Sequence record: JX128257
From: Escherichia phage ECML-4
Length of the DNA stretch: 64,000 nucleotides
Direction: 5' to 3' (one strand)
In this document: one piece after another, positions 1 through 64,000 of the stretch
How the letters are laid out: each line of letters starts with the position of its first letter
Numbering within the stretch: position 1 is the first letter of the stretch
Notes under the pieces: model-generated
The model's input: only the letters and a program-made list of their open reading frames with translations
What the model was told of the DNA's origin: nothing
The model's database searches: none
Program-made: the position numbers and the translations under genes

Positions 1-284
1 GTTTAGCAACTGCGGATGCTGACCTTCTGAGCGCCAAGGGGGATATCTATATCCCTGACAACCAATATCGAAACAAACAAGTTTGTGATGGTATACAGAA
101 AATGATAGACAGCGGAGTCAAAGTCGTTCTGTTCCCACCAGAAATCCCATGGAAGGATATCAACGATATGGTCCATCCGGATAAGGGGAACATCCCTATT
201 CGTGATTTGCTTCAGATCATAGCCAAGAACGTGTATCAGGGGTTGGCAGCGTCCCTGAGGTTTTCAGATTTGAGGAAGATATAA
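1..284 (+). CDS. hypothetical protein, 5'-truncated at window edge (C-terminal fragment only)
   Basis: Frame is open from the window start to the stop at 282-284; the 60 aa ORF in the track is its tail. No confident domain call. Confidence 0.45.
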   Translation, partial: LATADADLLSAKGDIYIPDNQYRNKQVCDGIQKMIDSGVKVVLFPPEIPWKDINDMVHPDKGNIPIRDLLQIIAKNVYQGLAASLRFSDLRKI

Positions 285-389
285 GAACTGACCTAAAACT
301 TTTTAACTCAAAATATTTCCCTCCAGGCCTCGTTCTATGAGGCCTCTTAAAATACTTCAAAAATATTTTAAAATTTTATTGAAAAAGAC

Positions 390-418
390 TTTACTCTTCA
401 ATAATGATGCACTATTAT
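390..418 (+). promoter_or_regulatory. candidate early sigma70-like promoter (TTTACT, 17 bp spacer, TATTAT) with upstream A-tracts
   Basis: Seen in sequence upstream of the 496 gene; shares a TTCAATAA spacer motif with the site at 26943-26971. Confidence 0.35.
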
Positions 419-495
419 AGTTCACATAGGGCGGTACACAACACCCCGCCGAATGAAAAGTGAAACGAACCAACTACATTATGAGGAATTACATC

Positions 496-984
496 ATGGC
501 TACTACCAAAACTCTGATCACCAACGGCACCATCTCTTTTGAACTGAACACTGAAGTTGCAAAAGTTGAAATGTTCCGCATCGCTCAGGCAGCTGGCTTC
601 ACTGGTGGCAAAACTTCCTTCATGAACCTGCTGAACGGCAAAGTCAAAGCGACCAACGGCTTCACCCTGGTTGAGCAGGTTGTGGTTGATAAAGCAGTCG
701 TCGCAAAAACCGCTGACAAAGTTGGCATGCTGAAAGACCTGGGACACGACATCCACGTTGTTGAAGCTACGACCGAAACTTACGGCACCATCACTGTCGG
801 AAAAGGGCGCATCCAGCTGAACCCGCTGAACAACGGAACCTTCTCTGTGATGGTATTCCCGAAAAAAGGTTACGACAACAGCGATATCGTGAAAGCCGCT
901 GGCGGTGAAGCGAAATCCCAGTATGTCAAAATGGGTAAACTGAGCGCAGACGCCGTTGAAACTCTGGTGAGCAAACTGGCATAA
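496..984 (+). CDS. hypothetical small protein, probably highly expressed
   Basis: ATG at 496 with GAGGAA SD 7 nt upstream (track start 460 is an in-frame GTG); strongly biased codon use; hairpin at about 995-1012 after the stop. Confidence 0.7.
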   Translation: MATTKTLITNGTISFELNTEVAKVEMFRIAQAAGFTGGKTSFMNLLNGKVKATNGFTLVEQVVVDKAVVAKTADKVGMLKDLGHDIHVVEATTETYGTITVGKGRIQLNPLNNGTFSVMVFPKKGYDNSDIVKAAGGEAKSQYVKMGKLSADAVETLVSKLA

Positions 985-1038
985 TCCACAAGGGGAGGCA
1001 ACTCCCCTCCTTATTCAGATTTTTGGTAGGAGATTATC

Positions 1039-1227
1039 ATGGGACGTCCGATTATCCACGCTTCAGAAGGTGCTATCTGGGTTATAACCAGAATCCCTGA
1101 AGTTCATTTCCCTCAGTTTCAAGAAGAAATCGAACAAGCAATGCTAACGATCCTGGAAAAATACGGGTACGACACTGAAGTCCGTGAAGCCTTCAACGAA
1201 ATTATGCCTGTGGTGGTTGCGCGATGA
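1039..1227 (+). CDS. hypothetical protein
   Basis: ORF with AGGAG SD; start/stop overlap with the next ORF. Confidence 0.45.
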   Translation: MGRPIIHASEGAIWVITRIPEVHFPQFQEEIEQAMLTILEKYGYDTEVREAFNEIMPVVVAR

Positions 1228-1529
1228 AACTGACCCTCGAACAAATCGGCGAAGCAACATGCCAACTCCTGAAGGAAAAGACAGGCAAGCAGTGGAAGCA
1301 TCAGTTGTTCAAAGATCACCCTGATGGCGTAGGGGCGATCATGATTGATAGCGAAGAGTCAACAGCCGTCCTCTTCTACTGGCAAGGTACTGGCCGCTGG
1401 TCGGCGCAGACTTATGGTGGGAATAAGCAATCTAACTCCGTGCCTTCACCAGTGGAGGCATATGAAAGTCTGAAGAGAGGCATTCAAATGCAGATCGTTA
1501 GTCTGAACACTCTTTTGTCAACTATCTAA
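1224..1529 (+). CDS. hypothetical protein
   Basis: ORF with ATGA start/stop overlap with the preceding gene. Confidence 0.5.
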   Translation: MKLTLEQIGEATCQLLKEKTGKQWKHQLFKDHPDGVGAIMIDSEESTAVLFYWQGTGRWSAQTYGGNKQSNSVPSPVEAYESLKRGIQMQIVSLNTLLSTI

Positions 1530-1561
1530 CATAACAGTTCCTCAAGTCAGTTCACTTTCAC

Positions 1562-1602
1562 TTTAAATACCTCTGCAATCACTGCGGAGGTATTTTCTTA
1601 TG
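1562..1602 (+). promoter_or_regulatory. late-promoter-like motif TTTAAATA overlapping a 13 bp hairpin that sequesters the endolysin SD
   Basis: Inverted repeat AAATACCTCTGCA / TGCGGAGGTATTT (about 1565-1595) contains GGAGG 10 nt before the ATG at 1600. Confidence 0.45.
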
Positions 1603-2394
1603 GCCATTCTAAAACTTGGCAACCGAGGTTCTGAAGTCAAATCACTTCAGCAAAGCCTCAATAAAATCGGGTTCTCTCTTGTAGCTGATGGCATATTTGG
1701 CAAAGCGACCGAGAATGCTGTCAAATCCGTTCAGGCAGGTGCCGGACTGGTGATTGATGGTATTGCAGGTCCAAAAACCTTCTATGCTATCCGTAATGCC
1801 GGAGACGCTCATCAGGAACATCTTACCGAAGCCGACTTAGTTGACGCAGCGCGTGAACTTGGTGTCGAACTGGCCAGCATGAAAGCTGTTAACCAGGTCG
1901 AATCTCGGGGAACGGGTTTCACCAAAACAGGTAAGATCAAAACTCTGTTCGAGCGCCACATCATGTATAAGAAAGTGGCGGCTAAATTCGGACAAGCAAG
2001 AGCCAATGCTCTGTACCAACTTTACCCAACATTGGTTAACCCCAATTCTGGTGGCTATATCGGCGGAGACGCGGAGTTGGAACGCCTTCAGGGTGCAATC
2101 GCCCTTGATGAGGATTGCGCGTACGAGAGTGCGTCCTACGGCTTATTCCAGATCATGGGGTTCAATTGCCAGATATGTGGTTATCCGAACGCCAAAGAAA
2201 TGTTCACAGATTTTCTGACTGGTGAACGCGCACATCTTCTGGCATTTGTGAAATTCATCAAAGCTGACGCCAATATGTGGAAAGCATTGAAGAACAAAAA
2301 TTGGGCTGAGTTCGCCCGTCGGTACAATGGTCCAGCATATGCCAAGAACCAGTATGACACCAAACTAGCGGCGGCATACAAGAGTTTCTGTTAA
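1600..2394 (+). CDS. endolysin: N-terminal peptidoglycan-binding domain plus C-terminal N-acetylmuramidase-like catalytic domain
   Basis: N-terminus matches PG_binding_1 repeat pattern (SEVKSLQQSLNKIGF...DGIFGKATENAV...DGIAGPKT); C-terminus carries GLFQIMG-type muramidase motif. Confidence 0.85.
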   Translation: MAILKLGNRGSEVKSLQQSLNKIGFSLVADGIFGKATENAVKSVQAGAGLVIDGIAGPKTFYAIRNAGDAHQEHLTEADLVDAARELGVELASMKAVNQVESRGTGFTKTGKIKTLFERHIMYKKVAAKFGQARANALYQLYPTLVNPNSGGYIGGDAELERLQGAIALDEDCAYESASYGLFQIMGFNCQICGYPNAKEMFTDFLTGERAHLLAFVKFIKADANMWKALKNKNWAEFARRYNGPAYAKNQYDTKLAAAYKSFC

Positions 2395-2398
2395 CAAA

Positions 2399-2420
2399 AG
2401 GCCGGAAACGGCCTTTTTCT
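2399..2420 (+). terminator. rho-independent terminator after endolysin
   Basis: AGGCCG-GAAA-CGGCCT stem-loop followed by TTTTTCTTT. Confidence 0.7.
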
Positions 2421-2499
2421 TTATCTAACATACAGGTATGCTGGGCACGTCGCTTAATTAAAGGTGTCGACAACCCCTGTAGATATAGGAAGGTTCAAC

Positions 2500-3339
2500 A
2501 TGCAATCTGCGTCTAAAGTTGTATCCATGAAGCCAGCGAAGACAAAATCTGCTCGTAAGAAAGACACCATCCAGAAGGAAGAAGACTGGATGAAGTTTTC
2601 CAAAGGCGATTTCAAAATTGCTCCGTTCAATGGCCTCTCAGAAAATCAGAACCTCGCATATCAATCCGCACTCAATGAACATCTCACTATCGCTATCGGT
2701 CCGGCAGGTACAGGCAAATCCTATTGTGGTGCGTCCGCTGCTGCCAAGCATCTGATTGACAAAACCATCAACAAGATTATCATCACGCGTTCTCCTTTAC
2801 CGACTGGAACCACAGCGGGGTTCCGGCCTGGTGACACATATGAAAAGCTGATGCCTTATTTGATGCCGCTCATACAGACATTCAAAAAGGTTCTCAAAAC
2901 AGATACGGGTTCCGACGGTTTCTTCAACTATCTGTGGGAGAAACGCATCATAGAAATTCAAGACCTTGAAACTGTGAAGGGGATGACTTTCGATGATTGT
3001 TTCCTGATTATCGAAGAGGCGCAGGAATGCGATATGGAGCAACTGAAAAACTTATTGACTCGTGCTTCAGATTCTTCGTACATCTTCGTGAATGGAGATA
3101 TCAAACAGTCTAACAAGCGACTGCGTGATAGTGCGTTACAGACGTATGTGGATTCCTTTAAAGACTTCAACAACAAGCTGGAAACAGGTTCTTTGCAAAT
3201 TGACGGTGTAGAAATCGGAGATGAATATCCTGAGTGGGTTCAGCCATTCAGCATCATCGAATTCGATAAGTCTGATCGTAATGGTCGCGGTAACTTCACC
3301 CGCCTGATGTTAGAAATTAACGACCTGTACAACATTTAA
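2500..3339 (+). CDS. phoH: PhoH-like ATPase
   Basis: Walker A GPAGTGKS and PhoH-family layout; ATG at 2500 with AGGAAGG SD (track start 2464 is GTG). Confidence 0.85.
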   Translation: MQSASKVVSMKPAKTKSARKKDTIQKEEDWMKFSKGDFKIAPFNGLSENQNLAYQSALNEHLTIAIGPAGTGKSYCGASAAAKHLIDKTINKIIITRSPLPTGTTAGFRPGDTYEKLMPYLMPLIQTFKKVLKTDTGSDGFFNYLWEKRIIEIQDLETVKGMTFDDCFLIIEEAQECDMEQLKNLLTRASDSSYIFVNGDIKQSNKRLRDSALQTYVDSFKDFNNKLETGSLQIDGVEIGDEYPEWVQPFSIIEFDKSDRNGRGNFTRLMLEINDLYNI

Positions 3340-3423
3340 ATACCACACGAACTTCCCCGTCGCCTTCAATCCATGGAGGCGACGTATAATAACAGCCTGC
3401 ATTAACACAAACCGAGGATCGCT

Positions 3424-5706
3424 ATGATTAACATCATAAAGCGGGACGGATCTTCTGTCCCCTTTGACATTGAAAAACTCCACACTGTTCTTGAACGTGC
3501 CTGTGAAGGATTAGAAGGAGTTTCGGTGTCTGAGGTGGAAGCAGCATCGAAGATTCAGTTCACAGACAATATGAAAACCGAACGCATTCAGGATATTATC
3601 ATCCAAGCGGCGGCTACATTGATTTCTGTAGAAAAACCCAACTACCAATATGTTGCTGCCCGTCTGAAATCGTATGACCTGCGCAAAGTCGTCTATGGGC
3701 GATACAAGCCACCTCATTTGCTTGATATATTCGCTAAAAACATCAAGCAGGGCGTTTATGATCGTGAATTCCTCGAACTCTATACGAAAGAAGAATTTGA
3801 AGAACTGAACACGGTCATCAATCACAAACGCGACAAGAATTTTACTTGGGCGGCTATGGGCCAGCTCACGCAAAAATATCTTTTGCGCGATCGCTCAGCA
3901 GACAGCAAAGTATATTACGAAACGCCTCAAGTCATGTATATGGCGATCGCGATGGCCCTGTTCTCTGCATGGGATAAAGAAACTCGCCTGACGATGGTGA
4001 AGAAATTTTATGAATACGCCAGTACAGGTAAATTCAGTCTTCCAACACCCATCATGTCCGGCGTTCGTACCCCAACCCGCCAATTCAGTTCTTGTGTTCT
4101 TATCAAAACCGGTGACACTTTGGACTCAATCAATGCTACAGCCAAAAGTATTGTTGATTATGTATCCAAACGCGCTGGGATCGGATTTGATGTCGGAGCA
4201 ATTCGTGGCATCGGTAGCCCTATCCGAAAAGGTGAAATGGTGCACACAGGTCTGGTTCCTTTCATAAAATATCTGACTGGGGCATTAAAGTCTTGCTCTC
4301 AAGGCGGTATTCGTGGCGGATCAGCAACTTGCTATATCCCTATCTGGCATTATCAATTTGATGATGTTGTGGTCCTGAAGAACAACCGTGGTCTTGAAGA
4401 GAACCGTGAACGCCGTATCGACTATGGTATTCAGATCAACCGCGTCATGTTCGAACGTCTGGTGAACAAACAACCCCTGTATTTGTTCGATCCGAAAGAC
4501 AACCGCGATATGTACGAAGCGTTTTTCGCAGATGTCGATAAGTTCCGTACCCTGTACGACAACATGGTCAAAGCTGCTGATGCTGGTTTGGTTCGTGCCA
4601 AGAAGATGAATGCGGAAGAAGTATTCCAGATGTTGTTGGATCAGCGTTCAGATACAGGCCGCATCTACATCGCGTTTGTCGACCACATGAACCAGTACAG
4701 CCCATTCAATCTAGACACAATCTATAGTTCTAATCTGTGTCTGGAGATTGCGCTTCCTACTCGTGAATTCCAACAGTACGACGATGAAGAAGGTCGGATC
4801 GCTCTGTGTACTTTGGCCTCTTTTAACCTGACGGCGTTTGAAGACCCGACAGAAATGGAAGACGTTGCATATGTCTTGGTTTCGGCTTTGGATATGCTGC
4901 TGGAATACCAAGATTATCCAGCACGTCAAGCCCGTCTGGCTGTAGAAGAATATCGTCCTCTGGGTATCGGTGTCGTCAACGTCGCGCATTTCTTCGCCAA
5001 GAACTTCACGGGGTATGGATCTCCTGTTGGGTTAGAACTCCTGGACAAGTGGATGGCGCACCTGCATTTCTATCTGGTAAAGGCTTCGAATCGTCTGGCC
5101 ATGAAGTTTGGGGCATGTAAGAAGGAAACCATTCATCGTTCTGGTAAGATAACAGCCGACCTTCAACCGTTGCCGCTGGATATCCTCCCCAATGGTAAAA
5201 AGCCGGAAGGTATGGCATACGGCCTTGACTGGGACGGTTTGAAAGACTCTCTGCGTTGCCATGGTATCCGCAATGCTACTCTCTTGGCGATAGCACCAAC
5301 TGAAAGCTCCTCTCAGGTGCTGAACGCCACGAATGGTATAGAGCCACCCAAAGGCCTCATCAGTATCAAAGGCAGCAAGGATGGCGTCTACAAGCAGATC
5401 GTTCCGGACGTTGAAACCCTTGGTCCTCTATATGACCTGAAATGGAATCTGTCTTGTATCGACTATTTGAAAACAGCGGCGGTCGCCCAGCGTTGGGTTG
5501 ACCAATCCATCAGCGTTAATACACATTATGATCCAGAGAAATTCCCAGACGGGAAGATCCCGCGCTCTCTCATGATGCAGGATATTCTGTCTTTCTACAT
5601 GTGGGGTGGTAAAACTCTGTATTACAACACCAACAAAGACTCTAAGGAAGATGAAGAGTTGAAACAAATTGAAGATCCGAATCACTGTGACACCTGTGTT
5701 GTCTGA
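3424..5706 (+). CDS. nrdA: ribonucleotide reductase class Ia large subunit
   Basis: 760 aa; N-terminal ATP-cone (MINIIKRDGSSVPFDIEKL) and alpha-chain length and architecture; GAGGA SD. Confidence 0.95.
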   Translation: MINIIKRDGSSVPFDIEKLHTVLERACEGLEGVSVSEVEAASKIQFTDNMKTERIQDIIIQAAATLISVEKPNYQYVAARLKSYDLRKVVYGRYKPPHLLDIFAKNIKQGVYDREFLELYTKEEFEELNTVINHKRDKNFTWAAMGQLTQKYLLRDRSADSKVYYETPQVMYMAIAMALFSAWDKETRLTMVKKFYEYASTGKFSLPTPIMSGVRTPTRQFSSCVLIKTGDTLDSINATAKSIVDYVSKRAGIGFDVGAIRGIGSPIRKGEMVHTGLVPFIKYLTGALKSCSQGGIRGGSATCYIPIWHYQFDDVVVLKNNRGLEENRERRIDYGIQINRVMFERLVNKQPLYLFDPKDNRDMYEAFFADVDKFRTLYDNMVKAADAGLVRAKKMNAEEVFQMLLDQRSDTGRIYIAFVDHMNQYSPFNLDTIYSSNLCLEIALPTREFQQYDDEEGRIALCTLASFNLTAFEDPTEMEDVAYVLVSALDMLLEYQDYPARQARLAVEEYRPLGIGVVNVAHFFAKNFTGYGSPVGLELLDKWMAHLHFYLVKASNRLAMKFGACKKETIHRSGKITADLQPLPLDILPNGKKPEGMAYGLDWDGLKDSLRCHGIRNATLLAIAPTESSSQVLNATNGIEPPKGLISIKGSKDGVYKQIVPDVETLGPLYDLKWNLSCIDYLKTAAVAQRWVDQSISVNTHYDPEKFPDGKIPRSLMMQDILSFYMWGGKTLYYNTNKDSKEDEELKQIEDPNHCDTCVV

Positions 5707-5737
5707 TTAGGTCTATACCACACAATCGTTTAATATC

Positions 5738-5765
5738 AGGGGTGATTCGTCACCCCTTATTCATC
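5738..5765 (+). terminator. intercistronic hairpin between nrdA and nrdB (terminator-like, weak T-run)
   Basis: AGGGGTGA-TTCG-TCACCCCT 8 bp stem directly before the nrdB SD. Confidence 0.5.
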
Positions 5766-5776
5766 AGGAAAGAAAC

Positions 5777-6880
5777 ATGAACGAACAAAAGCAATTCTCA
5801 GTATTCGATCCATCTTCAAATAATACAGGACTGCCATTCTTTGGCGACCCTGTAAGTATCCAGCGTTATGACAAAGTGGCTTGGCCTTTTGTTCAAAAAT
5901 GGTATGAAAAAGGCCTCAGCCAATTCTGGCGTCCGGAAGAAGTGGATGTCACCAAAGACAAAGCGGACTTTGCCACTCTATCCGCTGCGGAACAACACAT
6001 CTACTTCAGCAACCTGAAACGCCAAACCATGCTGGACTCTATTCAGGGCGCTGCTCCGTTCGAAGCGTTTGGCCCGTGGGCATCAACACCAGAAGCGCAA
6101 TTTGCTATTCTGGAATGGACGCGCCAAGAAGCCATCCACTCACTATCTTACACGCATATCCTTCGTAACACAGTGAATGATCCTGGTATCGTTTTTGACC
6201 ATGTTCTGGACGTTCAGGAGATCGTAGATTGCGCCGGACAGATCAGCGTATACTACGACGACATGGTGCGTTACAGCGGGATGCGTATGGCTGGACGCGC
6301 GTTCACCCGTGAAGACATCATGAACGCCAAGCGTGCATTCTGGCGTGCTCTGTTTGCTGCCAACTCCCTCGAAGGCGTCCGTTTCTATGTTTCATTTGCG
6401 TGTTCTTGGGCATTCATGCAATTCCTCAACAAAATGGAAGGCAATGCCAAGATTATTCGCCAGATCGCTCGTGACGAGCAAGATCACCTCATTCTGACAC
6501 AGACTTTCCTGAATCGTCTTCCGTTGTTAGACCCTGATTTTGGTATCATCCGTGAAGAACTGCGTGGCGAAATGACCCAGATGTATGTGGATGTGGTCAA
6601 CCAAGAGAAAGAGTGGGCGAACTATCTGTTCAAAGACGGATCCATGCTGGGTCTGAACGCAAATATCTTACACCAAATGGTTGATTGGCTAGCAACACAT
6701 CGTATGGGCGCGATTGGCCACCCGTACCCTGGGCAAGCCCGTAAAGACAATCCGGTTCCATGGATAAATGAGTGGCTAGATAATAAAACAATGCAATACG
6801 CATTACAGGAAGCGGAAGCCCCTGATTATCTGACTGGTGTCCTTACTGGATCAGTCTCCGACGGTCTGAAATTTGTTTAA
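5777..6880 (+). CDS. nrdB: ribonucleotide reductase class Ia small subunit
   Basis: 367 aa, immediately after nrdA, ferritin-like beta-subunit pattern. Confidence 0.9.
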   Translation: MNEQKQFSVFDPSSNNTGLPFFGDPVSIQRYDKVAWPFVQKWYEKGLSQFWRPEEVDVTKDKADFATLSAAEQHIYFSNLKRQTMLDSIQGAAPFEAFGPWASTPEAQFAILEWTRQEAIHSLSYTHILRNTVNDPGIVFDHVLDVQEIVDCAGQISVYYDDMVRYSGMRMAGRAFTREDIMNAKRAFWRALFAANSLEGVRFYVSFACSWAFMQFLNKMEGNAKIIRQIARDEQDHLILTQTFLNRLPLLDPDFGIIREELRGEMTQMYVDVVNQEKEWANYLFKDGSMLGLNANILHQMVDWLATHRMGAIGHPYPGQARKDNPVPWINEWLDNKTMQYALQEAEAPDYLTGVLTGSVSDGLKFV

Positions 6881-6889
6881 AGGTGAGAA

Positions 6890-7114
6890 ATGATTACGAT
6901 CTATTCCAAACAAGGTTGTGCGCAGTGTTTACAAGCCGAAAACATCTGCCGCATTCGCGGTATTGAACACAAGATTCTGAAACTTGATAAAGATTACAAG
7001 CTGGAAGAATTACAGAAAATCACTGGTAAACAGCGCATGTCTATGCCCGTGATTGTCCTGGCTGATCAAACCGTGACCGATGTTACTGGACTCGCCGCAA
7101 GTTTAAAACGTTGA
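6890..7114 (+). CDS. glutaredoxin-like redoxin (NrdH/NrdC-like)
   Basis: 74 aa with N-terminal CxxC (CAQC) and position directly after nrdB. Confidence 0.7.
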   Translation: MITIYSKQGCAQCLQAENICRIRGIEHKILKLDKDYKLEELQKITGKQRMSMPVIVLADQTVTDVTGLAASLKR

Positions 7115-7120
7115 TATTTC

Positions 7121-7150
7121 AAAGCCCCTGATCCAGGGGCTTTACTTTTG
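7121..7150 (+). terminator. rho-independent terminator after the redoxin gene
   Basis: AGCCCCTG-ATC-CAGGGGCT stem followed by T-rich tract. Confidence 0.65.
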
Positions 7151-7220
7151 AAACCTTCCCGCCTATACTTCCCAATAATTCATTGGCAAACGCCACAAAT
7201 TGAACAGCAGGAACTATATC

Positions 7221-7454
7221 ATGACCAATTCTGAAATATATCATGCTTCTATGCATTATCATGACCTACGCGCCCGTCCAGGACACGCCAAACAAAAAGC
7301 ATTCTGGGTAGCAGAACTCAGATTACGCCGTGCTGTCGTTAACCACCAAATAATCATGAATCGGAAAAACGACAAATCACCGTTGTTGGCAGATTCTTAT
7401 CTTGAACTCCGCACAGCCTATGAACAAGCCAAACAGCACGTAATAGGAGCATAA
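7221..7454 (+). CDS. hypothetical protein
   Basis: ATG at 7221 with AGGA SD (track start 7200 is TTG). Confidence 0.45.
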   Translation: MTNSEIYHASMHYHDLRARPGHAKQKAFWVAELRLRRAVVNHQIIMNRKNDKSPLLADSYLELRTAYEQAKQHVIGA

Positions 7455-7455
7455 T

Positions 7456-7917
7456 ATGTCCAACAAATTACTCACCAACCCCCGCCACAACTTTGGTTAT
7501 ATCCAATTACCAGAAGTGATAGACACGTTGTTTGCTGAAGACAAAGAAGAAGTTTGTTGGGCACCAGCGACCCTTATTGAACGCGAAATTTTCAAATCTG
7601 AAGTAGACGTGATGTTCCGCATCGGTTCATCCGGAGACCTTCATTATTTGGGGAAAGTGACCGAGTTAAAGACCTGCCATGCTCAAAGATTTTTGCGCAT
7701 TGACACCACTCAATGTGAAGACTTTTCATTCAGCATTCTGCGTGAATATGTTCAGGTCAACCGTCCTGTGTATCAACACCGTCCTTATTTGACGTCGATG
7801 CATATAGACAATTATATTTCCGACATTCATTTACGTGCATCAACTATCCATGAAGAAGATTCTGGTATCGCGGTTGATACAGTACTCAATATGATCGTCA
7901 TTACTTTGGTGCCGTGA
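7456..7917 (+). CDS. hypothetical protein
   Basis: ORF with TAGGAG SD. Confidence 0.5.
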   Translation: MSNKLLTNPRHNFGYIQLPEVIDTLFAEDKEEVCWAPATLIEREIFKSEVDVMFRIGSSGDLHYLGKVTELKTCHAQRFLRIDTTQCEDFSFSILREYVQVNRPVYQHRPYLTSMHIDNYISDIHLRASTIHEEDSGIAVDTVLNMIVITLVP

Positions 7918-7918
7918 T

Positions 7919-8257
7919 ATGTACAAATTCCCGATATTAGAAACAGTGTACTCTGTTCACAAAAAGGAAGGTCCATTATTTGAAAATTTGGATATTCTGT
8001 TAAAGGAAAATGTCCGTATCCCTCTGGTTCTAAAGAGAAAGCAAATAGGATATAGCCATGACTGCCAAATAATGCGTTCTGAAGGCACCGACGTCTTACG
8101 CATCCGTCTAACATTTGTGTTGACAGGTAATCTGGACGGTATGGTGGTTAATCTGAAACCAACCACCATAGTCCACAGAACGGGTGGGAAAATATTATAT
8201 CGTTTATTAACTCATTTTGAGTTGGTGACAAAATGCTCTGCCACGGACGTTCTTTAA
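7919..8257 (+). CDS. hypothetical protein
   Basis: ORF abutting the previous stop. Confidence 0.45.
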   Translation: MYKFPILETVYSVHKKEGPLFENLDILLKENVRIPLVLKRKQIGYSHDCQIMRSEGTDVLRIRLTFVLTGNLDGMVVNLKPTTIVHRTGGKILYRLLTHFELVTKCSATDVL

Positions 8258-8638
8258 TCAATTTGTCCGTTTCAACCATATGGTGTCTGTTATCGGCTCT
8301 GGGTTGTTGACCACATAAAAAGTTATGGTTACACCCAGAGAATGATAATCGTCAGACAATGACACATCAACTGATTGTATCTCCGCTCTCGGTTCAAATA
8401 AAGCAATCGCGTCTTCAACTTTGTTTTTAACATCAACCTGAATTGTGGGATTCGTATTTTCCCCCAGCATGGTATACAGCCCAGCCCCGATACTTGGGTA
8501 TGTCGGCCAATCCCCAACTGTTGTCATCACGATATTTCGTACGGATTGCAACACGGCATAGACACCTGTTTTCTTTGTGACATCTTTGGTGACCGGATGC
8601 ATGCCAAACTTCAGGTCAATGTCCTTGTACTCTTTCAT
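8258..8638 (-). CDS. gp25: baseplate wedge protein, gp25-like
   Basis: Size and sequence pattern of the T4 gp25 / GPW family; ATG at 8638 with AAGGGG SD (track start 8671 is GTG). Confidence 0.75.
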   Translation of the reverse strand: MKEYKDIDLKFGMHPVTKDVTKKTGVYAVLQSVRNIVMTTVGDWPTYPSIGAGLYTMLGENTNPTIQVDVKNKVEDAIALFEPRAEIQSVDVSLSDDYHSLGVTITFYVVNNPEPITDTIWLKRTN

Positions 8639-8702
8639 GTTAAACCCCTTTGGATATTGCCTCTCCGGCACGAGAGGGCATTATCTACCCTCGCCAGTGT
8701 AA

Positions 8703-10328
8703 TCATGCGTCTTTACCACCAAAGTTGCCGCCATTATCCTCCAGTTCCGGTTTTATATCAATTGGACCAGGACCAGAAGTAGATACTGGAGTTGCCCCAG
8801 CGCGTGATGCAGCACGACCAGCACCTTCAGCATATTTGATGTTGCCTTCAATAGTCTGAGCCACCGACAACTTATCACAAACTATTTCACTAGCCAGTAT
8901 TTTAGGCACTTTCAAAGTGTTGGAAACTTCCAACATCTCACAGATGATACGCATCACGTTTTGCGCCTGAATTTCGGCCAGCTGTGAAAATTTCATCAAC
9001 GCCGTGCCAGCAACCACATTGGAGTAGTTCGATGAATGTAGATGATAGACCTCACCTGTCTTGCGCTGAACTTCAGTCCCACCAATGGTCAGGTTGTGAT
9101 CACGACCAACATAGTAACGTTTGTCAAACATCGTCAGATCATAATGATCTTTGACTGATTTATTGACCACGTCCCCGTCAGGAAGCATCTGCTTATAAGA
9201 CCCCGAGGAGTGCATCCAATGGAGACGTTCCCCGCCTGGTGTGTCATCAACCTCCATGATATGCCCTGACCGAGATGCCATGACATTGTTGTAAGGATAA
9301 CGAGACCCGCCAGCAGAAGGAACCGACACCTCTCCTGTGTTATCAATATCTTGAACACGCCCAGAAGGGGGCGGAGTTTCCTGAACTTTTGGTGTACGAT
9401 CAGGGATTGGCTCAGACCATTTACCATTTTGTTGCGCAGGAGCCGCCGATGCTGTCGTAGCAGGACCAGGCCAACGATAACCCAACACAGATGAGCGGCT
9501 GAAGCGACTCACCTTCACAGAATCTGATTGGTTGCCTCCAATACACCAAACATAATTGGCATCGAATTTCTGCACGAACGCAACGTGTCCGAATGTTGGG
9601 TTGTTGCCACGCCGGAATACAACAACAGCGCCGTAGCGGGGTTCCGACAAAGGGGAACCCCATTGCAAATATGAACGAGCCAAAGCCGAGCGCGTTGAAG
9701 TGTATCCTGCTTGGATTAACACCCATCCCACAAATGAAGCGCACCAGCTGACTTCATCTTCCGAAGCGCCCAAAGATGTTGTCTTGTGATATTCCAAAAT
9801 CCTTGGGTTATTATTGAATTTGCCAGAATATTCTTTGACACCTAATTCACCACGAGCCACTGTCATCCATTTCTCAGGATCATAACCGTCCACAGGCGGT
9901 TGAGGTTCTGGTTGTGGGTCGTCTTCAATCTTGACAGGAACATTTTCAACGGCGTTATATTTCTGTCTTTCTATAGATTGAACAACCTGGCCCAGCGCCA
10001 ACGGGTTTGTGTCTGAACCATCCGTTGGTGTCGCCGCTGGCCAAACCCAGGCGATACGAATATTTTGGTATGCTTCATCCAAAGCAAATCCCATAACATC
10101 CGACCCGACTGTAATACCCGTTGGAGACCAGCCTAAACCTGCCGAGGAGGCGTTGGATGCTGGCATGAGCATTTTACCCCAAGGCAATAATTCGGTAGGT
10201 AAGAGAGTGGTATCTTCCGTGTGTACACCATAGATGCGCACAGCGACGCGCCCGTTCTGGTCGGGATCATTCACGTCTTCAACGCGCCCGTAAAACCAAC
10301 GCAAGTTGTCTAACATATTGAAACCCAT
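8703..10328 (-). CDS. gp5: baseplate hub / tail-associated cell-wall hydrolase, gp5-like with CHAP (NlpC/P60-type) domain
   Basis: N-terminal gp5-like OB region, central Cys-His hydrolase motifs (SWCASFVGWVL ... GHVAFV), position next to gp25. Confidence 0.75.
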   Translation of the reverse strand: MGFNMLDNLRWFYGRVEDVNDPDQNGRVAVRIYGVHTEDTTLLPTELLPWGKMLMPASNASSAGLGWSPTGITVGSDVMGFALDEAYQNIRIAWVWPAATPTDGSDTNPLALGQVVQSIERQKYNAVENVPVKIEDDPQPEPQPPVDGYDPEKWMTVARGELGVKEYSGKFNNNPRILEYHKTTSLGASEDEVSWCASFVGWVLIQAGYTSTRSALARSYLQWGSPLSEPRYGAVVVFRRGNNPTFGHVAFVQKFDANYVWCIGGNQSDSVKVSRFSRSSVLGYRWPGPATTASAAPAQQNGKWSEPIPDRTPKVQETPPPSGRVQDIDNTGEVSVPSAGGSRYPYNNVMASRSGHIMEVDDTPGGERLHWMHSSGSYKQMLPDGDVVNKSVKDHYDLTMFDKRYYVGRDHNLTIGGTEVQRKTGEVYHLHSSNYSNVVAGTALMKFSQLAEIQAQNVMRIICEMLEVSNTLKVPKILASEIVCDKLSVAQTIEGNIKYAEGAGRAASRAGATPVSTSGPGPIDIKPELEDNGGNFGGKDA

Positions 10329-10342
10329 TAGTCAATTAGAAT

Positions 10343-10352
10343 CATGGGTTAT
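10343..10352 (-). promoter_or_regulatory. near-consensus late promoter (CATAAATA) upstream of gp5-like gene
   Basis: Reverse complement of GTTATTTATG about 20 nt upstream of the ATG at 10328. Confidence 0.35.
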
Positions 10353-10649
10353 TTATGGCGGGGATTTGAAATCTGTCGAATAGTAATATTATAGGAAGCT
10401 CTGCTTCCGTTCAACTTTATTCTTTTCGTTTCTACTCGCTGAAGCTCGTAACACCGCCTTGACAGGCAGTCCCATTCCAATGCCATGGAGGCATAAAGGC
10501 GAGGAAAATACTGTACACCTCAGAACATGCGTAGAAAAGGATTATTTTTGCTTCAAAACAAATTCAAACCCCAATTTACACAACACTTACTTCAGCAACA
10601 ACGGTGTTATAGCAATTTAAGGTTAAACGTTCCTGTCTTAACCTATAAA

Positions 10650-10681
10650 ACAGGTAAGCAAAGAAAACCCCACATTACGTG
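10650..10681 (-). terminator. rho-independent terminator (minus strand)
   Basis: AACCCCAC-ATTAC-GTGGGGTT stem followed on the minus strand by TTTTCTTTGCTT. Confidence 0.7.
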
Positions 10682-10835
10682 GGGTTGGAAGATTTCTTGG
10701 ACAAACGTATCTTTAGTGTCTCTGTTAGCAAATCAAGATGCCAAGGCATCGACTCGCTTATTTCAAATATGCTATAGCCATGTGCCTTTAATTCGTCACA
10801 CATCACAAAGTAGGAGAGTAAATCAATTTCAAAAA

Positions 10836-11639
10836 TTAAATGAAAATTTCAGTGACACTGTTAAATTTGACTTCATGTTCTTTCCCACACGAAGGACATT
10901 TAATTTTCGTCGCGTAACGGATACGAGGAATCTTTTTAAAGAAATCGTCGGATATATCTTGAACAATCTCAGATTCAATATTTTCCCCCACCCATTTAAC
11001 AAATTCATCTTTGACGCGTTGACGTTCTTTAGCAACATCAGGTGCTATGCCAGGCTCTGCCGGATTCTCTACTTTCCAAACCTGACCATCATCGTCATAC
11101 AAACAATCAATAAATGTCGCGATCATTTGCTCCACAGATGATGCTTCGTTGAGCACTGAGGCGTCCGAGAAGGACGGTTGACGCATCTTGATGTGATAGC
11201 CACCAGGGAGGTCAAATGTTTCCCTGAAGCCTTCTGGGGACACGCATTTCACTTGGTTGAGGGGGATCGGTAAAACAAGTTCTTGACCACATTCTTTAAG
11301 GCCAGAAACTGGTTCTTCACCTTCATTTGTGTCGGATGGAACTTTGTTGTTACATTTGTATCGTATCTTCATGACCTCGCCGATAGATATACAGCGCATC
11401 TTTAAAAATACTTCTTCAGTAACACCGATTGGCAGTTTACTAAAGGGAACCCCAGCGTCAACACAACTATCAAACAGTTGCTCCAGCGTCGCCACACGTT
11501 CACTCATAGGAGTGTTCGGATCAGCAACCTGAAGTAACATGGTCTGTTGCCCTGCTGTAAAAGCGCGGTATTTAATCACCGTCGGCCAGAAATCACTTTT
11601 GTGTGTTCTCTCAGTTTTGGGCAATGATGGTAAATTCAT
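10836..11639 (-). CDS. late structural protein with C-terminal zinc ribbon (possible baseplate hub component)
   Basis: ATG at 11639 with GGAG SD and TATAAATA 29 nt upstream; C-terminal CPSCGKEH motif. The longer track ORF start overlaps the divergent gene. Confidence 0.55.
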   Translation of the reverse strand: MNLPSLPKTERTHKSDFWPTVIKYRAFTAGQQTMLLQVADPNTPMSERVATLEQLFDSCVDAGVPFSKLPIGVTEEVFLKMRCISIGEVMKIRYKCNNKVPSDTNEGEEPVSGLKECGQELVLPIPLNQVKCVSPEGFRETFDLPGGYHIKMRQPSFSDASVLNEASSVEQMIATFIDCLYDDDGQVWKVENPAEPGIAPDVAKERQRVKDEFVKWVGENIESEIVQDISDDFFKKIPRIRYATKIKCPSCGKEHEVKFNSVTEIFI

Positions 11640-11667
11640 AATGTATCTCCACGGTATATTGTAACCA

Positions 11668-11675
11668 TATTTATA
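11668..11675 (-). promoter_or_regulatory. T4-type late promoter motif TATAAATA (minus strand)
   Basis: Exact TATAAATA on the minus strand upstream of the start at 11639. Confidence 0.5.
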
Positions 11676-11688
11676 ATGAGGACCGAAA

Positions 11689-12213
11689 ATGCACGCGTTC
11701 TGTTTCAGTAAAGTTGGAGAACAACTTACCATTAATTATCCGGATACAAATACGGATTTCTTTGTATTGCTAACGGATTTCGCAAATAAATTGGGGATCA
11801 AGAATATCGCCATGACTGTGGACGATATGAAATTTGGTCGTCTGGGTGTAAAAGATTTATTGAATTACGGATTCAACGTAATCATCGTCGATCAGACATA
11901 CAGCCCAATTGACGAGGAAGATGTTATTCCAGTTTGGGTTCAACGAGACATAAACACTCTGGATAAACATTATCCCGATTGTGTCATCATTGGCGAATTA
12001 ATACCATATTTTCATAAACGTCGTCGGCTTGAATCAATTAAAAGTTATTTTCAAGATAGCGATGACGGATATAAAATGGATGTCCTTACGAGCGGTTGGG
12101 TTGTGAAGAATACCACAGGCAATGCCGACCGAATTACTTCCCGTCTTTATGAATATGTTAAAGAACGGGATTATGAACTGGAGAACAATAATGCCAAACG
12201 TAGAACGCGCTGA
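11689..12213 (+). CDS. hypothetical protein
   Basis: ORF with GAGGA SD, divergent from the baseplate genes. Confidence 0.5.
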   Translation: MHAFCFSKVGEQLTINYPDTNTDFFVLLTDFANKLGIKNIAMTVDDMKFGRLGVKDLLNYGFNVIIVDQTYSPIDEEDVIPVWVQRDINTLDKHYPDCVIIGELIPYFHKRRRLESIKSYFQDSDDGYKMDVLTSGWVVKNTTGNADRITSRLYEYVKERDYELENNNAKRRTR

Positions 12214-12676
12214 TATTCAGCAGGTACAAGACGTCATCCTTCAACGCCTCCGCGCTGTGATCACAAATGAAAAGGGAGAAATTGCGCCAGGGTTTGAAGG
12301 CGCATTCGACAGTTTCGTTGCCGATGACCAGGGGAACCCCGTTGTACAAACGATCGCTGGCATGATTATGCTGAATAGCGAATTTATGGCCGATGGTAAA
12401 ATCCATTATTCTCCCAATCTCAGTGTTGACGGAGAATCTTTGGCTTCCGAAGTGGTTGATTTAACGGTTGCCGTTGGTGAGTTGGGTTATGTTTTGATGG
12501 TTTGCACCGCGCATTATGTGGACGCCAACGGCCATGTGTCATATGGTGATGAAGCGCGGGGAATCAAACGTCATGTAGATACTGCGGCGGTTCTGCAGCA
12601 GATCCGTCAGATGCAAGACAATATGGATTCCAAACCCCGCCTGATTTTGCCAGATAGTAAAATCGTGACAAGATAA
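12191..12676 (+). CDS. hypothetical protein
   Basis: ATG at 12191 with GGAGAA SD; the track ORF from 12122 would overlap the previous gene heavily. Confidence 0.45.
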   Translation: MPNVERADIQQVQDVILQRLRAVITNEKGEIAPGFEGAFDSFVADDQGNPVVQTIAGMIMLNSEFMADGKIHYSPNLSVDGESLASEVVDLTVAVGELGYVLMVCTAHYVDANGHVSYGDEARGIKRHVDTAAVLQQIRQMQDNMDSKPRLILPDSKIVTR

Positions 12677-12725
12677 TCCGGTCTAAATACCCATAACACA
12701 ATGAAACTTCGTTATGGGTATTTTT

Positions 12726-13325
12726 ATGAAATTTTGCGGAATCGACTATTCTTATGGCTGTCCTGCCATGTGCTTCTGGGATGATAAAGATCCTTTGGAT
12801 TTTGACCATCTTCATTTCTATGCGCATCATACTGTAGAAAAACATTGTCGTCAGGTACGGCATAACATCCTCATTTTACGCCAGCCGAAATATGAATCCC
12901 CAGAAGAACGCTTCTACAATATCTCCAAATGGGCCGAAGCTGTTCTTCTAACCGAGAAGCCTGATTTCATCACCCTTGAGGGGTACGCAATGGGCAACTC
13001 GAAGAATTCCAATAACATATGCCAGACTGCTGAAAATACATCTTTATTGAAGCAAGCAATGCGCCGGAATAATATGGAATTCCAGATCGTCACTCCTTCT
13101 TTCGTTAAAAAGCATTTCTGTGGTAAAGGAAACGCCGATAAATTGGTAATGATCGATCATTTCGAGAAGCTGTTCAACGTTAAGATGCGTGGTATAATGG
13201 ACATGTTGGACGTGAAGGATCCAAAGCCTATCGATGATCTTGTAGACTCATTCGCAAACATGGTGTCTGGACCTTACTTCATAGAAAATTATCCCGATTT
13301 CAATAGAGGTGTAAGAAATGATTAA
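12726..13325 (+). CDS. RuvC-like Holliday junction resolvase (putative)
   Basis: N-terminal GIDYS, internal LEGY and DDLVDSF acidic motifs resembling RuvC/RNase H-fold resolvases; 9 bp hairpin (12689-12719) directly upstream. Confidence 0.5.
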   Translation: MKFCGIDYSYGCPAMCFWDDKDPLDFDHLHFYAHHTVEKHCRQVRHNILILRQPKYESPEERFYNISKWAEAVLLTEKPDFITLEGYAMGNSKNSNNICQTAENTSLLKQAMRRNNMEFQIVTPSFVKKHFCGKGNADKLVMIDHFEKLFNVKMRGIMDMLDVKDPKPIDDLVDSFANMVSGPYFIENYPDFNRGVRND

Positions 13326-13614
13326 TTACTGGCTGTTGGCAGATATACTGCTTTTCGCCTTGCTGTTGATAACGGCATTTATTTGGGTTAAGGGATTTCT
13401 GACATTCCTACACTCGTTGAGTGCCATGATATCTTTCTATGCTGTGTCCCCCCATAGTGACGTCAATGTACGAGCGGCAAATCAATCTGACATGTTGGCT
13501 GAATACGTCATGATGCGTGATAAAGCAACCAGGATCGTCCTGTTTTCTACACTGGCGGGGGCGGTTATTATATTCATACAACACGTCTTGGAGGCAACTC
13601 ATGCCGTTTTATGA
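13318..13614 (+). CDS. hypothetical membrane protein
   Basis: Two hydrophobic segments; GAGGTG SD. Confidence 0.45.
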   Translation: MINYWLLADILLFALLLITAFIWVKGFLTFLHSLSAMISFYAVSPHSDVNVRAANQSDMLAEYVMMRDKATRIVLFSTLAGAVIIFIQHVLEATHAVL

Positions 13615-13846
13615 TTATGCCTGTACAGGTTGTGGTAATTCTTTCAGTACCAGAAGGTCTTGTGCTGAACGCCATACGCCTGAATTAGATCCATGCGCTG
13701 AATGTGGCGGTGAAATCAAAATGGTCATTGGAGCACCAAAGATCGTATCTGGTGTCCGTGGCCCACAATCCGCACCTGATGGCTTCAAAGACGTATTGCG
13801 TCATATTAAGAAGCAGTCTGGGAAGGGGAATACAATCGATGTCTGA
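13601..13846 (+). CDS. FmdB-family zinc-ribbon protein
   Basis: MPFYDYACTGCG ... CAECGG pattern (two CxxC pairs); GGAGG SD. Confidence 0.55.
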   Translation: MPFYDYACTGCGNSFSTRRSCAERHTPELDPCAECGGEIKMVIGAPKIVSGVRGPQSAPDGFKDVLRHIKKQSGKGNTIDV

Positions 13847-14081
13847 CCAACAAATAGCACAAGTCCTTACACCTGATTCATTCTCAGAATTGGTGTTGAT
13901 GCGAGCGAGCCAACGCAAGGAGTCTATTCTTGAAACGATGGCCAGTGTTTGTGAAGAGTACGACATCGAAGAGGCGAAAGTTAAGAAACTGATTACACCA
14001 CCTCTCCTGTCAAGGCTAACAGCTGAATGTTCTGATGCTCGGTTGTTGAAGGGTGAATTGAAATCTAAAAAACTCATTTAA
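13839..14081 (+). CDS. hypothetical protein
   Basis: ORF overlapping the previous stop. Confidence 0.4.
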   Translation: MSDQQIAQVLTPDSFSELVLMRASQRKESILETMASVCEEYDIEEAKVKKLITPPLLSRLTAECSDARLLKGELKSKKLI

Positions 14082-14090
14082 GGTTGTAAC

Positions 14091-14330
14091 ATGAGCAAAG
14101 AGCAAATTTATAAATTGTTGAAGGCGCAAGAGTATCTGCCAGGTTCTATTCGCTGGCGTCATGGTAGCCTCAACGAACATGCTGATGATATGGATCGCGT
14201 TCGTTTCACAACGCCGGAAGGTAAATCCTATGTCATCGAGTACCATACATTCTTGGAAGGCCATAAAACCTTCTCGGATGTGTACGATATTATTGAGATA
14301 GACCCAGCAAAACAAATGATTGCGGGTTAA
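14091..14330 (+). CDS. hypothetical protein
   Basis: ORF with AAGG SD. Confidence 0.45.
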   Translation: MSKEQIYKLLKAQEYLPGSIRWRHGSLNEHADDMDRVRFTTPEGKSYVIEYHTFLEGHKTFSDVYDIIEIDPAKQMIAG

Positions 14331-14334
14331 CTCA

Positions 14335-14425
14335 ATAGCAAAAGGCAGTATAATTACATCGTCGGAATAATAGACAAATACATTTACAGAATAGCCCGAA
14401 GGGGCGGATTATAGAGGAATATAAA
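14335..14425 (+). promoter_or_regulatory. gp32 leader: AU-rich region and small GCCC-GAAG-GGGC hairpin, candidate autoregulatory operator
   Basis: Seen in sequence; function inferred from T4 gene 32 translational autoregulation. Confidence 0.3.
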
Positions 14426-15463
14426 ATGGGTAACTTATTTGATCGTCTTAAACAATCTCGTGGCCAACAAGCCGAAGCTATGCAACAGCGTCTCGCTCAG
14501 CAAGGTCAGCGTGTTGGTGGCGGTCGTGACCCGCGCATCTGGAAGTGGACTTGGAATGAAAAAGGCACTTCCGAAAACATTATTCGTTTCCTGCCTATCC
14601 CTTTAGTGGACATGAAGGCTCAAGAAGAAGGCACCATCCCTGAAGATGCTGTGTTAACTCCATGCGCCATGATCATGAAACACGCTTTCCAGGGTGCTGG
14701 CGGCTGGTATATCGAAAACTCACCTCAGACTTTCGGTAACGATGATCCGGTTCGTGACCACGATCGTCCTCTGTGGGCACAACAGAAAGAAACGAACGAT
14801 GAAAAACTGAAGACAGTCCTGAAAAAACGTCTGCCGGACACCAAATACTACGCCAATATCCTGGTGATCAAAGATGGCAATAATCCGGAAAATAACGGCA
14901 AGGTCTTCTTGCTGGAATTCGGTAATGCCGTCAAGAAAATCCTGGATTCGGCTCAGAATCCTAAGTTCTCAACCGACCCGAAATTCGACCCGTTCGATAT
15001 GTGGGAAGGTGCGAATCTGATTCTGAATCTGTACGGCGAAGAGAAAGAGTTCGGAAACTGGAAAGGCCTGGTTGCCAACTTCACCAACGTGAAGTGGGAT
15101 AGTCCGGCACCGCTCGGAACCGACGAATACATTGAAGAGATCTGGGAAAAAGAGCACAGCTTGTTTGAGTTCTTTAATCCGGCCAACTTCAAATCGTACG
15201 AAGATCTGGAAAAACGTTTGCGCAAAGTTCTGGCCATCCCTGATAATCAGCCTCTGGTTGAAGGTGGTGCTTCTACTATGGCACATGCGCCTACCCAGTC
15301 TCAGGAACCCCAGCGCCCGACAGCGCAGGAAAGTCTGAACCAACAACAATCTCAGCCTTCTAATGCACAGCAATCTGTTCCAGCCAATAATGGTGGTGCG
15401 GGTGCCGATGCGAAACAGACGGCTTCCATTGATGAGTTCGAGCAGTTCCTGAAGCAAGACTAA
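14426..15463 (+). CDS. gp32: single-stranded DNA-binding protein, gp32-like
   Basis: N-terminal similarity to T4 gp32 (NIIRFLP ...), acidic C-terminal tail, strong SD. Confidence 0.9.
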   Translation: MGNLFDRLKQSRGQQAEAMQQRLAQQGQRVGGGRDPRIWKWTWNEKGTSENIIRFLPIPLVDMKAQEEGTIPEDAVLTPCAMIMKHAFQGAGGWYIENSPQTFGNDDPVRDHDRPLWAQQKETNDEKLKTVLKKRLPDTKYYANILVIKDGNNPENNGKVFLLEFGNAVKKILDSAQNPKFSTDPKFDPFDMWEGANLILNLYGEEKEFGNWKGLVANFTNVKWDSPAPLGTDEYIEEIWEKEHSLFEFFNPANFKSYEDLEKRLRKVLAIPDNQPLVEGGASTMAHAPTQSQEPQRPTAQESLNQQQSQPSNAQQSVPANNGGAGADAKQTASIDEFEQFLKQD

Positions 15464-15470
15464 TTTCACT

Positions 15471-15495
15471 AAAGCCCCTTCGGGGGCTTTTTAGT
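15471..15495. terminator. terminator hairpin between convergent genes
   Basis: AAGCCCC-TTCG-GGGGCTT followed by TTTTTAGTTTTT. Confidence 0.75.
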
Positions 15496-16435
15496 TTTTA
15501 ACGACGTCCTGCAACAATCCGAGTAAACTACTCTTCTCGGACGCCGTCAGGTTATCATTGCCTAATATATCCCTCTGGATGCCGATAGAGATCCTTTCGA
15601 AGTCTGCCAGGCTGATACCCGCCAAATTATTTACAAGCTGATCGAGTTGCTTGTAGGCCAGTAGGGCTTCACCTGTAAAGTTCCCTTCCTTAATTTTTTT
15701 ATACAGCTGTCCGGCTTTTGACGCTGCGGTTTCCCAATCTCCGGAAGCAAGAGCATCAGCAATGCCCAAAGGAAGAAAGTCGCTGGCGAGGCTGCGCGTT
15801 TCATATTCAGTCTCCGATAATACTTTATTGTAAGAGAACGATATATTGTACTGGTTAAATTGGTCGGCGGCACTTTTGTCGAGGTCGATGGAACTGAAGT
15901 TAATAGGATGAGCCTCCGTCACATAAACACGGTGCACCACCTGGTCTTCTGTATCCATTTGCTCTATACAAATATCAGTCACGAAATCTTCGTAATAACC
16001 CATCTTGGTCGTATATGGGTCGAATATCAAATTCTTCCATTTATCCATGACCGACTTTTCATAATAGTCGTTGGCAAGGAGAAATGATAACTCCAGATCA
16101 ACGTTTGTTTTGTTGTTCGGCATCTTAATATGGTTGCCGTTATTTGTCATTGGCGTTGTATCAATCCCAGTACCAGGCAAAGAAGCAACCATACACATCA
16201 TTTGTAAGGAACGAGACGTCTGGTTTGTCCCTCCAAAGAAAGCGTTTACAATACGGGCGCTTTGTTTGAACAGATCCCCAAATGATGAAGATGAAGGATA
16301 TGCGTTGCCGTCATTGGATAGAGTCGCATTAGAATCGAAAATACCAGGCGGCAACGGGATTGTAACACGAAATCTGTTCTTGCGGGAAATCCCCCGCTGA
16401 AGCAGTTGCGTTAGAAAATTGCGATAGTCTTCCAC
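15491..16435 (-). CDS. hypothetical late protein (probably virion/structural)
   Basis: Proposed GTG start at 16435 with GGAG SD and TATAAATA about 35 nt upstream; the track ORF to 16630 would overlap the divergent gene. Start uncertain. Confidence 0.5.
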   Translation of the reverse strand: MEDYRNFLTQLLQRGISRKNRFRVTIPLPPGIFDSNATLSNDGNAYPSSSSFGDLFKQSARIVNAFFGGTNQTSRSLQMMCMVASLPGTGIDTTPMTNNGNHIKMPNNKTNVDLELSFLLANDYYEKSVMDKWKNLIFDPYTTKMGYYEDFVTDICIEQMDTEDQVVHRVYVTEAHPINFSSIDLDKSAADQFNQYNISFSYNKVLSETEYETRSLASDFLPLGIADALASGDWETAASKAGQLYKKIKEGNFTGEALLAYKQLDQLVNNLAGISLADFERISIGIQRDILGNDNLTASEKSSLLGLLQDVVKN

Positions 16436-16469
16436 GATGAGGACTCCATTTAAATAATATATCTGCTGA

Positions 16470-16477
16470 TATTTATA
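16470..16477 (-). promoter_or_regulatory. T4-type late promoter motif TATAAATA (minus strand)
   Basis: Exact TATAAATA on the minus strand in the divergent intergenic region. Confidence 0.5.
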
Positions 16478-16489
16478 AGGAGTTGACAA

Positions 16490-17194
16490 ATGGCCAAGAA
16501 CGCTATGGGTGAAGAAGACCCGTTGTTGCTTCCTGCCGAGATGGACGCCCCAGAATTGGTCAAGCGTTACATCCGCAAATATCGTCAACATTTTGGACCA
16601 GAAGCGAAACGTAATATCCGTCGGTCTCACGTGTGGTTTATGGAACGCGTATCGAAAGATGCCAATTTATCCCCCAACCACATGATGAAGGCGTTTGCTG
16701 AAAATAAACGTCCTGTTCAGGGTGTGCGCTATATTGTTGGTCGCATGTACTATTTCAAATATGATGCGCTGACCAAAGATGAACTCCCGTATTGGGATAT
16801 GTATCCTCTTGTATTCTTCTTCAATTTTGTGAAGGGTGACGGGGTAAAATTTGGGGAACGTGGTGTGACCTATCTTTATGGTCTCAACCTTCATTATTTG
16901 CCACCAAAGCTCAGATTATTAGTGTTTGAAGATCTTATCAAGTTGAGGAACGAAAGAGCGTATCGTTCTAAAACTCGTTTGAGACTTACTTGGGATGCCC
17001 TGAAACGGTTCGCCAATCACCCTCTGTACAACCATTGTGTGAAACTGTACCGCGCTGATCAATTTCGTTCACAGCTTTATGAGATTGAGCCTCAATACTG
17101 GGAAGTTGTTTTGTTTATGCGCACTGCTCGATTCCAGAAACAGAGCCAGATGTCTGTTTGGAAAGACGCTCGTCGTAAACACAAAAATGGTTAG
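16490..17194 (+). CDS. hypothetical protein
   Basis: ORF with AAGGAG SD. Confidence 0.55.
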   Translation: MAKNAMGEEDPLLLPAEMDAPELVKRYIRKYRQHFGPEAKRNIRRSHVWFMERVSKDANLSPNHMMKAFAENKRPVQGVRYIVGRMYYFKYDALTKDELPYWDMYPLVFFFNFVKGDGVKFGERGVTYLYGLNLHYLPPKLRLLVFEDLIKLRNERAYRSKTRLRLTWDALKRFANHPLYNHCVKLYRADQFRSQLYEIEPQYWEVVLFMRTARFQKQSQMSVWKDARRKHKNG

Positions 17195-17256
17195 TTCTAA
17201 AAGCCGTTCTATGGGATAATTCGCGAACGGCTTTCTATAAACATGAGGTTCCATAT

Positions 17257-17988
17257 ATGTCATATCTACACAGAATTTTTGGTATTGAATTCAGTTCCAA
17301 CAGCGTTCGTTATGACCGCACTCACAAAGACTCCGGCGGCAAGACTGGTTACGAACTTGGATCTCGTTTGGGGTATACTGAAGAGCGCCGCCTGAGTGAA
17401 CAAACTCTTTTCACAGCTATGGGTATTGAATTTGAATCCGAGGCTGCTTTAGATCTGGGGGATGAGGTTCGTTTTGGTAAGCCTGAAGTCTTAGAATTTG
17501 TTGAAGACTTCGTGACAGGTTATACCCATGCCGCTAACAATCGTCGCGCCGCCAATGATGCTGTTGGTAAATTTCATTTTGCTGTGAAATACCTTGCCGA
17601 CAAGCGTATTCAAATGGAAGCCGAATTCAGTGAAGAAAACTTGAAAGCAGTTTTCGGAGAGACTGGCGATTTCCTATTGACAGAAGAATCCGGTACTTCT
17701 TCCGCTCGTCATTTCTTTAGTCAACCGTTTATCGTGAAGGGATGTAAAATTCTGATTGATGAAGAACATGTTTTTGGTATTCATCCGGATGTTGTATACG
17801 ATGAAGAGACGTGTCTGATCATTTCCAGATTGTTTAACAGCCTGGCGTACACTTCATATTCATTGATCGAACGCTGTATGGAAGAAGAGCATCGCCAAGT
17901 TGTTGTCAACAAAATTCGCTTACATGTTGAGCAGAATTTTAATGGATTCCATTGCGCGTCTGGTGAGATTCCAAACTTCTACATGTAA
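17257..17988 (+). CDS. hypothetical protein
   Basis: ORF with GAGG SD. Confidence 0.5.
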   Translation: MSYLHRIFGIEFSSNSVRYDRTHKDSGGKTGYELGSRLGYTEERRLSEQTLFTAMGIEFESEAALDLGDEVRFGKPEVLEFVEDFVTGYTHAANNRRAANDAVGKFHFAVKYLADKRIQMEAEFSEENLKAVFGETGDFLLTEESGTSSARHFFSQPFIVKGCKILIDEEHVFGIHPDVVYDEETCLIISRLFNSLAYTSYSLIERCMEEEHRQVVVNKIRLHVEQNFNGFHCASGEIPNFYM

Positions 17989-18005
17989 AGATATCAGGGG
18001 GCTGT

Positions 18006-18293
18006 ATGAAGAAATATGTTCGTCTGAACACTGTACTTGAATCAGTTATAGAATATTTCATAATGCAGCACCTCAGAGCAGAAAATGAACACGTGAGCGA
18101 CGCTCTGACTTATGATCACCGGATAGTGGTTCATTCCGTCGAAATAGTGGATGACGAATTGTTGATTGCCAATGTTGAGCATGCTCTCTGGGATGAAGTG
18201 TTAGATCAGTACGTTCAACCGAAGTTCACACAGATCGAGTTATCTGCCATGTGGCCACCTGAAACAGTTTTCAATATTGATATACAAAGTTAA
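18006..18293 (+). CDS. hypothetical protein
   Basis: ORF. Confidence 0.45.
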   Translation: MKKYVRLNTVLESVIEYFIMQHLRAENEHVSDALTYDHRIVVHSVEIVDDELLIANVEHALWDEVLDQYVQPKFTQIELSAMWPPETVFNIDIQS

Positions 18294-18466
18294 TATTCAC
18301 GTCAGTCCGCGCTGTACCAGCGTTCCGTTGTCTAACACAGAAGTGTTAACCAACTTTTCAATAAAAAGTGGTTTACATCTTCTAAAAAGGCAGTATATTA
18401 ATGTTCCAGACGCACAGTTGAACATTAAACTGCCAAAGAAGGTTACTACACAAAAGGGTTTTTATT

Positions 18467-19426
18467 ATGTCCTATATTCTTCATATCGAGTCCGGCCTGA
18501 AATTTGAAATTGATGGTAAAACCGCTGCTGATCTTCAAGCAGAAATCAAAGGTGCAGACCTTATCATCGGCAACGTCACGTTACGCCGTATGATGGAAGG
18601 CGTCCTCCAGTCAGCCAACGGCTTTGAACTCATTGAAGGTCTGAGCCAGGAAGAGAAAGAAGAGACTCTCGAAGCTCTTGACCGCGCTGAAGCCGAAAAA
18701 GTTAAACCGACCGAAGATGCGGGGGTTAAACAGGGCGACGGTGAATCAAATCCGGTGATTGACGCCGAAGAAACGGTTGGGCAACCTGTCGGTGATCAAA
18801 ATTCCCAGACCGTCGAAGACGGTTCTCTTGAAGTCAACAAAGACGGCTCCATTTCCCTGGTAGTTGAAGGCGAAGAAGTTCTTGACGAAGAAGCGCAAGC
18901 CCGTGCTGAAGAAGTTCGCCGTCGTATGCTGGGCACAACCGTTGCTGAAGCAATCGCCGACGTTGAAAATCCGAAGGATGATCAGGCTTTAGCGAACGCG
19001 AAGGCGGTTCTGGCCAAGAAATCTTCTGAAATGCGTCCTGCGTCTTCTACTGAAGAACGCAAGCGTCGTCATAACAAACGTGAAGAAATGGTTGAAGCCG
19101 CTCGTGCTTCTAACTATGGTCCAATCCTGGCGGCGGTTGAAGCAGGGGTTACTCCTGAAGTATATTTGAGTTATGTGAACCCTGATATGCGCTGGTTCCA
19201 GTTCCCTGTCACTGAATTGGCAGACGAAGCCAATCCGCATGCCCGCACTAACACCTATGTTGATCTGGCACCTATCGTTTCCGGCGGCTGGGGTTTCAGT
19301 CTGTATGTGAATGGTAAGTCATTCACCAAGCGTCAGAAAATCAAAGAAACTGACGCTGAATCTCTGGTAAAGGCTATCAACGAATGGCTACCTCAGGCGT
19401 TGGCCGAAGCGAAAGCTGCTGCGTAA
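18467..19426 (+). CDS. hypothetical acidic protein
   Basis: Glu/Asp-rich central region; terminator downstream. Confidence 0.5.
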   Translation: MSYILHIESGLKFEIDGKTAADLQAEIKGADLIIGNVTLRRMMEGVLQSANGFELIEGLSQEEKEETLEALDRAEAEKVKPTEDAGVKQGDGESNPVIDAEETVGQPVGDQNSQTVEDGSLEVNKDGSISLVVEGEEVLDEEAQARAEEVRRRMLGTTVAEAIADVENPKDDQALANAKAVLAKKSSEMRPASSTEERKRRHNKREEMVEAARASNYGPILAAVEAGVTPEVYLSYVNPDMRWFQFPVTELADEANPHARTNTYVDLAPIVSGGWGFSLYVNGKSFTKRQKIKETDAESLVKAINEWLPQALAEAKAAA

Positions 19427-19454
19427 TTTAACTCAGAAGCATTCAATAGATGAA

Positions 19455-19485
19455 GGGGCTGCTATAATAGCAGCTCCTTTTGTTT
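19455..19485 (+). terminator. rho-independent terminator
   Basis: GGGGCTGCT-ATAAT-AGCAGCTCC stem followed by TTTTGTTT. Confidence 0.65.
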
Positions 19486-19498
19486 ATTGGAGCACACC

Positions 19499-20161
19499 AT
19501 GTCGTATTCGCTCAAAGGGTTGTTGAAGCGCCCCGTACATCTGTTTGTAAAACCACCTGCTGTCGAAGGGGAATATCCGGCACGAGGAGAGTTGTATTAC
19601 GTTAAAGGCTCCAACGGTAGCGGCAAGTCCACTGTCCCTTCCTATCTGGCGGAGAATGATCCTCAGGCGTATGTCGTGACCTACAATGGCAAGATCATGC
19701 TCACAGTTTGCCCTTCCTATAACATTATCTGTATTGGTAAATATGACAAGTCTAAGTCTAAAGGTGTTGATTCCCTGAAAGATACCGAGCAGATGTTGTT
19801 CGCCTTGTCCATTGCTGATCAGCCGGAATATCTGAAATATGACGTGTTGTTTGAAGGAATCATCCCTTCAACTTTGCTCAGCTCATGGATTCCCCGCCTG
19901 ACGCGCCCACCGCGCGAATTAGTCGTGCTCTTCATGGACACCCCGCTTGAAACCTGTGTTTCCCGTGTGAAATCACGCAACGGCGGCGCAGACTTCAATG
20001 AAAGCCTGGTTGTCGAAAAGTGGGAGAGAGTTCATGACCACCGCCAACGGCATAAAGGCTTGTTCCCTACCGTTCCCGCAGGTATGATGAAGTCCAATGG
20101 CCTGACTATAGAGCAGGCTGTTTTTGCGTTTCTCAATCGTGATTTTGGGAGTATTGATTGA
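19499..20161 (+). CDS. P-loop kinase (PNK/zeta-like; candidate nucleotide or DNA-base kinase)
   Basis: Walker A GSNGSGKST; ATG at 19499 with GGAG SD; directly upstream of and overlapping the thymidylate-synthase homolog. Confidence 0.6.
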   Translation: MSYSLKGLLKRPVHLFVKPPAVEGEYPARGELYYVKGSNGSGKSTVPSYLAENDPQAYVVTYNGKIMLTVCPSYNIICIGKYDKSKSKGVDSLKDTEQMLFALSIADQPEYLKYDVLFEGIIPSTLLSSWIPRLTRPPRELVVLFMDTPLETCVSRVKSRNGGADFNESLVVEKWERVHDHRQRHKGLFPTVPAGMMKSNGLTIEQAVFAFLNRDFGSID

Positions 20162-21201
20162 TGGAAATTTTTGCTTTAAACAATAATGATATGCTGAAGA
20201 AGGCTGTGTTGGCCATCCGTGAACACGGCATTGAGTCAGATCCTGGCAACGCAGAGATTAACACTGACGGCACTCGTTTCATTGATGGTGTAACAATTAC
20301 AGTATCAGATCCACGTGACCGTTGGCTTTCCGTTGAAGGCCGCAACTCGTCGGCAATTGCTGCCATCGGTGAGACATTCTGGGTGTTGTCCGGACGTAAT
20401 GATATCCGTTTCCTTTCGAAAGTCTTACCCCGCGCCGCCAACTTCTCTGATGACGGTGTAACCTGGCGAGGCGCGTATGGCCCACGTCTGTACAATAATG
20501 GCCAGTTGGATAGTGTCATCAGCCGTCTGCGTAATAATCCCAACACCCGTCAGGCGTATCTCACCATCTATGATCCGGCGCTGGACTCAGATGAAGGTTT
20601 GGCCGCCCATAGTGAAACTGGAGAAGCCAAGACCAAGGACATGATCTGTAATCTTGCTCTATTGTTCAGTATAACAGAAGGGCGATTGAATATCACTGTC
20701 ATTAACCGCAGCCAAGATGTCTTGTGGGGCATGAGTTCAATCAATTTCATTGAATTCTCTATCCTGCAAGAAGTTCTGGCGAAAGTGCTGAATGTCGAAG
20801 TTGGGTATTACAAACTGTTTTCTAACAATCTTCATTATTACAACAATGAAGTTAGTCGGAAACAACTCGGGGGTATCACTAAGAAGACCAAAACTTCTTC
20901 TGGGATGTACAATTCTTTGCTGGAATTCTCTTCAGAAAAAGTGAAGTCCCAAAAAGATATTTGTAATCTATTCCTCGGCGTGTTACATCACTGTGACATC
21001 GGCAGTGATTTTGGTAAAATCAGAGAACATCTGAAAGGATATCAAGCAGACACGGGATTGATGATGGATATGTCATATTGCCTGTGGTGTCGACTCAATG
21101 ATACCAAAATTGACAAACGCCGTATCGCTGATGACGGTCTTCGTACTGCATTACTGCATTCCCCTGTTGATCAGAAATTTATGTGGGGGTATGGCGAATG
21201 A
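20161..21201 (+). CDS. thymidylate synthase family enzyme (divergent; candidate pyrimidine hydroxymethylase)
   Basis: TS-family motifs (ETFWVLSGRND, RQAYLTIYDP, RSQDVLWGMSSINF); Cys-Asn instead of Cys-His at the nucleophile motif; about 80 aa C-terminal extension. Confidence 0.8.
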   Translation: MEIFALNNNDMLKKAVLAIREHGIESDPGNAEINTDGTRFIDGVTITVSDPRDRWLSVEGRNSSAIAAIGETFWVLSGRNDIRFLSKVLPRAANFSDDGVTWRGAYGPRLYNNGQLDSVISRLRNNPNTRQAYLTIYDPALDSDEGLAAHSETGEAKTKDMICNLALLFSITEGRLNITVINRSQDVLWGMSSINFIEFSILQEVLAKVLNVEVGYYKLFSNNLHYYNNEVSRKQLGGITKKTKTSSGMYNSLLEFSSEKVKSQKDICNLFLGVLHHCDIGSDFGKIREHLKGYQADTGLMMDMSYCLWCRLNDTKIDKRRIADDGLRTALLHSPVDQKFMWGYGE

Positions 21202-21767
21202 TGTACCAGAACCTTGAATTCTTCACGGGGCGCAAGCGCTCCGGCAAGGACTTCTGTTTGGAGTCCCTGATCAGTTTTCATCATATTCAGGGTGATAAGG
21301 ATATTCGTCGTCTGTCTTTCTCAGATGAACTGCGACGTGTCGCCAATTTCATCTACCCATGGCTACCAGCGGAGGTGGAGGATGCCGTGAAGGACGTTCC
21401 ATTCGTACACCCTGATAACCCCAAGGGCTTAACCCCACGGCAGATCTGGCTTCATCTGGGCAGCGATACGGGATTGCGTTATGTACAACCAGACCTGTTC
21501 CTGTCATTCTTTAAACGATATCAACTTCCTTTGGTGGAGCAGAACCCACACGTTCATTATATCGTGAGTGATTTGCGCACCCCTCAGGAATATGAATGGG
21601 CGCTGAGCACTAAATGTCCCATCACCCGCATTTCAAAGGCGGATCGCGGTGGTATCATAGAGGATGACATTGAGGCTTTCATTGATAAGATGGAAGTTGA
21701 TTATGAATTTGTCAATCCGTTTGAAGGTTGGCAACCGTTCGTCAAATTTTATAGGGATCGGAAATGA
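21198..21767 (+). CDS. deoxynucleoside monophosphate kinase (T4 gp1-like)
   Basis: GRKRSGKD P-loop variant characteristic of T4 dNMP kinase; ATGA overlap with the previous gene. Confidence 0.7.
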   Translation: MMYQNLEFFTGRKRSGKDFCLESLISFHHIQGDKDIRRLSFSDELRRVANFIYPWLPAEVEDAVKDVPFVHPDNPKGLTPRQIWLHLGSDTGLRYVQPDLFLSFFKRYQLPLVEQNPHVHYIVSDLRTPQEYEWALSTKCPITRISKADRGGIIEDDIEAFIDKMEVDYEFVNPFEGWQPFVKFYRDRK

Positions 21768-22309
21768 TCACAGCAGAGCATATTAAAAGTCTGCTCGAAC
21801 TTCAAAAGGCCACCAACGTGGCCTACTTTGGGGAAGAGTGGCGTAAACATTGGACTGAGGTTGCGGTGGTGAATTCTATCTATCGTGAGTGGGCTGAATT
21901 CCTTGACGAAGTTTCCAGCAGTTGGAAAATCTACGGCAATGACCAGCAATGGCACCAAGTGGATGCGGTGTATGAACTAGTGGACGTGGTTCATTTTATG
22001 TTGTGCGCCGTACTGCAGGAAGAAGAAAAGCCACACGATATCCCAGAAATGGTTCGATTCGTGCAGACACAACCAATCCAAAAACCGCATGACCTCAGGA
22101 AAGTGACTGAACTGTTCACGTACTTCATGTCTCATCCTGAACGTAACGTGTTGGCTACCTTCTTGGCGTGTGCTTGTGGTTATCTAGGACTGGACGCCGA
22201 AACTTACATGCTGGCACACAAACGCAAAAATGATCGCAATCGGCTGCGTGCTGCTGGCGGTGCGAACTACGATAAGTCCGCAGAAACCCCTCTGACCCTG
22301 GAGTTCTAA
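21764..22309 (+). CDS. dimeric all-alpha dUTPase/dCTPase-like NTP pyrophosphatase
   Basis: EWAEFLDE ... WK ... ELVDVVHF pattern of the dimeric dUTPase family. Confidence 0.6.
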   Translation: MITAEHIKSLLELQKATNVAYFGEEWRKHWTEVAVVNSIYREWAEFLDEVSSSWKIYGNDQQWHQVDAVYELVDVVHFMLCAVLQEEEKPHDIPEMVRFVQTQPIQKPHDLRKVTELFTYFMSHPERNVLATFLACACGYLGLDAETYMLAHKRKNDRNRLRAAGGANYDKSAETPLTLEF

Positions 22310-22839
22310 TGTTTACAGTTGTCGTATCATATTATGCGGAACATGCCCCGCGCATGGCAGAGAACTTCGCTGAGTTTATTAAACCAGGCGGTCATGTCGT
22401 TATTGCGACCAATTTCAAGAAAGAGCCAGATGGTGCGGCTACTGTAACACAACATATTACAACCAAAGAGCCGGAAACACTTTTTAAACGCATTGAAGAT
22501 TTTGCTTTTGGCGGGGAAGAAATTCCAGAGTCATTACAGCATATCTATTTTGAAGATGCGATATATTATGTTCATGCTATACCAAAAGATGTTACAACCG
22601 AACAACTAATGTATGTTTTGAATATTGCGTTAAATTTGTCATGTGTCAATAGGGCACAGCATAATCGTCTGCGCAATATGTATTTAACAGAACGCGGGGG
22701 TTCCGGAATCAGTGATGAAAAACTCCCGTCGGTAATGGCAATTCAAGAAGCAATTAACATATTGTCCAAGAAAGTCTTGGGCACCGATTTATTAATCACG
22801 ATCAACAAGCAAGAGGAAACGAAATGGCCGATTCATTGA
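22309..22839 (+). CDS. hypothetical protein
   Basis: ORF with start/stop overlap. Confidence 0.5.
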   Translation: MFTVVVSYYAEHAPRMAENFAEFIKPGGHVVIATNFKKEPDGAATVTQHITTKEPETLFKRIEDFAFGGEEIPESLQHIYFEDAIYYVHAIPKDVTTEQLMYVLNIALNLSCVNRAQHNRLRNMYLTERGGSGISDEKLPSVMAIQEAINILSKKVLGTDLLITINKQEETKWPIH

Positions 22840-23909
22840 TGGCTCGCATGCTCAAGACAGCAAAGAAACTGGACCCGAATGCCGAAGTGCTGTCAAAGAC
22901 CGATGCGTTGAAGCCTGACATTATTTGCAGTACGGGTATTCCTATTCTGAATTTGGCCTGGTCCGGTCGTATTGATGGTGGTCTGATATCAGGCATCAAA
23001 CAGTTGGTGGGGGATTCTCGTACATTCAAAACCATGTTTGGGCTGGTGGATGTTAAGGCTTACATGGATAAATTTCCTGATGCAATTTGTATCTTCGCGG
23101 ATTCCGAAGGCGGTGCGAATGAAAACTACTGGACATCTATGGGTATTGACATGGACCGTGTCTTGTATCTGCCGATTGAAAACGTTGAAAAGACGAAGAT
23201 TAAGCTGACACAGCTTCTGAATGATGCTCAGAAAGGTGACAAGATCATCGTATTCATCGACTCAATCAGCCAGTTGCCGTCTACCAAAGAAGTTGACGAT
23301 GCTATCGCGGGCAAAGACACACAAGATATGACTCGCGCTCGCGCTCTCAATAGTTTTTGGCGTGTTATCACTCCGTTGGTCACTGAAAAGAAATTCGTTT
23401 TGGTATGGATCAACTCGTACTATGATGAAATCGGGAACCAATACGCCGAGCCGAACATCAAAGGCGGTAAACAGGGGTTCCTGTCTTCTAACCAATTGTG
23501 GTTCATCACCCGTTCTCAAGTTAAGGAAGACAAAGATCTTCTGGGTTGGCAATTCACTGTTAACATCATGAAAGGTCGCTTTGTCCGTGAAAAATCCAAG
23601 TTCCCTGTCACTGTGTTGTACGAAGGCGGTATTGACCGTTGGTCCGGTATGTTAGAAATTGCGCGCATGCTGGGGTATGTGGATTTGGTGAGTGGTTCTT
23701 GGTATCAACGTACTGCCAAAGGCGGGTTTGATCCAGAAAAAGAAAAGAAATATCGTAAGGCAGAGCTGGGGGATGACTTCTGGTATCCGTTGCTGGAAAA
23801 CCCAGACTTTGTTGACGATGTGAACAACATGTTCGGTATCTCCCAGAGTTCGGTTATGCCTGCAGATATGCTGGAGCGCCTCGATCATGTCATCAAAACA
23901 ACCGAGTAA
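22824..23909 (+). CDS. uvsX: recombinase UvsX (RecA-like)
   Basis: Colinear similarity to T4 UvsX (ILNLAWSGRIDGG, FIDSISQL, DMTRARAL, KSKFPV); AGAGGAAA SD. Confidence 0.9.
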   Translation: MADSLMARMLKTAKKLDPNAEVLSKTDALKPDIICSTGIPILNLAWSGRIDGGLISGIKQLVGDSRTFKTMFGLVDVKAYMDKFPDAICIFADSEGGANENYWTSMGIDMDRVLYLPIENVEKTKIKLTQLLNDAQKGDKIIVFIDSISQLPSTKEVDDAIAGKDTQDMTRARALNSFWRVITPLVTEKKFVLVWINSYYDEIGNQYAEPNIKGGKQGFLSSNQLWFITRSQVKEDKDLLGWQFTVNIMKGRFVREKSKFPVTVLYEGGIDRWSGMLEIARMLGYVDLVSGSWYQRTAKGGFDPEKEKKYRKAELGDDFWYPLLENPDFVDDVNNMFGISQSSVMPADMLERLDHVIKTTE

Positions 23910-24216
23910 TATTGCAGGGGGAGGAGACTCCCCCGTTAATTACAAAATCATCGACCCTGGTTCTGATCAGTTAGCTATTATCGAAATAACGGAAGGCAAG
24001 TTCCGCGGTGTTCAATTTCGTATAGGAAAAGTGGGTGTCCATGTAGACAATGGAGAACCTCGGTTATCCTTTACGACGGATATATTGAAGAAACCATGGC
24101 GTTTGTTATTTGTTAATTTGAAAGAAAATGACTTGTTCACTGTGGTGTCTGGGGATATCTTAGTTGATCTGATACAGCAAAATGCTCAGGATTACAACAA
24201 AATTTTGGTGGGGTGA
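23887..24216 (+). CDS. hypothetical protein
   Basis: ORF overlapping the uvsX stop. Confidence 0.45.
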   Translation: MSSKQPSNIAGGGDSPVNYKIIDPGSDQLAIIEITEGKFRGVQFRIGKVGVHVDNGEPRLSFTTDILKKPWRLLFVNLKENDLFTVVSGDILVDLIQQNAQDYNKILVG

Positions 24217-24228
24217 GTCTGGAGTCCT

Positions 24229-24711
24229 ATGTTAACACAGCAGTCTCTTAAAGAAATACTACATTATAATGAAGACACTGGTTGGTTTACATGGTTGGTG
24301 GACCGTGGTGGTACTGCTAAAGCCGGAACTCGAGCGGGTTCTTTGAAACCTGACGGATACAGGGCAATAAGAATCGGAGATAAGAAATATTTAGAACATA
24401 GATTAGCATTTCTCTACAAAACTGGTTCTTGGCCGAAGAAATTAGTTGATCACAAAAACCGGATAAGGGACGACAATCGTTGGTTGAACTTGAGAGAATC
24501 CAATAAAAGTCAGAATGCGGTCAACACAGATTTGTACAGCCATAATACCACAGGTGCGAGAGGCGTGTTTCGATACAAGGGTAGGTGGTGCGTGCAAATC
24601 AGAGTTGACGGGAAATATAGATCGTTCGGGTATTACAATGAATTCGAAGAAGCAAAGGAAATGGCAGACAAGGTCTACAAAGATTTGTTCGGAGAATTTT
24701 ATCAAGGCTAG
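24229..24711 (+). CDS. HNH homing endonuclease with AP2-type DNA-binding domain
   Basis: HNH motif (DHKNRIRDDNRWLNLRE) plus AP2-like C-terminal domain; free-standing between uvsX and the helicase. Confidence 0.75.
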   Translation: MLTQQSLKEILHYNEDTGWFTWLVDRGGTAKAGTRAGSLKPDGYRAIRIGDKKYLEHRLAFLYKTGSWPKKLVDHKNRIRDDNRWLNLRESNKSQNAVNTDLYSHNTTGARGVFRYKGRWCVQIRVDGKYRSFGYYNEFEEAKEMADKVYKDLFGEFYQG

Positions 24712-24751
24712 TGATTGTCCTCTGTCAAACCAAATAATTTAGGAACACAAT

Positions 24752-26176
24752 ATGTTACTCGAATCTGTCGTGCTTTCCCAATTAATCTACAATGAAGAAT
24801 ATCAAAGAAAGATCCAGCCGTATTTGAAAGCCGATTATTTCGATAACGAAGGCGAGAAGATTATATTTGGTCTTATAGACCATTACACTTGCGAATATAA
24901 TGCTCGTCCTTCGGTTGAAGCGCTGTCTATTATGCTGGAAAAGACTTCGCTCAATGAACACGTATTTGATCAGGCCATTTCTGCTCTTGAAAATATTAAT
25001 GACAATACTTTTCATCAGGACTGGTTAGTAAAAGAAACAGAAAGTTGGGCGCGTCAAAAAGCTGTTCATAACGCAATTAGACAAGCCGTTAACATATACG
25101 GCGATGAGAAACGCAAAGATGAGATGAACAACATCCCTACTTTGCTGCAAGAAGCCCTGGCGATTCAGTTTGATTCATATCTCGGCCATATCTATTGGGA
25201 AATGGCTGAGCAACAATACGACCACATGAACTCTAATGAAGCGAAGATCCCTTTCGCCGTAGAGATATTCAACAAAGCAACTCGTGGTGGTGTTGGCAAG
25301 AAGACATTGAACATCGTTACAGGCGCAATCAACGCAGGTAAGACAACAACTCTGATTGATTTGGCTGCTGGTTATGCTGAGCAGGGGTTGAATGTATTCG
25401 TATTCACCCTCGAAGTGGCCGAGAACGTCTGGCGTCACCGCCTTGATGCCCGTATGATGCGCAGGGACTTCGAGTCCTTAGAGAAGCTCTCACGGCACGA
25501 GTATATTGCCACCATACAAAAACTGAGAACCCGTCAAGACGGTTCTATGAAGGGTGATATTGTTATCAAGGAATATCCTTCGGGCGCGGGGCATACAGGT
25601 TTATATCGTCGCGATATTCTTGATTATGCGACTGCAACAGGAATTACGCCTGATGTTATCATCATTGACTACCTGGGGGAATCTGCGTCTTCTCGCCTTC
25701 CCGCTCACTTGATGCAAAACACCAACGTGTATTATACATCCGTGGCGCGGGAATTCCGTGCTCTTGGGTTTGAGTTTGATTGCCCTGTTTGGACAGGCAT
25801 GCAGTTTAACCGTGAAAAGCAATCAGCAACTGATGGTGATATCAGTGACTTGGCAGACGCTATCGGTATCCCGAAGGTCGCTGACTTTATCATGGCGTTT
25901 TATGCCCCAGACGAACTGGCGGCTGTTAAGAAAGCCAGAGCATCAATCTTGAAAAATCGTTATGCCAACAAGCAGAAACTCAAATCTTTCTTGTTCGGTA
26001 TGGACCAAGATAAACAGATCTTGTTCGACTTGGACTGGAATGAAGTCAAACGAGACCTGACTGATGAAGAAGCCCGTTATGTTGAAAACGTGCATATCAA
26101 GCATGACTTGAATAAAACGGGGGACTCAAATGATGTTAAAAAAGCCGAGACCGTCAATAGTTGGAATTTCGGTTAA
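24752..26176 (+). CDS. gp41: replicative DNA helicase, DnaB family (T4 gp41-like)
   Basis: 474 aa; Walker A GAINAGKTT and DnaB-like C-terminal ATPase architecture. Confidence 0.85.
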   Translation: MLLESVVLSQLIYNEEYQRKIQPYLKADYFDNEGEKIIFGLIDHYTCEYNARPSVEALSIMLEKTSLNEHVFDQAISALENINDNTFHQDWLVKETESWARQKAVHNAIRQAVNIYGDEKRKDEMNNIPTLLQEALAIQFDSYLGHIYWEMAEQQYDHMNSNEAKIPFAVEIFNKATRGGVGKKTLNIVTGAINAGKTTTLIDLAAGYAEQGLNVFVFTLEVAENVWRHRLDARMMRRDFESLEKLSRHEYIATIQKLRTRQDGSMKGDIVIKEYPSGAGHTGLYRRDILDYATATGITPDVIIIDYLGESASSRLPAHLMQNTNVYYTSVAREFRALGFEFDCPVWTGMQFNREKQSATDGDISDLADAIGIPKVADFIMAFYAPDELAAVKKARASILKNRYANKQKLKSFLFGMDQDKQILFDLDWNEVKRDLTDEEARYVENVHIKHDLNKTGDSNDVKKAETVNSWNFG

Positions 26177-26239
26177 CTTCAATAATGGTGGTCATAGGGT
26201 ATAATCTCTATGATCTGAATATTAACCCAGGAGCACATC

Positions 26240-26572
26240 ATGTCGGATGTTGCATTTATAGCTGACCTGATTCAGGCGGCACAACAGGTGTGCCAGTCTG
26301 GACAAACCAGTCTCAGTCTGTCTACAGAGCAGACATTGGAATTTTACAAGAATCGACGGCATTGGGGTAAGGCTGTTAAGATACATTGCGAACCAGGAGA
26401 ATTGGTTCAGCTCGATCTTCCATCTTTCCCGTTGCCAGTGCAGACCAATACTCAGGAATATTATAAAGTTGAAGGTGTCGACATTATTCCTAAGTTTGGT
26501 TTCCACAGTATCGTTTATTTCTTCCTGCGCCGTTTGGGGACCAGTATTGGCCCACTCGGTTCTCGTCATTAA
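26240..26572 (+). CDS. hypothetical protein
   Basis: ORF with AGGAG SD. Confidence 0.45.
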   Translation: MSDVAFIADLIQAAQQVCQSGQTSLSLSTEQTLEFYKNRRHWGKAVKIHCEPGELVQLDLPSFPLPVQTNTQEYYKVEGVDIIPKFGFHSIVYFFLRRLGTSIGPLGSRH

Positions 26573-26584
26573 TGAGGATATGTT

Positions 26585-26896
26585 ATGTCAGTTGAACAAA
26601 TCGGGTTTTACCAACTTCCTTCTGATCCCAAGCTGCGTCAAAAGATGATGCAGACATTGGAAAATTGCCGCGCCGCCCAGATCCGTATCAAGTCTGAACA
26701 GACATTTGTTACCGAAGCTCTGGCCGAATTGGCAAAAGAAACAGGCATCAAAGCCGTTGATCTGCGCAAAGTCGTTACTGACCGCGCTGGCGGAACATAC
26801 ACCAAGACCATCGAGACCAGCGCCAAATACCAAGATCTCTATGAGTCTCTGTATCCTAATGCAGCGCCTGATCGCGCAGCCGATCCTCAGCCATAA
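26585..26896 (+). CDS. hypothetical protein
   Basis: ORF with GAGGA SD. Confidence 0.45.
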   Translation: MSVEQIGFYQLPSDPKLRQKMMQTLENCRAAQIRIKSEQTFVTEALAELAKETGIKAVDLRKVVTDRAGGTYTKTIETSAKYQDLYESLYPNAAPDRAADPQP

Positions 26897-26906
26897 ATCC
26901 CCCAGA

Positions 26907-26935
26907 AAGCCCAACAATTTGTTGGGCTTTTTATT
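26907..26935 (+). terminator. rho-independent terminator
   Basis: AAGCCCAAC-AATTT-GTTGGGCTT stem followed by TTTTATTT. Confidence 0.75.
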
Positions 26936-26942
26936 TGAAACC

Positions 26943-26971
26943 TTTACTTCAATAAAACATACGGCTATCAT
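26943..26971 (+). promoter_or_regulatory. candidate early promoter (TTTACT, 17 bp spacer, TATCAT)
   Basis: Same layout as the 390-418 site, including the TTCAATAA spacer motif. Confidence 0.35.
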
Positions 26972-27014
26972 TTAACCTACTTTGAAAAGTTTCACTATAT
27001 CATGAGAGGCAAAT

Positions 27015-28208
27015 ATGAAAGCCAAGACCTTCAGTATTCCTATCGACAACATTGGTCGTGTCAAGGAACGTCTGGCCAAACTTGAAAGAACGGCCAAGCG
27101 CCTGAATCTCGAGTTCCCTCTTGTCGAATACAGCGAACCATACAAAACCCAGCATCGCGATTCTATCACTGGTGAAAAATTCTATCGGTGGTGGCAGGAT
27201 TGTACACTCACTGGTGAAGGCATCGACCGCCCTGTTTCCTACGGCGGGTGGAGCATTATTGGACAATTCAATCACCAATATCCAAAAGTCATCTTGAATA
27301 AATTAGCAGATGACATCCACCCTAATTTCATTCAAAGATTCGAAGCCGAAAACGTGTCTTGGTGTGAGCATTGTAATAAATCTGTGCGTCGTCATAACAC
27401 ATATGTTGTTCGTAACGAACAATCCGGCGCTCAAATGTTGGTCGGTAGTAGCTGTATGCACCATTACGTTCCTCATCAGAAATCGCTTGATGCCGTGATG
27501 TCTTATTATATGTCGATACATGAAATGTTCTCACCTGATGAAGATGACCCTGAAGGCATCTATCGAGTGAACGAACCTGATTACGTTGACACTGAAGGTT
27601 ATTTGCGGAATTGCTTTCAGGTTCTGCTGTCTGGTATGAGTATGAAGAGCGATGATTTTGGTCGAGTTCTTGGTCATATTTCTAGCGGGACTCGTCCGGA
27701 GAAAGGTTCTGACATTGAGATATTCTATAACAAGGCAGTTAAAGCCCGTGAAGATGCTCAATCAGAGATGTACCATATGATGCTTTTCATCGCCGCGTTG
27801 TCTGAGAACAATGATTTCAACGTTCGTCTGAAACGTATGTGTGAACCTGGATATCACCTCGTTAAGGACTCCACGACAGTTCGTTGGGGAGCAGCAAAGT
27901 ATTATGATTATATCCACACCCCCCGCCAAATGCGTTCTGTATCAAATTGGGTGGGGGAAGTCGGTGAAATGTTAGAAGTGCAAGTCAAATTCGAAGCAAG
28001 GATTTTCCTGTATTCATCTGATTATGGTGACACGTATCTGTATACTTTCAAAACCAAAGAAGGCAATACCATTACATGGAAGACTTCTTATATGGAAACC
28101 GAATTCCTGGAAGGTGATATGATCATTCGTGGTCGCGTCAAAGAATTGACCGAATTCAAAGATGTTAAACAAACTCAGGTAACAAGGGCAAAACTGAGGA
28201 AATTATGA
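27015..28208 (+). CDS. hypothetical protein (contains a CxxC motif)
   Basis: 397 aa ORF with GAGAGG SD; no confident domain call. Confidence 0.5.
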   Translation: MKAKTFSIPIDNIGRVKERLAKLERTAKRLNLEFPLVEYSEPYKTQHRDSITGEKFYRWWQDCTLTGEGIDRPVSYGGWSIIGQFNHQYPKVILNKLADDIHPNFIQRFEAENVSWCEHCNKSVRRHNTYVVRNEQSGAQMLVGSSCMHHYVPHQKSLDAVMSYYMSIHEMFSPDEDDPEGIYRVNEPDYVDTEGYLRNCFQVLLSGMSMKSDDFGRVLGHISSGTRPEKGSDIEIFYNKAVKAREDAQSEMYHMMLFIAALSENNDFNVRLKRMCEPGYHLVKDSTTVRWGAAKYYDYIHTPRQMRSVSNWVGEVGEMLEVQVKFEARIFLYSSDYGDTYLYTFKTKEGNTITWKTSYMETEFLEGDMIIRGRVKELTEFKDVKQTQVTRAKLRKL

Positions 28209-28321
28209 TTCTTTTACAATTTGTTTTGAAAGCATTTGCATTCGGTCTTATCGCATGCGGAGTGATCACAGCTATGCTGTTAATCATAGCCCTGATCATC
28301 CCCTTTAAGAGGAAGAAATGA

Positions 28322-28522
28322 ATGAAGCGCGAAATTAAGGATGTGTATGATCCTGGATCTTGTTGCCCAGGACACGACAAATATCCTTCAGAAAAATATA
28401 AAAATCGTCGTTCTGTAGCTAAACGTTCCGAGGGGATAAAGAAAGAACATCGTCACGCTCGCCGTGTTAAGCGCCTTGCGTTGAAAATCGATATATTCTA
28501 TTCACCTCAGGAGGATTTTTAA
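28322..28522 (+). CDS. hypothetical small basic protein
   Basis: 66 aa ORF. Confidence 0.4.
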   Translation: MKREIKDVYDPGSCCPGHDKYPSEKYKNRRSVAKRSEGIKKEHRHARRVKRLALKIDIFYSPQEDF

Positions 28523-28731
28523 TGGAATGTTCATGTGGAGGGCAAGGCACAAGTGCATACTTGCCATTTAACACCGTCAAGGAAGCCGAAGACGCTGGAT
28601 ATGCCGTGGACAAGGCTCCCTGTGTAATTGCCATTAAGGATTGTCCGTGCTGTAAGAGGCACTCTCAGAACGTTTGGTATGCCCCAGAAGCAAAGGGCAA
28701 AATTAATTTATTGAATATGATGAGGAAGTAA
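28522..28731 (+). CDS. hypothetical small Cys-rich protein
   Basis: 69 aa ORF with AGGAGG SD and several CxxC-like pairs. Confidence 0.4.
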   Translation: MECSCGGQGTSAYLPFNTVKEAEDAGYAVDKAPCVIAIKDCPCCKRHSQNVWYAPEAKGKINLLNMMRK

Positions 28732-28732
28732 T

Positions 28733-29071
28733 ATGACCACACTCGTAGAAACATTATTCCCAGGATGCACCCTTGGGCGCGGCGGTAGCGAAGCCAACGG
28801 GCTGGCAATTGACGCCGAACCACAGAACTGCGTTGTTATCGACAAATTCCATGACAATCACTATCCTCTGAGCCATCGTCGTGATCATTATCTGGTTTCT
28901 GTGGGCGAAACATTGGTCTCTCTTCGTATTTGTGAAGCAATGCCTGGTTATGGTTATGACGCATTTGCATATATCCATAGCGTTTCCAATGGGGAAATGG
29001 AGAAAGAAACCCTGACTGAACAATTCAAAGGATGGAAAGAATCTTTCACTTCTGTCAAGGAAAGAAGTTAG
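28733..29071 (+). CDS. hypothetical protein
   Basis: ORF with GAGGAAG SD. Confidence 0.45.
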   Translation: MTTLVETLFPGCTLGRGGSEANGLAIDAEPQNCVVIDKFHDNHYPLSHRRDHYLVSVGETLVSLRICEAMPGYGYDAFAYIHSVSNGEMEKETLTEQFKGWKESFTSVKERS

Positions 29072-29129
29072 AATAATTCTATTGAAGTCTCTGGGGTTAT
29101 AATAACAAGACGAATAACCCTGGAGACAC

Positions 29130-30584
29130 ATGATGCTTCCTCTCTTAGAAATAATCCAAAATCTTCGTGATACCAAAGGCACTAATGCTAAGAAAGCCGT
29201 GTTGACCGAAGCGTTCAGGACCAATCCGGAACTGGTTGATTTCCTTCAATACGTTTATGATCCAATGCGTTCTTATTATCGCACCCAATTCAATCTGAAT
29301 GCATTCCCTCGCATGCTTTCGCGCGGCGTTGTCGGTAGCTGGGATCAGGTTTATGACGTTCTTGATATGATGTCAGAACGTCGTATTGGCGGGATGAAGG
29401 CCGACCAAGAACTGGCAAAAGCCGCAACGAATATTCACCCTGATTATCACACCCTCATCCAGATCATTCTCGACCGAGACATTAAAGCGGGGATTGCTGA
29501 GAAAGGTATCAACGCAGCATTCAACGCAGCCGGAGGCACAGGTCGCCTGATTAACATCCTCCCATATCATCGTTATGACAACATGACGATTGATTTGTTG
29601 AAGATGATGGACTTCAAGCGCGGCGTATTCAGTCAGCTGAAGTCTGACGGGATGTTCGCCAACATCATTTGTCGCTATGGAAAAGATCCAGAGATTCGTT
29701 CTCGTTCTGGTTCTTTGATTGCGGGTGGTTCCGTTGATAACCTATCATTGGTTTTCAAAGATATCATCTATGACGCTGGGATTGGGGAAAGCGTTTTTCA
29801 TGGTGAACTCCTTGTTATCGATCTGAAGACGAATACAGTCCTTCCCAGAGCTATCGGTAACGGTAAACTCAACAGCGTCATCCAGACTGGTGAACCTCTG
29901 GAAGATCGTTATCAAGTGATTTATCGTGTATGGGATGTTGTTCCATACGACAAATGGTTCAACGCAGAGCGGGTTGACACCCCGTATGAACGACGCTTCG
30001 ATATTATCCAGCAGCTGTTTGATGAAGACGACGGGTTGGTTCAGGTTCAGGAGACCCGTGTTGTTCACTCGTTTGAAGAGGCGGTTGATCACTTCAAGGA
30101 TGCACTGGCTCGTGGCGAAGAAGGAACGATCTGTAAAGCGGCTGATATGCCATGGGAAGACGGCACTTCCTCTGAAGGTCTGAAATTGAAGATGGAAGTG
30201 GAATGCGACCTTGAAATTGTGGGATTTAACGAAGGGGATAAGAAAGGCAAACATGCCAAGACTTTTGGTTCTCTGTTATGTAAGACTTCCGACGGCCTAT
30301 TAGTCGTTGGCGTCTCTGGGATCTCAGATGAGCTGAGACTCCGGATGTGGGAAAACCAGGGCGACTACATTGGCATGATAGCTGCGGTGCTCTCTAACGG
30401 TGTCCAGGATAAAACAGATGACGCCATGAAGTCCTTGTTCCTCCCGCGACTTGTCGAAGTGCGCACAGACAAGAAAGTTGCCAACACGCTGGCTGAGGTC
30501 TATGCTATCCAGAAAGCGTACATTGAAAACATTCTGGTGTTGCTGGAGGCTGGTATGATGAACAAGGAGCCTGACAATGGGTGA
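29130..30584 (+). CDS. ATP-dependent DNA ligase
   Basis: Nucleotidyltransferase motifs I (KSDG), III (FHGELLV), IV (EGTICK) and V (LKLK). Confidence 0.8.
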   Translation: MMLPLLEIIQNLRDTKGTNAKKAVLTEAFRTNPELVDFLQYVYDPMRSYYRTQFNLNAFPRMLSRGVVGSWDQVYDVLDMMSERRIGGMKADQELAKAATNIHPDYHTLIQIILDRDIKAGIAEKGINAAFNAAGGTGRLINILPYHRYDNMTIDLLKMMDFKRGVFSQLKSDGMFANIICRYGKDPEIRSRSGSLIAGGSVDNLSLVFKDIIYDAGIGESVFHGELLVIDLKTNTVLPRAIGNGKLNSVIQTGEPLEDRYQVIYRVWDVVPYDKWFNAERVDTPYERRFDIIQQLFDEDDGLVQVQETRVVHSFEEAVDHFKDALARGEEGTICKAADMPWEDGTSSEGLKLKMEVECDLEIVGFNEGDKKGKHAKTFGSLLCKTSDGLLVVGVSGISDELRLRMWENQGDYIGMIAAVLSNGVQDKTDDAMKSLFLPRLVEVRTDKKVANTLAEVYAIQKAYIENILVLLEAGMMNKEPDNG

Positions 30585-30825
30585 GTACATGAGTTTCTGG
30601 TGGGCGAAGTTCCTTGTTGAACTTCAAATATCCGGCGCGGTGTTTTTGTTACTGTTCTTGATAGCCATGATACCCGTTACACGGAAAGCGATCAAGCAAT
30701 GGCGTTGCAAGCACCCCACCTATCGTGAGAACTACGCATGCCAAGCCATCTGCACACATTGCGGGAAGGATATGGGCTTCGTCGGTATTATTCGCAAAAT
30801 GAAGAATCACAAAGAGGTGTGGTGA
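30577..30825 (+). CDS. hypothetical membrane protein with C-terminal Cys cluster
   Basis: AAGGAG SD; hydrophobic N-terminal half. Confidence 0.45.
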   Translation: MGEYMSFWWAKFLVELQISGAVFLLLFLIAMIPVTRKAIKQWRCKHPTYRENYACQAICTHCGKDMGFVGIIRKMKNHKEVW

Positions 30826-31031
30826 TGAACCAGATGTGTGAGAGGGTGAAAGAATTCATCCACCGGAACCCCAATTGCTCCTACGCGCAGATCGCTGAAG
30901 GTGCCAATATCCCCATGAGTATGGTCAGTGGTTGCCTTCGCGTTTTGATACGCGATGGTCATGTTGTGAAGTATAACCATAAAGATGCTCAGGGTAAAAC
31001 CCTATCTAATTCGTATGATGTTGTGGGTTAG
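30825..31031 (+). CDS. hypothetical small protein (possible winged-helix DNA-binding)
   Basis: Internal ATG of the track ORF 30738..31031, overlapping the previous stop as TGATG; start inferred. Confidence 0.4.
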   Translation: MNQMCERVKEFIHRNPNCSYAQIAEGANIPMSMVSGCLRVLIRDGHVVKYNHKDAQGKTLSNSYDVVG

Positions 31032-31111
31032 AATTGAATTAAGGGGGTTACACCCCCTTTCAATAAATCTATGACAGTATAATTCCAACACATCATCACA
31101 ACGGTATTGTT

Positions 31112-31375
31112 ATGAAACTTGTTGACAAACAACCAAGAAAGAATAATGACTCATTACATCTCTTAACCATTATGCGGGAGTTGGGAGTTTCTGAATTGCA
31201 AATGATGAAGTTGATGAATTGTTCTGACGTTGTCTATAATTGGACAAACGGTTATCGTCTTATCCCAAAATCATTCCGTCGTTTCATTTTGGCATTGGTG
31301 TTTATTCATCGCCAAGGAAAAACAGAAGAGTTTCAACGTTTCGTTAAATCAGAGGAGAGATCACGTGGTTGGTAA
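31112..31375 (+). CDS. hypothetical protein
   Basis: ORF preceded by a TATAAT-like element. Confidence 0.4.
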   Translation: MKLVDKQPRKNNDSLHLLTIMRELGVSELQMMKLMNCSDVVYNWTNGYRLIPKSFRRFILALVFIHRQGKTEEFQRFVKSEERSRGW

Positions 31376-31518
31376 AAATCCGCCGTCATATGTCAAAATC
31401 GGGATCGCTTTCCGGAACGCCATGCTTTTCATTAAAGAGAAAGGCTTGATGTCGGAGTTCAATCAGTTCTGTTCTGAACGCCACAGATTACAGAAACAGA
31501 AAAGCAGGGAGAAACGCC

Positions 31519-32181
31519 ATGATAACTGAGTGGGAGAAAATGCAATATGAACGTGCATTTAACGTTTATTGCATATATATGGCGATCAAGTTGCATTTCA
31601 CCACCAAAGATTTTGATTATGGTCTATATGGGCCGATGAACAATTACAAGTTTGAAACATTCTATTCTAAACAGGGCGTGGCCAAACAATTTGCTAAACT
31701 TGCTCGTCGGTTTGAATCTTCCCAGGGTGAAGTGGTGGAAAATTATATCATCGCCAACTTTGTTAAATCACCAAAAACATGGGTGACAACATTACTCACC
31801 CGTCAGGCTCAAGAAAATTATAATGAATATCGCCGCCTGTACGATAACTTTTCATATAATTTTCTTGACCATTTTGAACGTTATATGATTCCGGAAATAA
31901 AAGAAAGAGGTGTGAACTTTATCCAGTACATCAAAGGAAATGGGAATGGTCACCCACCGTTGCTGACAGACATTATCATTAAACGTTATCCGATTTGGTT
32001 TTTGGTTGGATTGAATAAAGTGGTGGGATTTATTCATTTATATGATACAATACTCAAGGAAGATATTTATTGGAATTCTGAGTCGTTCTTATTGAAAAAG
32101 ACTAATTCTGTGGTTCCGGATGAAAATACAGAATACACGAAAGGAAAACTCCGTGAGCTAATCCTTGCCCACGGAATTTGA
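31519..32181 (+). CDS. helicase-loading protein, gp59-like (putative)
   Basis: Size and Tyr/Phe-rich pattern resemble T4 gp59; weak, by-eye similarity only. Confidence 0.45.
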   Translation: MITEWEKMQYERAFNVYCIYMAIKLHFTTKDFDYGLYGPMNNYKFETFYSKQGVAKQFAKLARRFESSQGEVVENYIIANFVKSPKTWVTTLLTRQAQENYNEYRRLYDNFSYNFLDHFERYMIPEIKERGVNFIQYIKGNGNGHPPLLTDIIIKRYPIWFLVGLNKVVGFIHLYDTILKEDIYWNSESFLLKKTNSVVPDENTEYTKGKLRELILAHGI

Positions 32182-34122
32182 TTACCAATCCCAAAGAATA
32201 CGACCTGCGTCAGTACGGTTGGACGGCTCCAGTTGTGAACTGTTGAAGTTGTTTGTCGTACTGACTTTCTTCGAGTTATCAACATTTTGTTGTACAGGCA
32301 TTACCACACTGGCTGGTGGGTTGGCGTAGGAAGATTTAACTTCCTCAATGTTGTTAGCCGCTCTCCCCTGAACCGGATATGCCCCACCCAGAGTACCTCC
32401 CCCGATCCCAGCATATGCATCTTTCAATTGAGAAGTGCGATCTGTTACGTTCACAGCATCCGAAGAAACCCCAGAAGGCATTGGAGTCAGCGTGCTGATA
32501 TCTGCATTAGGTTGTGCTGGCGATTGACTGTTCGGTGGTACAGAGGCATTCTCAGGAGCCTTATCGTCTTGGCTTATCAGCATAGACTGTCTTGCTTCCG
32601 CCATCTTATTCCTGGCTGCTTCACCACCCAACGCATCGGGGATAATGCTGACAAACTTATCCACGATATCAAACATCGCATTGGTGATAGCATTCAACAT
32701 GTTGAAGAAAGGTTTCTTCACATTTTCAGCAAATCCTTTCTTCATGTCTTCAACGACTTTGTTTGCAGCCGCCATGCCGTCATCTATCAGGCCAGTTATT
32801 CCACCCGTTACCCAATCAACCAATTTTATCAATTGGCCTTGCAAGTTATCTGCAAGTTTACCAGGTATTTCGGTCAGTGATGTGCTCTTCCCAATACCCG
32901 CAAACAAATCGTTGGTGACCCAATCAACAATCGAGTTCAACCAACGCACGGGCGCTTCGGTCATTTTCAGCACTTGTTCACGGAACGCCTTTCCAAACCC
33001 AGCATTGTTCCATCCGAATATTTCAGCAACCCAATCAGCGAGATCCCCGAAACTACCGACCAGCTCTGTTATCCCTGCCTGAACCCGATCAACGATCGAT
33101 ACTTGCGCTTTACCAAGGATTTCTTTAGCATTAAAGAACCCTTTACCGAATTCAAATACAGATGTTATTAACGCCAGAGGTCCAACTCGAAGCATCTTGG
33201 TTGCTGCTTTCAGGGGCGCAAGCAACCCGCCGATCCCAGCACCAAACCCCATGAATAATTTAATGAAGCCACCAACAAGTTTTAATGGGGACATCAGGAG
33301 TTTTAACGCGCCCAGTCCAAGGAGTGCCCCCAGCGCCGCGCCTAACCCAGAAGATTGACCATCTTGTTTAGGCTCAGACGGAGGGATAGAACCAGCCTCT
33401 GGATTGTTCTTGTTTTCTTTACCTTCTTCACCACGACGGAATTTCTCTTCTTCTCTATATTTTTGATCACTTTCATAGATACGTGTCAGAGTATCATTAA
33501 GATCTTCGTTCATGTATCCCAATTTGTCATCAATGCTGTCGAGGCGGGTAACAGTTTCGTTACTGGCATCTTTATTGAAATCCAGCGTGTCCTTATGCGT
33601 TTGAAGCATTATGTCAGTCAGGTTTACGATCTCCCCTCCGACCAACGCCAGCTTATCCTTTAATCCATCAAGGCGTTCAAGACTATCTTCGTTGGCTGCG
33701 CCCAATTGATCTGATATCATGTCAAGATATTCAACTGACATGTCGTCAACCGGACCATTCGCTGCTTCACCAAATTTTTCGATCTTGGTGGCGATACGCA
33801 TCAGTTCTTCATTGCCATCCTTTGTTAGACTGACGGTGTCTTTCATCCAAGTGCTGTAATCCCTTGTGAAAATAGGACTGACGCGGACGAACCCACCAAC
33901 AATATCATTCACCGATGGGAATTTAATTGGCGGGACTTTCTGCTCCTGATTAGACGCCTGTCGTGTCTTCAGAGATTGCAGTTGTTTGTTGACATCGGCG
34001 AGCTGTTTATTCGTCTCGGATTGGGCGCGCAATTGCTTGCGCTCCATCATTTCTTTTTTGATTTTATCCAAAACCTTGACGATGTCTTGCTGCCCTGGTG
34101 TCGGTTGATTGTTATCTGCCAT
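32182..34122 (-). CDS. tail length determinant / baseplate hub protein (gp29-like tape-measure-type)
   Basis: 646 aa; N-terminal coiled-coil, Gly/Ala/Leu-rich hydrophobic central region, Ser/Asn-rich C-terminus; within the baseplate hub operon. Confidence 0.6.
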   Translation of the reverse strand: MADNNQPTPGQQDIVKVLDKIKKEMMERKQLRAQSETNKQLADVNKQLQSLKTRQASNQEQKVPPIKFPSVNDIVGGFVRVSPIFTRDYSTWMKDTVSLTKDGNEELMRIATKIEKFGEAANGPVDDMSVEYLDMISDQLGAANEDSLERLDGLKDKLALVGGEIVNLTDIMLQTHKDTLDFNKDASNETVTRLDSIDDKLGYMNEDLNDTLTRIYESDQKYREEEKFRRGEEGKENKNNPEAGSIPPSEPKQDGQSSGLGAALGALLGLGALKLLMSPLKLVGGFIKLFMGFGAGIGGLLAPLKAATKMLRVGPLALITSVFEFGKGFFNAKEILGKAQVSIVDRVQAGITELVGSFGDLADWVAEIFGWNNAGFGKAFREQVLKMTEAPVRWLNSIVDWVTNDLFAGIGKSTSLTEIPGKLADNLQGQLIKLVDWVTGGITGLIDDGMAAANKVVEDMKKGFAENVKKPFFNMLNAITNAMFDIVDKFVSIIPDALGGEAARNKMAEARQSMLISQDDKAPENASVPPNSQSPAQPNADISTLTPMPSGVSSDAVNVTDRTSQLKDAYAGIGGGTLGGAYPVQGRAANNIEEVKSSYANPPASVVMPVQQNVDNSKKVSTTNNFNSSQLEPSNRTDAGRILWDW

Positions 34123-34132
34123 TTGTCACCTC

Positions 34133-35521
34133 TCAGACCTTCTGGGCTTGTCCTTTCTCTATTGGCGTCGGAGTTGGTGTAGAAGCCACAGTTTGACCAG
34201 TCTGAGGCGGTAAGACCTTCTGGATCATACTATCTTTGGCAATCTCAGCGACGCATTGATAATCATTTGTCAGGCGTGAAATCTTGTGGCGTATCTTTGT
34301 GACGATATAATGGCCTGTTGATAACTTACTTAACTCGGCAATGTTTTCATTAGATTTCGGGCGGTTCGACAAATCTTCAATATAATAAACCTGCCCAACA
34401 TTCAGACGGTTATCCCCCACGACCAGCAAACGCATAACCGTTGATGCGAGGCTGAATTCTATAACGCGTCGTGCGTAATCTATTTGTTCGGCACCATCCG
34501 GTTGCGCTTCAATGTACCTAACGTTCTCGCGGTCGAATTGATCAGAGAACAAAGGGAACGGATCAAGGTGAGCAGTGCTGTCAAACCATTCTGAATAAAT
34601 GCGTTGGGTCGCTGTCGTGGATTTTGTACTAAAGTCATACACGCGCTCGTTCACTGCCAAGATATCCCGATAATTCGCCATGTACTGATCACGCGCCAGT
34701 TTCTTTTCAGCCTTGATGATCGTCCGCATAAAACGTTCGGAGTTGAAGTTGTTGTCTTGCATCAACGGGGCATCTTGAGGATCACGGAAGAATTTCTTTT
34801 CCGCGCTTGCCTCTTGTTTCTCTTCAGCAGTCATGGACTGATTGCCCTGGTTGAACAATGTCGTCATGCTCTTGAAGTGATAGCCTGTGAAGTCTTCATA
34901 GAAAACAAATGGCATAAACAATTCGTCGTATGCGCGGCTGGCCATATAATCGATGGAACGAAGTACAGGCCAAAGAGGAGTTGCGAATCGTTCTTGCACA
35001 CCATACGACGGATCTATGTCTTCAAATTTGGTTCGAGAATTTAACTGCTCAAAAATCTTGGCCGCCATTTCTGAATAAGAACCGCTCAGACCGATAGACT
35101 TACGCAGCATGCTGTCACGGTACGCATCTGTTGTCACCAAGTGCAGCCAAAATGCTTTTTTAGATGATGAATTGGATTCATCCGCAACTCTGCCCACCCG
35201 ACTCACGCGCAATGAGAGAGTAGTGTAATCAGAAGCCGCTGGTGATTTGAATGACACCACCACTTCTTCACCGCCAAGTATCGGCATTGTGTCCAATATA
35301 TCCCAACCTTCTTTTATCAAGATATTGGCTGTCAGTGAAGGAGAAGCATTACCTTCCAAACCAAGATCTTGGTAGACGTTGAATTCTTGAAATAAAGAAG
35401 ACAGGTCATATGGTCTTGGCGTACCACCTTCTGGAGTATGTGGTAGGATCGCCATATACTTCAAATCAAATGTGGTGGACGGTGTTAAAATACCGTCTTG
35501 AGATTCTTTATTTTCGATCAT
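34133..35521 (-). CDS. baseplate hub-associated structural protein (gp27-like?)
   Basis: Position directly upstream of the tape-measure-like gene in the same operon; no motif-level confirmation. Confidence 0.45.
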   Translation of the reverse strand: MIENKESQDGILTPSTTFDLKYMAILPHTPEGGTPRPYDLSSLFQEFNVYQDLGLEGNASPSLTANILIKEGWDILDTMPILGGEEVVVSFKSPAASDYTTLSLRVSRVGRVADESNSSSKKAFWLHLVTTDAYRDSMLRKSIGLSGSYSEMAAKIFEQLNSRTKFEDIDPSYGVQERFATPLWPVLRSIDYMASRAYDELFMPFVFYEDFTGYHFKSMTTLFNQGNQSMTAEEKQEASAEKKFFRDPQDAPLMQDNNFNSERFMRTIIKAEKKLARDQYMANYRDILAVNERVYDFSTKSTTATQRIYSEWFDSTAHLDPFPLFSDQFDRENVRYIEAQPDGAEQIDYARRVIEFSLASTVMRLLVVGDNRLNVGQVYYIEDLSNRPKSNENIAELSKLSTGHYIVTKIRHKISRLTNDYQCVAEIAKDSMIQKVLPPQTGQTVASTPTPTPIEKGQAQKV

Positions 35522-36075
35522 TTGGTCAGCTCCTGTTCCAGCTGATTAACAAAGGAAGAAACATAATCTGGATCGAGCACTTGGATGTTACGTTTGGCTT
35601 CGTTTTTGTTTATTGCATCATCGTGATATGTAATGCCAGTCAGTCCGTAATTCGCGATGATTGTCGCGTCGTCCATAGCGCCAAGGCCATATGCCAAACG
35701 GATAGCGCGGGGATCTGTTTCATTCCCAAATTCGTCAACGTAGTATTTTACGTCCCACATCCCATCGAGACCATAACGAGCAGTTAGCTCTTCAATGATT
35801 CTGCGTTCTGGTTTTGGCCAGTCTTCTGTGATATCCATGATACCATTGATAAGACATGGTATCCAGAACAACTCGAAGGAACCATAGACCCGTTCCGCAA
35901 AAGACCTTGGGGTTTCCCCATCGAAAACAGTATAAGGCAGGAGAAGCCCTTCTATGTCCCGAATTTTCTTAACAACCATAACCCGTCGTGTCAAGTTTTG
36001 CAACAGGACTTGGTCATTTTCTTTGACACCAATTAGTTGATGCCATACGAGTGGAAATTTCTCAAAATATTTCAT
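35518..36075 (-). CDS. baseplate hub-associated structural protein (gp28-like?)
   Basis: 185 aa; operon context only. Confidence 0.4.
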   Translation of the reverse strand: MKYFEKFPLVWHQLIGVKENDQVLLQNLTRRVMVVKKIRDIEGLLLPYTVFDGETPRSFAERVYGSFELFWIPCLINGIMDITEDWPKPERRIIEELTARYGLDGMWDVKYYVDEFGNETDPRAIRLAYGLGAMDDATIIANYGLTGITYHDDAINKNEAKRNIQVLDPDYVSSFVNQLEQELTK

Positions 36076-36087
36076 GGCATCTTCCCC

Positions 36088-37056
36088 TTAGAAGCTGTCG
36101 CCTTCGGTATCAAAGCGGCCTTTGTGCAACGGTTCCAGTTCAATAAATGTCATGTCAATCTGGGTTGACACGATGCTATCATCTTTGTGGACAGCATATG
36201 AAGAATCCGGCGTCTCGTTGACAAACATGTTTGACAAAACACAAGTCGATATTCGATGTAACCATTTATTGCGTTCCCCCTGCACCATGAACGTGATGTC
36301 AAATGTGGAAGGGTGTAGGTAGAATGCACTGGAATTCTTGTTGTATTTGTATTCAGGGTACATATGCATCTTGAACAGACGAATGATCTCCCTCACCATT
36401 TTCGCCTCTTTTTGAGATCGAGGGGTGAATTTAAAGGTGAATGGAATTTCGCGGTTGCGCACCCCTTGGAATATCATTTCTACATATGGGTTTGTCATTG
36501 TGCCCGTGAACAACTCTAATGTATCGTGAGCATTAATTGTTGGTAAGAACGGAATTGCTTCCGAAGCAGATTGAATCGCCTTTGTGGCAGCAAATCGCCC
36601 CATTTCTTTTCCCACGTTTAATGCATCGCCAAGTTTGAATTGGCTCATATCTTGGGCAGCGCGGGATAAGAATTGGGCACCCATACCAGCTAATCCTAAC
36701 TCAGAGCCGTTCCAACCAACGCCATAGTTGGTTGTAATAGATTCAGGCATGCATAACACTATGGACTCGTTAGAGCGGACATGACGCGCCCAAGCATATT
36801 TGCTGATAGAACCTGATTTAGAACCATAAACCACAGGAGTTTTTCCCAGTGGGTTTTGGATAGGGTTCTCAACGGTTTGAGTCGTTGTGTCGCCGTATGA
36901 CGATCCTGATATGCGGTTAATATTGAATAAAACATAATGACCGAGGGTTTTACCCCCCGTTATATCCAACGGATAGACCAATTGCTTCTGAGACTTGGCC
37001 AAGCCTTTTGTGTTCAGAACTTTGATCTTATCGATGGTCGACTTGAAATTCGCCAT
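36088..37056 (-). CDS. baseplate/tail-tube junction structural protein (gp48/gp54-like?)
   Basis: 322 aa; first gene of the minus-strand hub operon. Confidence 0.4.
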   Translation of the reverse strand: MANFKSTIDKIKVLNTKGLAKSQKQLVYPLDITGGKTLGHYVLFNINRISGSSYGDTTTQTVENPIQNPLGKTPVVYGSKSGSISKYAWARHVRSNESIVLCMPESITTNYGVGWNGSELGLAGMGAQFLSRAAQDMSQFKLGDALNVGKEMGRFAATKAIQSASEAIPFLPTINAHDTLELFTGTMTNPYVEMIFQGVRNREIPFTFKFTPRSQKEAKMVREIIRLFKMHMYPEYKYNKNSSAFYLHPSTFDITFMVQGERNKWLHRISTCVLSNMFVNETPDSSYAVHKDDSIVSTQIDMTFIELEPLHKGRFDTEGDSF

Positions 37057-37108
37057 GGTCTGAAGCCCTTAATTAGAATAGAGTAATGACACTATTTAGG
37101 ACTAGAAT

Positions 37109-37729
37109 ATGGCTATGTATTTGCAGGGGAAGTATGTTCCCGTAAATCCCAAGAAATATAAAGGCGATGTGAACAAAATAGTTTTTCGTTCATCACTAGA
37201 ACTTGTCGCCTTCAAATTCTGTGATATGAATCCTGCTATTGTTTATTGGTCATCCGAAGAAACCGTAATCCCATATATCTCTCCAGTTGATGGTCGCGCC
37301 CACCGCTATTTTATGGATTTGAAAGTATGGACTCGTCGACAAGACTCTGAAGAGTTACAGATAACTCTTATTGAAATAAAACCCAAAGACCAAATTAAAG
37401 AACCCCGAAAAACAAAAACGATGAAGGAATCAACGTTCAATAATTCGATGCGTACATGGCTGGTGAACCAAGCGAAGTGGACCGCCACCAAAGAGCATTG
37501 TGCTAAAGTTGGTTGGAAATTCATTATTTGGACGGAAGAGCATTTGGTACCAGGAGAAGATCCCGAAGTTAAAAAACAATTTGCGCTACGTTCTAAGAAA
37601 AAGCGCGAGGTCGAAATGGAAGATCGACGCCGCGCTCAAAGAATTAATGCGTTGAAAGAGCAGATGAAAAAGGAAACTTCCAACAAACAAACGACAAAAC
37701 CTGAGGATGACGGTTTGTTGTTACCCTGA
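37109..37729 (+). CDS. hypothetical protein with Lys-rich C-terminus (possible head-completion gp4-like protein)
   Basis: AGGA SD; divergent from the baseplate hub operon as T4 gene 4 is; the call is low-confidence inference. Confidence 0.4.
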   Translation: MAMYLQGKYVPVNPKKYKGDVNKIVFRSSLELVAFKFCDMNPAIVYWSSEETVIPYISPVDGRAHRYFMDLKVWTRRQDSEELQITLIEIKPKDQIKEPRKTKTMKESTFNNSMRTWLVNQAKWTATKEHCAKVGWKFIIWTEEHLVPGEDPEVKKQFALRSKKKREVEMEDRRRAQRINALKEQMKKETSNKQTTKPEDDGLLLP

Positions 37730-37939
37730 TTTCCTTGGATGTCCAGGGGCAAAACAAGTTTGTTTGTCCCTGCATATCACCCATCCTTCCGAACGGGCTT
37801 GTCTAGCACAATCAGCCCAAGTTTCACCAGCATAAGACTTCATACCGCATCTTGGGTGGTGCTCTTGCCAAGCCCAATCACAAGATTTGCATTCCACGCA
37901 TTCACAATACAAATCTAATGTGTATCCTGCGGTAATCAT
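37721..37939 (-). CDS. hypothetical small Cys-rich protein
   Basis: 72 aa ORF with multiple Cys residues (CECVECKSC ... CG). Confidence 0.4.
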   Translation of the reverse strand: MITAGYTLDLYCECVECKSCDWAWQEHHPRCGMKSYAGETWADCARQARSEGWVICRDKQTCFAPGHPRKSG

Positions 37940-38347
37940 TTAATCCGCCAGGCGTTCGTAAATTTTTTGACGGAACTCATTCCCTTTTGCACAACCTGTG
38001 GCCAGCAAACGAGTACCGCCTGTCCCGATGACACTGATCGTTGAAAATCTGAGAATACGGCCTGTAATGGACTGATCCACTTTGATGGTCTCAACTTTAC
38101 CCAGGCGAAGTTCATCAGCATCACGGCGGATAAACCCTCGTTTTACGATAACCCGTTTGTTGGTGACTGCGAATTCCGTGGTCATCACATTCAAGATAGT
38201 TGGGATCAGGAATAACAAACTGAAACCAAATGTTGGAATAATCGTTAAAGCGACGAGAACATAAATCCAGAATCCACTCCACCAAGTCGGACGAGTGAAT
38301 GCAACCACATATTCATTTTCGCTCAGCATACGGTCGACGTAACGCAT
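37940..38347 (-). CDS. membrane protein with bacterial PH (bPH_2-like) domain
   Basis: Two N-terminal TM helices followed by a small soluble domain typical of YdbT/bPH_2 proteins. Confidence 0.5.
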   Translation of the reverse strand: MRYVDRMLSENEYVVAFTRPTWWSGFWIYVLVALTIIPTFGFSLLFLIPTILNVMTTEFAVTNKRVIVKRGFIRRDADELRLGKVETIKVDQSITGRILRFSTISVIGTGGTRLLATGCAKGNEFRQKIYERLAD

Positions 38348-38348
38348 T

Positions 38349-38870
38349 TTAATTCCTTACTTTGTCAGGATTAGATAAGATTTGTTCGTATCCGACTTCT
38401 CCTTGATAGTCGAAAACATGCTGAAGAATCGCCATATCTTCTACCATCCGATAAACTTCAATTCCAGCGTTCATCAATTTTTTGATTCCATCCATAATAC
38501 GATATGGCTCACGATAATATACTTTATCGATTTTACCGCTATCTATTATCTTTTGAGTGCAATTAGGGCAAGGACTATGTGTCACAAACATAACCAACCC
38601 TGTGAAATCATCTGCATTTTCGGGGATACGCATTAGAGCATTTTCCTCCGCATGAACGACACACGGGTTTGTAACAATTTGCCCGTGTTGTTCCATCTCA
38701 CAAACATTCGGCATGCCAGGAGGCGTTCCGTTCCATCCTATAGCCACAGGCTGATCAGTTTCAGGGTTTACAATAACACAACCGACTTGCAGACGCCGAG
38801 CATAACTGGTTACACCATATGCTGCAGCTGATCGCATATGAGCAAACATCATACGTGGTTTGATAGCCAT
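38349..38870 (-). CDS. cd: dCMP deaminase
   Basis: Zinc-binding HAEENAL and PCPNC motifs of the cytidine/deoxycytidylate deaminase family. Confidence 0.85.
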   Translation of the reverse strand: MAIKPRMMFAHMRSAAAYGVTSYARRLQVGCVIVNPETDQPVAIGWNGTPPGMPNVCEMEQHGQIVTNPCVVHAEENALMRIPENADDFTGLVMFVTHSPCPNCTQKIIDSGKIDKVYYREPYRIMDGIKKLMNAGIEVYRMVEDMAILQHVFDYQGEVGYEQILSNPDKVRN

Positions 38871-39274
38871 TATTCACCTCTCAGAAGACGAGCGAAGCGT
38901 TCAACAATGCGATTGCGCGGCTTCTCGGGAACGATGTCTTCTACCGTAATGGTCAGTGTGTAGTTTGTAGAAAAATCGCAATCGGACTTTGTGATGATTT
39001 TCCGTTCACCAGGCAGCGGATACATCGTTAAAGCCCTATCGACGGAATCTAGAGAAGAACCGACCAAGTCCACCACCCTTTGGTGCCCGAACGATAATGG
39101 ACCTACGACATCCTTTTCAAAAATTTCAATCACGTCGGTGACTAACACACCCAATGCAAGTCTTAGTCCAAGGTTCTGATTTTTATCCCCTAGTGTGTAC
39201 ACAAACTGCCGACGCCACAACTCTTTCCGGTCTTCAGAACGGACGAGAGAATAATTCAAATGGTATTGTTTCAT
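38870..39274 (-). CDS. hypothetical protein
   Basis: ORF overlapping the next start. Confidence 0.45.
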   Translation of the reverse strand: MKQYHLNYSLVRSEDRKELWRRQFVYTLGDKNQNLGLRLALGVLVTDVIEIFEKDVVGPLSFGHQRVVDLVGSSLDSVDRALTMYPLPGERKIITKSDCDFSTNYTLTITVEDIVPEKPRNRIVERFARLLRGE

Positions 39275-39603
39275 TTCACCAACACCTTTTCCAGGAAGAA
39301 GATCATGTCATCCTGGTCGGCACGGCCAAAGATCTGACCGAGGGACACCATGGAATGAACCTCTTTGACAATCAGGTCTTTGCCTGTTGCACCGCTGTTG
39401 TCCAATTCGAGAATTGTAGACATGCGCTCAACCATATGAGGTGGATGATTGATATAACGTTGAAGATACTTTTCACGCAACGCAATTTTTTCGATAAGAT
39501 CTGACATTTCTGCATTCTCTTCTGAATACAGACGTTCTTTAGATTTCAGTTCTTCGAGGCGTTCGTACATTTCTTTTAATGAAATCATGTTTGTCTCTCC
39601 CAA
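39271..39603 (-). CDS. hypothetical protein
   Basis: ORF with GGGAGAG SD. Confidence 0.45.
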   Translation of the reverse strand: MGETNMISLKEMYERLEELKSKERLYSEENAEMSDLIEKIALREKYLQRYINHPPHMVERMSTILELDNSGATGKDLIVKEVHSMVSLGQIFGRADQDDMIFFLEKVLVK

Positions 39604-39650
39604 TAAATTAAGGGGAAGTATACCTTCCCCTTCTTCAATAAAATAAATTA

Positions 39651-40001
39651 TTATTCAGTACAAGCTCGACCAAGTTCAGTCAGGCGGTAGAATGTTACTT
39701 CTGATTTCGGCCAATGCTTATACTCTTCAGAGTCATCATGAACCATAGTGAACGCAGGTTCGATCAGACCTTTAGATAATAATGATTGCCCTGAACGTGT
39801 ATCCCACGGATCACCTTTTACAGAACGAAACCCACCAGCAATCGGAGGGGCATGGAATGTCCATACTGTCTTGCCCTTTTCATTCGTCCAAGACTTCGGA
39901 TTGAAATACCAATGACAAAGGCGTCGATCATCATGGGTTTCAAAATTCAGCATTCCCAGAAGGACACAGAGTTGATGTCCTGTGATTCTTGGCTTTTTCA
40001 T
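39651..40001 (-). CDS. hypothetical protein
   Basis: ORF. Confidence 0.45.
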   Translation of the reverse strand: MKKPRITGHQLCVLLGMLNFETHDDRRLCHWYFNPKSWTNEKGKTVWTFHAPPIAGGFRSVKGDPWDTRSGQSLLSKGLIEPAFTMVHDDSEEYKHWPKSEVTFYRLTELGRACTE

Positions 40002-40330
40002 AAGATCCCCAAGTCAGTAAGGTAACGATAAGACAGGACTACAGATAGAAATCCAATTAACATCCAAGACGACAGGATAGGCTTGCAATTTAGCGTAGTC
40101 TTTCCATTGGGTATGTTGGGACTTCCAGTAATAACAACCGAATCCGTTTTAGCTCTCAACGTCATGACAGAACCCATGAGAATGATTGGGCGCACATAAT
40201 GTCCGTCGCGATTGCGCTTTACAATACATGGTGAAGAAAATCGCAGGAACGGATCACCGCTTTTATAACCGAACAACTCGACCTTTTCTATTTCTTCGGG
40301 AACCTTTTGTCCAGGAAAGAATATTCTCAT
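39998..40330 (-). CDS. hypothetical protein with C-terminal hydrophobic segment
   Basis: ORF with start/stop overlaps. Confidence 0.45.
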
Positions 40331-40887
40331 AATATGATTCCTAAATTTGTGTATAACAATTCAGCTAGAGTAACAGGTCGTTTGAATTGTTCCCAGCTGC
40401 AGTTCAGATATTCACGTTCTTCGCGGATCTTTTCGTGAAGATGTCCGTGGATATTATACGCCCAACGATCTAATTGATACGGAACGTGTGTAGTCAGAAT
40501 CCGACCGACAGAAGTATCCCGCTCATACATGGCACCAAAGGATGTAATCCAGCCCTCCAGATACAACCGCATTAACATTTTGAAACTGTCGTGGTTGCCC
40601 TGTGCCACCCTGATGATAAAGTTCGGACGCCATTCATCGGGAACGGGGCGGCGCTTGAACTCATCAATGTTCCGCTTGGCTCCTTCGCGCATCAGGCGTA
40701 TGAACCCCTCAGCGCCGATAAAGCAGATGTCCCCCGCCAGTTCAAGGACATCCCGAGATTTCAGCCCTTGGAATATGCTGTCTATAACCGCAGCATCATG
40801 GGATTCTTGAGTATCGAATCCACGAGGTTTAAAGACTTTTTTATGCCCGAGGTGAGTGTCACCAAGGTACTTGACAATTCCTGCCAT
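40327..40887 (-). CDS. calcineurin-like metallophosphoesterase
   Basis: GDTHLGH, GNHD and GHLH metal-binding motifs. Confidence 0.7.
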
Positions 40888-41229
40888 TTATGGCCTCCTC
40901 ATCCATTCTAATATTGGGATGCCTACAAACCCTTTATGCCAGCGGTGGGGTTTATGGCCTCTGTTGTGATCCAACAAACAAGTATCTGGAGGAACACTGA
41001 AATGGATACCATCGATATCGTAATAATTCCCGTCGATAAGAGTATACACATGCCCTTCAATCTGGCTGTAATGAATCTCCGCTTGCGGATAAACGTGTTT
41101 GAGAACCAGGGCGACTTGATAGCACTTCCCGTTCTTTCCCACATACTCAACATCCACCTGTTGTGGGAAAATGTCCTTGATCAGATTTATCAATATGGTG
41201 ATATCATTCACTACAACAGATGGTTTCAT
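40888..41229 (-). CDS. hypothetical protein
   Basis: ORF with GGTGAG SD. Confidence 0.45.
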   Translation of the reverse strand: MKPSVVVNDITILINLIKDIFPQQVDVEYVGKNGKCYQVALVLKHVYPQAEIHYSQIEGHVYTLIDGNYYDIDGIHFSVPPDTCLLDHNRGHKPHRWHKGFVGIPILEWMRRP

Positions 41230-41242
41230 CTTCTCATCTCAC

Positions 41243-41905
41243 CTATGATAACTCATAGCGATGGCGGGTACATGCAGGGCAATTACAGTCTTTTCTCAAA
41301 ATTGGCATTTCACACCACGTCATCAAACCATGTATTGGAGACATATGATGATAAAACCATGATTTTTTGAGACTAATCAAAGGATATAAAATTTCAATTG
41401 GCCTTTCCCCGTCTCTTGTCATCATATTGTATCCTTCGATGACCTTATTGAAAGCTGGGATCCAGTGGATCGCGTCGTCCCCGTTGACATATGCCAATAT
41501 GTATGTGGGAGGCAAACTCCGGCCTTTAAATTGTGTGTTTAATAACCATATCGGGGCTTGTGCTAAACACGCACGAAACCCGCCGTCCGGCACGTGAATG
41601 CTACTAATCGGTTCTTGGTGATGAGTCCAACGATGCATAAGAAGCGGAGCATTCTTGTTGATCCAATTATAAATTTTATTTCGCGCCCAATTCTCACGTT
41701 TGGATTTGAAATTATTATTTTCAAGATGGCAATACACAGTATGAACCGAATAACCTTTCGATAATAACCAAACCAACATGTATGTGCTATCCACGCCGCC
41801 TGACCAAAACAATGTCACTTCTTGATTATTTTCCGGCAAAGGTGCATCCCCTTGAAGGACACGGTACACAAATTCACAATCAGATACAGAGACAGCGATT
41901 TCCAT
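41243..41905 (-). CDS. PP-loop ATP pyrophosphatase, QueC-like (putative)
   Basis: SGGVDS PP-loop near the N-terminus and a C-terminal C-x9-C-x-C-x2-C cluster; TAATG coupling to the upstream ORF. Confidence 0.6.
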   Translation of the reverse strand: MEIAVSVSDCEFVYRVLQGDAPLPENNQEVTLFWSGGVDSTYMLVWLLSKGYSVHTVYCHLENNNFKSKRENWARNKIYNWINKNAPLLMHRWTHHQEPISSIHVPDGGFRACLAQAPIWLLNTQFKGRSLPPTYILAYVNGDDAIHWIPAFNKVIEGYNMMTRDGERPIEILYPLISLKKSWFYHHMSPIHGLMTWCEMPILRKDCNCPACTRHRYELS

Positions 41906-42201
41906 TAAATTATTCCCCTCAAAGAGTCATTGATTCTACGCAATTCATTTTCCACCTTTATCTTCATATTTTTGTCGTCGTTCACGAAAATCATTTTATC
42001 TAAATCTTCGCCATTAATCTTTGTATAAAAATAAATGTCATGCTCAAAGAAAATCGTTTTTCCAACAGAACGCATGGCAAAGAATGTCGCAATAGTTCTC
42101 GATAATGGCTTGAACTTAATAGCATTAAAACGCAAAGCCTGATATAGGGGTTTTAATGTTCCCAATCTGATACAGTGCTGAATGATTTCTTGTTCTTTCA
42201 T
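41905..42201 (-). CDS. hypothetical protein
   Basis: ORF translationally coupled to the PP-loop gene. Confidence 0.45.
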   Translation of the reverse strand: MKEQEIIQHCIRLGTLKPLYQALRFNAIKFKPLSRTIATFFAMRSVGKTIFFEHDIYFYTKINGEDLDKMIFVNDDKNMKIKVENELRRINDSLRGII

Positions 42202-42277
42202 CCCATTGTCCGAGTGACGGGGTTTCCGATGAATCCCCCTATGTTTGTTGGTTAAACAATGATACTTTAGTCAAGAT

Positions 42278-42302
42278 ATAGAAAAGCCCCTTTCGGGGCT
42301 TA
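42278..42302 (-). terminator. rho-independent terminator (minus strand)
   Basis: AAGCCCC-GAAA-GGGGCTT followed by TTTTCTATATC on the minus strand. Confidence 0.7.
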
Positions 42303-42590
42303 TTCTTCATCAGATTTGAAAAGGTTCCATCGGCCTATTCCATACCATTCTCCAATATTGTTGGAGTAGCGGGTTGTCCTAACTCCACCGATTTCGTACC
42401 CCCATTTGAAGAAACTCCATCTTTCCTTTAGGGTGGGTGGTTTATTTCCGGTTGCCAAGGAGCAAGCTGTAAGCCAACGTGCGATACTAATGGCTTGAAA
42501 AATTGGATGAATAAACGAATAATACACAACACCCAGAGTTATAATGACGAAGACGCATGTCGTAATCAACCCGACAATTTCAAAGAACAT
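42300..42590 (-). CDS. hypothetical membrane protein
   Basis: N-terminal TM helix. Confidence 0.45.
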   Translation of the reverse strand: MFFEIVGLITTCVFVIITLGVVYYSFIHPIFQAISIARWLTACSLATGNKPPTLKERWSFFKWGYEIGGVRTTRYSNNIGEWYGIGRWNLFKSDEE

Positions 42591-42664
42591 TTATAACCCC
42601 CAATATTGAACACACACTATGATGAACGTTGTGATCGTGAATACCCAGGAGAAGATAGAAAGTT

Positions 42665-43297
42665 TCATTCTTCTACCTTTAGCCCCATCAGGTCTTCCAT
42701 GGTCTTCTGAATACGAAGCCAATCAAGAGCAGCGTCATAACGAGGATCGTGGTATACCATGCCTTCCAGTTCCCAAGCCTTGATACCAGCATAACGATCC
42801 TGTTGCCCAACGCCTTTCAGCCAGCTCACGATGTCGAAGGTGTGATGGTAATCCCAAGGCTCGTTGGAGTCCTGCTTACATGTCACCTCAATGATATGTT
42901 GGGCCTTGCGGAGATCAAACAAGTTTCGGTCACACCAGTCAACCGAGCGCGGGTCTATCCCAAGACGATGACAACCTTTGCGGATTTCATCGGCCAGCTG
43001 GAAGATAGAGGTGTCCTGATCGGTCGGGTACAGGCTGACAGCGCGAGCAGCATCACACGGGTTTCGCTTACCCGTACCTAACCACCATTCAACAGTCCCC
43101 TGATCCTTGACGCGGCCAAGTTTAGTCTGCTCTTTGACATCCAACTTTATGAACGTCGTTCGCTCTTCAACGAGTTGCTGAAGAGTGTAGCGTTTGGTCA
43201 GGTCGGCGATAGTATGCGCCCAGGATAACATAATAGCATCGTCCCAGCGCCCCAGAGTCTCGCTATCGGCGACAGCCAAGAAATTAGATTTATACAT
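42665..43297 (-). CDS. DEDD-family 3'-5' exonuclease (DexA-like, putative)
   Basis: N-terminal ADSETLG (Exo I DxE) and C-terminal YHDPRYDA (H-x4-D) motifs. Confidence 0.55.
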   Translation of the reverse strand: MYKSNFLAVADSETLGRWDDAIMLSWAHTIADLTKRYTLQQLVEERTTFIKLDVKEQTKLGRVKDQGTVEWWLGTGKRNPCDAARAVSLYPTDQDTSIFQLADEIRKGCHRLGIDPRSVDWCDRNLFDLRKAQHIIEVTCKQDSNEPWDYHHTFDIVSWLKGVGQQDRYAGIKAWELEGMVYHDPRYDAALDWLRIQKTMEDLMGLKVEE

Positions 43298-43634
43298 CGG
43301 TTTCCCCCGCTTTCTCTAAAAGAAGTTTCAAAGGATATGTCCCACAAGCGGTGGCATATTCAACTCTGAAATATGAATTATCGTTCATGGCGAAATTGCG
43401 ATGAGGAAAATATTCACCATCATCAAAACCACCCATCCCTCCACCGACGCGATATTGTTTCAATTCTACTTCGCCACCGTAACGCAGTTGGGCGTAGAGA
43501 CCGATAGGAGCGCGAACATAATGCTCCAACCACACCCAATTACCGTCATGTAGACGGGTGGGTAAAAACGCAAACCGTACCTTGGGATGAAGAACGGCTT
43601 TAGCCAACATTTCTTCCGTCACTTCAGATTTCAT
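43290..43634 (-). CDS. hypothetical protein
   Basis: ORF. Confidence 0.45.
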   Translation of the reverse strand: MKSEVTEEMLAKAVLHPKVRFAFLPTRLHDGNWVWLEHYVRAPIGLYAQLRYGGEVELKQYRVGGGMGGFDDGEYFPHRNFAMNDNSYFRVEYATACGTYPLKLLLEKAGETDV

Positions 43635-44236
43635 CCGATGCTTTCCTCTTCGATGACGTCTTCTTCATTAGGAACAACCGAGATCCCAAAGTCGATCATT
43701 TGAGAGAGTTCTTGTAAATCCTTTTCGAATCCATCCCCTTCCCGAATATAGAATACTGGGACCACGCGACGGCGAGTATCTTCAAAGATGGTTTCGGCGA
43801 TTTTGTTAATCTGGCCCACCACATGTGTGAGATTCAAGCCACCAATACCACAACCGATGGCGGGCAAACCGACATAGACAGTTTCATCAGCTTTGGCTTC
43901 AACGATATCATGAATTTGTTCAAACATGATCTGGACTGAGCTAATGATAGATGGCATGCGAGCATTGGGACCTGGGTAAAATTGAGTATACAAATTGAAT
44001 CCCCAGACACCAGTGTCATGATCAAACGCATAGGACATGTTTCCCAAGCGCTGTTCCGGACCACGTTCATCTAATTGGTCGGCGCGGTAAATCTCTGGGA
44101 AATTCAATCGAACGTGATTGGCGATACCCGCGCCCATTACAGACCAACAATTTGCGCCGTGAGCAAAGGCATTGATAAGATTGAAACTCGTGGCGGCTTT
44201 TAATAAATCGCCATTTGTGATAATATAAGTGGTCAT
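43631..44236 (-). CDS. Macro-domain protein (putative ADP-ribose binding / ADP-ribosyl hydrolase)
   Basis: ITNGDLL ... NAFAHGANCWSVMGAGIAN and LPAIGCGIGGL motifs matching the Macro fold; ATG at 44236 with GGAG SD. Confidence 0.65.
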   Translation of the reverse strand: MTTYIITNGDLLKAATSFNLINAFAHGANCWSVMGAGIANHVRLNFPEIYRADQLDERGPEQRLGNMSYAFDHDTGVWGFNLYTQFYPGPNARMPSIISSVQIMFEQIHDIVEAKADETVYVGLPAIGCGIGGLNLTHVVGQINKIAETIFEDTRRRVVPVFYIREGDGFEKDLQELSQMIDFGISVVPNEEDVIEEESIG

Positions 44237-44469
44237 GCGTAACGTCTCCATTGTATAATTTCGTTGTCGACACAACTGACCTGAATGATACACATATTCT
44301 GGCGATGGTCGGTGAGTGTCATAATAAAACTGTCTGGTTGTGACATGACACGATTAACAGATATCCCGCGCGACATCAAACGAAAGCAAATTTCTTGATA
44401 CAAACGTTGCATATATCCTGAAACAGAAGCCGATTCATATGCGCGTTCAAATTCGTATAATTCGTTCAT
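44233..44469 (-). CDS. hypothetical protein
   Basis: ORF. Confidence 0.4.
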   Translation of the reverse strand: MNELYEFERAYESASVSGYMQRLYQEICFRLMSRGISVNRVMSQPDSFIMTLTDHRQNMCIIQVSCVDNEIIQWRRYA

Positions 44470-44690
44470 TTATTAAGACCATTAATAGCATTTTCAGAGA
44501 TGTATTCGACGAATTGATTGTCAGCCGCCATTTTTAAAAGTTCAAACAATTCAGTTCCAACTGTACTCCCAAACATTCCTTCCAATACTCCTTGGACATC
44601 TTCATCTATTTCTTCGATGATGAGTCCATAAGATTTCAGGCGTCGCGAAATAGCACGGAACTGGGCAATATCTCCAATTTCATTTGCCAT
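44466..44690 (-). CDS. hypothetical protein
   Basis: ORF. Confidence 0.4.
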   Translation of the reverse strand: MANEIGDIAQFRAISRRLKSYGLIIEEIDEDVQGVLEGMFGSTVGTELFELLKMAADNQFVEYISENAINGLNK

Positions 44691-44738
44691 GGTATTATCT
44701 CAATATGGGGTTAGGCGGCAATTATACCGCCATTTTCT

Positions 44739-45152
44739 TCAATAGAGGTCTTCGGAAAAGAGTTCACGGAAAGGAGTGTTCTTCAAACGAACTTGATTGG
44801 TTTGTCCAGCTTCACGGGCTACAATAGCCGCCTCTTCCCTAGACATCCATTGCCCATAGTTATCGATAAACCCTTGTTCACGCGTGCGGGTGTTTTCGAT
44901 AACACCTGCTTCCTTCAATCGTTTCAGTTGCGCATTCATTAATTTGTCGTGGTGACGGGCGCTTACAACGATGACATCACCATATCTGTTGGCAGCGGCC
45001 ACTACGCGGCGGTCAAATTTAGTTGGGTCTGGTATATCCCGAGCATATAGGGCGATATGGGTGTCGTCAACATCCCCTTTGACTTCAGAATATAACTGGC
45101 CACCATTAGGAGATCCAGTGGGTAAAGAACGAAAATAACCGAGTAATTTCAT
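44739..45152 (-). CDS. hypothetical protein
   Basis: ORF. Confidence 0.45.
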   Translation of the reverse strand: MKLLGYFRSLPTGSPNGGQLYSEVKGDVDDTHIALYARDIPDPTKFDRRVVAAANRYGDVIVVSARHHDKLMNAQLKRLKEAGVIENTRTREQGFIDNYGQWMSREEAAIVAREAGQTNQVRLKNTPFRELFSEDLY

Positions 45153-45207
45153 AATCTAGTCTATCCATATTTCAGGTTCGGGGATATCAACCATCTCCAT
45201 TGACATA

Positions 45208-45519
45208 TTACGCCTCCACTTCTTCATCAGGAAAATAAGGGCGTAAATCCCCAATTAATTTAGGGAAGAGGGCAAACCCGAACAGATTAAAAGAACGCAT
45301 GGTCCCAACCATACCAACATCATCCAATTCGGTAACGTCAGAAAGGGCACACAACGGTATCCACACGTCTTCTTGTCCTTCGTAATTTACGAAGGCAACT
45401 TCCTCTTTGATGAATCGAGGACACAGAATATCAAACAGCCAATAGACGTATGCCAGTAATGAGAGACTGCGGAAATATACAAACATGGTGAACCCCTCAC
45501 AGGTTTGGAGGGAATTCAC
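45208..45519 (-). CDS. hypothetical protein
   Basis: ORF. Confidence 0.4.
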   Translation of the reverse strand: MNSLQTCEGFTMFVYFRSLSLLAYVYWLFDILCPRFIKEEVAFVNYEGQEDVWIPLCALSDVTELDDVGMVGTMRSFNLFGFALFPKLIGDLRPYFPDEEVEA

Positions 45520-45528
45520 CCTCCAGAT

Positions 45529-46860
45529 TTATAGGCTTAATGCCTTTTCAAGATCATCTAAATCATCATTGTAGAGATCAATGTCTTGTTTGTTATTTAA
45601 TTCTTCTCTTTGTTCTTCCAGATTCTTTATCTGATTCAACAATCGTTCACGTGCGTCTAACGTGATTGATGATAAAGACATCTTGAATAATTCATCAAGA
45701 TCACCATCAAAATCTGGATAATCCGTTTGAAACAACGCTTTCAGTTCTGTAATGCTGCGACGCATATCCGTAACCACAGCCCAACTGATGAATAATGCAC
45801 GGTTGTTCAGGCGATGAATTTTATCAGTCATCTCCTTTAACAGGTATTGACGACGGTCTTCATAACGGATCAAACGATAGTTGAAGAAGGAAAGCAGCAT
45901 CTCCTTCCACCCAGAATAACGTCGGATGACACCATCTTCATCCCATGCCGTCCAGACGGGTTTGTTCGCAGAGTATAGTTTGAACATCTGCTCGATTTGT
46001 GCATCATCCAGCTTAGACAATTCACCACGTTTGAACACGACAGTAATGTCCCAGCCGTCTTCGGTCGTGTCATTGGCGTATTCAGTGAGCAAACCCGCCT
46101 TATACAACGGCAACAGAACTTTGGTCTCATACGATTTAGCGAACCAACCAATTGGGACCTCGGTGATGTGAAGGGTTGTAGCATTGATGCGTTTGAAGAT
46201 GCCGCGACTGTATGCTCTTCCTTCCTCAGTATAGCCTGTCTCTCCTTTATATCCATTCCAGTACGGTTTTAAGTCCGTAGGGTCTTCGCCACGGAGAAGT
46301 GCTCTCAGAGCGCCGAGGACTGATTTAACGCAATGGCATGGGGTGTCCGTTGAGTACCCAGATCCGATACCATTAATTCCGTTCACCAAGAACATGGGAA
46401 TAACAGGCAAAAAGAACTTTGGTTCCAATTGTTCTTCACCCAAGTAGTTGTAATCCAAAATCCCCTCATCTTCCTTACGGAATATTTTACGGATAACATC
46501 GGATACAGAAACAGAAATGTAACGAGCAGACGATGCATCACGTCCCATGATAGAACCAAATTGACCATCACGGTCAAAGTATGGAATATTGTTCGTACCA
46601 GGAAACGCCTGAGCCATGTTCACAATCGTATTGCCCATGTTCTCACCACCGGACTTGTAGTTGGTACGAGCGGCGGCGAACATACCCAGACGATCAACAA
46701 TCTCTTCCTTGCCATATTCCAATGCAGTGAAAAGAATTTTGCGCTGACTTGGTTTCAAACTGTCAATCAACTGAGGTATTTGACGGATGCTGTTGAACAC
46801 AGAAAATGCCTTGTGATCATTATTGACATAATCCGTGACATTGATACTTTGAGCGACCAT
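45529..46860 (-). CDS. DNA topoisomerase II medium subunit (GyrA-like, T4 gp52-like)
   Basis: Follows the GyrB-like gene with a 1 nt gap; ATG at 46860 (the track ORF start at 46932 would overlap the upstream gene). Confidence 0.75.
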   Translation of the reverse strand: MVAQSINVTDYVNNDHKAFSVFNSIRQIPQLIDSLKPSQRKILFTALEYGKEEIVDRLGMFAAARTNYKSGGENMGNTIVNMAQAFPGTNNIPYFDRDGQFGSIMGRDASSARYISVSVSDVIRKIFRKEDEGILDYNYLGEEQLEPKFFLPVIPMFLVNGINGIGSGYSTDTPCHCVKSVLGALRALLRGEDPTDLKPYWNGYKGETGYTEEGRAYSRGIFKRINATTLHITEVPIGWFAKSYETKVLLPLYKAGLLTEYANDTTEDGWDITVVFKRGELSKLDDAQIEQMFKLYSANKPVWTAWDEDGVIRRYSGWKEMLLSFFNYRLIRYEDRRQYLLKEMTDKIHRLNNRALFISWAVVTDMRRSITELKALFQTDYPDFDGDLDELFKMSLSSITLDARERLLNQIKNLEEQREELNNKQDIDLYNDDLDDLEKALSL

Positions 46861-46861
46861 C

Positions 46862-48772
46862 TTATTCTCCCTCTGTTTCAAACAAACAAACATCACTAAA
46901 CCAGGTTTTGCGGTAATCGGCGGCCTCATCACCGAAGCCGTTCTTCAGTGATTCTTTGTAGTTGTCATCCAACGTGACCGTCGTAGTATACGCATCCAGA
47001 TTGTTTAGAATACGTTTGAAGTCTTCAGTGCTGTTACCACCAAGACCTTTCAGATATTTCTTCTTCGTAATCTTCTTGGCGTCAGGGGTTTTTAAAAATT
47101 CTTCATATTCCGTATTGCTCATAAACTCATACATCGTTTTACCACACCAAATACGCATGTATGGTGTGCGCAGGAGTTTCAGCCTACCCTGACGGACGTA
47201 CTCCGGCCAATATGTGCAATACAGAGTAATCAACAAACCACGGATGTGAATGCCATCATCGTCCGCATCGGTGGCTACAACAGTCTGTGGGTAGCGGGTG
47301 ATATCAATCGGCTGACCTGGGACTGCGCCTCCATGAATCGTGCAAAGATTCTTGAACTCCTCATTATTCATTACCTTTGATCGCGGATTGTTTAAACAAT
47401 TGATGAATTTACCACGCAAAGGGAATAATCCAATCTTTTTAGTATCACGGGCGTTCAGGATAGGATTGGACGCGCTGTCACCTTCAGTCAATAACAGAGA
47501 GCACCCACTGCGATCACCACGGGCGGTCGCCGGATAATACTTCTCTATCTCACGATAATCCCGTTTGCTAATATCCTTCTTGGCCTTTTCAAATTCAGCA
47601 TCATCTTGGTCGTTACGCAAGGCGGCCAATTCTTTGCTCAGGCCAGCTGTGACAAACTCCAGAGCCTTCCGGATTAGTTTATCGCTGGGTTTATAGGTCG
47701 TACCAAACTGGCTAACAGGAGTCGTCATACGCTCCTTGGTTTGGCTATCAAAACGAGGGTTGTTGATATCAGCCGAGATGAAAAGCATCATATGGTTTTT
47801 AATCATAGAAGGCTTCAGATCAGTCTTAAACTTTTTCACCAATTGTGGGCGAATCGCATTCACGATCTGGTCAGCAACGTAATCCACATGAGGACCACCG
47901 ATATGGGTGGCAATGCTGTTCACATATGATGCATGAATAAACGTCCCTTGTGAAGGAGCAACAGCAACAGACCACTCCTCTGTTTCATCAACAGAAGAAC
48001 CTTGGCAAAAGTAATCCACAAAATGGCCAAATCGGTCGATACGGATTTGTTTCCCGTTCAGAATGACTTTCAGGCGCGGGTTACAAGCAGCCACTTCAAA
48101 TGCGCGGCGATAGATCATCAACAAGTTATTTTGATCAAGACCTTTGACACCCAGACGCGCATAATCAGGTATCCATGCGATAGACGTCCCAGGGGCATTC
48201 AAATTACTGATCACCGGATTAGAACGTTTGCTCAAATTGTCTTCAAATGTTTGAGTGTAAGACTTCTTCCCGTCATTTGTCGTGACACGGAACCATTTTG
48301 AAAATACGTTGACCAGTGAAGCCCCTTCACCGTTCTGACCACCTGATTTTTTGTTATTGTATTCTTCATCGTCGTCGTTGAAGTTGCTACCCGCATAGAG
48401 GGAGCCAAATAACATTTCAGGGAGCCATTCCTTTGTCTCCCCGTGTTTAACAACCGGAATACCCCCATTGTCAGCCACGATGATCTGACCATTCATAGGA
48501 GAAACGGTAATGGTGATTTCTGTGAGGCTTTTACCTTCTGGCGTTTTGCTATGATCTACAGAGTTGGTGATAATTTCATCAAACTGTTTAATCAATGCAG
48601 GAGAATATTCAAAATTATCCTTGAATATAACTTGATCTTTTATTGGATCATATATCCAAGTTGTTCCAACGGCTGAACGGATACTACCCAGATGACGCTC
48701 TGGGCGAAGAAGGATATGCTCTATGTGAGTGAGCTTTTTGTATTTTCGTTCAATATCAATCATATTAGACAT
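46862..48772 (-). CDS. DNA topoisomerase II large subunit (GyrB-like ATPase plus TOPRIM; T4 gp39 and gp60 equivalent fused)
   Basis: GHKL ATPase motifs (VADNGGIP, GGQNGEGAS) and TOPRIM motifs (LTEGDSA, DADDDG) in a single 636 aa ORF. Confidence 0.85.
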   Translation of the reverse strand: MSNMIDIERKYKKLTHIEHILLRPERHLGSIRSAVGTTWIYDPIKDQVIFKDNFEYSPALIKQFDEIITNSVDHSKTPEGKSLTEITITVSPMNGQIIVADNGGIPVVKHGETKEWLPEMLFGSLYAGSNFNDDDEEYNNKKSGGQNGEGASLVNVFSKWFRVTTNDGKKSYTQTFEDNLSKRSNPVISNLNAPGTSIAWIPDYARLGVKGLDQNNLLMIYRRAFEVAACNPRLKVILNGKQIRIDRFGHFVDYFCQGSSVDETEEWSVAVAPSQGTFIHASYVNSIATHIGGPHVDYVADQIVNAIRPQLVKKFKTDLKPSMIKNHMMLFISADINNPRFDSQTKERMTTPVSQFGTTYKPSDKLIRKALEFVTAGLSKELAALRNDQDDAEFEKAKKDISKRDYREIEKYYPATARGDRSGCSLLLTEGDSASNPILNARDTKKIGLFPLRGKFINCLNNPRSKVMNNEEFKNLCTIHGGAVPGQPIDITRYPQTVVATDADDDGIHIRGLLITLYCTYWPEYVRQGRLKLLRTPYMRIWCGKTMYEFMSNTEYEEFLKTPDAKKITKKKYLKGLGGNSTEDFKRILNNLDAYTTTVTLDDNYKESLKNGFGDEAADYRKTWFSDVCLFETEGE

Positions 48773-48819
48773 CGGCCTATCCCGTCAATGGTAAACACAA
48801 GATTATGTATGGGGTCGGC

Positions 48820-49398
48820 TTATAGACCAAATTTACCGCGCCATTTCTGTACTTTGTGTTCAACAGCGCGTTCTACGTCAGGGATCGTACTCTTGAGATT
48901 GCAATGGCAGTCACAAGCCAGTTTAGCCGTGTGGCGAATAACACCGTTGATCAGATCAAAGATTTGGTCATTTGAACGCTGCGGCTGGTTCAGAAGTCGG
49001 GTGATGCGGCCTTTGTAATGATTGATCCTAGCCAACTGCCTATCCACCGGATCTACACCACCACAGAACCAGTAATCTTCCAAGGTATGCTCTGATAAGT
49101 TTGTTGTGTGGTTGGCCTGAGCCAACGCATAAATGACAGAATCGAATATTTCTTCTTTTGTCATGGAACCATGTTGTTGGATATGCTGATATTCACAAAC
49201 ATACAACAAATCCAGAGCCGAGATGATAACATCCGCCACTTCCCCATTCAAAGGTTCCGACGCAGCAATCCCGTAGAACACGTCCGATAGTTCACATGTT
49301 TCTTCTACAAGTTTACAGAACACAAATACAGATGGACGATCCGGTTCGTTCTGGCTGAGTTCATAAGATGTTTCTAAGATGCGACGAATAAATTTCAT
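48820..49398 (-). CDS. MazG-like nucleotide pyrophosphohydrolase (putative)
   Basis: EETCELSD and EVADVIISALDL motifs resembling the all-alpha NTP-PPase fold. Confidence 0.5.
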   Translation of the reverse strand: MKFIRRILETSYELSQNEPDRPSVFVFCKLVEETCELSDVFYGIAASEPLNGEVADVIISALDLLYVCEYQHIQQHGSMTKEEIFDSVIYALAQANHTTNLSEHTLEDYWFCGGVDPVDRQLARINHYKGRITRLLNQPQRSNDQIFDLINGVIRHTAKLACDCHCNLKSTIPDVERAVEHKVQKWRGKFGL

Positions 49399-49895
49399 TT
49401 CAAATATCCTTCTAAGCGAAAGCGGTTGATATGTTGTATGATAAAGTCCATAGAGTTTTGAAAACTATATTTCCCCTGATGCTCATATGCATGAATAAGG
49501 GGAAGTCGGCTGTGAGCCAATTGGAATCGCAGTCTTGGTGGCATAGACAACAACTTGGCTGATGTCGCCGCGATAATACGAGAACGCAATATGGGGGAAT
49601 CTGAATCAACGAGAGGGATTTGTATTTTACCCAAATCCAATCCATACTTCTTGGCTTCATAACCACTCAGATGCCGAAGAGCATCATCGCGATATTTTAT
49701 CCAGTACCAATAACCCTCGATAGAATCGAAGTGCCCGTCCAGGGTTTCAATCGGATGATGGGTAAAATGCGATAGGAATTTTCCCAGATCAGTCCGGCTT
49801 TGGCTGTATATGTTGTAATGATTGACACCCTCAGTTATAGGCGTCATCGCTTTCTTTGAAACATTCAGTAATATAAGCATGATATAGAGTCTCAA
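49395..49895 (-). CDS. hypothetical protein
   Basis: ORF. Confidence 0.45.
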   Translation of the reverse strand: MRLYIMLILLNVSKKAMTPITEGVNHYNIYSQSRTDLGKFLSHFTHHPIETLDGHFDSIEGYWYWIKYRDDALRHLSGYEAKKYGLDLGKIQIPLVDSDSPILRSRIIAATSAKLLSMPPRLRFQLAHSRLPLIHAYEHQGKYSFQNSMDFIIQHINRFRLEGYLK

Positions 49896-49920
49896 ATCAA
49901 AATTGCTGTGTGTAATCAGG

Positions 49921-50112
49921 TCAAATCTTTTTATATGCTTTCAGGGTACAGATAATAGAGACGCCGCCAAATAGAACGAGCAATATGAATCGTTCCATCC
50001 TAAAATCAGGAAGGGAAAGCAGTCCCACAAGGCTGTCTAAAGCAATCATGAACGTTACTCCAGTCAGCATGCCCAACTTAAAGGAGTTGGAACCTCTTTT
50101 GCAACGTAGCAT
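49921..50112 (-). CDS. small membrane protein (two hydrophobic segments)
   Basis: 63 aa ORF with strong GGAGGTGA SD. Confidence 0.4.
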   Translation of the reverse strand: MLRCKRGSNSFKLGMLTGVTFMIALDSLVGLLSLPDFRMERFILLVLFGGVSIICTLKAYKKI

Positions 50113-50159
50113 AAATCACCTCCGATTCAAATGGGGAGTTTCCTCCCCATACAAATTAT

Positions 50160-50663
50160 CTAGCCCAGAAACACTACTAAAGTCAAATTTGTAAAGCAGC
50201 TGCGATTATCTTTTAACATTTGATGGGCAGCGGAAAGGCGCTTAGCATCATGCAGAGTATCTGAAAACACGATGATATTGGCCTTGTCGATTTTGGTCCC
50301 CATAAAATTGGCCATGGTCGACGTTTTCTCTTTTCGATCAAATTTTTCATACTGCTCCCCTGTGGTTACATTTTTCGATTGAGTGAAAAACGTATCACGT
50401 TCACGAGCAGTGTGAAATACACCGAATACGTCGATTTCATTTTCAATTTGGAATTTTTCAGAAAGGAGTTTCTTTAACGCCGCAGTGTGACCAGTCTGGC
50501 GAAGCATTCGATAGTAGAGCATGCTCCCACTGCCTGCGGGATCAAGGTCGTAACGAATCCGGCGGTCTTTTTGAATTTCATACGCATCTAGAACCAATTG
50601 TTGTAGCATTTCAATATGCGCATTAAGGGATACTTCTACTTTTCGTTTAACTAAAGATTTCAT
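50160..50663 (-). CDS. hypothetical protein
   Basis: ORF. Confidence 0.45.
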   Translation of the reverse strand: MKSLVKRKVEVSLNAHIEMLQQLVLDAYEIQKDRRIRYDLDPAGSGSMLYYRMLRQTGHTAALKKLLSEKFQIENEIDVFGVFHTARERDTFFTQSKNVTTGEQYEKFDRKEKTSTMANFMGTKIDKANIIVFSDTLHDAKRLSAAHQMLKDNRSCFTNLTLVVFLG

Positions 50664-50730
50664 TGTTGGAGCCTCGAATTTACGTTCCGCTCATGGGGAA
50701 CATAAAAATTATACCCTTAGACACAACAAT

Positions 50731-50753
50731 GAAAAAGAGGCCGAAGCCTCTTT
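50731..50753 (-). terminator. rho-independent terminator (minus strand)
   Basis: GAGGC-CGAA-GCCTC stem followed by a T-run on the minus strand. Confidence 0.65.
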
Positions 50754-50973
50754 AATCGTCATATTTGCCTGTCCTGAAATTCCATTTCCTGGCCTTGGAT
50801 AGGTCAAGATCTTTGAATATATTACCGAAGATCTTTTTAAACCCTGACTCTTCTTCAAGATCTTTCGGTCTCTTGACAGGTTCTTGAACCATACCGCCTT
50901 CGGGTTTCCCCACATCAGCGGTAGTGGTGGCCGGAGCAGAAGAGTCTTCGAGGTAATCCTGGAAGCTCTTCAT
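50752..50973 (-). CDS. hypothetical protein
   Basis: ORF. Confidence 0.4.
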   Translation of the reverse strand: MKSFQDYLEDSSAPATTTADVGKPEGGMVQEPVKRPKDLEEESGFKKIFGNIFKDLDLSKARKWNFRTGKYDD

Positions 50974-50976
50974 AGA

Positions 50977-51786
50977 TTACACCACAGCCAGTTCACAACG
51001 GGCGGAAGTTACAGAATGGCCGTCCGCGTCTTCTACAACACACCAGTACTCACCCTCAGAAGCAGCGGTGACAGCGTGGTTGACCAGAGACGCAGTCGCT
51101 GCTGTTGGGTTAACACCAGCATCAATCACCACACCTTCGCCGCCAGGGGTGTCAGAGTAATACCACGCATAAGAGTACGGCGTGGTGCCGCCAGCAGCAA
51201 CGATAGTGAATGTCGCATCAGCGCCGTCGGCCACGTCCTGAGAAGCAGCCAGATCGGTTGTCAACGACAACAGTCCTGCGATGGTAATGACGGTAGAATC
51301 GGTGTGATTTCCTTCTACAGTAACACCATAAACTGTAACAGAACCAGACTGAAGCAGTTTGAATTTACCACCGCCGATATGGATCGCCTTCGTCAGGTCG
51401 CCAGAATACCAGTTCACTCCTTGATATGTTGCGTTCACAGGAGCAACAGTGGCCAGCAATTCAACGATTTGGCCTATTTCCCCGCTGGCCGTAGCCGGAG
51501 TAATGGTCAGACCTGTGGTAAGAACAGCAGTCGGATCATGGATTTCATAAGAAACCTGGAAACCTACTGGCTTGGTCGGATCAACTTTGGTGACACCGTC
51601 CGCTTGCAGATTACTTTTGGTCAGCAACGCATCAAGACCTTTACATTCGGTCAGGATCTCATCAGGATCTTGATTTAGGCTGGTTTTTTGCCAACCCTTT
51701 GCAACACCCGTCACGACATGATTGCGTTCGGTTTCCGGTTTGTTGCGGACAACTTCCGGCGCGACTAATACTGTGATTGTTGGCAT
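50977..51786 (-). CDS. Ig-like domain protein (possible Hoc-like capsid decoration or adhesin)
   Basis: Thr/Val/Gly/Ala-rich beta-strand repeats with Ig-like signature (YSYAWYYS ... EYWCVVEDADG); ATG at 51786 with GGAGGA SD. Confidence 0.5.
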   Translation of the reverse strand: MPTITVLVAPEVVRNKPETERNHVVTGVAKGWQKTSLNQDPDEILTECKGLDALLTKSNLQADGVTKVDPTKPVGFQVSYEIHDPTAVLTTGLTITPATASGEIGQIVELLATVAPVNATYQGVNWYSGDLTKAIHIGGGKFKLLQSGSVTVYGVTVEGNHTDSTVITIAGLLSLTTDLAASQDVADGADATFTIVAAGGTTPYSYAWYYSDTPGGEGVVIDAGVNPTAATASLVNHAVTAASEGEYWCVVEDADGHSVTSARCELAVV

Positions 51787-52157
51787 GGTTTCCTCCACTC
51801 ATCCAAATCGTTGTTCAGAGCCATCATCAGCTCGTTATCTGGTTCGTATGAACCGGAACATAAATCATCTCTCCAAACTCCTAACGTCAACAGCGCTGCC
51901 TTTAGACGAGGATGTTGGTTCTTATCCGTTTTCAACACCAGCATTCGACACACAGCTTCAGTTTCGAAAGTATTGAAAAGAATAATCAATTGATTGATAA
52001 GCACACGAGGACTTTTCCCTGGCACAAATCTCTTCAATGATTGATTAATTAGCGAAATTCGCTGAATGTCTACCATCAAATCATCCCGTGAGACACCAGC
52101 AGTGATATAGTGTCTCAGGGCATATTCCATCAAATTGCTTTCGTCAACGATAGCCAT
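51765..52157 (-). CDS. hypothetical protein
   Basis: ORF. Confidence 0.45.
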   Translation of the reverse strand: MAIVDESNLMEYALRHYITAGVSRDDLMVDIQRISLINQSLKRFVPGKSPRVLINQLIILFNTFETEAVCRMLVLKTDKNQHPRLKAALLTLGVWRDDLCSGSYEPDNELMMALNNDLDEWRKPCQQSQY

Positions 52158-52189
52158 ATTGAATTATAATCAGCAGTTATACACTGGGA

Positions 52190-52603
52190 TTATTTAATCT
52201 GGAGTTTTTCAGTCAATTGAGCAATAATTTCATTCCGGTCGGTAGAAACAATTCCCAAAGGTTCGGCCAATGTTTTAAGATCATTGATGTCAAGCAAGAG
52301 AAGGACTTCAACCGTAATATCGGTGGATACCACAGTGCCTGGTTTCATAGGCTTACCGAACTTGTCTAACCCATATCGACGTAAAGTACCCGCCAGCCCC
52401 GTAAGTTCCGCGAGAAGCTCCTTCGTGCCGTCTTTGTATTCACAGACCCAACCGTAGTCACCAGCATAAACGACGCCACCGTCGCCCCCCTGAGGGATGT
52501 TATCCACCACACGCTGGAGATAACTTGGGAGTTTGTTTTCTTCCTGGGCGGTGATTTCCTGGGAAGTTTGGGTATTTTCAATTTTCTTTGGTGTCTTCGC
52601 CAT
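52190..52603 (-). CDS. hypothetical protein
   Basis: ATG at 52603 with AGGAGAA SD. Confidence 0.45.
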   Translation of the reverse strand: MAKTPKKIENTQTSQEITAQEENKLPSYLQRVVDNIPQGGDGGVVYAGDYGWVCEYKDGTKELLAELTGLAGTLRRYGLDKFGKPMKPGTVVSTDITVEVLLLLDINDLKTLAEPLGIVSTDRNEIIAQLTEKLQIK

Positions 52604-52877
52604 GATCAGTTCTCCTATAGACTGTAATGTATTTACCACAGCAATTGCAGCAATAAACGTGCATGGAATATCCGTCGTCATTGAAATCACACCCACCACA
52701 ACGACAGAACAATTTCACAAACTGGTCACCACTGACTTCTCTTGGAGGAAAATTCTTAAACGAGTATTCTCTGAGTTCACCCTCAAATTGGAATGAATCA
52801 ACAAGGAACTTTGTTTTTCGGCGCAGTGATCCAAATGCCTGTTGCTCATACACGAAGTAAACATCTCTGGTTTCCAT
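52578..52877 (-). CDS. hypothetical Cys-rich protein
   Basis: ORF with GAGG SD; CRCGGC and CCNCCG clusters. Confidence 0.45.
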   Translation of the reverse strand: METRDVYFVYEQQAFGSLRRKTKFLVDSFQFEGELREYSFKNFPPREVSGDQFVKLFCRCGGCDFNDDGYSMHVYCCNCCGKYITVYRRTDHGEDTKEN

Positions 52878-52885
52878 ATTAACCT

Positions 52886-52912
52886 CAAAGAAAAGGAGGC
52901 CGAAGCCCCCTC
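52886..52912 (-). terminator. rho-independent terminator after rIIB (minus strand)
   Basis: GGGGGC-UUCG-GCCUCC stem (with one G-U pair) followed by UUUUCUUUG on the minus strand. Confidence 0.65.
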
Positions 52913-52930
52913 TTTTATGTCAGTTCGCGG

Positions 52931-54514
52931 TTACTTGTACAGACCGTCAACGTCAATAGATTTATGTTGGCGGTTGTATTCCGTGGTATAGTCATCCAAC
53001 ACGAGATATTCACAGCAGCGGATTTTACTAGAACCGTAATCATCAGTGATAGACACGATGTCTTTCGGGTTCAGTTTACAACGCACAACCCGCTGGCCCA
53101 GGCTACCGAAACATTGTTTCAGATACGCCAGAGAACAAACGTGAAGACCATAGGAGCACAGGTCTTTGTTGTTATCGTTCACGAATGAGCGAGCCATCCG
53201 GACGATAGTGCCAGGTGCGTTGCTGACTTTACCTGTGCGCTTATCCATATAATTTCCGCGAACGGATTTGTATAGAATAATGTCGCCGTCTTCATGAATC
53301 TCAATGTCTGAGTATGCCATGAATTCATAGATCCGACCAGACTGAACCAGAGCAGCGCTCGGGTTTTGGAACATCTTGTCAAGGAAACGGCCCAAGCGTT
53401 CCAAGTTCGGATAATCGCCTTTTAATGCCAAAGCCAAAATGCGTTTGGCAACGGAAGTTCCGGTGATATCATATCCACCCCAGCGAACACGGTTGTCTGA
53501 AAGATCAACCATGCCTGTAGTGAATTGTTTGATGGCTTCACGCGGTTTCATCAGAGTGTAAGCTGTTTTGACGTCACGATTTTTAATCGCTTCAACAATA
53601 CGGTCATACGCCTGGTGGCTCGTTGTGATCGTTTCCGGTTTACCATCGACCACAATCACGATACTTTCCGGCAAAATCATGATCTGGTGTTCGTTCAGGA
53701 ACACAGACAGTTCTTTTTCATTAAATGAATTCTGAGTTTGCTTGTCGCCTGTTTCTTCAACAACTGCAACCGTCTTGACCACGAATAATACGGATGACAA
53801 TGCCAGACGAAGTGTACGGCCTAAAATTGCATCAAAGTAACCCACGCGCCGACGGGCATCAAGGGAACCGCGCATCGGATATGTTTCACCGTCATGCTGT
53901 ACGCTGATTTTCACACCATCATTGACTTTAACCACACCATCAACCAATGCAGTAGCCAGTTCTGCTAACGGCGAAATATTTTCTTCATTGAAGCGGCTTG
54001 ACCGAGTTTCTAACGGTTTCAGTTCTTCGCTTCTGAAAAGTTTGGCCTGAATAGCAGCAGAGCTATCATAACGCATACAGATAAACACTGTTTGGTTTTC
54101 CAGGAAACGGCCAACATACCATTCTTCGTCTTCAGAATCGACAGACACCGAACCTTCCAGAACTTCATAGGTGTCGGGGATTTTCCCTTCTTCAGTCAAT
54201 TCTTTAATTGGCGAAATCACGACCACGTTATTAGATTCTTTGATGATACGAACCATCAGGGCGCGGGCAATTGTTTTGGCACTGACACCATAAACTGATG
54301 CCAGAGAAGAATTGCTTTCACCTTTGCTGCTCTTGGTTTGTATTTCTTGAATCTGTTCAGTGGTCAGAGACTTAATCGAAGCCGGATCCACTCCCAGTTC
54401 TTTATCCGACACGCGTTGTATCATTGAGCGCGGTACGCCCAATTCACTGGCTATTGAACTTTGACTTCTGTTCTCATTCAACAGCTTGAGAATACGTTTT
54501 TCTATAGCATTCAT
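52931..54514 (-). CDS. rIIB: rIIB-like protein
   Basis: Directly downstream of the rIIA-like gene; N-terminal helix-turn-helix-like segments. Assignment is mainly by synteny. Confidence 0.55.
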   Translation of the reverse strand: MNAIEKRILKLLNENRSQSSIASELGVPRSMIQRVSDKELGVDPASIKSLTTEQIQEIQTKSSKGESNSSLASVYGVSAKTIARALMVRIIKESNNVVVISPIKELTEEGKIPDTYEVLEGSVSVDSEDEEWYVGRFLENQTVFICMRYDSSAAIQAKLFRSEELKPLETRSSRFNEENISPLAELATALVDGVVKVNDGVKISVQHDGETYPMRGSLDARRRVGYFDAILGRTLRLALSSVLFVVKTVAVVEETGDKQTQNSFNEKELSVFLNEHQIMILPESIVIVVDGKPETITTSHQAYDRIVEAIKNRDVKTAYTLMKPREAIKQFTTGMVDLSDNRVRWGGYDITGTSVAKRILALALKGDYPNLERLGRFLDKMFQNPSAALVQSGRIYEFMAYSDIEIHEDGDIILYKSVRGNYMDKRTGKVSNAPGTIVRMARSFVNDNNKDLCSYGLHVCSLAYLKQCFGSLGQRVVRCKLNPKDIVSITDDYGSSKIRCCEYLVLDDYTTEYNRQHKSIDVDGLYK

Positions 54515-54546
54515 CTTGTAGTTCTCACTGTGGGGTAATGGGGCTA

Positions 54547-57288
54547 TTATGCCCCGAGAATACGTTTTGAAATAGCCTTCACAAATCTAGTGGCATCTTC
54601 AATCGCATTATGCGCCGTTGGCTGATATTTTGACATCATGAATTTCACCAAACGATGACATTCAACTCGGTATCGGTTTTTGGCCTTTTGCTTTTGAGAT
54701 ATAGTGCTAGTGACCTTTATCTCATCAAATCCTTCAGCAGTTAATTTTTCATTCAATAAATCAACAACTTGAGTTAACTGGTTACAGGCGCGGAAAAATC
54801 TCGTAGTTGAGAAAGGCATTTCTATACGATAATGTAATTCCTCAACAGCCTTGCGGAAATAACCGTACCCCGATCCAGACGGGTTTCGTTTGGCCAGCAT
54901 ACGAACAACCTTCCATTCTTCTTCAGTGATTTGTTGTTTCGCATAACCGATGATTGCTTTTGCCCTGTGTTGATGATGAGCATAGCCATCCGTAACTTCT
55001 CCATGGGAATCAATCAACAGCTTGGCACCATAATCAATGCGATGAGACATGATGTTTATGCCCTTGCGAAGTTTCAGGAGTTTCTTAGATTCAAGCGCCT
55101 GAAATTCATCTTTATAATGCTCAAGCAACATATCAAACACTGCGTCAATGGGGATGAATACTTCTGGGAATTTCTTCATCATCGGAACAGATTTACGACG
55201 CGCAAGAACGATTGTTGGATGCGCTCCCAGCAAATCAAACATGTTTTCGTTTCCATTCTCGCCGAACTTCGTTCTTTCCATCGCTTCACGCAAATGTCCA
55301 GCCGTGGATTGTCGTAAGGTATTACCATGAATTTTATGGATACCTTCTCGGCCAGATACTTCGATATATACGATCTTTTTGCCTGAATCAATAATATCTG
55401 AAACGGTTTTTCCATCCAATTCATAAACGCTGTCGAAGTTAAATGAATTGTAATGGAAACTAAACATCCCAGGATCTTTTTCAACGGTCGGGCGAACATA
55501 TTCCATTTCATGCATGAAATAAACTTCATCCGGATTGAATAAATCGCCAAAAACCTCGATCAGTTTATCGGCAAAGACCAGGTAGTCCGGTGTTGTTTCT
55601 TGTACACCGATCCATGATTCAAAATAAGACTTCAATTCCTCATGGTTGGTGAATGATTCTTTATGTGCCGCCAGCTGATTCCGATTACTGAAATAATTTT
55701 CATTCGGTTTGACGACGATAACGACATTGAAGTTATTACGTGCTGTTTGTATCTTCAGGTTTCGAGCACGATTCGAGTTATCAATAATAACAGCAATTTT
55801 TGATTTAGATTTCAACCAATTTCCGACAGAGTTCACATAAATGCTGTCGTGTACTACACCGTCGTCGTGTACTTCAATTTCGTAAGGACTACCAATAGAC
55901 CGGAAAGGTGCATCCACAGAGTAATCGCGCACGACGTCCGGCGCTCCGATATAACGGAACGTGCCTTTGTAGAAACGGTTATCTGCAGGAAATTCTCGCT
56001 CCACTAATTTACGGAAACCGCTACCGAACATATCGGTCAATTGAGCCTTCTTCATATAAAGCATAAGAGGACCCATAGATTCGGCCTGGCGAAGTTCATA
56101 CATCTTCGCCTGCATAATATTGTCAGCCACATATTTGAACACTCGGTTCAGGCTTTCACGGGTGAACTCGTCATATGACAAGTCTTCACGTGATGGAGGA
56201 ACATTCAATTCTCCAAGTTCAAAGAATGTATAGGAACTCGGGAATTTCTCCAGCACCGAACGTATTTCAGAATCCAATTGCTCAAGATCTATCGGATAAG
56301 AAACCCCGCCCATAACAGCATAGTGGGTATTATCAGAATCAGACTTCGGCTGAATATACGTGTTGCCCACACGGTTTTCAAAATTGATGTCCTGCCAGCG
56401 GAAAGAATAACTGGCATTTTCAACCTTCGGGCGCATTGATGGGCGCATAACTCGACCCAGACGGACCAGTTCTTGTTCAAATGCAGTAAATCGCTGATTC
56501 TTTACAGGCACTTTAACAGTCAGACCATTGAACTCATCAGTGTCTTCTGGTTTCGGATCACGGGTGTCCAAATCCTTGGTGATCAGGTCCACAGTAGGAA
56601 TCCTGTCCGCATTCAGATACATAAGGAAGCGATACAGTTTACCTTCATAACGACTTTCTACAGTAAATGAGTCCGACACTGCAAATGGGGATTTAGAACC
56701 CAGCCCGAACGCGCCGATCTGCCCGTCGTCGTCCTCTTTGGTGCTATGGAAGAGTGTTGTGTACAAACCAGGTCCACGGATGATCTCGCCGTCCTCAGCG
56801 CGGAATACCAACACCCCATTGTAATAACCAGGCGTCCCAATAACAGCAGTGCTGTCAGGGATTTCATCTTCCTTCACAACAATGTTGCCTTCGACAAGCA
56901 CTTCATCTTCCCGCGCTGCGATAGGTTCACCGATAATCATTTCTAACGGAAGGCCAATCCCATAATCCTTGATTTCCAGCCATGGTTCCATAACATCAGG
57001 TAAATGGACCACAACGGGCGTCCCTTTGGGAGCAAGATGCTTGCTGTATCTTTGGGGCATAGGGGTAAGAGGGGCATAATGGGACGGCAACCAACGCTGT
57101 TGGCGATCACGCATATTATGCGAGTCTATACCGTTACATAACGTCTCACGCAAAGATGCGGCCTCTTTATATTTGTAGAGACTTGAGAACAATGTTTCAA
57201 ATAATTTATCCGTCATCTTGACATTAAATGTCTGTCCGACGATAGTGGAAGAAGAGCGCACGAAATGCTCAGACTTGCGCATTTTCAT
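54547..57288 (-). CDS. rIIA: rIIA-like protein with GHKL-type ATPase domain
   Basis: 913 aa; GHKL motifs (DYGIGLP, GAFGLGSKSPF) in the N-terminal third, as in T4 rIIA. Confidence 0.65.
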   Translation of the reverse strand: MKMRKSEHFVRSSSTIVGQTFNVKMTDKLFETLFSSLYKYKEAASLRETLCNGIDSHNMRDRQQRWLPSHYAPLTPMPQRYSKHLAPKGTPVVVHLPDVMEPWLEIKDYGIGLPLEMIIGEPIAAREDEVLVEGNIVVKEDEIPDSTAVIGTPGYYNGVLVFRAEDGEIIRGPGLYTTLFHSTKEDDDGQIGAFGLGSKSPFAVSDSFTVESRYEGKLYRFLMYLNADRIPTVDLITKDLDTRDPKPEDTDEFNGLTVKVPVKNQRFTAFEQELVRLGRVMRPSMRPKVENASYSFRWQDINFENRVGNTYIQPKSDSDNTHYAVMGGVSYPIDLEQLDSEIRSVLEKFPSSYTFFELGELNVPPSREDLSYDEFTRESLNRVFKYVADNIMQAKMYELRQAESMGPLMLYMKKAQLTDMFGSGFRKLVEREFPADNRFYKGTFRYIGAPDVVRDYSVDAPFRSIGSPYEIEVHDDGVVHDSIYVNSVGNWLKSKSKIAVIIDNSNRARNLKIQTARNNFNVVIVVKPNENYFSNRNQLAAHKESFTNHEELKSYFESWIGVQETTPDYLVFADKLIEVFGDLFNPDEVYFMHEMEYVRPTVEKDPGMFSFHYNSFNFDSVYELDGKTVSDIIDSGKKIVYIEVSGREGIHKIHGNTLRQSTAGHLREAMERTKFGENGNENMFDLLGAHPTIVLARRKSVPMMKKFPEVFIPIDAVFDMLLEHYKDEFQALESKKLLKLRKGINIMSHRIDYGAKLLIDSHGEVTDGYAHHQHRAKAIIGYAKQQITEEEWKVVRMLAKRNPSGSGYGYFRKAVEELHYRIEMPFSTTRFFRACNQLTQVVDLLNEKLTAEGFDEIKVTSTISQKQKAKNRYRVECHRLVKFMMSKYQPTAHNAIEDATRFVKAISKRILGA

Positions 57289-57361
57289 AGTATAGAATTC
57301 CTATTCAGTTTCAAAGGGAACACATTATTGGGGTATGGGTATGATACTAGCGGGGGACTCA

Positions 57362-57390
57362 ATAGAAAAAAGCCTCCAAAAGGAGGCTTA
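57362..57390 (-). terminator. rho-independent terminator (minus strand)
   Basis: AGCCTCC-TTTT-GGAGGCT stem followed by TTTTTTCTATT on the minus strand. Confidence 0.7.
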
Positions 57391-57397
57391 ATCAGGT

Positions 57398-57751
57398 TTA
57401 ACTCTGGTCTACATTTACAACGGCAGCGTTAAAGTTGAATGTCGGATGGGTAGCGCCTGGCTCTAACGTTTCTTCCAGATAACCCGCGATATTCCGCACC
57501 ACGGTTTTAGGCTCAGAACGTGAAGGCTTCGTTGCTCCAAGTTCAATGATACTGGAAGTAACTTGTTCGACTTGGGTGTGAGCCACAACAAAATGGTAAC
57601 GACTACCAAACGCCGCCACTTCAACTTCTGTAATTTCCAAACCACTCAATTCAGAGCTGCTCAACTGCTTCACATTCAGTTGTGAACGAAGGTGTTCCAC
57701 AATGTTGCTATAAACATATTGTGGCGTGATCAGCTGTTCAATAGAACTCAT
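57398..57751 (-). CDS. hypothetical protein
   Basis: ORF with ATGA overlap to the upstream ORF. Confidence 0.45.
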   Translation of the reverse strand: MSSIEQLITPQYVYSNIVEHLRSQLNVKQLSSSELSGLEITEVEVAAFGSRYHFVVAHTQVEQVTSSIIELGATKPSRSEPKTVVRNIAGYLEETLEPGATHPTFNFNAAVVNVDQS

Positions 57752-57951
57752 GACATATCCTCATTTCTTTGGGGGTTATTGTTACTTAACCGGACGACCT
57801 CTGCTCGAAGGAAAAGGATTTCATCGGCCATTATCTTTCCCTCTTCAAACATCACATGGCAACGTGATAATCTGGGTTCGCCTTCAGATAATGCGTGAAG
57901 ACGATATTCAGGGATGACATCATTTACGACGTTTCTTTTTGTTCTTTCCAT
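57748..57951 (-). CDS. hypothetical protein (start uncertain)
   Basis: Internal ATG of the track ORF 57748..58038; overlaps the alternative-frame ORF 57920..58126. Confidence 0.3.
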   Translation of the reverse strand: MERTKRNVVNDVIPEYRLHALSEGEPRLSRCHVMFEEGKIMADEILFLRAEVVRLSNNNPQRNEDMS

Positions 57952-58126
57952 GGATCTTGGCCTTTTTAGGACGACTAACGGAAGGACGGGCATGCCCAGG
58001 CTCCCCAGGGGTACAACCTTGGGCATAACGTTGGTCATCCCAGAGGCGTCCTTTGTGAGACATATCTTCAGCCATCGCGGACAAGGCGAGGGTTGCTACA
58101 GCCGCAGCAGATAATGGTTTAGACAT
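57920..58126 (-). CDS. small protein with signal-peptide-like N-terminus and Lys-rich C-terminal tail
   Basis: ATG at 58126 with AGGAGA SD. Confidence 0.35.
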   Translation of the reverse strand: MSKPLSAAAVATLALSAMAEDMSHKGRLWDDQRYAQGCTPGEPGHARPSVSRPKKAKIHGKNKKKRRK

Positions 58127-58565
58127 CTGTTTCTCCTTTTGCTGCATATGCCAGTGCTTTTACAATCATCACGGCCAATCCGATTGGGTCGCACGTACCT
58201 TCGAATTCTTGTTCTAAAATCTCACGTATTTCATCAGAAGATTGTACTTCGGAGCAGTTCTTGCTCTGTCGACGTTGTTCTTGCTCAACGAGGTCTTTGA
58301 ACAGAAGGTCTTTGAAAGAATACTCATCGAAGTTTTCCAGATACTGCTGGATACTTGGTTGTTTCGCATCCATCGTTCTACGCAGATTGCTGATAGTTGT
58401 ACTCGCCTGTTCGCGGTGTTTGTTCATAACGGAAAAGTTCACGGGTTTTCCCCAAGCGTTCGTCACTGTGTTGGAACATACTTGTCCGAAGAGATCTTGG
58501 AAGGCGTCATCCAGATGAATCAGCGCGGCGGCCAGTTCATCATAAGTTGGTTTTTGAGCAGTCAT
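58119..58565 (-). CDS. hypothetical protein
   Basis: ORF. Confidence 0.45.
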   Translation of the reverse strand: MTAQKPTYDELAAALIHLDDAFQDLFGQVCSNTVTNAWGKPVNFSVMNKHREQASTTISNLRRTMDAKQPSIQQYLENFDEYSFKDLLFKDLVEQEQRRQSKNCSEVQSSDEIREILEQEFEGTCDPIGLAVMIVKALAYAAKGETDV

Positions 58566-58945
58566 TTTCGTTTATTCCTATTTTTAGATTTCTTGGCTTG
58601 ACGTTTATGCTGAGCGGCTCCATACAAGCGCGGAGGCTTTTGATAACGCTGTGAGGCAATTATATCCCTGTAGTCGGCTTCGGCTTCACAGCAAGAAACA
58701 TCCGTTCTTCGTAATTGCGCGACCGCTTGTGACACCAGCATTTTACGTTCGCTTTCTACCAGGTCATCACAAATTATCATGCGCTCGCCTGGTTCACAAC
58801 GACGTTTGGGAATGTCGTCAACACTGATGCATTCCACCTCAACGCCTTTCAATTTTTCTTGAAGGATGATGGCCATAGTACGAGCGCCCACCCCTCCTCC
58901 AATAATTGCAATCTTTCTTGGCTTGTCAGACATAATACATTCCAT
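58562..58945 (-). CDS. hypothetical protein with Gly-rich dinucleotide-binding-like motif and basic tail
   Basis: IAIIGGGVGA motif; Lys/Arg-rich C-terminus. Confidence 0.45.
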   Translation of the reverse strand: MECIMSDKPRKIAIIGGGVGARTMAIILQEKLKGVEVECISVDDIPKRRCEPGERMIICDDLVESERKMLVSQAVAQLRRTDVSCCEAEADYRDIIASQRYQKPPRLYGAAQHKRQAKKSKNRNKRK

Positions 58946-58949
58946 AAAA

Positions 58950-58995
58950 AAGAGGATAGAGCAATAATACCCTATCCCCCTTTATTGAAGAACGA
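58950..58995 (-). terminator. terminator-like hairpin within a repeated intergenic element (minus strand)
   Basis: Minus-strand CGTTCTTCAATAAAGGGGGATAGGG-TATTATTGC-TCTATCC then TTTTTT. Confidence 0.55.
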
Positions 58996-59421
58996 TTAGT
59001 CTTTGGATTCTACTTTATCACCACGCAGATCCTGGACGGGTTTGCCATCCGGCGACATGATGTAGATGGTGTTAATTGTTTCAAACCAAGACAGTTCATC
59101 AACTCCTTCAGTGTATGGAGTTACCGGAACTGAAGTTTTGATATGATCACCAACGTTATTTGGGGCACCATCAGACTTCAGCACTGGCTCCAGGAAGGCG
59201 AAACGACCATTTGGATAAATCACCCCGCCTTTGAACATGCGAATCTTCTTGCGAGGGTTGTTAGCCTCACCAAGACACACCACCAGATGATGAATCATCT
59301 CAGGGCGGGTGAGCAACGTGTCGTCACGGATGATCCCCTGTTTGATAGCAGAGATCACCACTTCATCCAACAAAGCCTGTTGCTGTTCCAGAGTCAAAGA
59401 TTCAGTAAGTTTCACGCTCAT
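58996..59421 (-). CDS. hypothetical protein
   Basis: ORF. Confidence 0.45.
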   Translation of the reverse strand: MSVKLTESLTLEQQQALLDEVVISAIKQGIIRDDTLLTRPEMIHHLVVCLGEANNPRKKIRMFKGGVIYPNGRFAFLEPVLKSDGAPNNVGDHIKTSVPVTPYTEGVDELSWFETINTIYIMSPDGKPVQDLRGDKVESKD

Positions 59422-59424
59422 GGT

Positions 59425-59994
59425 CTAACCTTTGAAATTAATTGGGTTCTGAACCCCAGAGTCAAACGCGGCCTGGGTACGGGTATCGCTCACCACCTGA
59501 CAGGTCTTTTCGAGATCGATGCGAGGGTATCCAAAGATGCCAGCAATGACAGATCCAGGGAACTGGCCGAGTTTGGTTTCATAGATAGCACACGCATCTA
59601 ATTTCTTTGTCTGGCTGATACGGAATTCATCACGTCCTGAACTGATGACCACCTGAATTTCTTTGTACAGGCTTGAATCAAACTGGATGTTCTGTTCCTG
59701 GATCCATTGCATAACCGCCTTTGAACCATCAGCACCATAACGACCCTGGAAAGTATCTTTGATCACTTCTTTCAGACCGTCTTTGTACAGGCCAGGTATC
59801 TGAGCCGTCTCTTGTACTTTGTTTGTATAGTTGCTCAGATGGTTTTCAGAATCTTTATTGAACTTTTTGACTTGCTGTTCAATACGATTGAAATCATTGA
59901 AATAACTGACGAAACTACCAACACCGATTACAACAAAAGCCAGAATCGCCAAACCGATGATCCAACCAATTGAAATACCTTTACGCTGCGACAT
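59425..59994 (-). CDS. LemA-family membrane protein (putative)
   Basis: N-terminal TM anchor and C-terminal FPGSVIAGIFGY motif resembling the LemA signature. Confidence 0.5.
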   Translation of the reverse strand: MSQRKGISIGWIIGLAILAFVVIGVGSFVSYFNDFNRIEQQVKKFNKDSENHLSNYTNKVQETAQIPGLYKDGLKEVIKDTFQGRYGADGSKAVMQWIQEQNIQFDSSLYKEIQVVISSGRDEFRISQTKKLDACAIYETKLGQFPGSVIAGIFGYPRIDLEKTCQVVSDTRTQAAFDSGVQNPINFKG

Positions 59995-60009
59995 CTTTAC
60001 TTCCTCTTG

Positions 60010-61119
60010 TTAAAACAAACGTTTGTAAGTGCGACCATTGTACTGCATATGGCCTAATATGAAAATTGCGGTAAACGGAACACAACCTAATAAAACGACG
60101 ATAATCACTTCCCATGTCTTGAGGTCACGCCATTTCAGATACTCCATTTCCTTCATTTCAACACGGTTATAGCCTTTGCTGATATTGACTGCAACTTCTT
60201 GGAATACTGATATCCCCATGGGTTTGCCAGTCAATGAAAGACCGTTTCGGGAATGAAGTTCCATGTTATTCATCCCATCAGCAAATGACGTGGATTTACC
60301 CCAATTGATTTTCATATCCTTCGATATGTCAGTAACCACAATGACATCGTTCTTTTTACCACCAGACCATGCATATAGCAGCCCCTGAAAATATTCCACA
60401 GGCTGGCCAGAAGTCACTACCCACACGATATTGACCTGACGTGATGCCCCCAATGTTTTCAAAGTGTTGTTCAGATAATCATTCCAATAATCAACGGGAA
60501 TATCCATCCCTGACATATTCAGAACACGAGTCACCCGATAATAATCATACACCCTTGGATATGACGGGATATGGTCTTTGAACTTCTCAGCGAATTGTTG
60601 GTCAGATTTGGAGAATAAAGAATCCTTGTTCCCTAGAACATAGTTCATATATGCATGTTCACGCGCTGCAGGTTCTCCGATTTTAACTTGCGCCCAACGC
60701 GGGGGCTCTGTAGTACCCTGACGATCAATACGGTCAATGCTCAGATCACCGACGGATGTTAATACGTCCCAATCAACGTCATAAGAGTGCTCATAGCACG
60801 TGCTGCAATGACGCGTTTGTGTACAAGATCGGTTATTTCCTGAACCAGAGCAAGAAGTTGTGTAATAGCACATACATTCATAAGAATGGCTACAACCCAC
60901 CTTATTTCGTTGCTTGTCAGTAACGTATCCATTCAAAATTTCAACATCTCCCGAACTACCCAGGGAAAATGCAGCGTATGCTCCCGCCTGGATAAGACAG
61001 GATAATACAACCACTATCGCAGTAGCAATTAGCGTTTCTTTTGGTTCATGGGTTTTGCGATGGTAAACCACGAACAATATGGCTAAAATAATAGGGACCA
61101 CAAACAGAAGGTAAATCAT
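60010..61119 (-). CDS. Cys-rich integral membrane protein (two N-terminal TM helices, one C-terminal TM helix)
   Basis: Hydrophobic termini flanking a Cys-rich domain (CSHSYECMCYYTTSCSGSG ... CSTCY). Confidence 0.5.
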   Translation of the reverse strand: MIYLLFVVPIILAILFVVYHRKTHEPKETLIATAIVVVLSCLIQAGAYAAFSLGSSGDVEILNGYVTDKQRNKVGCSHSYECMCYYTTSCSGSGNNRSCTQTRHCSTCYEHSYDVDWDVLTSVGDLSIDRIDRQGTTEPPRWAQVKIGEPAAREHAYMNYVLGNKDSLFSKSDQQFAEKFKDHIPSYPRVYDYYRVTRVLNMSGMDIPVDYWNDYLNNTLKTLGASRQVNIVWVVTSGQPVEYFQGLLYAWSGGKKNDVIVVTDISKDMKINWGKSTSFADGMNNMELHSRNGLSLTGKPMGISVFQEVAVNISKGYNRVEMKEMEYLKWRDLKTWEVIIVVLLGCVPFTAIFILGHMQYNGRTYKRLF

Positions 61120-61502
61120 AACACACCATCCACGAGTTGTTCCTTCGTCATACCAAGAAGTTGATTTTTATGACCTGATTCAGCTCCATTTTTCAACAAC
61201 AGATCCCAACGTTCTTCATGATACTGTGGAGTCATTGCATCGTCAAAAGAAACATGGTGGCGATGCATAATTGTTGCAACGGTATGAAGAACGATTGCTG
61301 TCGCTCTTTTTAAAGCACGTGTATCAGTGATATGGTCTTCATATTCAATACCCATCAAATCGAGTTCTTTCCGAATATATGCAATAGACAAATCACCTTC
61401 AGAATGCAATTTAACAATAGTCGCTTTCTTAGGATGTAACACGCCGTCTGTTTCTTTCATGAACAGATCGTACAAATATTGTTTGTATTCGGGGCGCATC
61501 AT
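61116..61502 (-). CDS. hypothetical protein
   Basis: ORF with start/stop overlap. Confidence 0.45.
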   Translation of the reverse strand: MMRPEYKQYLYDLFMKETDGVLHPKKATIVKLHSEGDLSIAYIRKELDLMGIEYEDHITDTRALKRATAIVLHTVATIMHRHHVSFDDAMTPQYHEERWDLLLKNGAESGHKNQLLGMTKEQLVDGVL

Positions 61503-61738
61503 CTCGTAATCCCTCCGGCACAGATAATATTCAGTTCACCGCGACGGAAACCGCCTTGCCCATCGTCCAACTTAGTCAGAGGTGTATGTGCATCTCGAAC
61601 TTTCTGAGCGAACTCTTCCGACACCACCAGATGACCCATCAGAGGAGTCTTTTCTTGTTTTGGGGTGGATTCAAAATAGTCACCGAACGTCGCTTCCATA
61701 TCCAGCACAGACATATCTTCAATTCGTTGCATTGCCAT
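61499..61738 (-). CDS. hypothetical protein
   Basis: ORF with AGGAAA SD. Confidence 0.45.
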   Translation of the reverse strand: MAMQRIEDMSVLDMEATFGDYFESTPKQEKTPLMGHLVVSEEFAQKVRDAHTPLTKLDDGQGGFRRGELNIICAGGITR

Positions 61739-61744
61739 GATGTA

Positions 61745-61815
61745 TTTCCTTGTAAAAGAAAGGGGAACGGGCTAATAATAACCCATTCCCCTTTATTGAA
61801 GAACGCAATCGCAGT
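61745..61815 (-). terminator. terminator hairpin within a repeated intergenic element (minus strand)
   Basis: Minus-strand CGTTCTTCAATAAAGGGGAATGGG-TTATTATTAG-CCCGTTCCCC then TTTCTTTT. Confidence 0.6.
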
Positions 61816-61819
61816 CAGA

Positions 61820-61987
61820 TTACTTTTTCTTCAGCTCTTCCAGCTTGGCTTCAATTTGGTCCAGAATCTCTTTACCTTTCTGGACGATGGCTTCACCGTC
61901 TTGCGCGTGTTTACGAAAAACCAGAGCGCCAGCAATGAAACCAACAACCACGCCTGGGAGCGCATACACCAACAGATCTTGTAACAT
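61820..61987 (-). CDS. small single-pass membrane protein (55 aa) with its own late promoter
   Basis: ORF below the 60 aa track cutoff; GTGAGGAT SD; TATAAATA 31 nt upstream; one TM helix; terminator downstream. Confidence 0.4.
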   Translation of the reverse strand: MLQDLLVYALPGVVVGFIAGALVFRKHAQDGEAIVQKGKEILDQIEAKLEELKKK

Positions 61988-62017
61988 GATTTATATCCTC
62001 ACTTTTATAAGCAAGGA

Positions 62018-62025
62018 TATTTATA
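62018..62025 (-). promoter_or_regulatory. T4-type late promoter motif TATAAATA (minus strand)
   Basis: Exact TATAAATA upstream of the small ORF starting at 61987. Confidence 0.45.
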
Positions 62026-63261
62026 TCATCGTTTCAACAAAGACATGAGGTTTACACTGGTCGACTTCGGATTGTCATCTATCTTCCGGACGGGCATTTT
62101 CAGATTAGTGTAAACCTCAGATGGTTCCCAACGCGTACCCTGCTGCAGGTGCCAAATATGAAGAGGAACACCCGTCTCAAAGAACACAGGCATCTTCCAC
62201 TTCTGGACGCCAGGAACGTGCCCTGCAGGAGCTTTTTCGCATAACAAGGTATCTGGTAGCCAGAGGGAACGGGCTTCCCATAATGCCTTACAGGAGTACT
62301 CAGGCCAGATGCGTTCCATGTAGTCGATCTCATCCCAAGTACGCTCAGCATCCCACCCGATGTAACGAGTGTTTTTCAGACGGAAGAATTTCTTAAGCCA
62401 ACAAGCACCGGAAGTCTCAAAGTTCAAACGATTGATGAACGTGATGTGACCAAACTCGGCGACACAATCTTTGAATGCCTGTTCAAGATCAGCCTCAAGG
62501 ATGTCGCATTCTTCATCGGTGATAGGACAGCCGTTGATCTTTTTCTTTCCGTGCTTGGTCACCCAGTCGTCACGGTTTGACAAGAATGCCGCGCCGTTGC
62601 GGTTGGACTCACTACCATCACGGTCACGCAACATGAACCCAGGGACGTCGATCTGATACATGTTGCCGAATACCATGTTCAGGGCTTCCAGGAAGTTCCA
62701 GGCGCTCAGGCGACCGAAGTATTTCCATCCCATAGCCGTGTCCCATAGCTTAACGAATTGATCACTTTGCAGTTTAGTCTCCAACAACGGACGGAAAGCA
62801 TCCATCTGAGTACGACCAGCTAGCCAATCAATGTAGGACTGAACACACGGGATCATCTTCGATTTGCGATAGCGGCAATCAGTATCGAATCGCATACGCT
62901 CGAAGTTCAGGTTATACCAATCACAGAATCGCTTGAACTCTTGTGGTGACTGAGGCGGTACAGGAAACTCACTATAAATCGTCCATGGGCCAATCCCATT
63001 ATAACAACAGCCCCAAAGGAACGCCATCCAGATCTTGCGCTCGATCTTCTCAAGCTGTGTAATGCCTTCAGTGACTTCAATCGCATAATCCATCAGACGA
63101 ACTTGTTGGTTGTGTTCTTCCGTATACGACAGCGCCTCCACCCATGCTTTGAGCAGATACATCCGATTCTCTGGCTTACGATAATCGATTGACAAATCAA
63201 TTGGGTACTTCCATTCAGCCGGAGGCGTATAACCTGTCGGCATTTTAGATAGATGCGTCAT
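62026..63261 (-). CDS. hypothetical protein (411 aa, Trp/Cys-rich)
   Basis: Long ORF; no domain assignable by eye. Confidence 0.5.
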   Translation of the reverse strand: MTHLSKMPTGYTPPAEWKYPIDLSIDYRKPENRMYLLKAWVEALSYTEEHNQQVRLMDYAIEVTEGITQLEKIERKIWMAFLWGCCYNGIGPWTIYSEFPVPPQSPQEFKRFCDWYNLNFERMRFDTDCRYRKSKMIPCVQSYIDWLAGRTQMDAFRPLLETKLQSDQFVKLWDTAMGWKYFGRLSAWNFLEALNMVFGNMYQIDVPGFMLRDRDGSESNRNGAAFLSNRDDWVTKHGKKKINGCPITDEECDILEADLEQAFKDCVAEFGHITFINRLNFETSGACWLKKFFRLKNTRYIGWDAERTWDEIDYMERIWPEYSCKALWEARSLWLPDTLLCEKAPAGHVPGVQKWKMPVFFETGVPLHIWHLQQGTRWEPSEVYTNLKMPVRKIDDNPKSTSVNLMSLLKR

Positions 63262-63619
63262 CCTTCACCTCGGCTTCGAGTTGGATATCTTCAGGGTTTA
63301 AAACGGGCTGGCCCAAAGACCAAATTGGAAGGAACCGACGGTCATTGGATACTACCCAGATTTGCTTGGCGGTTTTCGTTTTTTCAGAAATATAATGCTG
63401 GGCATTAACCTGAGTCCGTGCCAGCCCAATTTGCCGCCATGCACCGAAATCTTTAGAAGATGGATTGGTGTTCAGCTGGAATTGGGGAATGATTTTATTC
63501 TGTTCCGGATAATATCGGACAGCGTTAATCATATTGGCATCGCCACGATAGTCAACAGCAATAGCAATGGCATTGCGTGGAATAAGAATTTTCATTTTAA
63601 TTCCTTTTGAAACTTTCAA
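63245..63619 (-). CDS. hypothetical protein
   Basis: ORF. Confidence 0.4.
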   Translation of the reverse strand: MKVSKGIKMKILIPRNAIAIAVDYRGDANMINAVRYYPEQNKIIPQFQLNTNPSSKDFGAWRQIGLARTQVNAQHYISEKTKTAKQIWVVSNDRRFLPIWSLGQPVLNPEDIQLEAEVKDDASI

Positions 63620-63800
63620 TTATGTTGTAAACGAACGGCGTTAATAAAGCAACACCGCCCGAATAATATAACGCGTAAACATTCAATATTTCGGTTGAGT
63701 CTAATTCAACGATGCCCAAATATTTCATAACACCGACAAGCATAGCTGAAAAGCACATCACCAGACCGACGAACACAAAATATTTAGACATCTTTTTCAT
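63597..63800 (-). CDS. small membrane protein
   Basis: 67 aa with two hydrophobic segments. Confidence 0.4.
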   Translation of the reverse strand: MKKMSKYFVFVGLVMCFSAMLVGVMKYLGIVELDSTEILNVYALYYSGGVALLTPFVYNIIESFKRN

Positions 63801-63803
63801 TAT

Positions 63804-63992
63804 CTACGCCTTACGCATTAGCCCCAGAAGGGACACGGATGAGGTCTTTGGTTCTTCCTTGGCGACGGCCTTGTTTTTAGTTTTGGATGCCTTCTGCGGC
63901 TTCTCAGGCACTCTGTGAGCCAAAGGATCCTGACCGCCGACTTCACGCGTCATCGGATTGGTTTCGCAATAGCCGTAGAAGTCTTTCGACAT
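63804..63992 (-). CDS. hypothetical protein
   Basis: ORF near the window end. Confidence 0.35.
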   Translation of the reverse strand: MSKDFYGYCETNPMTREVGGQDPLAHRVPEKPQKASKTKNKAVAKEEPKTSSVSLLGLMRKA

Positions 63993-64000
63993 CAGATTGT

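Follow-up and report, generated by a model that had tools for sequence, protein, structure and literature searches.

A divergent LemA-like protein and a TPM-domain partner form a predicted periplasm-facing two-gene cassette of large virulent phages

Results

Two adjacent minus-strand genes of phage ECML-4

The window analyzed is a stretch of 64,000 nucleotides from Escherichia phage ECML-4 (JX128257), a ViI-like Kuttervirus ~99% identical to Vi01. The first-pass annotation had pointed to two adjacent minus-strand genes in it, about 15 nt apart. The exact ORFs are 60010–61119 and 59425–59994, and the spacer between them is 15 nt long. The genes and the features of their products (TM, transmembrane) are listed below.

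60010–61119, minus strand: gene of the TPM-domain membrane protein, 369 aa (Vi01_203; phrog_2087); upstream gene of the cassette
60958–61119, minus strand: N-terminal TM hairpin, aa 1–54; N-terminus predicted outside the cytoplasm, short K/R-rich loop predicted cytoplasmic
60640–60951, minus strand: Cys/His beta-rich domain, aa ~57–160, predicted periplasmic, present in the phage version only; AlphaFold strands 57–74, 79–91, 98–109, 114–121, and 124–128
60130–60537, minus strand: TPM-fold alpha/beta domain, aa ~195–330; motif QVNIVWVV...Y...LLYAWSGGKKNDVIVV
60037–60117, minus strand: C-terminal TM anchor, aa 335–361 (AlphaFold helix), followed by a short basic tail predicted to be cytoplasmic
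59995–60009, minus strand: 15-nt spacer with the Shine-Dalgarno sequence GAGGAAG of the LemA-like gene, seen in the sequence
59425–59994, minus strand: gene of the LemA-like protein, 189 aa (Vi01_204, CBA120 orf254; phrog_1383); downstream gene of the cassette
59902–59970, minus strand: single N-terminal TM anchor, aa ~9–31, predicted N-in (model helix from residue 9; charge bias)
59515–59901, minus strand: helical LemA-like domain, aa ~32–160, predicted periplasmic; family alignments show the core GRYGxDGS...QWIQEQN and the C-terminal FPGSVIAGIFGYP, and the domain aligns to 2etd residues 10–155 and to the LemA profile

Judged by sequence, both ORFs are genuine genes and not chance reading frames. 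The 189-aa protein matches phrog_1383 (3e-85), and the 369-aa protein matches phrog_2087 (8e-166). In public data, the family of the former counts 1,401 representatives at 50% identity, and that of the latter comprises at least 490 clusters at 90% identity. Scans of Pfam, NCBIfam, and PADLOC with the single sequences assigned neither protein to a family.

The Shine-Dalgarno sequence of the LemA-like gene is strong, while the start of the 369-aa gene is weak and coupled, its ATG overlapping the stop of the gene before it (ATGA). This combination fits production of the LemA-like protein in excess, as does the observation that of the two proteins it alone has been detected by mass spectrometry. 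In other phages, both cassette genes abut or overlap. A promoter and terminator scan revealed sites no more frequent than in shuffled sequence, except for one strong terminator at 57370–57389.

The 189-aa protein contains a divergent LemA domain

Authentic LemA has a short N-terminus, one TM helix, and a helical domain of ~150 aa ending in FPxxxxAxxFGF. The phage protein, whose model is all-helical, is built in the same way. As in bacterial LemA, a single TM helix was found in every one of 140 relatives; its flanks carry 2.3 positive charges on the N-terminal side vs 0.95 on the C-terminal side, and the N-terminal side is the more positive in 80% of the 140 members.

The LemA likeness proposed in the first-pass annotation was right, but profile–profile methods were needed to establish it. 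The single 189-aa sequence had no PF04011 match in Pfam at E ≤ 0.1, and so did not reach the LemA gathering threshold. Among the relatives, PF04011 was the commonest Pfam match (27 of 140), with every such match below the threshold (best E 6.5e-6). When the family was compared by hhalign with a 41-sequence alignment of authentic LemA, the score was 97.8% (E 1e-12, 154 columns). The LemA structure 2ETD from the PDB matched the family profile at E 3.8e-6, with profile positions 30–158 aligned to chain residues 10–155, i.e., nearly full length. In the profile alignments, the C-terminal FPGSVIAGIFGYP of the phage protein coincides with the LemA motif FPGVIFAKMFGF. Membership in LemA was thus not rejected by the profile search.

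Divergence is considerable in the core of the domain. The motifs LQRRxDLIPNL...GYAxHE and ENYPxLKA, invariant in the authentic LemA alignment, are replaced in the phage family, which has its own core, GRYGxDGS...QWIQEQN, in their place. Fold searches with the model of the LemA-like protein did not confirm the LemA fold (PDB 2ETD). A further hallmark of LemA, pairing with a TPM-domain gene, is present, since the phage neighbor has a TPM fold (see below). Taken together, the profile comparisons identify the helical domain of the 189-aa protein as a divergent LemA domain.

The 369-aa partner has a TPM fold

The partner had been described in the first-pass annotation as a Cys-rich multi-TM protein, with two N-terminal TM helices and one C-terminal TM helix around the Cys-rich part. 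The topology and the cysteines stand, but the TPM domain had been overlooked. Kyte–Doolittle segments (1–19, 29–47, and 338–356) and AlphaFold helices (2–20, 26–54, and 335–361) agree on three TM helices, which are found in 61 of the 63 family members, and seven cysteines fall between residues 76 and 108. Within the family, the hairpin loop carries 1.9 K/R per ~9.5 residues, the N-terminus is uncharged, and the C-terminal tail carries 3.85 K/R on average.

Conserved residues of the Cys/His domain are C76, H78, C82, C84, C90, C99, C105, C108, and H111. Their co-loss is perfect for C84/C105 (8/8), C90/C99 (5/5), and H78/C108/H111 (2/2), and this pattern for the cysteines indicates disulfides. 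The predicted bonds are C84–C105 and C90–C99; a putative metal or redox site would comprise H78, C108, and H111, together with C76 and/or C82. A fold search with the Cys/His domain alone gave no match.

In the model of the 369-aa protein, a central four-stranded beta sheet flanked by helices, as expected of a TPM fold, is present. Fold matches to TPM-type proteins have a sequence identity of only 9–17%, and include a TPM-fold subunit of the M. smegmatis CIII2CIV2 supercomplex (6adq_J). In Pfam, the 369-aa sequence had no PF04536 match and did not reach the gathering threshold; PF04536 matches below the threshold were obtained with 12 of 63 relatives (best E 1.8e-4). The hhalign comparison with one Thermotoga TPM sequence reached a probability of only 33.7% (E 4.4e-4), with the expected motif aligned, and a PDB sequence-profile search with the 369-aa protein returned no match. 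The other characteristic of TPM proteins, a domain located outside the cytoplasm and anchored through a C-terminal TM helix, is predicted for the partner from the positive-inside charge distribution in the 61 three-TM relatives and from the cysteine co-loss. The partner can be annotated as a TPM-domain membrane protein.

The large domains of both proteins are predicted to face the periplasm. The earlier suggestion that the pair acts at the envelope gains support from this predicted topology and from the disulfide-type cysteine co-loss.

Comparison with bacterial lemA–TPM operons and other known systems

In Thermotoga and Brevibacillus, lemA lies directly 5' of a TPM (PF04536) gene, whose product has a signal peptide followed by a TPM domain and a TM helix. 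The Thermotoga operon (LemA TM0961, PDB 2ETD, with a TPM_phosphatase neighbor) has the same two components as the phage pair. Since the partner carries a TPM domain, the pair, whose genes are translationally linked, corresponds in phages to the bacterial lemA–TPM operon. Like bacterial LemA, the phage LemA-like protein is N-in and single-pass by prediction, and ends in FP..A..FGF; like the bacterial TPM protein, the phage partner has an extracytoplasmic TPM domain with a C-terminal TM anchor. In bacteria and phages alike, the genes are adjacent or overlapping, and both domains are predicted to lie on the outer face of the cytoplasmic membrane. The two systems differ in gene order, the TPM gene coming first in phages and lemA first in bacteria. 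In the phage TPM protein, a TM hairpin takes the place of the bacterial signal peptide, an extra Cys/His-rich beta domain of ~100 aa is present, and the Gly-rich cytoplasmic tail of the bacterial protein is lacking. The phage LemA-like protein is without the LQRRxDLIPNLV and ENYPxLKA of bacterial LemA.

A preprint (bioRxiv 10.1101/2024.10.28.620569) describes TPM proteins as accessory factors that confer fitness without being essential, and reports no consensus function. Those that have been characterized act on the outer membrane face and serve photosystem II, a respiratory supercomplex, and an acetylcholine receptor. Some members are reported to have phosphatase/ATPase activity or to bind metal. 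The TPM accessory proteins TLP18.3/Psb32 (photosystem II repair), MOLO-1, BA41/BA42, and the DUF5130 subunit of mycobacterial CIII2CIV2 are only 9–17% identical to the phage protein, which has additional domains compared to them. Membrane stress in F. columnare induces both lemA and a TPM gene (PMC13236525). The literature searched gave no confirmation of an association of LemA/TPM with PspA neighborhoods, and no description of a phage LemA–TPM module.

Large virulent phages are known to carry other envelope proteins. T4 Imm (83 aa) and Sp (97 aa) are early, non-essential proteins of the inner membrane and periplasm, to which the cassette may be likened as a hypothesis; these small single proteins resemble the cassette in neither sequence nor architecture, and do not form a two-gene LemA/TPM module. 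Envelope-maintenance auxiliary genes, coding for PspA/IM30 (Acibel004) and an SPFH-domain protein (Kutterviruses; Sajous1), occur in the same classes of large phages as the cassette. They belong to other families, work from the cytoplasmic side of the membrane, and are genomically unlinked to the cassette.

The pair is a mobile cassette

By DNA comparison, 244 records match the region, and virtually every ViI-like phage found has the pair. Phage records of the two protein families number ~500 and 485; the counts per host genus are nearly identical, and gene adjacency and order are constant. The carriers are Ackermannviridae, T5-like phages, one ICP1 lineage, Rak2-like and Erwinia jumbo phages, and Acinetobacter and Aeromonas phages. 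The first-pass annotation considered such a module unusual in a T4-like replication/structural region; this view did not survive, as the cassette is core to Ackermannviridae and present in ~500 phage genomes. In seven diverse loci, the LemA-like protein and its partner were the sole gene families common to all; no third conserved gene turned up when these loci were compared. A natural 553-aa fusion of the two proteins exists. The LemA-like copy of a Lak phage is solitary, and the upstream neighbor of the phage G LemA-like gene, considered as a candidate partner, proved not to be homologous to the partner protein.

The ICP1 genomes differ by a precise indel of just these two genes, with the cassette present in 8 of 82 genomes and absent from 74, and in the viable phage Maynard it is deleted. 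The indel, the deletion, and the spread over unrelated lineages show that the pair is an accessory mobile cassette and no required component of the virion. The pair is retained in all three genome-reduced selz mutants, and may thus matter more than the word "accessory" suggests. Identity within Kuttervirus is 94–99% for both proteins. Based on its distribution, horizontal transfer has carried the cassette as one unit between large virulent phages that infect Gram-negative bacteria and are not related to one another.

At all loci examined, the pair lies among early or metabolic genes, and never in a structural module. Its neighbors in ECML-4 are rIIA, ADDT, and DNA polymerase (rIIA is ~2 kb from the pair in Kutterviruses); in Acibel004 it lies among nucleotide-metabolism genes, and in T5-like phages in the early/tRNA region. 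From gene position alone, early or middle expression of the cassette is predicted.

Particle proteomes and database labels

Several labels in the databases place the pair in the virion or in lysis. The ViI orthologue of the LemA-like protein is reported to have been classed among 41 particle-associated proteins (PMC3184105); this label was copied to CBA120 and RefSeq, and PHROG labels phrog_1383 "virion structural protein". In purified Acibel004, ORF020 (LemA-like) was detected by 10 unique peptides with 54.6% coverage, which could mean genuine packaging. The same preparation also contained the phage PspA/IM30, an RNA ligase, and NAPRT; since these are non-structural proteins, carry-over of membrane and cytoplasmic material is likely. 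The LemA-like protein is absent from the particle proteomes of LIMEstone1 (39 proteins) and Sajous1, and the partner was not detected in any reported phage-particle proteome. Mass spectrometry of Erwinia jumbo phages was performed on crude lysates, and is therefore uninformative on virion association.

We considered it improbable that the particle carries the LemA-like protein, inside it or on its surface, and that the protein inserts into the host membrane at infection and aids DNA delivery, with the partner serving as an assembly or maturation factor. The Acibel004 peptides, the ViI classification, and the PHROG label speak for such a role. They are opposed by the two proteomes that lack the protein, the partner that was never detected, the likely carry-over, the position of the gene outside structural modules, and the viability of phages without it (Maynard and 74 of 82 ICP1). 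Moreover, virion assembly in the cytoplasm is difficult to square with a protein that spans the membrane once and has its domain in the periplasm, and with disulfides in the partner. An essential structural protein was rejected on the basis of the Maynard deletion, the absence from 74/82 ICP1 genomes, and the consistent location outside morphogenesis modules. A holin, or "host lysis protein" (the label of Vi01_203), was likewise rejected, as the protein has 369 aa and a 280-aa periplasmic domain, and no lysis gene is a conserved neighbor. Among the database labels, "virion structural protein", "major capsid protein", and "host lysis protein" either lack support or are incorrect. The outcome that the first-pass annotation had set against its own reading, LemA rejected and both proteins virion structural components, was not what we found: the LemA-like protein alone is reported in particle proteomes.

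Discussion

It is very probable that the pair consists of a LemA and a TPM protein, faces the periplasm, and constitutes an accessory mobile cassette. What the cassette does for the phage can be proposed more tentatively. During infection, both proteins would insert into the host inner membrane and assemble into a complex that faces the periplasm, its LemA-like subunit being produced in excess. By analogy with characterized TPM proteins, the phage complex would bind either a membrane complex or the membrane as such, and stabilize or modulate it, so that the envelope stays intact and energized up to programmed lysis; the benefit would be one of fitness, not an essential function. The presence of membrane-homeostasis genes in phages of the same size class, PspA/IM30 in Acibel004 and the SPFH-domain protein in Sajous1, was counted in favor of this mechanism, as were the description of TPM proteins as accessory fitness factors, the TPM-fold subunit of the M. 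smegmatis supercomplex, the induction of lemA and a TPM gene in F. columnare, and the translation signals that fit an excess of the LemA-like protein. The analogy to the bacterial LemA–TPM pair is weak, because the bacterial pair itself is without an established function. Envelope conditioning taken on its own thus seems a plausible conjecture, with the odds somewhat against it. For the best explanation overall, the identity of the pair combined with envelope conditioning, we arrive at a probability of about 0.5, a compromise figure.

The main rival to envelope conditioning is superinfection exclusion or outside protection, in which an early periplasm-facing complex stops DNA entry or peptidoglycan/membrane penetration by secondary phages, in the manner of T4 Imm/Sp, or guards against lysis from without. 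The periplasmic domains predicted at the inner membrane, which incoming phage DNA has to cross, and the location of the genes in early-type regions are consistent with exclusion, and dispensability in the laboratory (Maynard), patchy presence in ICP1 (8/82), and horizontal spread of the cassette are all expected of a competition gene. We nevertheless regard it as unlikely, given the descent from a housekeeping-type bacterial operon and the lack of homology to known exclusion proteins (PHROG and PADLOC gave nothing but a weak LeoBC match). In addition, exclusion genes usually diversify, whereas the cassette is core in Ackermannviridae, and its proteins are 94–99% identical across Kuttervirus. 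Conservation over the many hosts of Ackermannviridae also weighs against counter-defense, i.e., neutralization of a membrane-acting abortive-infection or defense effector, or concealment of the envelope-stress signals that trigger it, since most anti-defense genes are narrowly targeted. A patchy, accessory, mobile distribution is typical of such genes, and the predicted location would suit membrane-disrupting effectors. The LemA-like N-terminal half has a weak PADLOC match to the C-terminal part of Eleos LeoBC (E 2e-5), but it spans the TM segment and a coiled-coil-like helix, and perhaps reflects composition only. A counter-defense role is, in our estimation, improbable.

Even less probable is control of lysis timing through modulation of holin, spanin, or lysis inhibition. 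It is suggested by the "host lysis protein" label of the Vi01 partner, by the absence of an identified holin in CBA120 at the time (PMC3184105), and by the proximity of rIIA in Kutterviruses and of an endolysin in DU_PP_V (each ~2 kb from the pair). This proximity is not kept in ICP1, Acibel004, MadMel, and Munch, and phages without the pair still lyse their hosts. The 369-aa partner with its 280-aa periplasmic domain resembles no holin, and weak holin matches were obtained for only 2 of its 63 relatives (E ≥ 0.027), arising from TM segments.

A bolder proposal, which we consider doubtful, combines some of these elements. The cassette could be an unrecognized, widely mobile envelope weapon, a domesticated bacterial membrane-maintenance operon with a new disulfide- or metal-binding domain, that bars rival phages or disarms membrane-acting immunity. 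If this were true, its study would also expose the function of bacterial LemA and TPM.

Few bacterial membrane proteins without an assigned function are as widespread as LemA and TPM, and a derived LemA–TPM pair has been captured by phages. The analysis shows this pair circulating in ~500 sequenced genomes of large virulent phages, where the two genes form a self-contained cassette; the analysis also corrects the database labels, and gives the partner a TPM-domain annotation. Several carriers are candidates for phage therapy or biocontrol, for which envelope-acting accessory genes are worth knowing. Near-isogenic phages with and without the cassette exist (ICP1 DRC and canonical ICP1; Maynard and other Kutterviruses), and provide tractable natural experiments on the role of the module.

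Gene Pair and Its Genomic Setting

The window phage is a ViI-like myovirus (Kuttervirus, Ackermannviridae). Window 59000-61600 has DNA matches in 244 phage records, and Salmonella phages SJ2 and Vi01 are 98.8-99% identical to it; the orthologues of the pair are Vi01_203 and Vi01_204, and CBA120 orf253 and orf254. The cassette lies inside a long minus-strand gene string, between an amino-acid:DNA transferase gene and rIIA, with the following features:

54547-57288: rIIA
57370-57389, minus: strong intrinsic-terminator-like hairpin, AAGCCTCC-TTTT-GGAGGCTT, then a T run
58119-58565, minus: DUF7181 gene, downstream of the cassette (E 2.6e-82)
58562-58945, minus: DUF7231 gene, downstream of the cassette (E 1.6e-73)
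59425-59994, minus: LemA-like protein, 189 aa
60010-61119, minus: partner protein, 369 aa
61820-61987, minus: small predicted membrane protein, 55 aa, labelled "membrane protein" in phages selz and Guerrero
62026-63261, minus: amino-acid:DNA transferase, 411 aa (PF18724, E 3.2e-58)
63597-63800, minus: small predicted membrane protein, 67 aa

The hairpin, situated between the cassette-bearing gene string and rIIA, is probably the end of the cassette's transcription unit. Enzymes of the amino-acid:DNA transferase class underlie hypermodified thymidines in ViI-like phages; the Guerrero orthologue is labelled alpha-glutamyl/putrescinyl thymine pyrophosphorylase. The DUF7231 protein has a GGGVGA dinucleotide-binding-like motif at its N-terminus and weak Pyr_redox matches. 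Neither the 55-aa nor the 67-aa membrane protein is kept beside the cassette in other phages.

Both ORFs are conserved genes and not chance ORFs. They were exactly as described in the first-pass annotation, as was the short gap between them, a 15-nt spacer. PHROG matches were obtained at 3e-85 for the LemA-like protein and 8e-166 for the partner, and the families comprise 1,401 representatives at 50% identity and at least 490 clusters, respectively. The spacer holds a strong Shine-Dalgarno sequence, GAGGAAG, that serves the downstream LemA-like gene, whereas the partner start is weak and coupled, its ATG overlapping the stop codon of the gene before it (ATGA). The membrane layout proposed earlier (a single TM helix for the 189-aa protein; two N-terminal and one C-terminal for the 369-aa protein) was borne out, and the Cys-rich region noted in the latter corresponds to seven Cys within residues 76-108.

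Identity of the Two Proteins

Profile comparisons identify the 189-aa protein as a divergent LemA. In a single-sequence Pfam scan, PF04011 was absent from it. When a 48-sequence family profile was searched against all PDB sequences, LemA structure 2ETD ranked top at a marginal E of 0.0067; with a broader profile of 140 sequences from an exhaustive search, 2ETD was matched at E 3.8e-6 in a single alignment spanning LemA residues 10-155. PF04011 was by far the commonest Pfam match in this family (27 of 140, best E 6.5e-6). Profile-profile comparison with 41 aligned authentic LemA sequences, gathered with the 2ETD sequence, gave 97.8% probability (E 1e-12, 154 columns), the alignment beginning at the TM helix and reaching the FP..A..FGF motif at the C-terminus, which is the LemA-like motif the first-pass annotation had pointed out. 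Fold searches with the 189-aa AlphaFold model (pLDDT 74.7, extended helices) gave no informative result. Since the invariant LemA motifs are missing from the phage family, which has its own core, GRYGxDGS...QWIQEQN, it is a distinct branch of the LemA superfamily rather than a Pfam-level member. The resemblance to LemA had already been recorded by UniRef and in the annotation of at least one phage, Guerrero.

The PADLOC model LeoBC, from the dynamin-like Eleos defence system, also matches residues 9-114, in the N-terminal half of the LemA-like protein (E 2e-5); the part of the model involved is C-terminal (positions 480-571 of 601), and the match may reflect a TM helix plus a long helix, or a genuine LemA-like module in LeoBC. 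The TM segment contains IGWII (residues 10-14; window 59953-59967, minus), which may resemble fMIGWII, the peptide from the N-terminus of Listeria LemA that H2-M3 presents.

The partner carries a TPM domain. Its structure was modelled with high confidence (pLDDT 90.5), its relatives match PF04536 more often than any other Pfam family (12 of 63), and its conserved QVNIv.V...Y..aL...W.GGKKNDV.VV aligns to the equivalent motif of a bacterial TPM protein. The TPM domain is preceded by a beta-rich domain in which C76, H78, C82, C84, C90, C99, C105, C108, and H111 are conserved. A few relatives lack one or more of these residues; in them, loss of C84 goes with loss of C105 in 8/8 cases and loss of C90 with loss of C99 in 5/5, H78, C108, and H111 are lost as a trio, and there is zero overlap between the two Cys-pair sets. 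Both Cys pairs are, in addition, neighbours across the strands of the predicted beta2-beta3 hairpin, as 84+105 equals 90+99. This pattern suggests two disulfides and a Cys/His site, which could be metal-binding or redox-active.

Positive-inside analysis predicts both phage and bacterial LemA to be N-in, placing the LemA domain outside the cytoplasm. In 61/63 partners the TM1-TM2 loop and the C-tail are predicted to be cytoplasmic, so the Cys/His and TPM domains would be periplasmic, in agreement with the putative disulfide signature. The soluble domains of both proteins are thus predicted to share a compartment, which fits formation of a complex. The identity of both proteins and their predicted periplasm-facing membrane location are well supported.

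In Thermotoga, whose LemA is structure 2ETD, and in Brevibacillus, a PF04536 gene directly follows lemA, its start abutting the lemA stop; phage cassette and bacterial operon are thus built from the same two components. The gene order is reversed, however, and whereas the bacterial TPM neighbours consist of a signal peptide, TPM domain, TM helix, and Gly-rich tail, the phage partner has a TM hairpin instead of a signal peptide, carries an additional Cys/His domain, and lacks a Gly-rich tail.

Linkage and Mobility of the Cassette

In tblastn searches, 500 phage records matched the LemA-like protein and 485 matched the partner, and the counts per host genus were nearly the same for both. The order partner-then-LemA-like, with genes abutting or overlapping, was seen in every locus inspected (ICP1, Acibel004, MadMel, Munch, DU_PP_V, AhSzq-1, and the window), and these two gene families are the only ones common to all seven. 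In the metagenomic protein P0221 (553 aa), a complete partner, with its TM hairpin, Cys-rich domain, TPM domain, and TM helix, is linked by a short acidic stretch to a complete LemA-like protein; P0221 may represent either a genuine fusion or a gene call that reads through. The LemA-like gene occurs without the partner in Bacillus phage G and a Lak megaphage.

Among 82 ICP1 genomes whose flanks are 99% identical or more, the pair is present in eight, only the 2017-DRC isolates. Compared with the canonical 2018_Mat_159 locus (L017), that of 2017_DRC_106 (L003) has extra DNA at 3938-5541, coinciding almost exactly with the two cassette genes at 3950-5543. The cassette in ICP1 is a precise two-gene insertion; its closest DNA relative is in Aeromonas phage vB_AdhM_TS9 (71% identity). 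More DRC-specific DNA lies directly downstream (L003 5617-6541). That the two genes are tightly coupled, that the cassette is accessory, and that it moves horizontally are all well supported.

Possible Function

The LemA-like family bears the label "virion structural protein". The label originated in ViI particle proteomics and was then copied to CBA120 and RefSeq (PMC3184105). Independently, in the purified-phage proteome of Acibel004, the LemA-like ORF020 was represented by 10 unique peptides (54.6% coverage), and its TPM neighbour ORF019 was not detected (PMC4128745, Table S6A). The same proteome held RNA ligase and NAPRT, so non-structural proteins were in the preparation, and a phage PspA/IM30 (ORF066), so Acibel004 encodes its own membrane-stress protein (PMC4128745). 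Cassette homologues are not in the particle protein lists of LIMEstone1 or Sajous1. Salmonella phage Maynard (NC_022768), a viable RefSeq Kuttervirus species, has cleanly lost 1,357 bp equivalent to window 59422-60778 (junction at about 2838-2841 of its locus, L014). This deletion removes the partner from about residue 115 on and the entire LemA-like gene, leaving a 131-aa N-terminal remnant ORF (Maynard_8). Together with its absence from most ICP1 genomes, this means that the cassette is not needed for infectious particles. By contrast, 3/3 selz mutants with reduced genomes (the smallest 134.5 kb) that the database contains have kept the cassette (PMC9825161). Detection of the LemA-like protein in particle preparations is most simply explained if it is an abundant inner-membrane protein that co-purifies with membrane fragments, and we consider a virion-borne role improbable.

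Several other labels in database records (P0028/DU_PP_V; FrontPhageNews MW021754; Guerrero OP610151) look erroneous. LemA-like homologues are called "major capsid protein", and small neighbours in Guerrero are called "rIIB lysis inhibitor", "ATP dependent DNA ligase domain protein", and "cytochrome c maturation protein". When the window orthologues were scanned with Pfam and PHROG, none of these labels gained support.

We tentatively favor (probability about 0.35) a mechanism in which the LemA-like protein and the partner would form a complex that conditions the host envelope. This proposal is made because those TPM proteins that have been characterised assist membrane complexes from the lumenal or periplasmic side as non-essential accessory factors (bioRxiv 10.1101/2024.10.28.620569), because membrane stress co-induces bacterial lemA and a TPM gene (PMC13236525), and because other genes for membrane homeostasis are found in phages of the same size class. 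The cassette might instead exclude superinfecting phages, which we regard as unlikely; a role in counter-defence seems improbable, and one in lysis timing slightly more so.

In the literature searched, we found no description of the partner's TPM identity, of the equivalence of the phage cassette and the bacterial operon, or of the cassette's breadth and mobility. The cassette is widespread and is tied to two bacterial families that have long been listed together as "conserved hypothetical"; phages that naturally carry or lack it exist, allowing its function to be tested directly.

What the first reader, a model, noticed from the sequence alone, without database searches (positions are those of the whole stretch)
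61820..61987. Unannotated 55 aa single-pass membrane protein with its own late promoter and terminator
This ORF is below the 60 aa cutoff of the supplied track. It has a GTGAGGAT SD, an exact TATAAATA 31 nt upstream, one predicted TM helix (LLVYALPGVVVGFIAGALVF) and a terminator directly downstream. A small late membrane protein as an independent transcription unit is a candidate lysis regulator (holin/antiholin-like) or virion membrane-interacting factor.
Basis: partly seen in the sequence, partly recalled or inferred. Interest (0 to 1): 0.45.

Follow-up and report, generated by a model that had tools for sequence, protein, structure and literature searches.

The report
Late-only small phage membrane protein gene
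A real, conserved 55-residue single-pass membrane protein of a Vi1-like (Kuttervirus) phage that is wired to be made only late in infection and belongs to a large uncharacterised family of tiny phage proteins that in other phages sit inside the cell-lysis gene cluster, so it is most likely an accessory lysis factor rather than a mystery or an artefact.

Summary
Window 61820-61987 (-) encodes a 55-aa protein under purifying selection, found in about 225 phage records. GenBank already annotates it as "hypothetical" or "putative membrane protein" (PHROG 3879, function unknown). The window is a Kuttervirus, 99.9% identical to Salmonella phage vB_Hercules_SET.

The exact TATAAATA is credible as a late promoter. 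The other two copies in the window sit 28-34 nt upstream of baseplate-hub genes, and five further late genes, the endolysin among them, carry N(T/A)TAAATA at the same spacing.

New finding: the motif runs straight into a conserved hairpin that buries the Shine-Dalgarno sequence. This is the T4 gene e arrangement, which allows translation only from late transcripts. A conserved intrinsic terminator follows the gene.

The protein is predicted as one continuous helix, N-out/C-in, with a GxxxG membrane segment and a cytoplasmic coiled-coil tail. At least 165 clusters of 32-93 aa relatives exist. In two prophages the gene follows Rz/Rz1 directly. In two or three other lineages it lies next to an endolysin or spanin-like gene.

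It is absent from Klebsiella Taipeivirus and from purified virions, but retained in genome-reduced mutants. Best reading: a late accessory lysis factor. Being the main holin is unlikely. It weakly resembles the N-terminus of host ZapG/YhcB.

The parts
62018..62025 (-). T4-type late promoter motif TATAAATA. It starts directly after the TGA stop (62026-62028) of the upstream thymidine-hypermodification gene (ADDT / aGPT-Pplase2).
   Evidence: one of only 3 exact copies in the window; the other two lie 28 and 34 nt upstream of baseplate-hub start codons, and the endolysin, gp2, gp5 and tail-tube cap genes carry N(T/A)TAAATA at 26-36 nt. TATAAATA, or CTAAATA / CTAAGTA, is kept at this position in Kuttervirus, Agtrevirus, Limestonevirus and metagenomic relatives. 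An exact TATAAATA also precedes the distant homolog in the T4-like Erwinia phage FBB1.
61993..62020 (-). Hairpin that sequesters the ribosome-binding site. The 5' arm ATATCCTTGCTT (62020-62009) overlaps the last 3 nt of the promoter motif. The loop is ATAA. The 3' arm AAGTGAGGATAT (62004-61993) contains the Shine-Dalgarno GAGG.
   Evidence: -18.3 kcal/mol in a read-through RNA. An RNA starting 6 nt after the motif loses the 5' arm and folds at only -2.7; 90.8% of cells paired across 12 relatives against 29-61% for slid controls, with a compensatory U-A to C-G change in L014. Serratia phage 3M and Erwinia phage FBB1 have hairpins of different sequence in the same place that also bury the SD.
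61995..62002 (-). Shine-Dalgarno region GTGAGGAT, 7 nt upstream of the ATG.
   Evidence: sequence. GAGG is invariant or nearly so in 12 relatives.
61820..61987 (-). Coding sequence of the 55-aa protein, stop codon included. It is a member of PHROG 3879.
61916..61975 (-). Codons 5-24: transmembrane helix LLVYALPGVVVGFIAGALVF with the family motif VGF(I/V)AGALV and a G12xxxG16xxxG20 glycine zipper.
   Evidence: G16, F17, G20, L22 and R25 are at least 90% conserved in 39 diverse members; positively charged residues average 0.03 before the membrane segment and 4.0 in the 15 residues after it (155 sequences), which predicts N-out/C-in; continuous helix.
61823..61915 (-). Codons 25-55: RKH anchor followed by an amphipathic, charged helix with a heptad seam (V35, L42, I45, L49, L52). 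Predicted to be cytoplasmic.
   Evidence: heptad register, hydrophobic moment 1.44; only generic coiled-coil matches among solved structures..
61754..61794 (-). Intrinsic terminator: 14-16 bp G+C-rich hairpin followed by TTTCTTTT. The next gene (79 aa, 61499-61738) starts 16 nt further on.
   Evidence: -32.2 kcal/mol, z = -4.8. (conserved in 9 relatives; one-sided changes keep the pairs)..

Best explanation
The gene encodes a small inner-membrane protein that the phage makes only late in infection.

Expression control:
- Transcripts that read through from the upstream early/middle DNA-modification gene carry the ribosome-binding site locked in a hairpin.
- Transcripts started by the phage's gp55/gp33-type late RNA polymerase at TATAAATA begin just past the hairpin's 5' arm, so they can be translated.
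- A strong terminator ends this short mRNA.

The protein:
- Its short N-terminus faces the periplasm.
- A GxxxG-rich helix spans the membrane.
- A 30-residue charged coiled-coil tail lies in the cytoplasm.

Proposed function: it oligomerises, with itself or with other lysis membrane proteins, and tunes the final lysis step. It would act as an accessory to the holin (co-holin, antiholin or timing factor) rather than as the hole-former.

Shown here: the gene is real and conserved; the promoter motif, hairpin and terminator exist and are conserved; the family exists and sits in lysis cassettes elsewhere.

Inferred: the transcription start point, the topology, the oligomerisation and the lysis role.
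For: Late promoter:
- All three exact TATAAATA copies in the window lie 28-34 nt before start codons. Two precede baseplate-hub genes.
- The soluble muramidase endolysin, gp2, gp5 and the tail-tube cap carry N(T/A)TAAATA at the same spacing.
- ViI-like phages encode gp55, gp33 and gp45 homologs (PMC3184105, PMC3121705). D5lw annotates gp33 in the syntenic region of its genome.

SD hairpin:
- -18.3 kcal/mol in read-through RNA against -2.7 in the predicted late RNA.
- Conserved, with one compensatory change.
- Re-created with different sequences in Miltonvirus 3M and in the T4-like phage FBB1.
- The endolysin gene of the same phage has the same design at -18.0 kcal/mol.
- This is the documented T4 mechanism for genes e, soc, 49 and I-TevI (PMC3014915).

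Family:
- A profile search found 165 clusters at E <= 1e-3, almost all 37-93 aa.
- All 39 members tested match PHROG 3879.

Lysis-gene neighbours:
- Rosenbergiella prophage: holin, GH19 endolysin, Rz/Rz1, then the family member, whose ATG overlaps the Rz stop (TAATG).
- Enterobacteriaceae G50 prophage: holin, holin, endolysin, Rz/Rz1, then a 32-aa member, then terminase.
- Contig L085: the member lies directly before a gene matching endolysin PHROGs; M15 peptidase class is my reading of its sequence.
- L165 group: endolysin at position -2 in L165, and within three genes upstream in all five loci of the group.
- About 53 contigs of a 43-aa subfamily: the member lies directly before a 250-aa protein with a lipobox and C-terminal membrane segments (u-spanin-like), with a weak holin-like hit at +2 or +3.

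Retention: every genome-reduced selz/SenALZ1 mutant record seen carries the gene (six records). That includes the 118.6-kb and 121.8-kb genomes, although genes 78-83 right beside it were deleted.
Against: - No experiment bears on this protein.
- In Ackermannviridae it lies next to DNA-modification and unknown genes, not lysis genes. The endolysin is about 60 kb away in the window.
- Many family members have neighbours unrelated to lysis: ferredoxin, QueE, PhoH, major head protein, or unknown genes. The association is therefore partial, and I did not test it statistically. The region between the lysis and terminase genes is also a known hot spot for unrelated 'moron' genes.
- Klebsiella Taipeivirus lacks the gene at this locus and gave no tblastn hit. 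It is therefore not a core lysis component of the whole family.
- Covariation support for the hairpin is thin: 2 pairs with double changes, and 9 of 500 shuffles reach the observed score.
- The late promoter of ViI-like phages has never been mapped experimentally (PMC3184105).
Confidence: 0.4

Rival explanations
1. It is the phage's actual holin: a minimal single-pass holin that accumulates late, then forms holes that let the soluble muramidase endolysin reach the cell wall.
For: - No holin has been identified for ViI-like phages (PMC3184105, PMC3121705, PMC9686305).
- The endolysin has no signal or SAR segment, so it needs a holin.
- The protein has the generic holin features: small, one membrane segment, highly charged C-terminus, late expression.
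- It shares the late-promoter-plus-SD-hairpin design with the endolysin.
- It is retained in every genome-reduced selz mutant seen.
Against: - No significant match to any holin family. The best are PHROG 198 at E = 0.2 (membrane segment only) and nothing among Pfam holin families.
- In two prophages it is an extra gene beside canonical holins.
- Klebsiella Taipeivirus lacks it.
- It is not next to the endolysin.
- One record labels another candidate, a 196-aa membrane protein beside the DNA polymerase gene, as 'holin'. Pfam and PHROG do not support that label.
Confidence: 0.12
2. It mimics the N-terminal membrane-anchor and coiled-coil module of the host protein ZapG/YhcB (also called LapD). 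It would mix into or compete with host YhcB assemblies late in infection and so disturb cell division or envelope synthesis.
For: - The family profile aligns over its whole length with residues 4-51 of E. coli YhcB: hhalign probability 76.5%, E = 2.2e-5, 33% identity.
- BLASTP finds 11 of 18 identical residues across the membrane segment.
- 7 of 39 members hit Pfam ZapG-like and 6 of 39 hit the NCBIfam ZapG model.
[quoted passage not shown] That would fit a role in helping lysis.
Against: - Scores are far below the curated cut-offs: 16 bits against 150.
- RNase Y N-terminal region matches equally often (7 of 39 members), which suggests a shared architecture rather than specific mimicry.
- Membrane segments followed by coiled coils give spurious similarity easily.
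- Many family members come from environmental viral contigs. YhcB is restricted to gamma-proteobacteria (PMC8163987), and I did not determine the hosts of those contigs.
Confidence: 0.12
3. It is a mobile 'moron'-type small membrane protein with a role outside lysis. Examples would be exclusion of superinfecting phage, protection of the membrane or its potential during late infection, or help with assembly at the membrane. Its position beside lysis genes would reflect where such genes tend to insert.
For: - It is a self-contained unit with its own promoter and terminator.
- Its location differs in Miltonvirus (near rIIA) and in FBB1 (after tRNA genes).
- The genes just downstream of its terminator vary between close relatives.
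- It is present or absent depending on the genus.
- Many members have neighbours unrelated to lysis.
Against: - Exclusion and immunity proteins in T4 are early, not late (my own knowledge).
- In Rosenbergiella the start codon overlaps the Rz stop, which suggests co-translation with the lysis operon.
- The same position recurs in cassettes built from non-homologous holins, endolysins and spanins.
- Its ortholog is not listed among the proteins found in purified Sajous1 virions.
Confidence: 0.3
4. It is not a functional gene: a chance ORF, or the real gene is the 132-142 aa ORF on the opposite strand (61556/61586-61984, +).
For: The antisense ORF is longer, and a naive longest-ORF rule picks it.
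Against: - Purifying selection acts on the minus-strand frame.
- The protein is conserved in 225 records and in distant phages.
- The antisense ORF would span the terminator and a second conserved minus-strand gene. Its open length varies from 85 to 144 aa among relatives.
Confidence: 0.02

Closest known systems
T4 gene e (lysozyme), and likewise soc, 49 and I-TevI: a late promoter combined with a hairpin that hides the ribosome-binding site (PMC3014915)
   Same: TATAAATA lies immediately upstream of, and overlaps, the 5' strand of a hairpin whose 3' strand is the Shine-Dalgarno sequence. Read-through early transcripts are predicted to be untranslatable, and late transcripts lack the 5' strand. 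The endolysin of this same phage has the same design.
   Different: The family is different (Ackermannviridae), and its late promoter has never been mapped. The regulated product is a 55-aa membrane protein. The start point and the block to translation are predicted, not measured.
Holins. The small single-pass examples (T7 gp17.5, Borrelia BlyA) and the class III T4 holin T are cited from my own knowledge.
   Same: Small size, one membrane segment, highly charged C-terminal tail, late expression, and a glycine-zipper-type membrane helix suited to oligomerisation.
   Different: No sequence relationship to any holin family in Pfam or PHROG. It occurs in addition to canonical holins in prophage cassettes. 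It is not adjacent to the endolysin in this genome. Hole formation is untested.
Antiholins and lysis-timing accessories: T4 RI and RIII, lambda S107, P1 LydB, P2 LysA (my own knowledge)
   Same: A small extra protein encoded in or near lysis cassettes that is not itself the endolysin, holin or spanin. The cytoplasmic tail could contact the cytoplasmic parts of a holin, as RIII does.
   Different: No sequence similarity. RI is periplasmic and RIII is soluble, whereas this protein is membrane-anchored with a predicted cytoplasmic tail. No interaction data exist.
Host ZapG/YhcB (DUF1043) and the N-terminal region of RNase Y
   Same: An N-terminal membrane anchor (N-out) is followed at once by a basic residue cluster and a cytoplasmic coiled coil. 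The family aligns with YhcB residues 4-51.
   Different: It covers only the first 40% of YhcB and lacks the rest of DUF1043. It scores far below the family thresholds. It is encoded by phages.
Phage 'morons': independent promoter-gene-terminator units such as lambda bor, which lies beside Rz/Rz1 (my own knowledge)
   Same: A self-contained transcription unit inserted between unrelated genes. Presence is patchy, location is variable, and in prophages the position is between the lysis and terminase genes.
   Different: Classical morons are expressed from the prophage. This gene has a late lytic promoter and a block on early translation, and in one prophage it appears translationally coupled to Rz.

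Membership tests
PHROG 3879 (phage protein family of unknown function) | Significant full-length match to the family profile | tested here: met
   E = 3.5e-32, residues 2-55 against profile positions 1-54 of 54. All 39 diverse relatives also match.
T4-type late transcription unit (gp55/gp33/gp45-dependent) | TATAAATA-type motif a short distance upstream of the gene, on the coding strand | tested here: met
   Exact motif 30 nt before the ATG. Bona fide late genes in the same window show the same motif and spacing.
T4-type late transcription unit (gp55/gp33/gp45-dependent) | The phage encodes the late sigma factor gp55, co-activator gp33 and sliding clamp gp45 | not tested
   Taken from the literature for CBA120, ViI and AG3 (PMC3184105, PMC3121705) and from the D5lw annotation of gp33 in the syntenic region of D5lw. 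I did not re-derive it.
T4-type late transcription unit (gp55/gp33/gp45-dependent) | A transcript 5' end about 6 nt downstream of the motif that appears only after DNA replication starts | not testable with these tools
   The library searches turned up no transcriptome or start-site map for any Kuttervirus.
T4 gene e-type translational control | A stable hairpin pairs the Shine-Dalgarno sequence, and its 5' strand lies at or upstream of the late transcription start | tested here: met
   -18.3 kcal/mol against -2.7 for the predicted late RNA. 90.8% paired across relatives, one compensatory pair. Analogous hairpins of different sequence in 3M and FBB1.
Intrinsic (rho-independent) terminator | A G+C-rich hairpin followed directly by a run of U | tested here: met
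   TTTCTTTT follows the stem.
Holin (functional class) | Small membrane protein with at least one membrane segment and a charged C-terminus, expressed late | tested here: met
   Late expression is inferred from the promoter and hairpin.
Holin (functional class) | Sequence membership of a described holin family | tested here: not met
   No Pfam holin family matches. PHROG 198 'holin' matches at E = 0.2, over the membrane segment only.
Holin (functional class) | Lethal hole formation that releases endolysin at a set time | not testable with these tools
   This needs expression and lysis assays.
i-spanin (Rz-like) | N-in/C-out topology, a long periplasmic coiled coil and a partner o-spanin lipoprotein gene | tested here: not met
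   The charge distribution predicts C-in. The tail is only 30 residues. No embedded or adjacent lipoprotein gene is present. Only 2 of 39 relatives give a weak Rz-like hit.
ZapG/YhcB (DUF1043; PF06295, NF008672) | Match above the curated family threshold that covers the DUF1043 domain | tested here: not met
   NCBIfam gives 16 bits against a cut-off of 150. No Pfam hit for the window protein; 7 of 39 relatives hit at E >= 4.5e-4. hhalign covers only YhcB residues 4-51.
Virion structural protein | Detected in purified particles | tested here: not met
   The ortholog Sajous1 gp101 is absent from the Sajous1 virion mass-spectrometry list in Table 6 (PMC10892097). This is weak negative evidence, because small membrane proteins are often missed.

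The most novel reading that the evidence does not exclude
PHROG 3879 would be a widespread, so far unrecognised class of phage 'mini-YhcB' proteins. These would be 40-90 residue copies of the membrane-anchor and coiled-coil module of the host envelope and division organiser ZapG/YhcB (LapD). Phages would produce them strictly at the end of infection. They would co-assemble with and disable the host protein, or the holin rafts. That would weaken envelope maintenance and set the moment of lysis. It would be a fourth functional component of Gram-negative lysis cassettes, alongside holin, endolysin and spanin.
Probability: 0.12. Interest if true: 0.75.

Novelty: new variant of a known kind. Interest (0 to 1): 0.42.

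Why it matters
How Vi1-like phages time and carry out lysis is still open. These phages are widely used against Salmonella, E. coli O157 and Dickeya. Papers from 2011 to 2022 state that no holin is known, although lysis inhibition is observed.

This gene is a small, easily deleted candidate. Its regulation says 'never before late', and its relatives sit inside lysis cassettes. That makes the question directly testable.

Two by-products are useful in their own right:
- Evidence from within the genome that N(T/A)TAAATA is the late promoter of this family.
- Evidence that the T4 trick of hiding the ribosome-binding site from early transcripts is used here for both the endolysin and this gene.

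The family is large (at least 165 clusters at 50% identity) and entirely uncharacterised. A result in one phage would therefore annotate many.

Tried and rejected
- Simple terminator scan: missed the real hairpin. Direct folding found it.
- Motif count alone: not above chance, so I used position relative to known late genes instead.
- Pfam, NCBIfam and solved-structure searches: no membership. Only architecture-level or generic coiled-coil matches.
- Fold search: not attempted, because the model is a single helix and would give meaningless matches.
- tblastn with the FBB1 homolog found only FBB1 itself; with the metagenomic member P0029, no match.
- A Rosenbergiella-type member against plasmids: nothing.
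- E. coli prophages match only the Rz part of the G50 cassette, not the small gene.
I replaced it with degenerate DNA patterns, which were highly specific.
- Neighbour annotation of environmental contigs: mostly 'no family', so I could not compute a proper enrichment statistic.
- Single-linkage clustering of the tiny proteins collapsed 120 of 138 into one cluster and was useless for dereplication.
- The supplementary table of the genome-reduction paper, which would say whether gene 77 was ever deleted, is not held. I used the deposited mutant genomes instead.
- Literature searches for a Kuttervirus transcriptome, for the family motif and for the PHROG number found nothing.
- The 'holin' label on the D5lw 196-aa protein is not backed by Pfam or PHROG.
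- Rejected readings: the antisense 132-142 aa ORF as the real gene, a spanin, and a virion protein.

Full report
**What the window is.** The region around the finding is 99.9% identical to Salmonella phage vB_Hercules_SET. It is 80-99% identical to more than 200 other Ackermannviridae of the genera Kuttervirus, Agtrevirus and Limestonevirus. The finding lies in a long block of minus-strand genes. In order, this block runs from the DNA polymerase gene through a deoxyribonucleotidase, a thioredoxin and the thymidine-hypermodification genes (HMUD2 kinase and ADDT / aGPT-Pplase2). It then continues through several small unknown genes, a 369-aa membrane protein and a LemA-like protein to rIIB and rIIA.

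**The observation.**
- The ORF is 61820-61987 (-), 55 aa.
- GTGAGGAT lies 7 nt before the ATG.
- An exact TATAAATA at 62025-62018 starts immediately after the stop codon of the ADDT gene, 30 nt before the ATG.
- Residues 5-24 are hydrophobic.
- A strong hairpin with a U-run follows at 61794-61754: -32.2 kcal/mol, z = -4.8.

The ORF is a real gene.
- Codon differences between relatives are mostly synonymous, for example 19 synonymous against 4 non-synonymous between the window and AG3.
- The protein is found in 225 phage records.
- It matches PHROG 3879 at E = 3.5e-32.

It is 'unannotated' only in the supplied track. GenBank relatives call it a hypothetical or putative membrane protein: CBA120 orf249, AG3 orf00248, SenALZ1 gp077, Sajous1 gp101. 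The longer ORF on the opposite strand (61556-61984) is spurious. It would cover the terminator and a second conserved gene, and its length is not conserved.

**Is TATAAATA a promoter here?** The count alone says nothing: 3 copies against 1.8 expected. The literature also says the late promoter of ViI-like phages has not been identified (PMC3184105), although AG3 was scanned with the T4 consensus (PMC3121705). Position is informative.
- The other two exact copies lie 28 and 34 nt upstream of the start codons of two baseplate-hub genes, on the correct strand.
- With one mismatch allowed, the same motif at 26-36 nt precedes four more late genes. These are the endolysin (TTTAAATA), the gp2-like DNA end protector (TTTAAATA), gp5 (CATAAATA) and the tail-tube cap (CCTAAATA).
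- Positions 20-40 nt upstream of a start codon make up under 2% of the window on my own rough estimate. Three out of three is therefore not chance.
- The motif is kept in relatives as TATAAATA, CTAAATA or CTAAGTA at the same place.
- An exact TATAAATA also precedes the only homolog found in a T4-like phage, Erwinia phage FBB1, where the T4 rule is expected to apply.

**A second layer of control.** The last three bases of the motif and the next nine (ATATCCTTGCTT) pair with AAGTGAGGATAT. That second strand contains the Shine-Dalgarno sequence.
- An RNA that reads through from the ADDT gene folds this hairpin at -18.3 kcal/mol.
- An RNA beginning 6 nt after the motif, where T4 late transcripts begin, lacks the 5' arm and folds at only -2.7.
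- Across 12 relatives, 90.8% of cells are paired, against 29-61% when the partner is slid. One lineage has a compensatory U-A to C-G change and others have G-U changes. The covariation evidence is thin, because both arms are constrained for other reasons.
- Serratia phage 3M and Erwinia phage FBB1 have hairpins of quite different sequence at the same place, and these also bury the SD.
- The endolysin gene of this phage has the same arrangement: TTTAAATA, then a 13-bp hairpin over GGAGG, -18.0 kcal/mol.

This is the mechanism established for T4 genes e, soc, 49 and I-TevI. There, early read-through transcripts are not translated and late transcripts are (PMC3014915). The gene is therefore set up for strictly late synthesis, and the terminator makes the late mRNA monocistronic.

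**The protein.**
- AlphaFold2 with a 39-sequence alignment predicts one continuous helix, residues 2-54, pLDDT 81.6.
- In 155 family sequences the N-terminal side of the membrane segment carries on average 0.03 Lys+Arg. The 15 residues after it carry 4.0. The positive-inside rule therefore predicts N-out/C-in.
- The membrane segment carries G12xxxG16xxxG20 inside the family motif VGF(I/V)AGALV. G16, F17, G20, L22 and R25 are at least 90% conserved.
- The tail has a heptad seam and gives only generic coiled-coil matches to solved structures.

**The family.**
- A profile search of 1.84 billion representative proteins found 165 clusters at E <= 1e-3. Almost all are 37-93 aa and align end to end.
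- All 39 members tested match PHROG 3879.
- Degenerate DNA patterns for the motif recovered about 140 further loci in IMG/VR, nearly all of them true members.
- No curated family contains these proteins. Weak, sub-threshold matches go to the ZapG/YhcB and RNase Y N-terminal regions.
- A profile-to-sequence comparison aligns the whole family with residues 4-51 of E. coli YhcB: probability 76.5%, E = 2.2e-5.
- I read this as the same architecture (N-out anchor plus cytoplasmic coiled coil) and possibly more than that, but not as family membership.

**Neighbourhood evidence for function.** In Ackermannviridae the gene always follows ADDT. The genes after its terminator vary. In Miltonvirus it sits near rIIA, and in FBB1 it sits after a tRNA cluster.

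In phages with compact, ordered genomes it repeatedly lies among lysis genes.
- A Rosenbergiella prophage has holin, GH19 endolysin, Rz/Rz1 and then the member. Its ATG overlaps the Rz stop.
- An Enterobacteriaceae prophage built from non-homologous holins, endolysin and spanins has a 32-aa member at the same position, before the terminase.
- Contig L085 has the member directly before a gene matching endolysin PHROGs; I read that gene as an M15-type peptidase.
- The L165 group has an endolysin within three genes upstream of the member, at -2 in L165 itself.
- About 53 contigs of a 43-aa subfamily place it between the tail genes and a 250-aa protein with a lipobox and C-terminal membrane segments. 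That protein looks like a unimolecular spanin on architecture only. A weak holin-like hit lies two or three genes on.

Other members sit among unrelated or unknown genes. The association is real but partial, and I could not put a proper statistic on it.

**Other constraints.**
- Klebsiella Taipeivirus has ADDT followed directly by the next conserved gene. It has no copy of this gene there and gave no tblastn hit. The gene is therefore not core to the family.
- The ortholog Sajous1 gp101 is not listed among the proteins detected by mass spectrometry of CsCl-purified Sajous1 virions (Table 6) (PMC10892097).
- In the CRISPR genome-reduction study of phage selz (= SenALZ1; PMC9825161), every deposited mutant genome I examined keeps the gene. 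These are 143.6, 139.1, 134.5, 124.0, 121.8 and 118.6 kb.
- In clone selz_232L the deletion of genes 78-83 begins 32 nt after this gene's stop codon and removes its terminator. This fits a useful gene but does not prove that it is essential.
- The endolysin (PG_binding_1 plus Muramidase domains, no signal sequence) needs a holin, and none is established for these phages (PMC3184105, PMC3121705, PMC9686305).
- One record labels a 196-aa membrane protein beside the DNA polymerase gene as 'holin'. Neither Pfam nor PHROG supports that label.

**Verdict.** On function, I commit to a late-made, N-out/C-in inner-membrane protein that acts as an accessory to lysis, most plausibly by joining or modulating holin assemblies through its glycine-zipper helix and cytoplasmic coiled coil (confidence about 0.4). 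The alternatives and their approximate confidences are:
- a moron-type membrane protein with a role outside lysis (about 0.3);
- the main holin (about 0.12);
- a mimic of host ZapG/YhcB (about 0.12).

The gene itself is ordinary in the sense that it is already catalogued as a conserved hypothetical. Three things are new: the late-only control shared with the endolysin, the size of the family, and its recurrent place in lysis cassettes.

Noticed in passing
window 1562-1602 (+), upstream of the endolysin gene 1600-2394: The endolysin (PG_binding_1 plus Muramidase domains, no signal or SAR segment) is preceded by TTTAAATA. A 13-bp hairpin follows directly (AAATACCTCTGC...GCGGAGGTATTT, -18.0 kcal/mol) and buries its GGAGG ribosome-binding site. 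This is a close analogue of the T4 gene e control, apparently not described for Ackermannviridae.
   Followed up: partly
window 16432-16545 (both strands); also 10350-10357 (-), 11668-11675 (-), 37093-37100 (-): Late-promoter-like motifs N(T/A)TAAATA lie 26-36 nt upstream of six late genes. A back-to-back pair (TTTAAATA on +, TATAAATA on -) sits in the divergent baseplate-hub / gp2 intergenic region. This suggests a working consensus for the late promoter of ViI-like phages, which has never been mapped.
   Followed up: partly
window 61556-61984 (+): A 132-142 aa ORF lies antisense to the 55-aa gene, its terminator and the next gene. A longest-ORF rule would pick it. Its open length is not conserved in relatives (85-144 aa), so it is almost certainly not a gene.
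   Followed up: yes
window 61499-61738 (-) and the equivalent place in L001, L011-L019: The genes just downstream of the terminator differ between close relatives. The window has one 79-aa gene, Guerrero has two of 63 and 73 aa, and some relatives have none before the 369-aa membrane protein. This looks like a hot spot for small-gene exchange.
   Followed up: partly
window 63597-63800 (-); 13318-13614 (+); 42300-42590 (-): Three other small predicted membrane proteins of unknown function: 67 aa with 2 membrane segments, 98 aa with 2, and 96 aa with 1 (PHROGs 4514, 4696, 2531). The AG3 paper listed proteins of this kind as possible holins (its 65-aa orf244 may correspond to the 67-aa one, not checked), and none has been tested.
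   Followed up: partly
L001 11814-12404 (+) (Salmonella phage Guerrero; outside the window, divergent from the DNA polymerase gene): The D5lw record labels this 196-aa protein, which has central hydrophobic segments, as 'holin'. Pfam gives no hit and PHROG 2524 is 'unknown function'. It remains a candidate holin for Kuttervirus.
   Followed up: partly
L004 (MZ375357.1) versus L005 (NC_049440.1); also OL964746.1: In genome-reduced selz/SenALZ1 mutants, the deletion of genes 78-83 starts 32 nt after the stop codon of the 55-aa gene. It removes the gene's terminator and joins it to another hairpin plus T-run. The small gene is kept in every mutant genome seen.
   Followed up: yes
L119 1581-1658 (Klebsiella phage Magnus): In Taipeivirus the ADDT gene is followed after 78 nt by the homolog of the 128-aa gene. 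Both the 55-aa gene and the 79-aa gene are missing.
   Followed up: partly
L039 and about 50 similar IMG/VR contigs, the gene directly after the 43-aa family member: A conserved protein of about 250 aa has an N-terminal lipoprotein signal (LAGC), a long coiled coil and 2-3 C-terminal membrane segments. No PHROG or Pfam family matches it. By architecture it looks like an unusually long unimolecular spanin.
   Followed up: no
window 62026-63261 (-): The start of the ADDT / aGPT-Pplase2 ORF is ambiguous. The longest ORF gives 411 aa, but Hercules_SET, Guerrero and Sajous1 annotate 405 aa (1218 nt) while D5lw and SenALZ1 annotate the longer 1236-nt form.
   Followed up: no
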